From an uncultured Eubacteriales bacterium (GTDB taxonomy: Bacteria > Bacillota > Clostridia > Christensenellales > UBA1242), in contig CADAJB010000028.1 in assembly GCA_902788085.1 (NCBI GenBank), forward strand, positions 1-11,494: 11,494 nucleotides of DNA, written 5' to 3'. The position numbers and the translations under genes were made by a program. Every line of letters begins with the position of its first letter. Positions within the stretch are counted from its first letter, which is position 1. This document shows, in pieces, positions 1-11,494 of this stretch. The notes under the pieces were generated by a model that was not told the origin of the DNA, made no database searches, and saw only the letters and a program-made list of their open reading frames with translations.

Positions 1-10
1 AACATATAAT

Positions 11-42
11 ACACAAAACAAGCATCATTGCTTGTTTTGTGT
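11..42. terminator. Perfect 14-bp inverted repeat, probable bidirectional intrinsic terminator
   Basis: ACACAAAACAAGCA (11..24), loop TCAT (25..28), TGCTTGTTTTGTGT (29..42). A T-rich run follows on the plus strand (43..59). The TGA stop of the minus-strand 326-aa gene (25..27) lies in the loop. Confidence 0.5.
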
Positions 43-1005
43 TAATTTTTCAATTTTTTGTTTAGAGTTTTCACCAAAAGTGATTATAATGGTGCCATCT
101 TTAAGTTTTTTGGAATAACCACCAACAAAGCCATTTTCTTGTAATTCTAAAAATTGATCATAATATTGTTTAACAAGCGGATCAGCGTCACCTTCTATTT
201 CTGGAATGTTTATTGGTTCTCTGGATAGTCCGTCATAATAATCAGAATATGAAACAGCAAGACCGCATATATGATGAACATCTATTTTGTCACTTAAATC
301 ACAAATTAAGCTCTCATCTCTTGCCCCTAATGATTTATCTGGTTTAATTATTAAATAACCAGAATCCAATACTCTAAGAAAAAATGCTTCTCCATTAAAA
401 AGTAACTTTTTTCTGAAATTTAATTGCATATCAACAATTTCACGACCAGCGATACCAAAAGAAGGACTGTTCCATATATCTAAAGATATGTAATCAACAT
501 TCGATTTTTTTATTGTATTGAAATCAAATTCCATATCTAGGCTTTCGCATGTGCAATTAGGATATGGTTTTGACCAAGTCAAAATAACACCATCCCCTTT
601 AATTGCAGTGCTTAAGTTCCCCACATAAGTAAAGATTCGCTGCTCGAAATCATAATAATTATCATTATAAACTTTTATAGAATGTATTCCAACATTATTT
701 ACAAGATTAAAAACATAATCCTTTCGGTTCTTTATGTATTGTTTTTTATCATAAACAACATAAGCATTTCTATTACAATAGTAACCTTCATTTTTAGGAG
801 ATATCACAACTTCGCCTTTACAAATAAGTGGACAAGGGCGATTGTCTTTTGCGCTTAGCCCTAGTTTATCCGCAAACAAGATTTCTTTTATTTCAATTTC
901 GTCTTTGTCAAAATCAATAGATTCTCCATTATTAAAAGAAACATTCATCTTGTATAATTGAAAATTTTTAAATTTATCTTTAGAAGCATAATATGTTTCT
1001 GCCAT
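25..1005 (-). CDS. Hypothetical cytoplasmic protein, 326 aa, no family recognised
   Basis: Long ORF. ATG at 1003..1005 sits 7 nt after a GGGAGA RBS (complement of 1013..1018). TGA stop at 25..27. No signal peptide, TM segment or catalytic motif that I can name. Confidence 0.8.
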   Translation of the reverse strand: MAETYYASKDKFKNFQLYKMNVSFNNGESIDFDKDEIEIKEILFADKLGLSAKDNRPCPLICKGEVVISPKNEGYYCNRNAYVVYDKKQYIKNRKDYVFNLVNNVGIHSIKVYNDNYYDFEQRIFTYVGNLSTAIKGDGVILTWSKPYPNCTCESLDMEFDFNTIKKSNVDYISLDIWNSPSFGIAGREIVDMQLNFRKKLLFNGEAFFLRVLDSGYLIIKPDKSLGARDESLICDLSDKIDVHHICGLAVSYSDYYDGLSREPINIPEIEGDADPLVKQYYDQFLELQENGFVGGYSKKLKDGTIIITFGENSKQKIEKLTQNKQ

Positions 1006-1112
1006 AAATTAATCTCCCTTATATTAAAAATTCACCCAATAATTATATACCATATTTTACCATAAAAGTAAATAAAAACGCAAATTCTAGTTCATAAGAT
1101 TTACACTATATT

Positions 1113-1202
1113 TGGCGGAGAGAAGAGGATTCGAACCTCCGGATGCTTTTACACATCGCACGCTTTCCAAGCGTGTGCCTTAAACCACTCGACCATCTCT
1201 CC
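1113..1202 (-). tRNA. tRNA-Ser, anticodon GGA, type II with long variable arm and encoded CCA
   Basis: The reverse complement folds by hand into a cloverleaf. Acceptor stem GGAGAGA/TCTCTCC, 3-bp D stem, anticodon stem CACGC/GCGTG with loop TTGGAAA (anticodon GGA). Variable-arm stem GATG/CATC, T arm GGAGG-TTCGAAT-CCTCT, discriminator G, then CCA. Total 90 nt. Confidence 0.95.
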
Positions 1203-1217
1203 AAGTGCCTTTAAAAA

Positions 1218-1246
1218 AGTTTAAACAAAAACATAATAATTGTCAA
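1218..1246 (-). promoter_or_regulatory. Sigma-A type promoter for tRNA-Ser
   Basis: On the minus strand: TTGACA (1241..1246), 17-nt spacer, TAAACT (1218..1223). This places the start about 9 nt upstream of the tRNA 5' end. Confidence 0.5.
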
Positions 1247-1270
1247 GTAGGTTTTTATTTTTACCAAAAC

Positions 1271-1300
1271 AAAAAAAGAATTAGCGTTTTTACTAATTCT
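1271..1300 (-). terminator. Rho-independent terminator after the 415-aa gene
   Basis: 8-bp stem AGAATTAG (1277..1284) / CTAATTCT (1293..1300) with an 8-nt loop. On the minus strand it is followed by a T run (complement of 1271..1276). It lies 10 nt past the TAA stop. Confidence 0.7.
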
Positions 1301-1309
1301 TTTTAATTA

Positions 1310-2557
1310 TTAAATTGCAGGGCCACGTGGGTATAATATACCATTGTATGATTGACTTATAGCGGTATTAACTGTTGTATCGCTACCATTTCTATACAAA
1401 GCACCATTTGTGCGGTAGTTGTTTAAAGATATTGTATAACCCGCAAACAAGCCTTGATTGTTGCCCACTAAGTCGCAACTAATTTTATAGTAGTAATAGT
1501 AAGTGTTTTTGTTTAAGTTTAAATTTGAACCGTCTTGGTTATATATTTTTACATTGCTGCTGGTTCTTAATTTTTGACAAGAAATATTTAAATTTTGCAA
1601 TGTAAATGTTGTGGTGTTTTGTCCGTTTAAATCGGATAGTATTATTGTGTTTATATATTTATATTCGGGGTTAGCGGGATATGAGCAACTTGTTATTGCT
1701 GCATCTGTGCCTACTTTTAAGCCTTCTTGATAATATGCGTTAGCAATATCCGACATATACGCTATCCAAAGCGCCAATGCACATTGCCCTAAATAATATA
1801 CATAAACACTTGTACAACTTGGCTGGCTAAAATCTATTGTTACACGATTTGTAGTATGAGTAAAGAATGAACCCGCTGTGCCACCATTAGATTGATAATA
1901 CATACAGTGGAATAACTCTTTTAACACACAGTCCCTTGCGGTTGCATCATCGGCATGCGTGTAGTTAGCGTCGTATTTAGTTGATGCCTTGTCTTCTTGG
2001 GTATCTAGCCTTCCGTCAAAATTTACGCCGTTGGTTTGAATTTCTAATGTGGTTAAATTTTTACAACCTTCGAATGACCTACAAAAAAAGTCGTTAAATA
2101 ATATTAAGTTTGGTTGAATACATAATTTTTCTAAATTGTCGGCATTATCCGCCCCAACTAATTGTGCTACCGTATATGTGTTTTTCACAGTTGAAGAACC
2201 ATCTGAACCAGTTTTTGTTATTGTTACATTTCCACCACTACCACCCGCATCGTAGTTGTATGGTAGTGTGGCGGTGTTAGAATCATCTACATACAACCCA
2301 CCTTCGTTTACTACAACTTTATCTCCCACAACTTGCACAGCAGGTGTTCCGTCTGCGGTTTCGTTAAATGGTTGTTCGGAAGAAGGAGTGCCACCAAACC
2401 CCCAGTTGCCTGTTATTGCAATGTTACCGTCTTTGCTAGAAAGGGCATTACCATTAAAAAGCCAAGTAGAAAAACCTATGTTAGTTGTTGCTAACATTAA
2501 AACAATTGTTAAAATTATTGAAAAAAACACTTTGTTTAATTTAACAATTTTTTTCAT
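1310..2557 (-). CDS. Secreted Cys-rich protein, 415 aa, with a TasA/SipW-cognate-like signal peptide; mature domain unrecognised
   Basis: AGGAAG RBS (complement of 2563..2568) lies 5 nt before the ATG. N-terminus is MKKIVKLNK, then a hydrophobic helix, then GFSTWLFNGNALSSKDGNIAITG. There are 10 Cys, one FxxCxxLxxL motif of the BspA-LRR type (FEGCKNLTTLEI), and the composition is rich in N/T/Y/G. Confidence 0.85.
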   Translation of the reverse strand: MKKIVKLNKVFFSIILTIVLMLATTNIGFSTWLFNGNALSSKDGNIAITGNWGFGGTPSSEQPFNETADGTPAVQVVGDKVVVNEGGLYVDDSNTATLPYNYDAGGSGGNVTITKTGSDGSSTVKNTYTVAQLVGADNADNLEKLCIQPNLILFNDFFCRSFEGCKNLTTLEIQTNGVNFDGRLDTQEDKASTKYDANYTHADDATARDCVLKELFHCMYYQSNGGTAGSFFTHTTNRVTIDFSQPSCTSVYVYYLGQCALALWIAYMSDIANAYYQEGLKVGTDAAITSCSYPANPEYKYINTIILSDLNGQNTTTFTLQNLNISCQKLRTSSNVKIYNQDGSNLNLNKNTYYYYYKISCDLVGNNQGLFAGYTISLNNYRTNGALYRNGSDTTVNTAISQSYNGILYPRGPAI

Positions 2558-2710
2558 TTTTTCTTCCTTGATTTTTACTTGTTTATTTTTTTATCCCCTA
2601 TTTTTTAGTATTAGAACTTGTTTTTGTTATTTGTTTTACCGCTTGACTTTTTGTTTGCGTTGCGGGTTTTGTTGGTGTTTTTGTTTCTGCCTTATGGTTA
2701 TTAGGTTTTT

Positions 2711-3814
2711 CTAAATCTTGTGCTGTGTAGATGCTTTTTGCATTGCTACTTTTTGCCTTATGCTTTGTGGAAGTTTAGCCGGCAATTTTGGTGGCAGTTT
2801 GTTAGGTAACTTAGGCGGTGGTTTTGGTGCCGTTTTTGGTTGTGCTGCTGGTTTTACAGGCAAACTTGGTTTTTTTGTTATTTGTTTTGGTTGTGGTGTT
2901 AATTTTTGTTTTTTGTTTGTCTGTTCTGGTTTTAACCCCAACACAACCAATCGGTTATTATACTCTGCCTCTATGCGTTTGGCTGTAACATTTGTTACCA
3001 CCATAATACCCACCGAAACAATAATAGTGTATATACCAAAAACCGAACTTAAAAACAGAATAGGAAAACCAAGTTTTCTAATTATTTCGCCTGTGGCAAC
3101 ACCTTCAATTTTATCGTAACTAACCATTTGTGTTTGTGTTGGGTATAAATCACCCATAAACACAAACATAAATTCTTGCCCACCTTCGTGGTTGGTTATT
3201 TGCTTTATAGACACAAGTCTGTGCACCAAAACCATATCTCCATATTTAAAAGCAAACACTTTATTTAAATATTTTGATGCATAAGTTGTGCCTATTGTGG
3301 CACCATTTTGTGTTAAATATGGTTGGCCGTGTTCGTCTTTATCTATTAAATCTTCTAAACTGGGTGCTGGGTTAAAGTATAAAATATCGCCACGGGCAAA
3401 TTGTTTTTCTACCATTTCAGGTGTTAAATATCCGCCGTGCTCTACAAGTTGATTATAATAGTCTTTTTCGTCGGCTATACTTGACATCGAGTTAGACACT
3501 ATAACCAGCCTGCCCCTATCAAATAGATAAACAATATTTCCGCCATCTTTTACAATAACAGCATAGACAGTTAAAGAGAATAAACAAAAAATAAGGACAA
3601 GCATAATCATTGAGACAATCAACCCCACAACACGGCGGTTTTTTCTCACAGGTTTTTGTCCATATTCTTTTTTTATAAATTCATCTTTCTGTCCATTATT
3701 AACTAATATTTTTTCACTTTTGTATATAGCGACGCACGATATTATCAAAAAAGTTAGAATAACAACAGAAATGAATACTAAAAATATCCAAGTTATCCAA
3801 TTTTCTAGATACAT
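2711..3814 (-). CDS. ER/archaeal-type (S26B, SipW-like) signal peptidase I with an extra N-terminal TM and a Pro/Lys-rich C-terminal tail, 367 aa
   Basis: Motifs read by eye: box B VIVSNSMSS (Ser109), box C GDILYF, box D LVHRLVS (His198-Arg, not the Lys of LepB type), box E MGDLY..SYDKIEG. Predicted TM helices at about residues 6-30, 62-88 and 250-275. The tail from 295 to 367 is K/P/Q-rich. No obvious RBS at the ATG; the gene starts 46 nt after the upstream gene. Confidence 0.7.
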   Translation of the reverse strand: MYLENWITWIFLVFISVVILTFLIISCVAIYKSEKILVNNGQKDEFIKKEYGQKPVRKNRRVVGLIVSMIMLVLIFCLFSLTVYAVIVKDGGNIVYLFDRGRLVIVSNSMSSIADEKDYYNQLVEHGGYLTPEMVEKQFARGDILYFNPAPSLEDLIDKDEHGQPYLTQNGATIGTTYASKYLNKVFAFKYGDMVLVHRLVSIKQITNHEGGQEFMFVFMGDLYPTQTQMVSYDKIEGVATGEIIRKLGFPILFLSSVFGIYTIIVSVGIMVVTNVTAKRIEAEYNNRLVVLGLKPEQTNKKQKLTPQPKQITKKPSLPVKPAAQPKTAPKPPPKLPNKLPPKLPAKLPQSIRQKVAMQKASTQHKI

Positions 3815-3860
3815 AAAAACTACTTAACTATATTTTTATAAACAAAAGTAAATAATCAAA

Positions 3861-4454
3861 CTATGCTACTTCTGCTGCTACTGTTATAGCTAATGTTATG
3901 CCAGCACTTTGTAATGCGGCATATTGTGTTGTGTTTGTTGGTTTACCTGTGCTCCAAGTAAATGTTGGTAAAGTGTAGGCTGCGCTTGCAGTAGAACCGT
4001 TTAAACTTGCTGCTGCAATACTACCATCAGTTTTAGTAAAGTATGTACCATTGTTTGTTAATGTTTCGGTTGGTGTAAATGTTGCCGAAGCAATAGTTAA
4101 ATTAGCATCAGCACCAGCATATTTTACATAAACGGTTTGAAGTCTAGCATTGTATAAGCCATCAACATAAGTTGTGCCACCAGTGTCTTGTGCCGAATCG
4201 TATTGTGTTGTGCTTAAAAATGGCTCGTGATTTTGGTCCATAATTAAATATACATTACCTAATGCGGCTGTGCATGCCGAATCTGTATAGAATGTAACAG
4301 TACCAGCACTTGTAGAAGATGCTGTTAGTTGCACATTAATGTTTTGACTATCACTTGTTGCACCTGTGTTAAATACCCATGCTGCCATACCTACGCCAAA
4401 TAACATAGTGATAGACAAAATAGATGCAAGTGTTATTTTGCTTAATAACTTCAT
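3861..4454 (-). CDS. Secreted Thr/Ala/Ser-rich protein, 197 aa, with a TasA/SipW-cognate-like signal peptide; possible fibre or matrix subunit
   Basis: AAGGAGA RBS (complement of 4462..4468) lies 7 nt before the ATG. N-terminus is MKLLSK, then a hydrophobic helix, then GMAAWVFNTGATSDSQNINV. The mature part has one Cys, alternating beta-like T/A/S/V/Y composition, and no C-terminal anchor. Confidence 0.85.
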   Translation of the reverse strand: MKLLSKITLASILSITMLFGVGMAAWVFNTGATSDSQNINVQLTASSTSAGTVTFYTDSACTAALGNVYLIMDQNHEPFLSTTQYDSAQDTGGTTYVDGLYNARLQTVYVKYAGADANLTIASATFTPTETLTNNGTYFTKTDGSIAAASLNGSTASAAYTLPTFTWSTGKPTNTTQYAALQSAGITLAITVAAEVA

Positions 4455-4485
4455 AATTAAATCTCCTTTTTTTGTTTGTAATATA

Positions 4486-4515
4486 ATTATACTTTTTTTA
4501 TTTTTTATTTATCAA
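4486..4515 (-). promoter_or_regulatory. Strong sigma-A type promoter of the three-gene secretion operon
   Basis: On the minus strand: TTGATA (4510..4515), 18-nt spacer, TATAAT (4486..4491). It lies about 30 nt upstream of the RBS of the 197-aa gene and downstream of the metG terminator. Confidence 0.6.
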
Positions 4516-4588
4516 ACATATGCCTGCCTAAATAACGGCAGTATCGTTTACAATTTTTATCTTGTGTAAAATTTTATATTATATATAT

Positions 4589-4614
4589 AAAAAAGGACCA
4601 ACTTTTGGTTAGTC
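4589..4614 (-). terminator. Rho-independent terminator of metG
   Basis: On the minus strand: GACTAAC, loop CAAAA, GTTGGTC. This is a 7-bp stem including one U-G pair (4596..4614), followed by T6 (complement of 4589..4594). It begins 3 nt after the TAA stop. Confidence 0.7.
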
Positions 4615-4617
4615 TTT

Positions 4618-6558
4618 TTAAATTTGTGTTGGGTGTTTTTTAAAGAAATCAAACTTAGGTGGAAGAAATTCAAAACTTGTTACGCTTGGGTATAAAGTGC
4701 TGTAAGTTTTTTCTATATTATCCCAATTAAAAATATTTTTATCCATTTTAAAATATTTAGCCACCAATTCACTACCCTCGGGTGCTATTGGGTGTAAAAG
4801 TGGAACACAAACTTTTATTGCGTGCAAGGTGTCGGCTATTAATTGTGCTTTAACATTTAAATCTTCGCTTTTAGATAGTGTTGCCCAATTTTGATTAACT
4901 TTTCGTAGATATTCGTCTAACAAAATTATTACATCCGAAAACTTAAATTCGGCAACTTTTTGCTGGTAGTTTTCGGCAAGAAGTGTTGCTTCGGCTATAA
5001 TATTGTTTTGTGGTTCCGCACTAGGAATAACGCCATTAAACAATGTTTGAACACTATATAAAACCGACCTAACAATTCGGTTAAAGATATTTGTTAGCAT
5101 ATTGCCCTGTGCAACAACTGGGTCGCCTGATTTTTCAAACTCGGCAGGCTGGAACACCTTAGATTTAAACTGGTATGCTGCATTATTTACATTCATACTT
5201 AAAAAGTGGCATCGTAGTTGTTCATAGGTGTAGTGGTCTAAAAGTTCGTCTGTTGTTGGGGCACGGTATTGCCCACTACTGCTTGCTTTTATACCATTAA
5301 ACAAAATATGTTTTAGTGGCACAAAATTAGATATTTGTATTTTACCATCTTCGGGTGCAATGTTGTGGCTGTTATTTAGCCCCATAATAATTGCAGGTTG
5401 TGCAAGACAATAAAAATAAATATTATCTTCGCCCAAAAATTGAACAATTTGGCAATCTTTACTTGCCCACCAATCTTTCCAACTTTGTGTGCTGTTTGTT
5501 TCTTTTAGATACATTTTAGTAAAAGATATTGGTGCCCATAAAGATTCGGGCCACACATAAAAAGTTAAACCTTTTGTATCTTCTTCTACTTGTGGCACAG
5601 GCACACCCCAAGCCGAATTACCTGTTATGCGGAAAGGTGCAAGTGTTTTGTTTGTAGCAAACCTAACATCTTTTTGTGTAAGAATATTGCACGCAACATC
5701 GCGGTCGGCAACTTTTTCGAATGTAAATTCTATTCTGCCTTTGTTTTCGTCTATTTTTTTCTCTAAATATTTAAAACTTACATTTTCTAACTTATTGCTA
5801 TCTTCGGTTTTAACATACAAGGCTGGGCGTGTTAAATAATCTCGCATTTCTTTTAGCATAAATTTGTGCACGCTTGGGCTTTCTTTTATTTTGTTAATCA
5901 TTTCAAAAAATTCGTTGCGGTAGTCATCTAGCGACACATAGTAGTTTACAATAGACTTAAATATAGGTTTTGTGTATGTTATTGTGCTAATTGGGTTTAT
6001 AAGTTCTTTTGGGTCGTATTGATGCCCAAGCGAACATTCGTCGGCATACCCAACTTCCGATTTACAGCCTTCTATTGGGCACTTACCTTCTACTTGCCTA
6101 CCATTTAAAACCATATTGGCTTTTTCGTCAAAAAACTGCTCGGTTTTGCGTTTTATTAACTTGCCATTTTTTAACAAAGTTTTAAAAACTTCGGCCGAAA
6201 CTTCTTTGTGCACATCATACGCAGGTTTTAAACAAGATGCATAAAACCTGTTAAAAGATATGTGATATTTTTGTGCTGTTTCTTTTTGAATGTTATGAAA
6301 TTTTGTTATGTATTCTTCTAGTGTTAAATCGGTTTCGCCATTTTGTTTAAGTTTGCGGTACTTTTCTTCGGTGGACGAACCAAACCCGTCGGTTCCGCAC
6401 AAGTACAAAACATTTTGCTCACCTATTCTATCTCGCATATAGCGGGCATAAAAATCCGAAATTATAAAGTTGGAAATATGCCCTATATGCAAAGGCTTGT
6501 TACCATTTGGCATACCTGCACTTATAAAAACTCGTTTAGGAAAATTTATTGTCTTCAT
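4618..6558 (-). CDS. metG: Methionine--tRNA ligase (class I aaRS), 646 aa, no C-terminal Trbp111/EMAPII domain
   Basis: PNGNKPLHIGH (HIGH motif), CGTDGFG, and a MetRS connective-peptide knuckle CPIEGCKSEVGYADECSLGH. Also WGVPVP and YVWPESL, with a KMSKS-position loop FNGIKASSSGQ. I place the start at ATG 6556..6558, which is 6 nt after an AAGGAG RBS (complement of 6565..6570). The ORF-track start at 6609 has no RBS. Confidence 0.93.
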   Translation of the reverse strand: MKTINFPKRVFISAGMPNGNKPLHIGHISNFIISDFYARYMRDRIGEQNVLYLCGTDGFGSSTEEKYRKLKQNGETDLTLEEYITKFHNIQKETAQKYHISFNRFYASCLKPAYDVHKEVSAEVFKTLLKNGKLIKRKTEQFFDEKANMVLNGRQVEGKCPIEGCKSEVGYADECSLGHQYDPKELINPISTITYTKPIFKSIVNYYVSLDDYRNEFFEMINKIKESPSVHKFMLKEMRDYLTRPALYVKTEDSNKLENVSFKYLEKKIDENKGRIEFTFEKVADRDVACNILTQKDVRFATNKTLAPFRITGNSAWGVPVPQVEEDTKGLTFYVWPESLWAPISFTKMYLKETNSTQSWKDWWASKDCQIVQFLGEDNIYFYCLAQPAIIMGLNNSHNIAPEDGKIQISNFVPLKHILFNGIKASSSGQYRAPTTDELLDHYTYEQLRCHFLSMNVNNAAYQFKSKVFQPAEFEKSGDPVVAQGNMLTNIFNRIVRSVLYSVQTLFNGVIPSAEPQNNIIAEATLLAENYQQKVAEFKFSDVIILLDEYLRKVNQNWATLSKSEDLNVKAQLIADTLHAIKVCVPLLHPIAPEGSELVAKYFKMDKNIFNWDNIEKTYSTLYPSVTSFEFLPPKFDFFKKHPTQI

Positions 6559-6599
6559 TGTTTGCTCCTTAAAGTTAAAACTTATAGGTATTTTTAAAA

Positions 6600-6628
6600 A
6601 GTTTATCACAGTAAATTAAATTTTGCAA
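6600..6628 (-). promoter_or_regulatory. Sigma-A type promoter of metG with an extended -10
   Basis: On the minus strand: TTGCAA (6623..6628), 17-nt spacer, TGaTAAACT (-10 hexamer at 6600..6605). Confidence 0.5.
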
Positions 6629-6644
6629 TAATTTTGTGTATAAA

Positions 6645-7739
6645 CTACCAATTAAAAGAATTATTATTGTTGTTTATAAAAAATTGCTTTCTATCTACAT
6701 AAATATTGTTTATATTTACCCCGTCATCGTTTAATACAAACGAGGTTGCACCATTTAAATTAACTATGCCATCATCATAAAAACCGCCCAACTCGCCTGT
6801 TTTGGTGGCAAAAGTTAGCCTTACGCCATTATACTTTATTGTAAAATTGTTTCCGTGCTGATGCCCACAAACAACATCTAATACACCGCGTTCTTTTGCT
6901 GCATCAAAAAAACCATTTTGCATTGTTCCACTTAATGAATAATGCACATGCACATCGTTTATTGCTTCTGCTTCGGCACTGCCACTTCTGTATTTGTTAT
7001 ACGCCACAGAATACTCGGGCAAAGGCTTGTGCATAAAACACATAGCAGAGGTATATTCTCCGCCATTTGCTTGTTTTATCCCCTCGGCATTCCATTTAAA
7101 CCACTCTATTTGCTGTGTGGTTATTACATCTTCATAACCTGCATCTAGCATATATAGTGTTTTATAAATTTTATTTTCTTCCATAATATTAATAACATAA
7201 TTGACTAAAGTACCTAAATTGGAAGGCCCACGGTTAAACAAACAATATTTGCCTTTTTCGTATAATTCGCAACAATAATTTAATTCAGCCACCGCCGAAT
7301 TTTTTGTGTTGCCATAATCGTGGTTGCCAAAAACTGGCGCATAAGGTATTTTAAAACTATCTAACCAACCAATTAAAGATTTTAAACTAATTAAGTTTTC
7401 GTTGCTCCAAGTTTGGTCGCCTGTTAGGGTTATTAAATTTGGTTTTGTTTGTTCTATTAAATAAGATATTTCTTTATATATAATTTTTCTATTAAAAAAA
7501 TCTTCTAAATCGCACATTTGCACATCGGCTAAATTTAAAATTACAAAATCTTTGTCTTTTTGTTTTTGCACTGTGGCAATATTTTGTAGTTTAAACTCGT
7601 CTTCTACTCTCCACGGATTGTTTATTTGCGTGCCTTTATAATGATGAACAAGCAAAAAATATGCACTTGCCGAAAAAACAACCACAACGCTAAAAAGTAT
7701 AGATAAAATAAATATTAAAATTATCTTGCCTTTTTTCAT
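6645..7739 (-). CDS. Membrane-anchored (signal-anchor) calcineurin-like metallophosphoesterase, 364 aa
   Basis: N-terminus MKKGKIILIFILSILFSVVVVFSASA. Metallophosphoesterase motifs appear in order: LADVQ (motif I variant), TGDQ, GNHD, MHKP, GHQHGN. Confidence 0.85.
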   Translation of the reverse strand: MKKGKIILIFILSILFSVVVVFSASAYFLLVHHYKGTQINNPWRVEDEFKLQNIATVQKQKDKDFVILNLADVQMCDLEDFFNRKIIYKEISYLIEQTKPNLITLTGDQTWSNENLISLKSLIGWLDSFKIPYAPVFGNHDYGNTKNSAVAELNYCCELYEKGKYCLFNRGPSNLGTLVNYVINIMEENKIYKTLYMLDAGYEDVITTQQIEWFKWNAEGIKQANGGEYTSAMCFMHKPLPEYSVAYNKYRSGSAEAEAINDVHVHYSLSGTMQNGFFDAAKERGVLDVVCGHQHGNNFTIKYNGVRLTFATKTGELGGFYDDGIVNLNGATSFVLNDDGVNINNIYVDRKQFFINNNNNSFNW

Positions 7740-7827
7740 AATCTACCAACTTTGGTATATTATATCATAATATTTTTAGTAAACAAATAAAAATTGAACA
7801 AAATAAATATTAGATTATTATTTATAA

Positions 7828-7857
7828 TTGACATATAAAAATTTTTTATTCTACAAT
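7828..7857 (+). promoter_or_regulatory. Sigma-A type promoter for the plus-strand membrane protein gene
   Basis: TTGACA (7828..7833), 18-nt spacer, TACAAT (7852..7857). GGTGA RBS at 7877..7881 precedes ATG 7885. Confidence 0.55.
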
Positions 7858-7884
7858 AACAAAAAACAAATATTTTGGTGAAAA

Positions 7885-8073
7885 ATGGACAAAAAACAAA
7901 AGATTTCTTTAATTTTTAGTATAATTATAGTTATATTGGCTGTTGTGGGCAGTATTTTTTGTTTTGGCGAAATTTATTTAGTATATACAAAACCACTTGA
8001 CCACGGCATAAGGTTGTTAAAATTTTTTACCGTGCAATCTAATGTTCTTGCAGGCATAACTTCGCTTTTATAA
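7885..8073 (+). CDS. N-terminal fragment (62 aa) of a polytopic membrane protein, possibly Pr6Pr-like; interrupted by a frameshift
   Basis: Promoter, RBS and ATG are all present. It has one TM helix and then KFFTVQSNVLAGITSLL before a TAA at 8071..8073. The reading frame continues naturally in frame +2. Confidence 0.7.
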   Translation: MDKKQKISLIFSIIIVILAVVGSIFCFGEIYLVYTKPLDHGIRLLKFFTVQSNVLAGITSLL

Positions 8074-8086
8074 TATTATTTACCTT

Positions 8087-8548
8087 TTGCGCGAAAACAA
8101 AACAAAAAAACCTATCCCTAAGGCTGTGCATATATTAAGATATATTGCAACTATCGACTTAGTTGTTACTTTCTTGGTGATAGCACTACTACTAGGCTTT
8201 ATTGTAGATGAAGGGTATTTCTCGTTGTATGTAAACGCAAACTTCTTCTTTCATTTTGCAATACCAGTATTAAACCTAATAAGTTTTATTGTTTTTGAAA
8301 AACCCCAAAAATTAAACTTCAAAGATACTTTTATTGGTGTTGTTCATCTAATTTTATACAGCATATTTTATATAACCGTTGTGTTACTTAACTATCACGA
8401 TGGCACAGTGCCATTAGAACACGACTGGTATGGCTTTGCACAACTTGGGCCGGGCGTAGCTTTTGTGTGCTTTGTTGTTATATTAGGCGTTGGATATTTA
8501 ATTGCGTATTTGTTATATAAATTAAAAAACAAGAATAATAAAGAATAA
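8087..8548 (+). CDS. C-terminal fragment (153 aa as listed) of the same polytopic membrane protein
   Basis: The listed start is a TTG with no RBS. This frame is open from 8060 and overlaps the end of the upstream fragment. It contains 4 to 5 further TM helices (FHFAIPVLN, DWYGF) and a basic C-terminus. Confidence 0.7.
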   Translation: MRENKTKKPIPKAVHILRYIATIDLVVTFLVIALLLGFIVDEGYFSLYVNANFFFHFAIPVLNLISFIVFEKPQKLNFKDTFIGVVHLILYSIFYITVVLLNYHDGTVPLEHDWYGFAQLGPGVAFVCFVVILGVGYLIAYLLYKLKNKNNKE

Positions 8549-8572
8549 AAAATCTCTTTCGAGATTTTTTTT
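8547..8572. terminator. Bidirectional intrinsic terminator between convergent genes
   Basis: AAAAAATCTC (8547..8556), loop TTTC, GAGATTTTTT (8561..8570). The A run on one side and T run on the other would serve both strands. Confidence 0.7.
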
Positions 8573-8584
8573 GTTTAACTTGCC

Positions 8585-9157
8585 TTAATTATTTTTATGA
8601 AGTAGCATAAAAACCTTTTTACACGAAAAATCGGTGCCTAGTTTTAACCCCAATTTATTTAAAACATTTTTCATATATTCAAATTTTTCTTGCGGTGTAA
8701 GGTTTTTCATTGTTTCGTCTTCTTCGTATTCTATAAAAATGCCTAAGTCTTTAATTATTTGCACCACAAAAGAAGTTTTGCCTTTTTCGTACACATACGA
8801 ATTATTTTCTACTTTACAATAATTATTTAACCCTGCTAGAGTAAAAACCTTTAACGAACTTTTTAGGTCGGCTAAATTTGTTTTTTCTTTTTCTTCGTAA
8901 ATTACATTGCCCTTATCGTCTAAGTGTTTACTTTTATAGCAAAGTTGTATTTGTGGTGTAGCATCTATAATTTCTCTAACCAAAAAAGAGTTGTTTATTA
9001 AGTCTAAATATTCCATATCTAAAACATTATCAATTTTTGAAAAATACCAATCATTTAACTGGTAGTTTTCAACCATTTTAAAACCTTTATTTTTTAAAGT
9101 TTCATCAATTTTTGCAAAGTTATCAAATACTTGCACTGTTATTTCTGTTTCTTTCAT
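8585..9157 (-). CDS. CYTH-like domain protein (class IV adenylyl cyclase / triphosphate tunnel metalloenzyme-like), 190 aa
   Basis: The size fits. The N-terminal strand is KETEITVQV, where ExExK is expected. Charged beta-strand pattern includes FLVREI, CYKSKH and YEEKEK. The C-terminal motif LGIFIEYEED is typical of CyaB/CYTH proteins. G-rich RBS (GGGGGG) precedes the ATG. Confidence 0.5.
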   Translation of the reverse strand: MKETEITVQVFDNFAKIDETLKNKGFKMVENYQLNDWYFSKIDNVLDMEYLDLINNSFLVREIIDATPQIQLCYKSKHLDDKGNVIYEEKEKTNLADLKSSLKVFTLAGLNNYCKVENNSYVYEKGKTSFVVQIIKDLGIFIEYEEDETMKNLTPQEKFEYMKNVLNKLGLKLGTDFSCKKVFMLLHKNN

Positions 9158-9201
9158 AGCACCGCCCCCCTTGCTAATTTTTTATAATATATTTTTATGT
9201 A

Positions 9202-9723
9202 TTAATTATTGTATGTTAAAATCTCACAATTTTTTAGTACTAATTTATTATAATTAAAATCTTTTGGTTCGCCTTCAAAAAAACATCTTGTATAAATTAT
9301 TACCCCAGAATGCGTAACAACCAAAACATTCTTTCCTTTATAGTTGTTTGTTATATCTTGCCAAAAATCAAAAATACGCTTTCTAAAATCTTTTATGTTT
9401 TCAATATTAAACCGTTTTTCGTTTTCGTCATTAAAATTAATGTCTTTGGGCACATATTTTGCCAACTTGCCTTCAAGTTCACCGTTGCTTCTTTCTATAA
9501 GTCTATCGTCAGTTATAACCGGCAACTTTGTTATAATCTGTGCCGTCTGCAATGTTCTTTTTAATGGACTAGAAAAAACGGCATCAAAATTAACATCTTT
9601 TAGTTTTTCAGCAGTTTGTTCTGCCTGCAAAACACCTTGCATATTTATCTCTATATCTGCTCTGCCCGCAATTCTTTTTTCTTTATTCCAATCGGTTTGA
9701 CCGTGTCTAACTATGTAAATCAT
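9202..9723 (-). CDS. Histidine phosphatase family protein (phosphoglycerate mutase-like branch), 173 aa
   Basis: N-terminal IYIVRHGQTDWN (RHG catalytic motif), internal SSPLKRTLQTA, distal VVTHSGVI. GGGGAAG RBS precedes the ATG. Confidence 0.88.
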   Translation of the reverse strand: MIYIVRHGQTDWNKEKRIAGRADIEINMQGVLQAEQTAEKLKDVNFDAVFSSPLKRTLQTAQIITKLPVITDDRLIERSNGELEGKLAKYVPKDINFNDENEKRFNIENIKDFRKRIFDFWQDITNNYKGKNVLVVTHSGVIIYTRCFFEGEPKDFNYNKLVLKNCEILTYNN

Positions 9724-9797
9724 TACTTCCCCTTTATATAATATAAATAAACTTGTTAGTTACACCCACTCGTCTTCACAAAATGCCATTAATTTGT

Positions 9798-9826
9798 ATT
9801 ATATCAGCATCTATTTATAGCATTAA
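9798..9826 (-). promoter_or_regulatory. Candidate promoter with an extended -10 for the histidine phosphatase and CYTH genes
   Basis: On the minus strand: TGaTATAAT (9798..9806), with a weak -35 TTAATG (9821..9826) at 17-nt spacing. Confidence 0.4.
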
Positions 9827-9854
9827 AATTTTACCTATTTTATGCTGTTAAATC

Positions 9855-10187
9855 TTACCTTAATATAACAGATTCAAACCACTGCTCTTGAAACTCTGTA
9901 AGGGCCCTTATTTGCTCGTCTGTATAATTTCTTCCTTCTTTCATAACAACAAGTTTATCGTCATTGTCATTTGTTCGATGTATTATTGCCACAACTTTGC
10001 CCGTAAATTCATTTAGCGGTTCGTGTTCGCCTAATACATAAGCGTCAAGTTCTTCACCATCACCCGAAATTGTATTTGGAATATATCCATAATTTACAGG
10101 GTAAATAAAGCCGTGTTTTGGGTGTTTAGTTCCAAGTGGTCTATCCATAACAACTTTTACTATTTTACCTAAATAATCTTTAACCAT
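9855..10187 (-). CDS. Short family-I inorganic pyrophosphatase-like protein, 111 aa
   Basis: YPVNYGYIPNTISGDGEELDAYVLG aligns by eye with the E. coli Ppa segment [23 protein letters not shown], and NDNDDKLVV aligns with the DEAGEDAKLVAV region. I place the start at ATG 10185..10187, 7 nt after a GGAGGT RBS (complement of 10195..10200). The promoter lies inside the longer ORF-track extension. Confidence 0.75.
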   Translation of the reverse strand: MVKDYLGKIVKVVMDRPLGTKHPKHGFIYPVNYGYIPNTISGDGEELDAYVLGEHEPLNEFTGKVVAIIHRTNDNDDKLVVMKEGRNYTDEQIRALTEFQEQWFESVILR

Positions 10188-10218
10188 AATACATACCTCC
10201 ATTAACATACTTTTTGTG

Positions 10219-10247
10219 AGTTTACAACAAATTATAATTAATGTCAA
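10219..10247 (-). promoter_or_regulatory. Sigma-A type promoter of the PPase-like gene
   Basis: On the minus strand: TTGACA (10242..10247), 17-nt spacer, TAAACT (10219..10224). Confidence 0.55.
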
Positions 10248-10373
10248 CCACACTAAATATTAATCTTTTAAATATTAAGTTATTATAACAAATTAATAAT
10301 ATTTGACATTATGCTTAAAAAAATATATTCTTAAATTATATGATTATTTTTTGATACAAAAAAATAATTAATA

Positions 10374-10382
10374 TGTTATACT
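10374..10382 (+). promoter_or_regulatory. Candidate extended -10 element for the plus-strand membrane protein gene
   Basis: TGtTATACT at 10374..10382, about 45 nt upstream of ATG 10428. The nearest -35-like hexamer, TTGATA (10351..10356), is at a non-optimal 20-nt spacing. Confidence 0.35.
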
Positions 10383-10427
10383 TTAAAAGATAAAATAAAA
10401 GGTTATATCCCCCAAAGGAGATATCGC

Positions 10428-11494
10428 ATGAACAAAAAAGAATTATAGTTTTTTCAATTTTGGCACTACTTGCTGTTGTTATGATTGTGATAAGTTTGTT
10501 TTTGCCAGCAGTTCATTTAGTTGCAAAAGACATTGATCAAACTATTGTGTATAACAAAACAATAAGTCTTTTAGATTATTTTAAAGATGCCCCATTTTTT
10601 AACACTGCCGCAAGTGAAGTTTATTTCCATTCTTCAGGACCAGTTTGGATGGCAACTGGTTCACTTATGCTTTTGGTTTTGCCAGCACTTCTTGGAATAA
10701 TTATGTTTGTTTTGTGTGTTTTAGAAATTTGTTTTTACAGGGCAAACAATATGAACATTAAAAACAATACCCTTGCAAAAAAGTTTTCAATTTTTGCTGG
10801 TTTAACCACCTTTGTTTGTTCTGCATTTGCTATTATATCATTTGCAACAACAACTATGATGGCAAATGGTTATATGGAATTTGGCTTAACATTTGGTCCG
10901 TTTGGTTTGGCAGTGGTTGGCCTGATTTCAACAATTTTGGCAGGTCTTTCGGGCAATCGTGAAAAAGAGCAACCAACAAACAAAGTAAAAAACAGTGTTG
11001 GCTTTGCACTAGTTGCCATTTTCACCTTAGTATGTGCCGCAATTCCTTTTTTGCCTTTTTATACGGAAAACTTCTTTGACCCAAGTGTAATAACAATGTG
11101 GCAGGCCGCAGGCAAGGCGGGCGAACTCCAAACTGATGCAAATATTACAAATATGCTTGGGGATTATCCTTTCGGGTTTGCGCAATGGACAATTATTATT
11201 CTTCTGTTGGTATGTGCTTTGATTTTTGTTTATGCACTGGTTGGGTTTATTCGTGCTCTTTCTGCGAAAACAACAAATTGGCTTTCGTTACGAGTAAAAA
11301 GATGGACGATGACCCTTGCTGTCATTTTTAGCGTTTTATTGTTCCTTGTGTTGTGTCAGATTGGCGTAATGTCCAGCACCTTAGTTATTGTTGATGGTGT
11401 TAACAAAATTTTTATGCTGGCTGCAATTAGTAGCGTTTATGTTGTGCTTCCATTTATTCCATATATATTATCAACCACAATATCTGTTAACAAA
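10428..11494 (+). CDS. Large polytopic membrane protein, at least 350 codons, 3'-partial (runs off the window); its ATG and RBS are out of frame with the body
   Basis: This ORF is not in the supplied track. I translated it by hand: the frame containing 10439 is open without a stop from 10394 to 11494. It encodes about 8 hydrophobic helices (..IIVFSILALLAVVMIVISLFLP.. through ..VYVVLPFIPYILSTTISVNK). AAAGGAGA RBS at 10414..10421 precedes ATG 10428, but that frame reads MNKKEL and stops at TAG 10446. Confidence 0.8.

Follow-up and report, generated by a model that had tools for sequence, protein, structure and literature searches.

A candidate tapA-sipW-tasA-like module for protein secretion and processing, with a divergent S26B signal peptidase between two secreted-protein genes

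A three-gene operon on the minus strand

The window, by which we mean the whole 11,494-nucleotide stretch of DNA from an uncultured low-GC gut bacterium analysed here, carries on its minus strand three consecutive open reading frames of 197, 367 and 415 aa, referred to below as cargo 1, the peptidase and cargo 2. A first-pass annotation of this DNA had proposed three co-directional genes behind one promoter, and all of the reading frames as well as the TTGATA-18-TATAAT site were located at the positions given in Table 1. The sequence AGGAG at 4463-4467, 8 nt 5′ of the cargo 1 ATG (4454), forms a ribosome-binding site, and the gaps between the three genes are short. Directly 3′ of the third gene lies a terminator-like hairpin whose stability was equalled by 0 of 200 shuffled sequences; it was overlooked by a consensus terminator scan because its stem is A+T-rich. 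The annotation had also described the operon as free of internal terminators. No convincing one was found, but there is a single weak terminator-like match within the peptidase gene (3399-3387, 5-bp stem), which is probably due to chance. Promoter and ribosome-binding site at the head, closely spaced genes and the hairpin at the end together show by computation that the three genes form one operon.

Table 1. Positions of the operon, its boundaries and its sequence features in the window
Feature	Coordinates	Strand	Basis or remark
Upstream metG intrinsic terminator, upstream boundary of the operon	4596..4614	-	7-bp stem and T-run right behind the metG stop codon
Sigma-70-type promoter-like site, TTGATA-18-TATAAT	4486..4515	-	11/12 consensus match; top-ranked in 1000-4800
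Cargo 1, 197-aa secreted protein of an unannotated conserved ~200-aa family	3861..4454	-	ORF and homologues
Cargo 1 leader motif G20-V-G-M-A-A-W-V-F-N29	4368..4397	-	Family consensus
Divergent S26B (SipW/Sec11-type) signal peptidase, 367 aa	2711..3814	-	ORF, profile searches, AF2 model
A6 tract within the peptidase gene	3639..3644	-	A5 in three near-identical assemblies
Ser109 codon, predicted nucleophile, S-N-S-M box	3488..3490	-	150/150 invariant; aligns with the SEC11A SGSME box
His198 codon, predicted general base, V-H-R-L box	3221..3223	-	150/150 invariant; aligns with SEC11A His96 (V-H96-R-V)
Asp222 codon, G-D box	3149..3151	-	Invariant in 150/150
1-nt deletion and substitution relative to other strains	2725..2727	-	Cuts the cytoplasmic tail short
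Cargo 2, secreted protein of 415 aa in the module's variable third slot	1310..2557	-	ORF
Cargo 2 leader motif N26-I-G-F-S-T-W-L-F-N35	2453..2482	-	Cargo 2 consensus
Operon-ending intrinsic terminator-like hairpin and U-run	1266..1304	-	13-bp stem, dG -11.8 kcal/mol, z -4.1

The middle gene and the S26B signal peptidases

The middle protein had been annotated as an ER-type signal peptidase from its sequence boxes (SNSMS, RGDILYF, VHRLV and GDLYPTQTQMVSYDKIEG), every one of which was found in it. This assignment stands by way of relatives, but the protein's own sequence matches no curated HMM: no S26/S24 model was matched in Pfam (E<=0.1), NCBIfam (E<=1) returned neither TIGR02228, NF046067 nor any other signal-peptidase model, and searches of PDB sequences with phmmer and a 4-sequence profile gave nothing relevant. 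Profile A1, built from four sequences around the window peptidase, retrieved 491 relatives in an exhaustive search (E<=1e-3). When relatives were scanned against NCBIfam, 90 of 100 matched NF046067 (SipW) and 86 of 100 matched TIGR02228, with a best E of ~1e-20. The peptidase-family profile A2 also matched human SEC11A/C (E 2.6e-10 to 1.3e-9), and in the A2-SEC11A alignment the HR and GD boxes line up while the S-x-S-M box falls at the SGSME position. These comparisons show computationally, through a transitive and strong link, that the middle protein is an S26B peptidase by sequence homology.

Ser109 and His198, which the first-pass annotation had placed at the catalytic positions, line up accordingly on the S26B alignment, and together with Met110, Arg199, Gly221, Asp222 and Gly249 they are kept by all 150 aligned family representatives. 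A His instead of a Lys as general base is the mark of the ER/archaeal type. The second acidic position (SEC11A Asp122; D116 is the first Asp of SEC11A) is Asp in 121 of 150 relatives. The window peptidase has Thr228 at this point, and its 9-member subclade is without an acidic residue there (GD[LKA]YP..Q); the G-D-N-N-x-x-x-D box with both Asp residues is absent from the window peptidase, which has the first Asp only. Since this subclade is without an equivalent of SEC11A Asp122, peptidase activity is not assured.

A confident AF2 model of the window peptidase (pLDDT 87) comprises three transmembrane helices and a beta-domain. The helices lie at about residues 7-30, 63-88 and 248-275, the catalytic beta-domain (95-245) is predicted to be extracytoplasmic, and the K/P-rich tail cytoplasmic. 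Foldseek searches of the PDB with this model placed SEC11C first, with a weak E of 0.016, and further matches, likewise of the S24/S26 clan, were Streptococcus pyogenes SipA (4n31, probability 0.98) and the C-terminal domains of LexA and lambda repressor; E-values of these top matches ranged from 0.016 to 0.3. The high rank of SipA, the loss of the third catalytic acidic residue in the window subclade and the escape from every curated peptidase HMM would all suit a catalytically inactive homologue, serving as an assembly chaperone as S. pyogenes SipA/LepA does in pilus polymerisation. However, all 150 relatives, those of the window subclade included, keep the Ser-x-Ser-Met, His-Arg and Gly-Asp boxes unchanged, which would be unexpected after loss of catalysis, and the conserved Gln Q229 could orient the His instead. 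An inactive chaperone thus appears quite improbable to us, and we favour an active peptidase.

The S-x-S-M, H-R and G-D boxes of the catalytic domain are shared with SEC11A/SEC11C and with archaeal signal peptidase I (TIGR02228). In contrast to the SEC11A/SEC11C complex, the window protein works with one polypeptide chain, which has three membrane helices, and it has a ~25-residue insertion following the Ser box and another preceding the His box. Compared with B. subtilis SipW, it is ~100 residues longer at the N-terminus, where an additional membrane hairpin supplies a second helix and a cytoplasmic loop that is conserved (D44), it is missed by the SipW HMMs, and its subclade has no third catalytic Asp.

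The gene varies between strains. In the three near-identical strains with an A5 tract the resulting frameshift breaks the peptidase and leaves the first membrane helix as a separate 64-aa ORF. The peptidase is 367 aa long in the window versus 405 aa when intact in other strains, with the intact stop expected at about 2598-2600; members of the peptidase cluster range from 299 to 405 aa.

The cargo proteins and their common leader

The mature cargo domains had been reported as unassignable, and this was borne out by Pfam, NCBIfam, PHROGs and PDB sequences, none of which yielded a family. Cargo 1 itself had no sequence match in these four resources, and its homologues were independently recovered from 21 loci in metagenomes and 4 in IMG/VR. 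PF12389 (Peptidase_M73) was absent from the window cargo proteins (E<=0.1) and from 24 cargo 1 proteins (E<=10), and the cargo 1 profiles A3 and A5 found no TasA among PDB sequences; membership of cargo 1 in Peptidase_M73/TasA was rejected by sequence on these grounds. An hhalign comparison of A5 with an approximate TasA sequence gave a probability of 7% and covered the signal peptide alone. The sole lead towards a jelly-roll or beta-sandwich fold in cargo 1 is a weak one, a filamin Ig-like repeat matched by A5 in the PDB (E=0.0094).

For cargo 2, a search for relatives among 5.8 billion proteins returned near-identical copies of itself alone. Elsewhere the third slot holds, behind the same leader, unrelated mature domains: BspA-type LRR_5, Ig-like and a ~320-aa family. 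LRR_5 (PF13306) was detected in 5 of the 16 cargo 2 proteins in alignment A7 (best E 5e-15), the window's 415-aa protein had no LRR_5 match, and PF12389 was matched by none of the 16 (E<=1). BspA-type LRR proteins are annotated as surface adhesins. Judged by their sequences, cargo 1 and the window cargo 2 appear to belong to no described family, and cargo 2 is interchangeable, its domains being swapped between lineages.

Both cargo proteins begin with leaders that resemble normal Sec signal peptides, and the nearly identical segments noted at first pass, AAWVFNTGATSDSQNINV and STWLFNGNALSSKDGNIAI, are both present in them. The leader consensus is G-[VT]-G-F-A-A-W-T-F-[TN]-N for cargo 1, with G(-6), A(-2) and W(0) invariant in 24 of 24 proteins, and G-[TVS]-[TG]-[YF]-[SA]-[AS]-W-x-F-[NT]-[ND] for cargo 2. 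Of the W-x-F-N motif originally described, W-x-F is conserved in orthologues, but the last position is [TN], and the motif is preceded by G-x-G-[FY]-[AS]-[AS]. Cleavage is predicted between A24 and A25 in cargo 1 and between S30 and T31 in cargo 2.

Across orthologues the leader motif is near-invariant, while the mature regions are ~25% identical. Among the 287 ORFs of the window and loci L001-L029 the motif was confined to the flanking cargo genes, and six-frame scans covering the window and loci L001, L003 and L034 gave the same result. Similarity between cargo 1 and cargo 2 ends after the first ~45 residues and their mature parts are unrelated; duplication therefore does not explain the common leader. 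This bears on the view that a reduced genome simply uses this protein as its housekeeping type I signal peptidase, and that the flanking genes are ordinary secreted paralogues whose leaders are alike through duplication and carry no dedicated signal. Such a view would account for the ordinary appearance of the leaders, it agrees with a genome context of low G+C content (~32%), and neither the 11.5-kb window nor the 20-kb context of L034 showed a second signal peptidase. Apart from the failure of duplication as an explanation, it is contradicted by the extent of the motif, which runs beyond the predicted cleavage site and is better conserved than any mature segment, and by two features of gene order considered below.

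The leaders had also been ascribed to the SipW-cognate signal class. TIGR04088, the model of this class, has the motif ..T-[YF]-A-[YF]-F-[TS]-D.., and it was matched by neither of the window cargo proteins (E<=1) nor any of 24 cargo 1 proteins (E<=10), so that this part of the annotation is not supported. What is common to both is that a short, conserved motif of aromatic and small residues closes the Sec leader of proteins encoded beside a SipW-type peptidase; the spacing differs, with A-A-W-T-F-T-N here versus A-y-F-T-D in TIGR04088.

Synteny, phage copies and a proposed mechanism

Copies of the three-gene module occur on about 25 related contigs, both bacterial and phage. In all loci seeded with the peptidase, cargo 1 lies directly upstream of it, and in loci seeded with cargo 1 alone the peptidase follows directly downstream in 16 of 17 informative cases; the order of the three genes is conserved among orthologues. 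The exception, L029, has two cargo genes without an adjacent peptidase. This synteny persists although the peptidases share 20-40% identity, and peptidase and cargo travel together on phage contigs; both observations speak against a housekeeping enzyme flanked by ordinary secreted paralogues, which we consider very unlikely.

Four IMG/VR contigs (67-146 kb) bear the module beside dUTPase, PhoH-like and nucleotidyltransferase phage families, and several IMG/VR copies have TGA codons in frame where Trp is conserved, as recoded phages do. The window module, moreover, adjoins a tRNA-Ser at the point where strain-to-strain homology breaks. The module could accordingly be regarded as mainly a phage or mobile accessory cassette that alters the host surface (e.g. 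for superinfection exclusion or adhesion), with a domesticated or remnant copy in the window. However, its neighbours in the window, L001/L005, L003 and L006 are housekeeping or lipid/glycosyl-transferase genes, the module is present and identical on either side of the strain difference at tRNA-Ser, and none of the three module proteins was matched by a PHROGs family. We judge a mainly mobile cassette to be unlikely; it concerns the question of origin and is compatible with the processing mechanism proposed here.

The proposal that the locus is a variant of the tapA-sipW-tasA system gains support from the operon, the S26B homology, the conservation and exclusivity of the leader motif, and the synteny. 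As in B. subtilis, the gene for an ER-type Ser/His signal peptidase lies between two secreted-protein genes (whose products are its substrates in Bacillus), and there is one conserved major and one accessory protein. In both systems the shared motif reaches across the cleavage site into the start of the mature protein (..G-T-W-A↓A-F-N-D in TasA, as given in the cited account, PMC9674648; ..G-F-A↓A-W-T-F-T-N here, with the cut as predicted). In contrast to the Bacillus system, the leader aromatics are in another register, the cargo has no detectable TasA/Peptidase_M73 sequence similarity, and the conserved cargo comes first and the variable cargo last.

A second precedent is the C. perfringens operon sipW-bsaA-bsaB-bsaC (PMC11580942), which, together with B. 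cereus sipW-tasA-calY, resembles the present module in the co-transcription of a dedicated SipW-type gene with several genes for secreted matrix or adhesin proteins (PMC11580942). Adhesive domains occur on accessory proteins in each case, VWA being reported in BsaC (PMC11580942) and LRR or Ig-like domains being found in cargo 2 here. In the C. perfringens and B. cereus operons, however, the peptidase gene leads and the cargo resembles TasA in sequence or structure, whereas here the peptidase is central and the cargo families are unassigned. Archaeal bundling pili (AbpA/AbpX), described as TasA-like donor-strand filaments of small beta-rich, S26B-processed subunits (PMC9245690; bioRxiv 10.64898/2026.01.04.697558), may be analogous in function; the sequences revealed no link between them and the module proteins.

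On this evidence we consider it likely that the locus encodes a self-contained module that secretes and processes its own cargo in the manner of tapA-sipW-tasA, consisting of a conserved cargo 1, a dedicated S26B peptidase and a lineage-variable cargo 2. One transcript would yield cargo 1, the Ser109/His198 peptidase and cargo 2, and both cargo proteins would enter the Sec pathway by a leader ending in the special c-region/early-mature motif G-x-G-F-A↓A-W-T-F-[TN]-N. This motif would be recognised by the membrane peptidase with its three helices and cut, most likely behind the first Ala/Ser, releasing cargo with the new N-terminus A-W-x-F-[TN]; where the cut falls, and that the cargo depends on this peptidase, is inferred. 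In TasA the mature protein is reported to begin at residue 28 and the donor strand to comprise residues 28-38 (PMC9674648), and the TapA N-terminus is reported to resemble that strand (PMC9674648; PMC10151520). By analogy with TasA/TapA, both cargo proteins may use their conserved N-terminal strand for assembly, as a common donor strand; a polymer on the cell surface or outside the cell may have cargo 1 as its major subunit, and cargo 2 may be an interchangeable adhesin, anchor or nucleator subunit; polymer formation and a fibre or adhesin role would follow the same analogy.

More tentatively, cargo 1 could found a hitherto unrecognised non-TasA family of extracellular fibre subunits in uncultured ruminant-gut Bacilli, with A-W-T-F-[TN] as a peptidase-cut donor strand, cargo 2 as adhesive tip or anchor, and TGA-recoded phages spreading the cassette. 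If this were true, cargo 2 proteins, whether with LRR, Ig-like or unique domains, would join the fibre through the same donor strand, and TGA-recoded phages would remodel the surface of their hosts using the whole cassette.

Organization and synteny of the three-gene module

The first-pass annotation had read this locus (in a window of ~32% G+C) as a tapA-sipW-tasA-like operon in which a signal peptidase is flanked by two secreted proteins. Open reading frame calls, a promoter-like site and a 3′ hairpin bear out three consecutive minus-strand genes predicted to form one transcription unit, and the sole terminator-like match inside the operon (3399-3387, a 5-bp stem) is weak, in agreement with the absence of an internal terminator. 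Every sequence box quoted in that annotation was recovered in the translations. The products are referred to here as cargo 1, the peptidase and cargo 2.

Features of the operon and its flanks in the window
Feature	Coordinates	Strand	Basis
metG	4618-6609	-	Pfam and NCBIfam scans
metG terminator	4614-4596	-	terminator scan
Promoter-like site TTGATA-18-TATAAT	4515-4486	-	11/12 positions match
Ribosome-binding-type AGGAG	8 nt 5′ of ATG at 4454	-	sequence
Cargo 1, 197 aa	3861-4454	-	ORF call
Peptidase, 367 aa	2711-3814	-	ORF call
Cargo 2, 415 aa	1310-2557	-	ORF call
13-bp hairpin and U-run	~1266-1304	-	dG -11.8, z -4.1
tRNA-Ser(GGA), own promoter	1113-1202	-	promoter scan

Conservation of this arrangement was assessed from both ends of the module. 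In every related locus found with the peptidase as seed (L001/2/5, L003, L004, L006, L007, L008, L037 and L038), a cargo 1-type gene lies directly upstream of the peptidase gene. A metagenome search using the cargo 1 alignment alone returned 21 loci. Of the 17 that extend far enough downstream to be informative, 16 have the peptidase gene within a few dozen bases of cargo 1, confirming the conserved synteny of the orthologues; in 17 loci there is then a third gene whose product bears a leader of this type. The sole exception to the downstream peptidase is L029, a 3.5-kb contig on which the genes for cargo 1 and for a cargo 2-like LRR-type protein adjoin in that order (64-1663), with no peptidase gene between or near them.

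The surroundings of the operon show several further features. The methionyl-tRNA synthetase encoded upstream is very divergent (it scores 234 bits with NF001100, whose curated cut-off is 587), its best-scoring stretch being the N-terminal ~260 residues only. The 99.4% identity to three near-identical assemblies of the same genome (L034-36) spans position 11494 down to 1112 and ends exactly at the 3′ end of the tRNA-Ser, beyond which lies a strain-specific 326-aa ORF (25-1005) with no family match and, alone among the listed genes of the window, a TGA stop codon; window positions 1-1112 look like an insertion or replacement at the tRNA site. On the plus strand, two ORFs of 62 and 153 aa (7885-8548) correspond to one 220-aa membrane-protein gene in L034, the frame being broken by one extra A at 8073 in the window, and a dense cluster of substitutions relative to L034 is found at 8251-8350.

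A divergent S26B-type peptidase

Searched alone, the window peptidase had no match among the signal-peptidase models of Pfam and NCBIfam and no relevant one in PHROGs, tblastn against GenBank phages gave no match, and sequence searches of the PDB (phmmer, and a profile of the four-sequence alignment A1) returned only spurious membrane-protein matches. Apart from self-matches, a word-indexed search recovered only three relatives (38-44% identity). When A1 was used for an exhaustive HMM search, 491 proteins were recovered at E<=1e-3 (187 at E<=1e-10), and 100 of these relatives were aligned (A2). When the A2 members were scanned individually, 90/100 matched NF046067 (signal peptidase I SipW) and 86/100 matched TIGR02228 (archaeal-type signal peptidase I), with best E-values of ~1e-20. 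The suggested relationship to TIGR02228 is thus upheld by the relatives and not by the window protein itself.

The A2 profile also detected human SEC11A and SEC11C (2.6e-10 to 1.3e-9). This alignment matches the family's S-x-S-M box to the SGSME position, its I-H-R box to V-H96-R-V and its R-G-D-A-N box to K-G-D-N-N. Residues S109, M110, H198, R199, G221, D222 and G249 are invariant in A2, and alignment of 150 representatives with hmmalign found the Ser, the His and the first Asp invariant in 150/150. Because Ser and His never vary and their boxes align to those of SEC11, Ser109 and His198 occupy the S26B (ER/archaeal-type) catalytic positions, as had been anticipated.

A confident structural model (AlphaFold2 with the 100-sequence alignment; pLDDT 87.1, pTM 0.73) has a beta-domain at 95-245, preceded by helices at 2-39, 44-52 and 58-90 and followed by helices at 249-291 and a disordered K/P-rich tail. 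Its closest fold in the PDB by Foldseek is SEC11C, followed by Streptococcus pyogenes SipA and the C-terminal domains of lambda repressor and LexA, all members of the S24/S26 clan; against BFVD, only small SH3-like barrels were returned. Since the Foldseek E-values are weak (0.016-0.3), we take the predicted fold as consistent with an S26B assignment and not as independent proof of it.

The family departs from SipW and Sec11 in several respects. The Ser box lies near residue 100-110 in almost all members, and in the model of the window protein the residues before it form an additional N-terminal membrane helix and a cytoplasmic loop, in which Asp44 is conserved in 143/150 sequences. The loop between the first two helices (residues 30-60, window ~3635-3727) bears a family-wide G-x-x-D-x-E-I motif for which we know of no counterpart in SipW or Sec11 sequences. 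The subclade of the window protein is further set apart by two insertions, one of ~25 residues that follows the Ser box and a second that precedes the His box. The cytoplasmic C-terminus is highly variable across the family, that of the window protein being a K/P-rich repeat-like tail, and some relatives (among P0052, P0072, P0107, P0113 and the gene at 4849-6840 of locus L026) reach 660-1049 aa through large extensions past the last membrane helix.

Activity in Sec11, archaeal and SipW enzymes requires an acidic residue, Asp122 in SEC11A. The equivalent position is Asp in 121/150 relatives and is occupied by Thr, Tyr or Glu in the nine sequences closest to the window protein, where the region carries a G-D-[LKA]-Y-P-x-x-x-Q motif. 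The replacement of this acidic residue would fit a chaperone-like pseudo-peptidase, which we regard as a minority possibility. The reading we adopt, on sequence grounds, is that the middle gene is a divergent S26B peptidase.

The peptidase gene also varies between strains. Positions 3639-3644 form an A6 run in the window and an A5 run in the three near-identical assemblies, and in the A5 form the first helix is split off as a 64-aa ORF, leaving a 337/343-aa remainder that resembles the two-helix layout of SipW. In the window, moreover, the cytoplasmic tail is cut short by the loss of 1 nt near 2725-2727, giving 367 aa versus 405 aa in the intact form, and members of the peptidase cluster range from 299 to 405 aa. 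The A6/A5 polymorphism could reflect phase variation or decay. Neither cargo gene differs between the window and the L034 strain.

Cargo proteins, their leader and a proposed mechanism

Both cargo proteins returned only near-identical copies of themselves from a word-indexed search of 5.8 billion proteins, neither had a relevant match in Pfam, NCBIfam or PHROGs, in keeping with the earlier view that their mature domains belong to no assignable family, and searches of PDB sequences with cargo 2 and with profiles of cargo 1 found nothing convincing. Orthologues of cargo 1 are encoded by genes of ~160-200 aa directly upstream of the peptidase and align over their full length at 18-28% identity. 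With the Trp as anchor, the consensus of the cargo 1 leaders is G(-6)-[VT]-G-F-A-A-W-T-F-[TN]-N, in which 24/24 sequences share G(-6), A(-2) and W; that of the cargo 2 leaders is G-[TVS]-[TG]-[YF]-[SA]-[AS]-W-x-F-[NT]-[ND]. Of the W-x-F-N segment originally described, the W-x-F core is conserved in orthologues and the final N varies. The motif, strict or relaxed, is absent from all others of 287 ORFs, and six-frame scans of the window, L034, L001 and L003 found it nowhere else.

Similarity between the two cargos ends after ~45 residues, and the mature domains of cargo 2 form unrelated groups: one of ~250 aa in which LRR_5 (BspA-type) repeats were detected (best E 5e-15), one of ~320 aa, and singletons such as the window protein. 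Because one leader is carried by unrelated mature domains that always adjoin the same peptidase, it bears the sequence signature of a cognate signal, not of simple paralogy. A second short motif, V-[PT]-x-W-x-F, lies ~12-16 residues past the leader Trp in most cargo 2 proteins whatever their mature domain, and is absent in cargo 1; the window version is I-A-I-T-G-N-W-G-F (~2395-2425).

The leaders are ordinary Sec signal peptides, with a basic n-region, a ~14-residue h-region and a small-residue c-region. By the -3/-1 rule, cleavage is predicted after the first Ala/Ser, at G-F-A|A-W in cargo 1 and [YF]-[SA]|[AS]-W in cargo 2; in the window proteins the predicted sites are G-M-A24|A25-W and G-F-S30|T31-W. 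The position of the motif, after the hydrophobic core and not before it, led us to reject a type IV pilin-like (class III) leader; a lipobox was rejected because the leaders lack Cys, and LPXTG or other C-terminal sorting because neither cargo has such a signal.

Among the routes by which protein fibres form in Gram-positive biofilms, SipW/TasA-type modules are the best understood, and archaea have a related one. TasA is cut at T-W-A27|A28-F-N-D, after which residues 28-38 serve as the donor strand in fibre polymerisation, and the TapA N-terminus resembles this strand (PMC9674648; PMC10151520). The module motif can be aligned with that of TasA if two residues are inserted, G-F-A|A-(W-T)-F-T-N, and for this reason we propose that the peptidase recognises and cuts the leader motif, a step that is moderately well supported by sequence. 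By analogy only, the conserved new N-terminus would then act as an assembly strand common to both cargos, with cargo 1 as major subunit and cargo 2 as an interchangeable adhesin, anchor or nucleator.

Two more specific identifications did not hold. The SipW-cognate signal peptide model TIGR04088 matched neither window cargo nor any of 24 cargo 1 proteins. Cargo 1 likewise had no match to Peptidase_M73 (PF12389), its profiles found no TasA in the PDB, and hhalign gave 7% probability for cargo 1 against an approximate TasA sequence. The cargo 1 profile weakly matched a filamin Ig-like repeat (E=0.0094), no more than a hint of a beta-sandwich. The module would operate like tapA-sipW-tasA with a leader and cargo outside the described families. 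Taken together, the original observation is real and its interpretation as a peptidase-plus-cargo module is supported; new here are a cargo family without annotation, a distinct leader motif, an atypical peptidase branch and the phage-borne location of some copies.

Distribution, phage-borne copies and implications

A scan of GTDB genomes found one locus only, in an uncultured Bacilli MAG from reindeer, and the names of module-bearing records (e.g. STEW19, XIEF21, Reindeer) suggest the ruminant gut as their source. The window's own genome is bacterial in appearance. The module also occurs on four IMG/VR contigs of 67-146 kb, beside dUTPase, PhoH-like and phage nucleotidyltransferase genes; the papers listed in a literature search on SipW and phage describe no phage-borne SipW, and a search for literature on TIGR04088 yielded none.

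Four loci (L031, on the same contig as L011; L033, on that of L027; L019; and L025) have in-frame TGA codons in module genes where relatives have Trp, for example in G-L-A-W-L-G-Y, indicating that TGA is read as Trp. Doing so raises ORF content 1.3- to 1.7-fold in these and in L030, and all five, predicted phage contigs (IMG/VR) with dUTPase, PhoH and nucleotidyltransferase genes, appear to be TGA-recoded phages or code-4 hosts. The short peptidase ORFs of L011, L019 and L027 are not truncations, being intact with TGA as Trp. In L034 (20.6 kb), 0/22 called genes end in TGA (16 TAA, 6 TAG), and the ten listed window ORFs use TGG alone for Trp; from this small sample, TGA may be avoided or unassigned in the organism. 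At L034 1-2113, ~8-10 kb past the right end of the window, adjacent Zot-like and REP_ORF2-G2P genes suggest an integrated filamentous (plectrovirus- or inovirus-like) element.

The locus extends the SipW/TasA logic to a peptidase branch missed by current annotation models, with an extra membrane hairpin and, in the window's subclade, an altered catalytic triad. It adds a leader motif distinct from the described one, a new ~200-aa cargo family with a swappable adhesin-like second cargo, and new hosts, namely uncultured low-GC gut/rumen Bacilli and large recoded phages. Phages might also carry fibre or adhesin cassettes from one such host to another. The fibre/tip-adhesin model, if true, would raise the importance of the finding, and through the leader motif, predicted cleavage site and catalytic residues the surface structures of never-cultured organisms become open to concrete tests.
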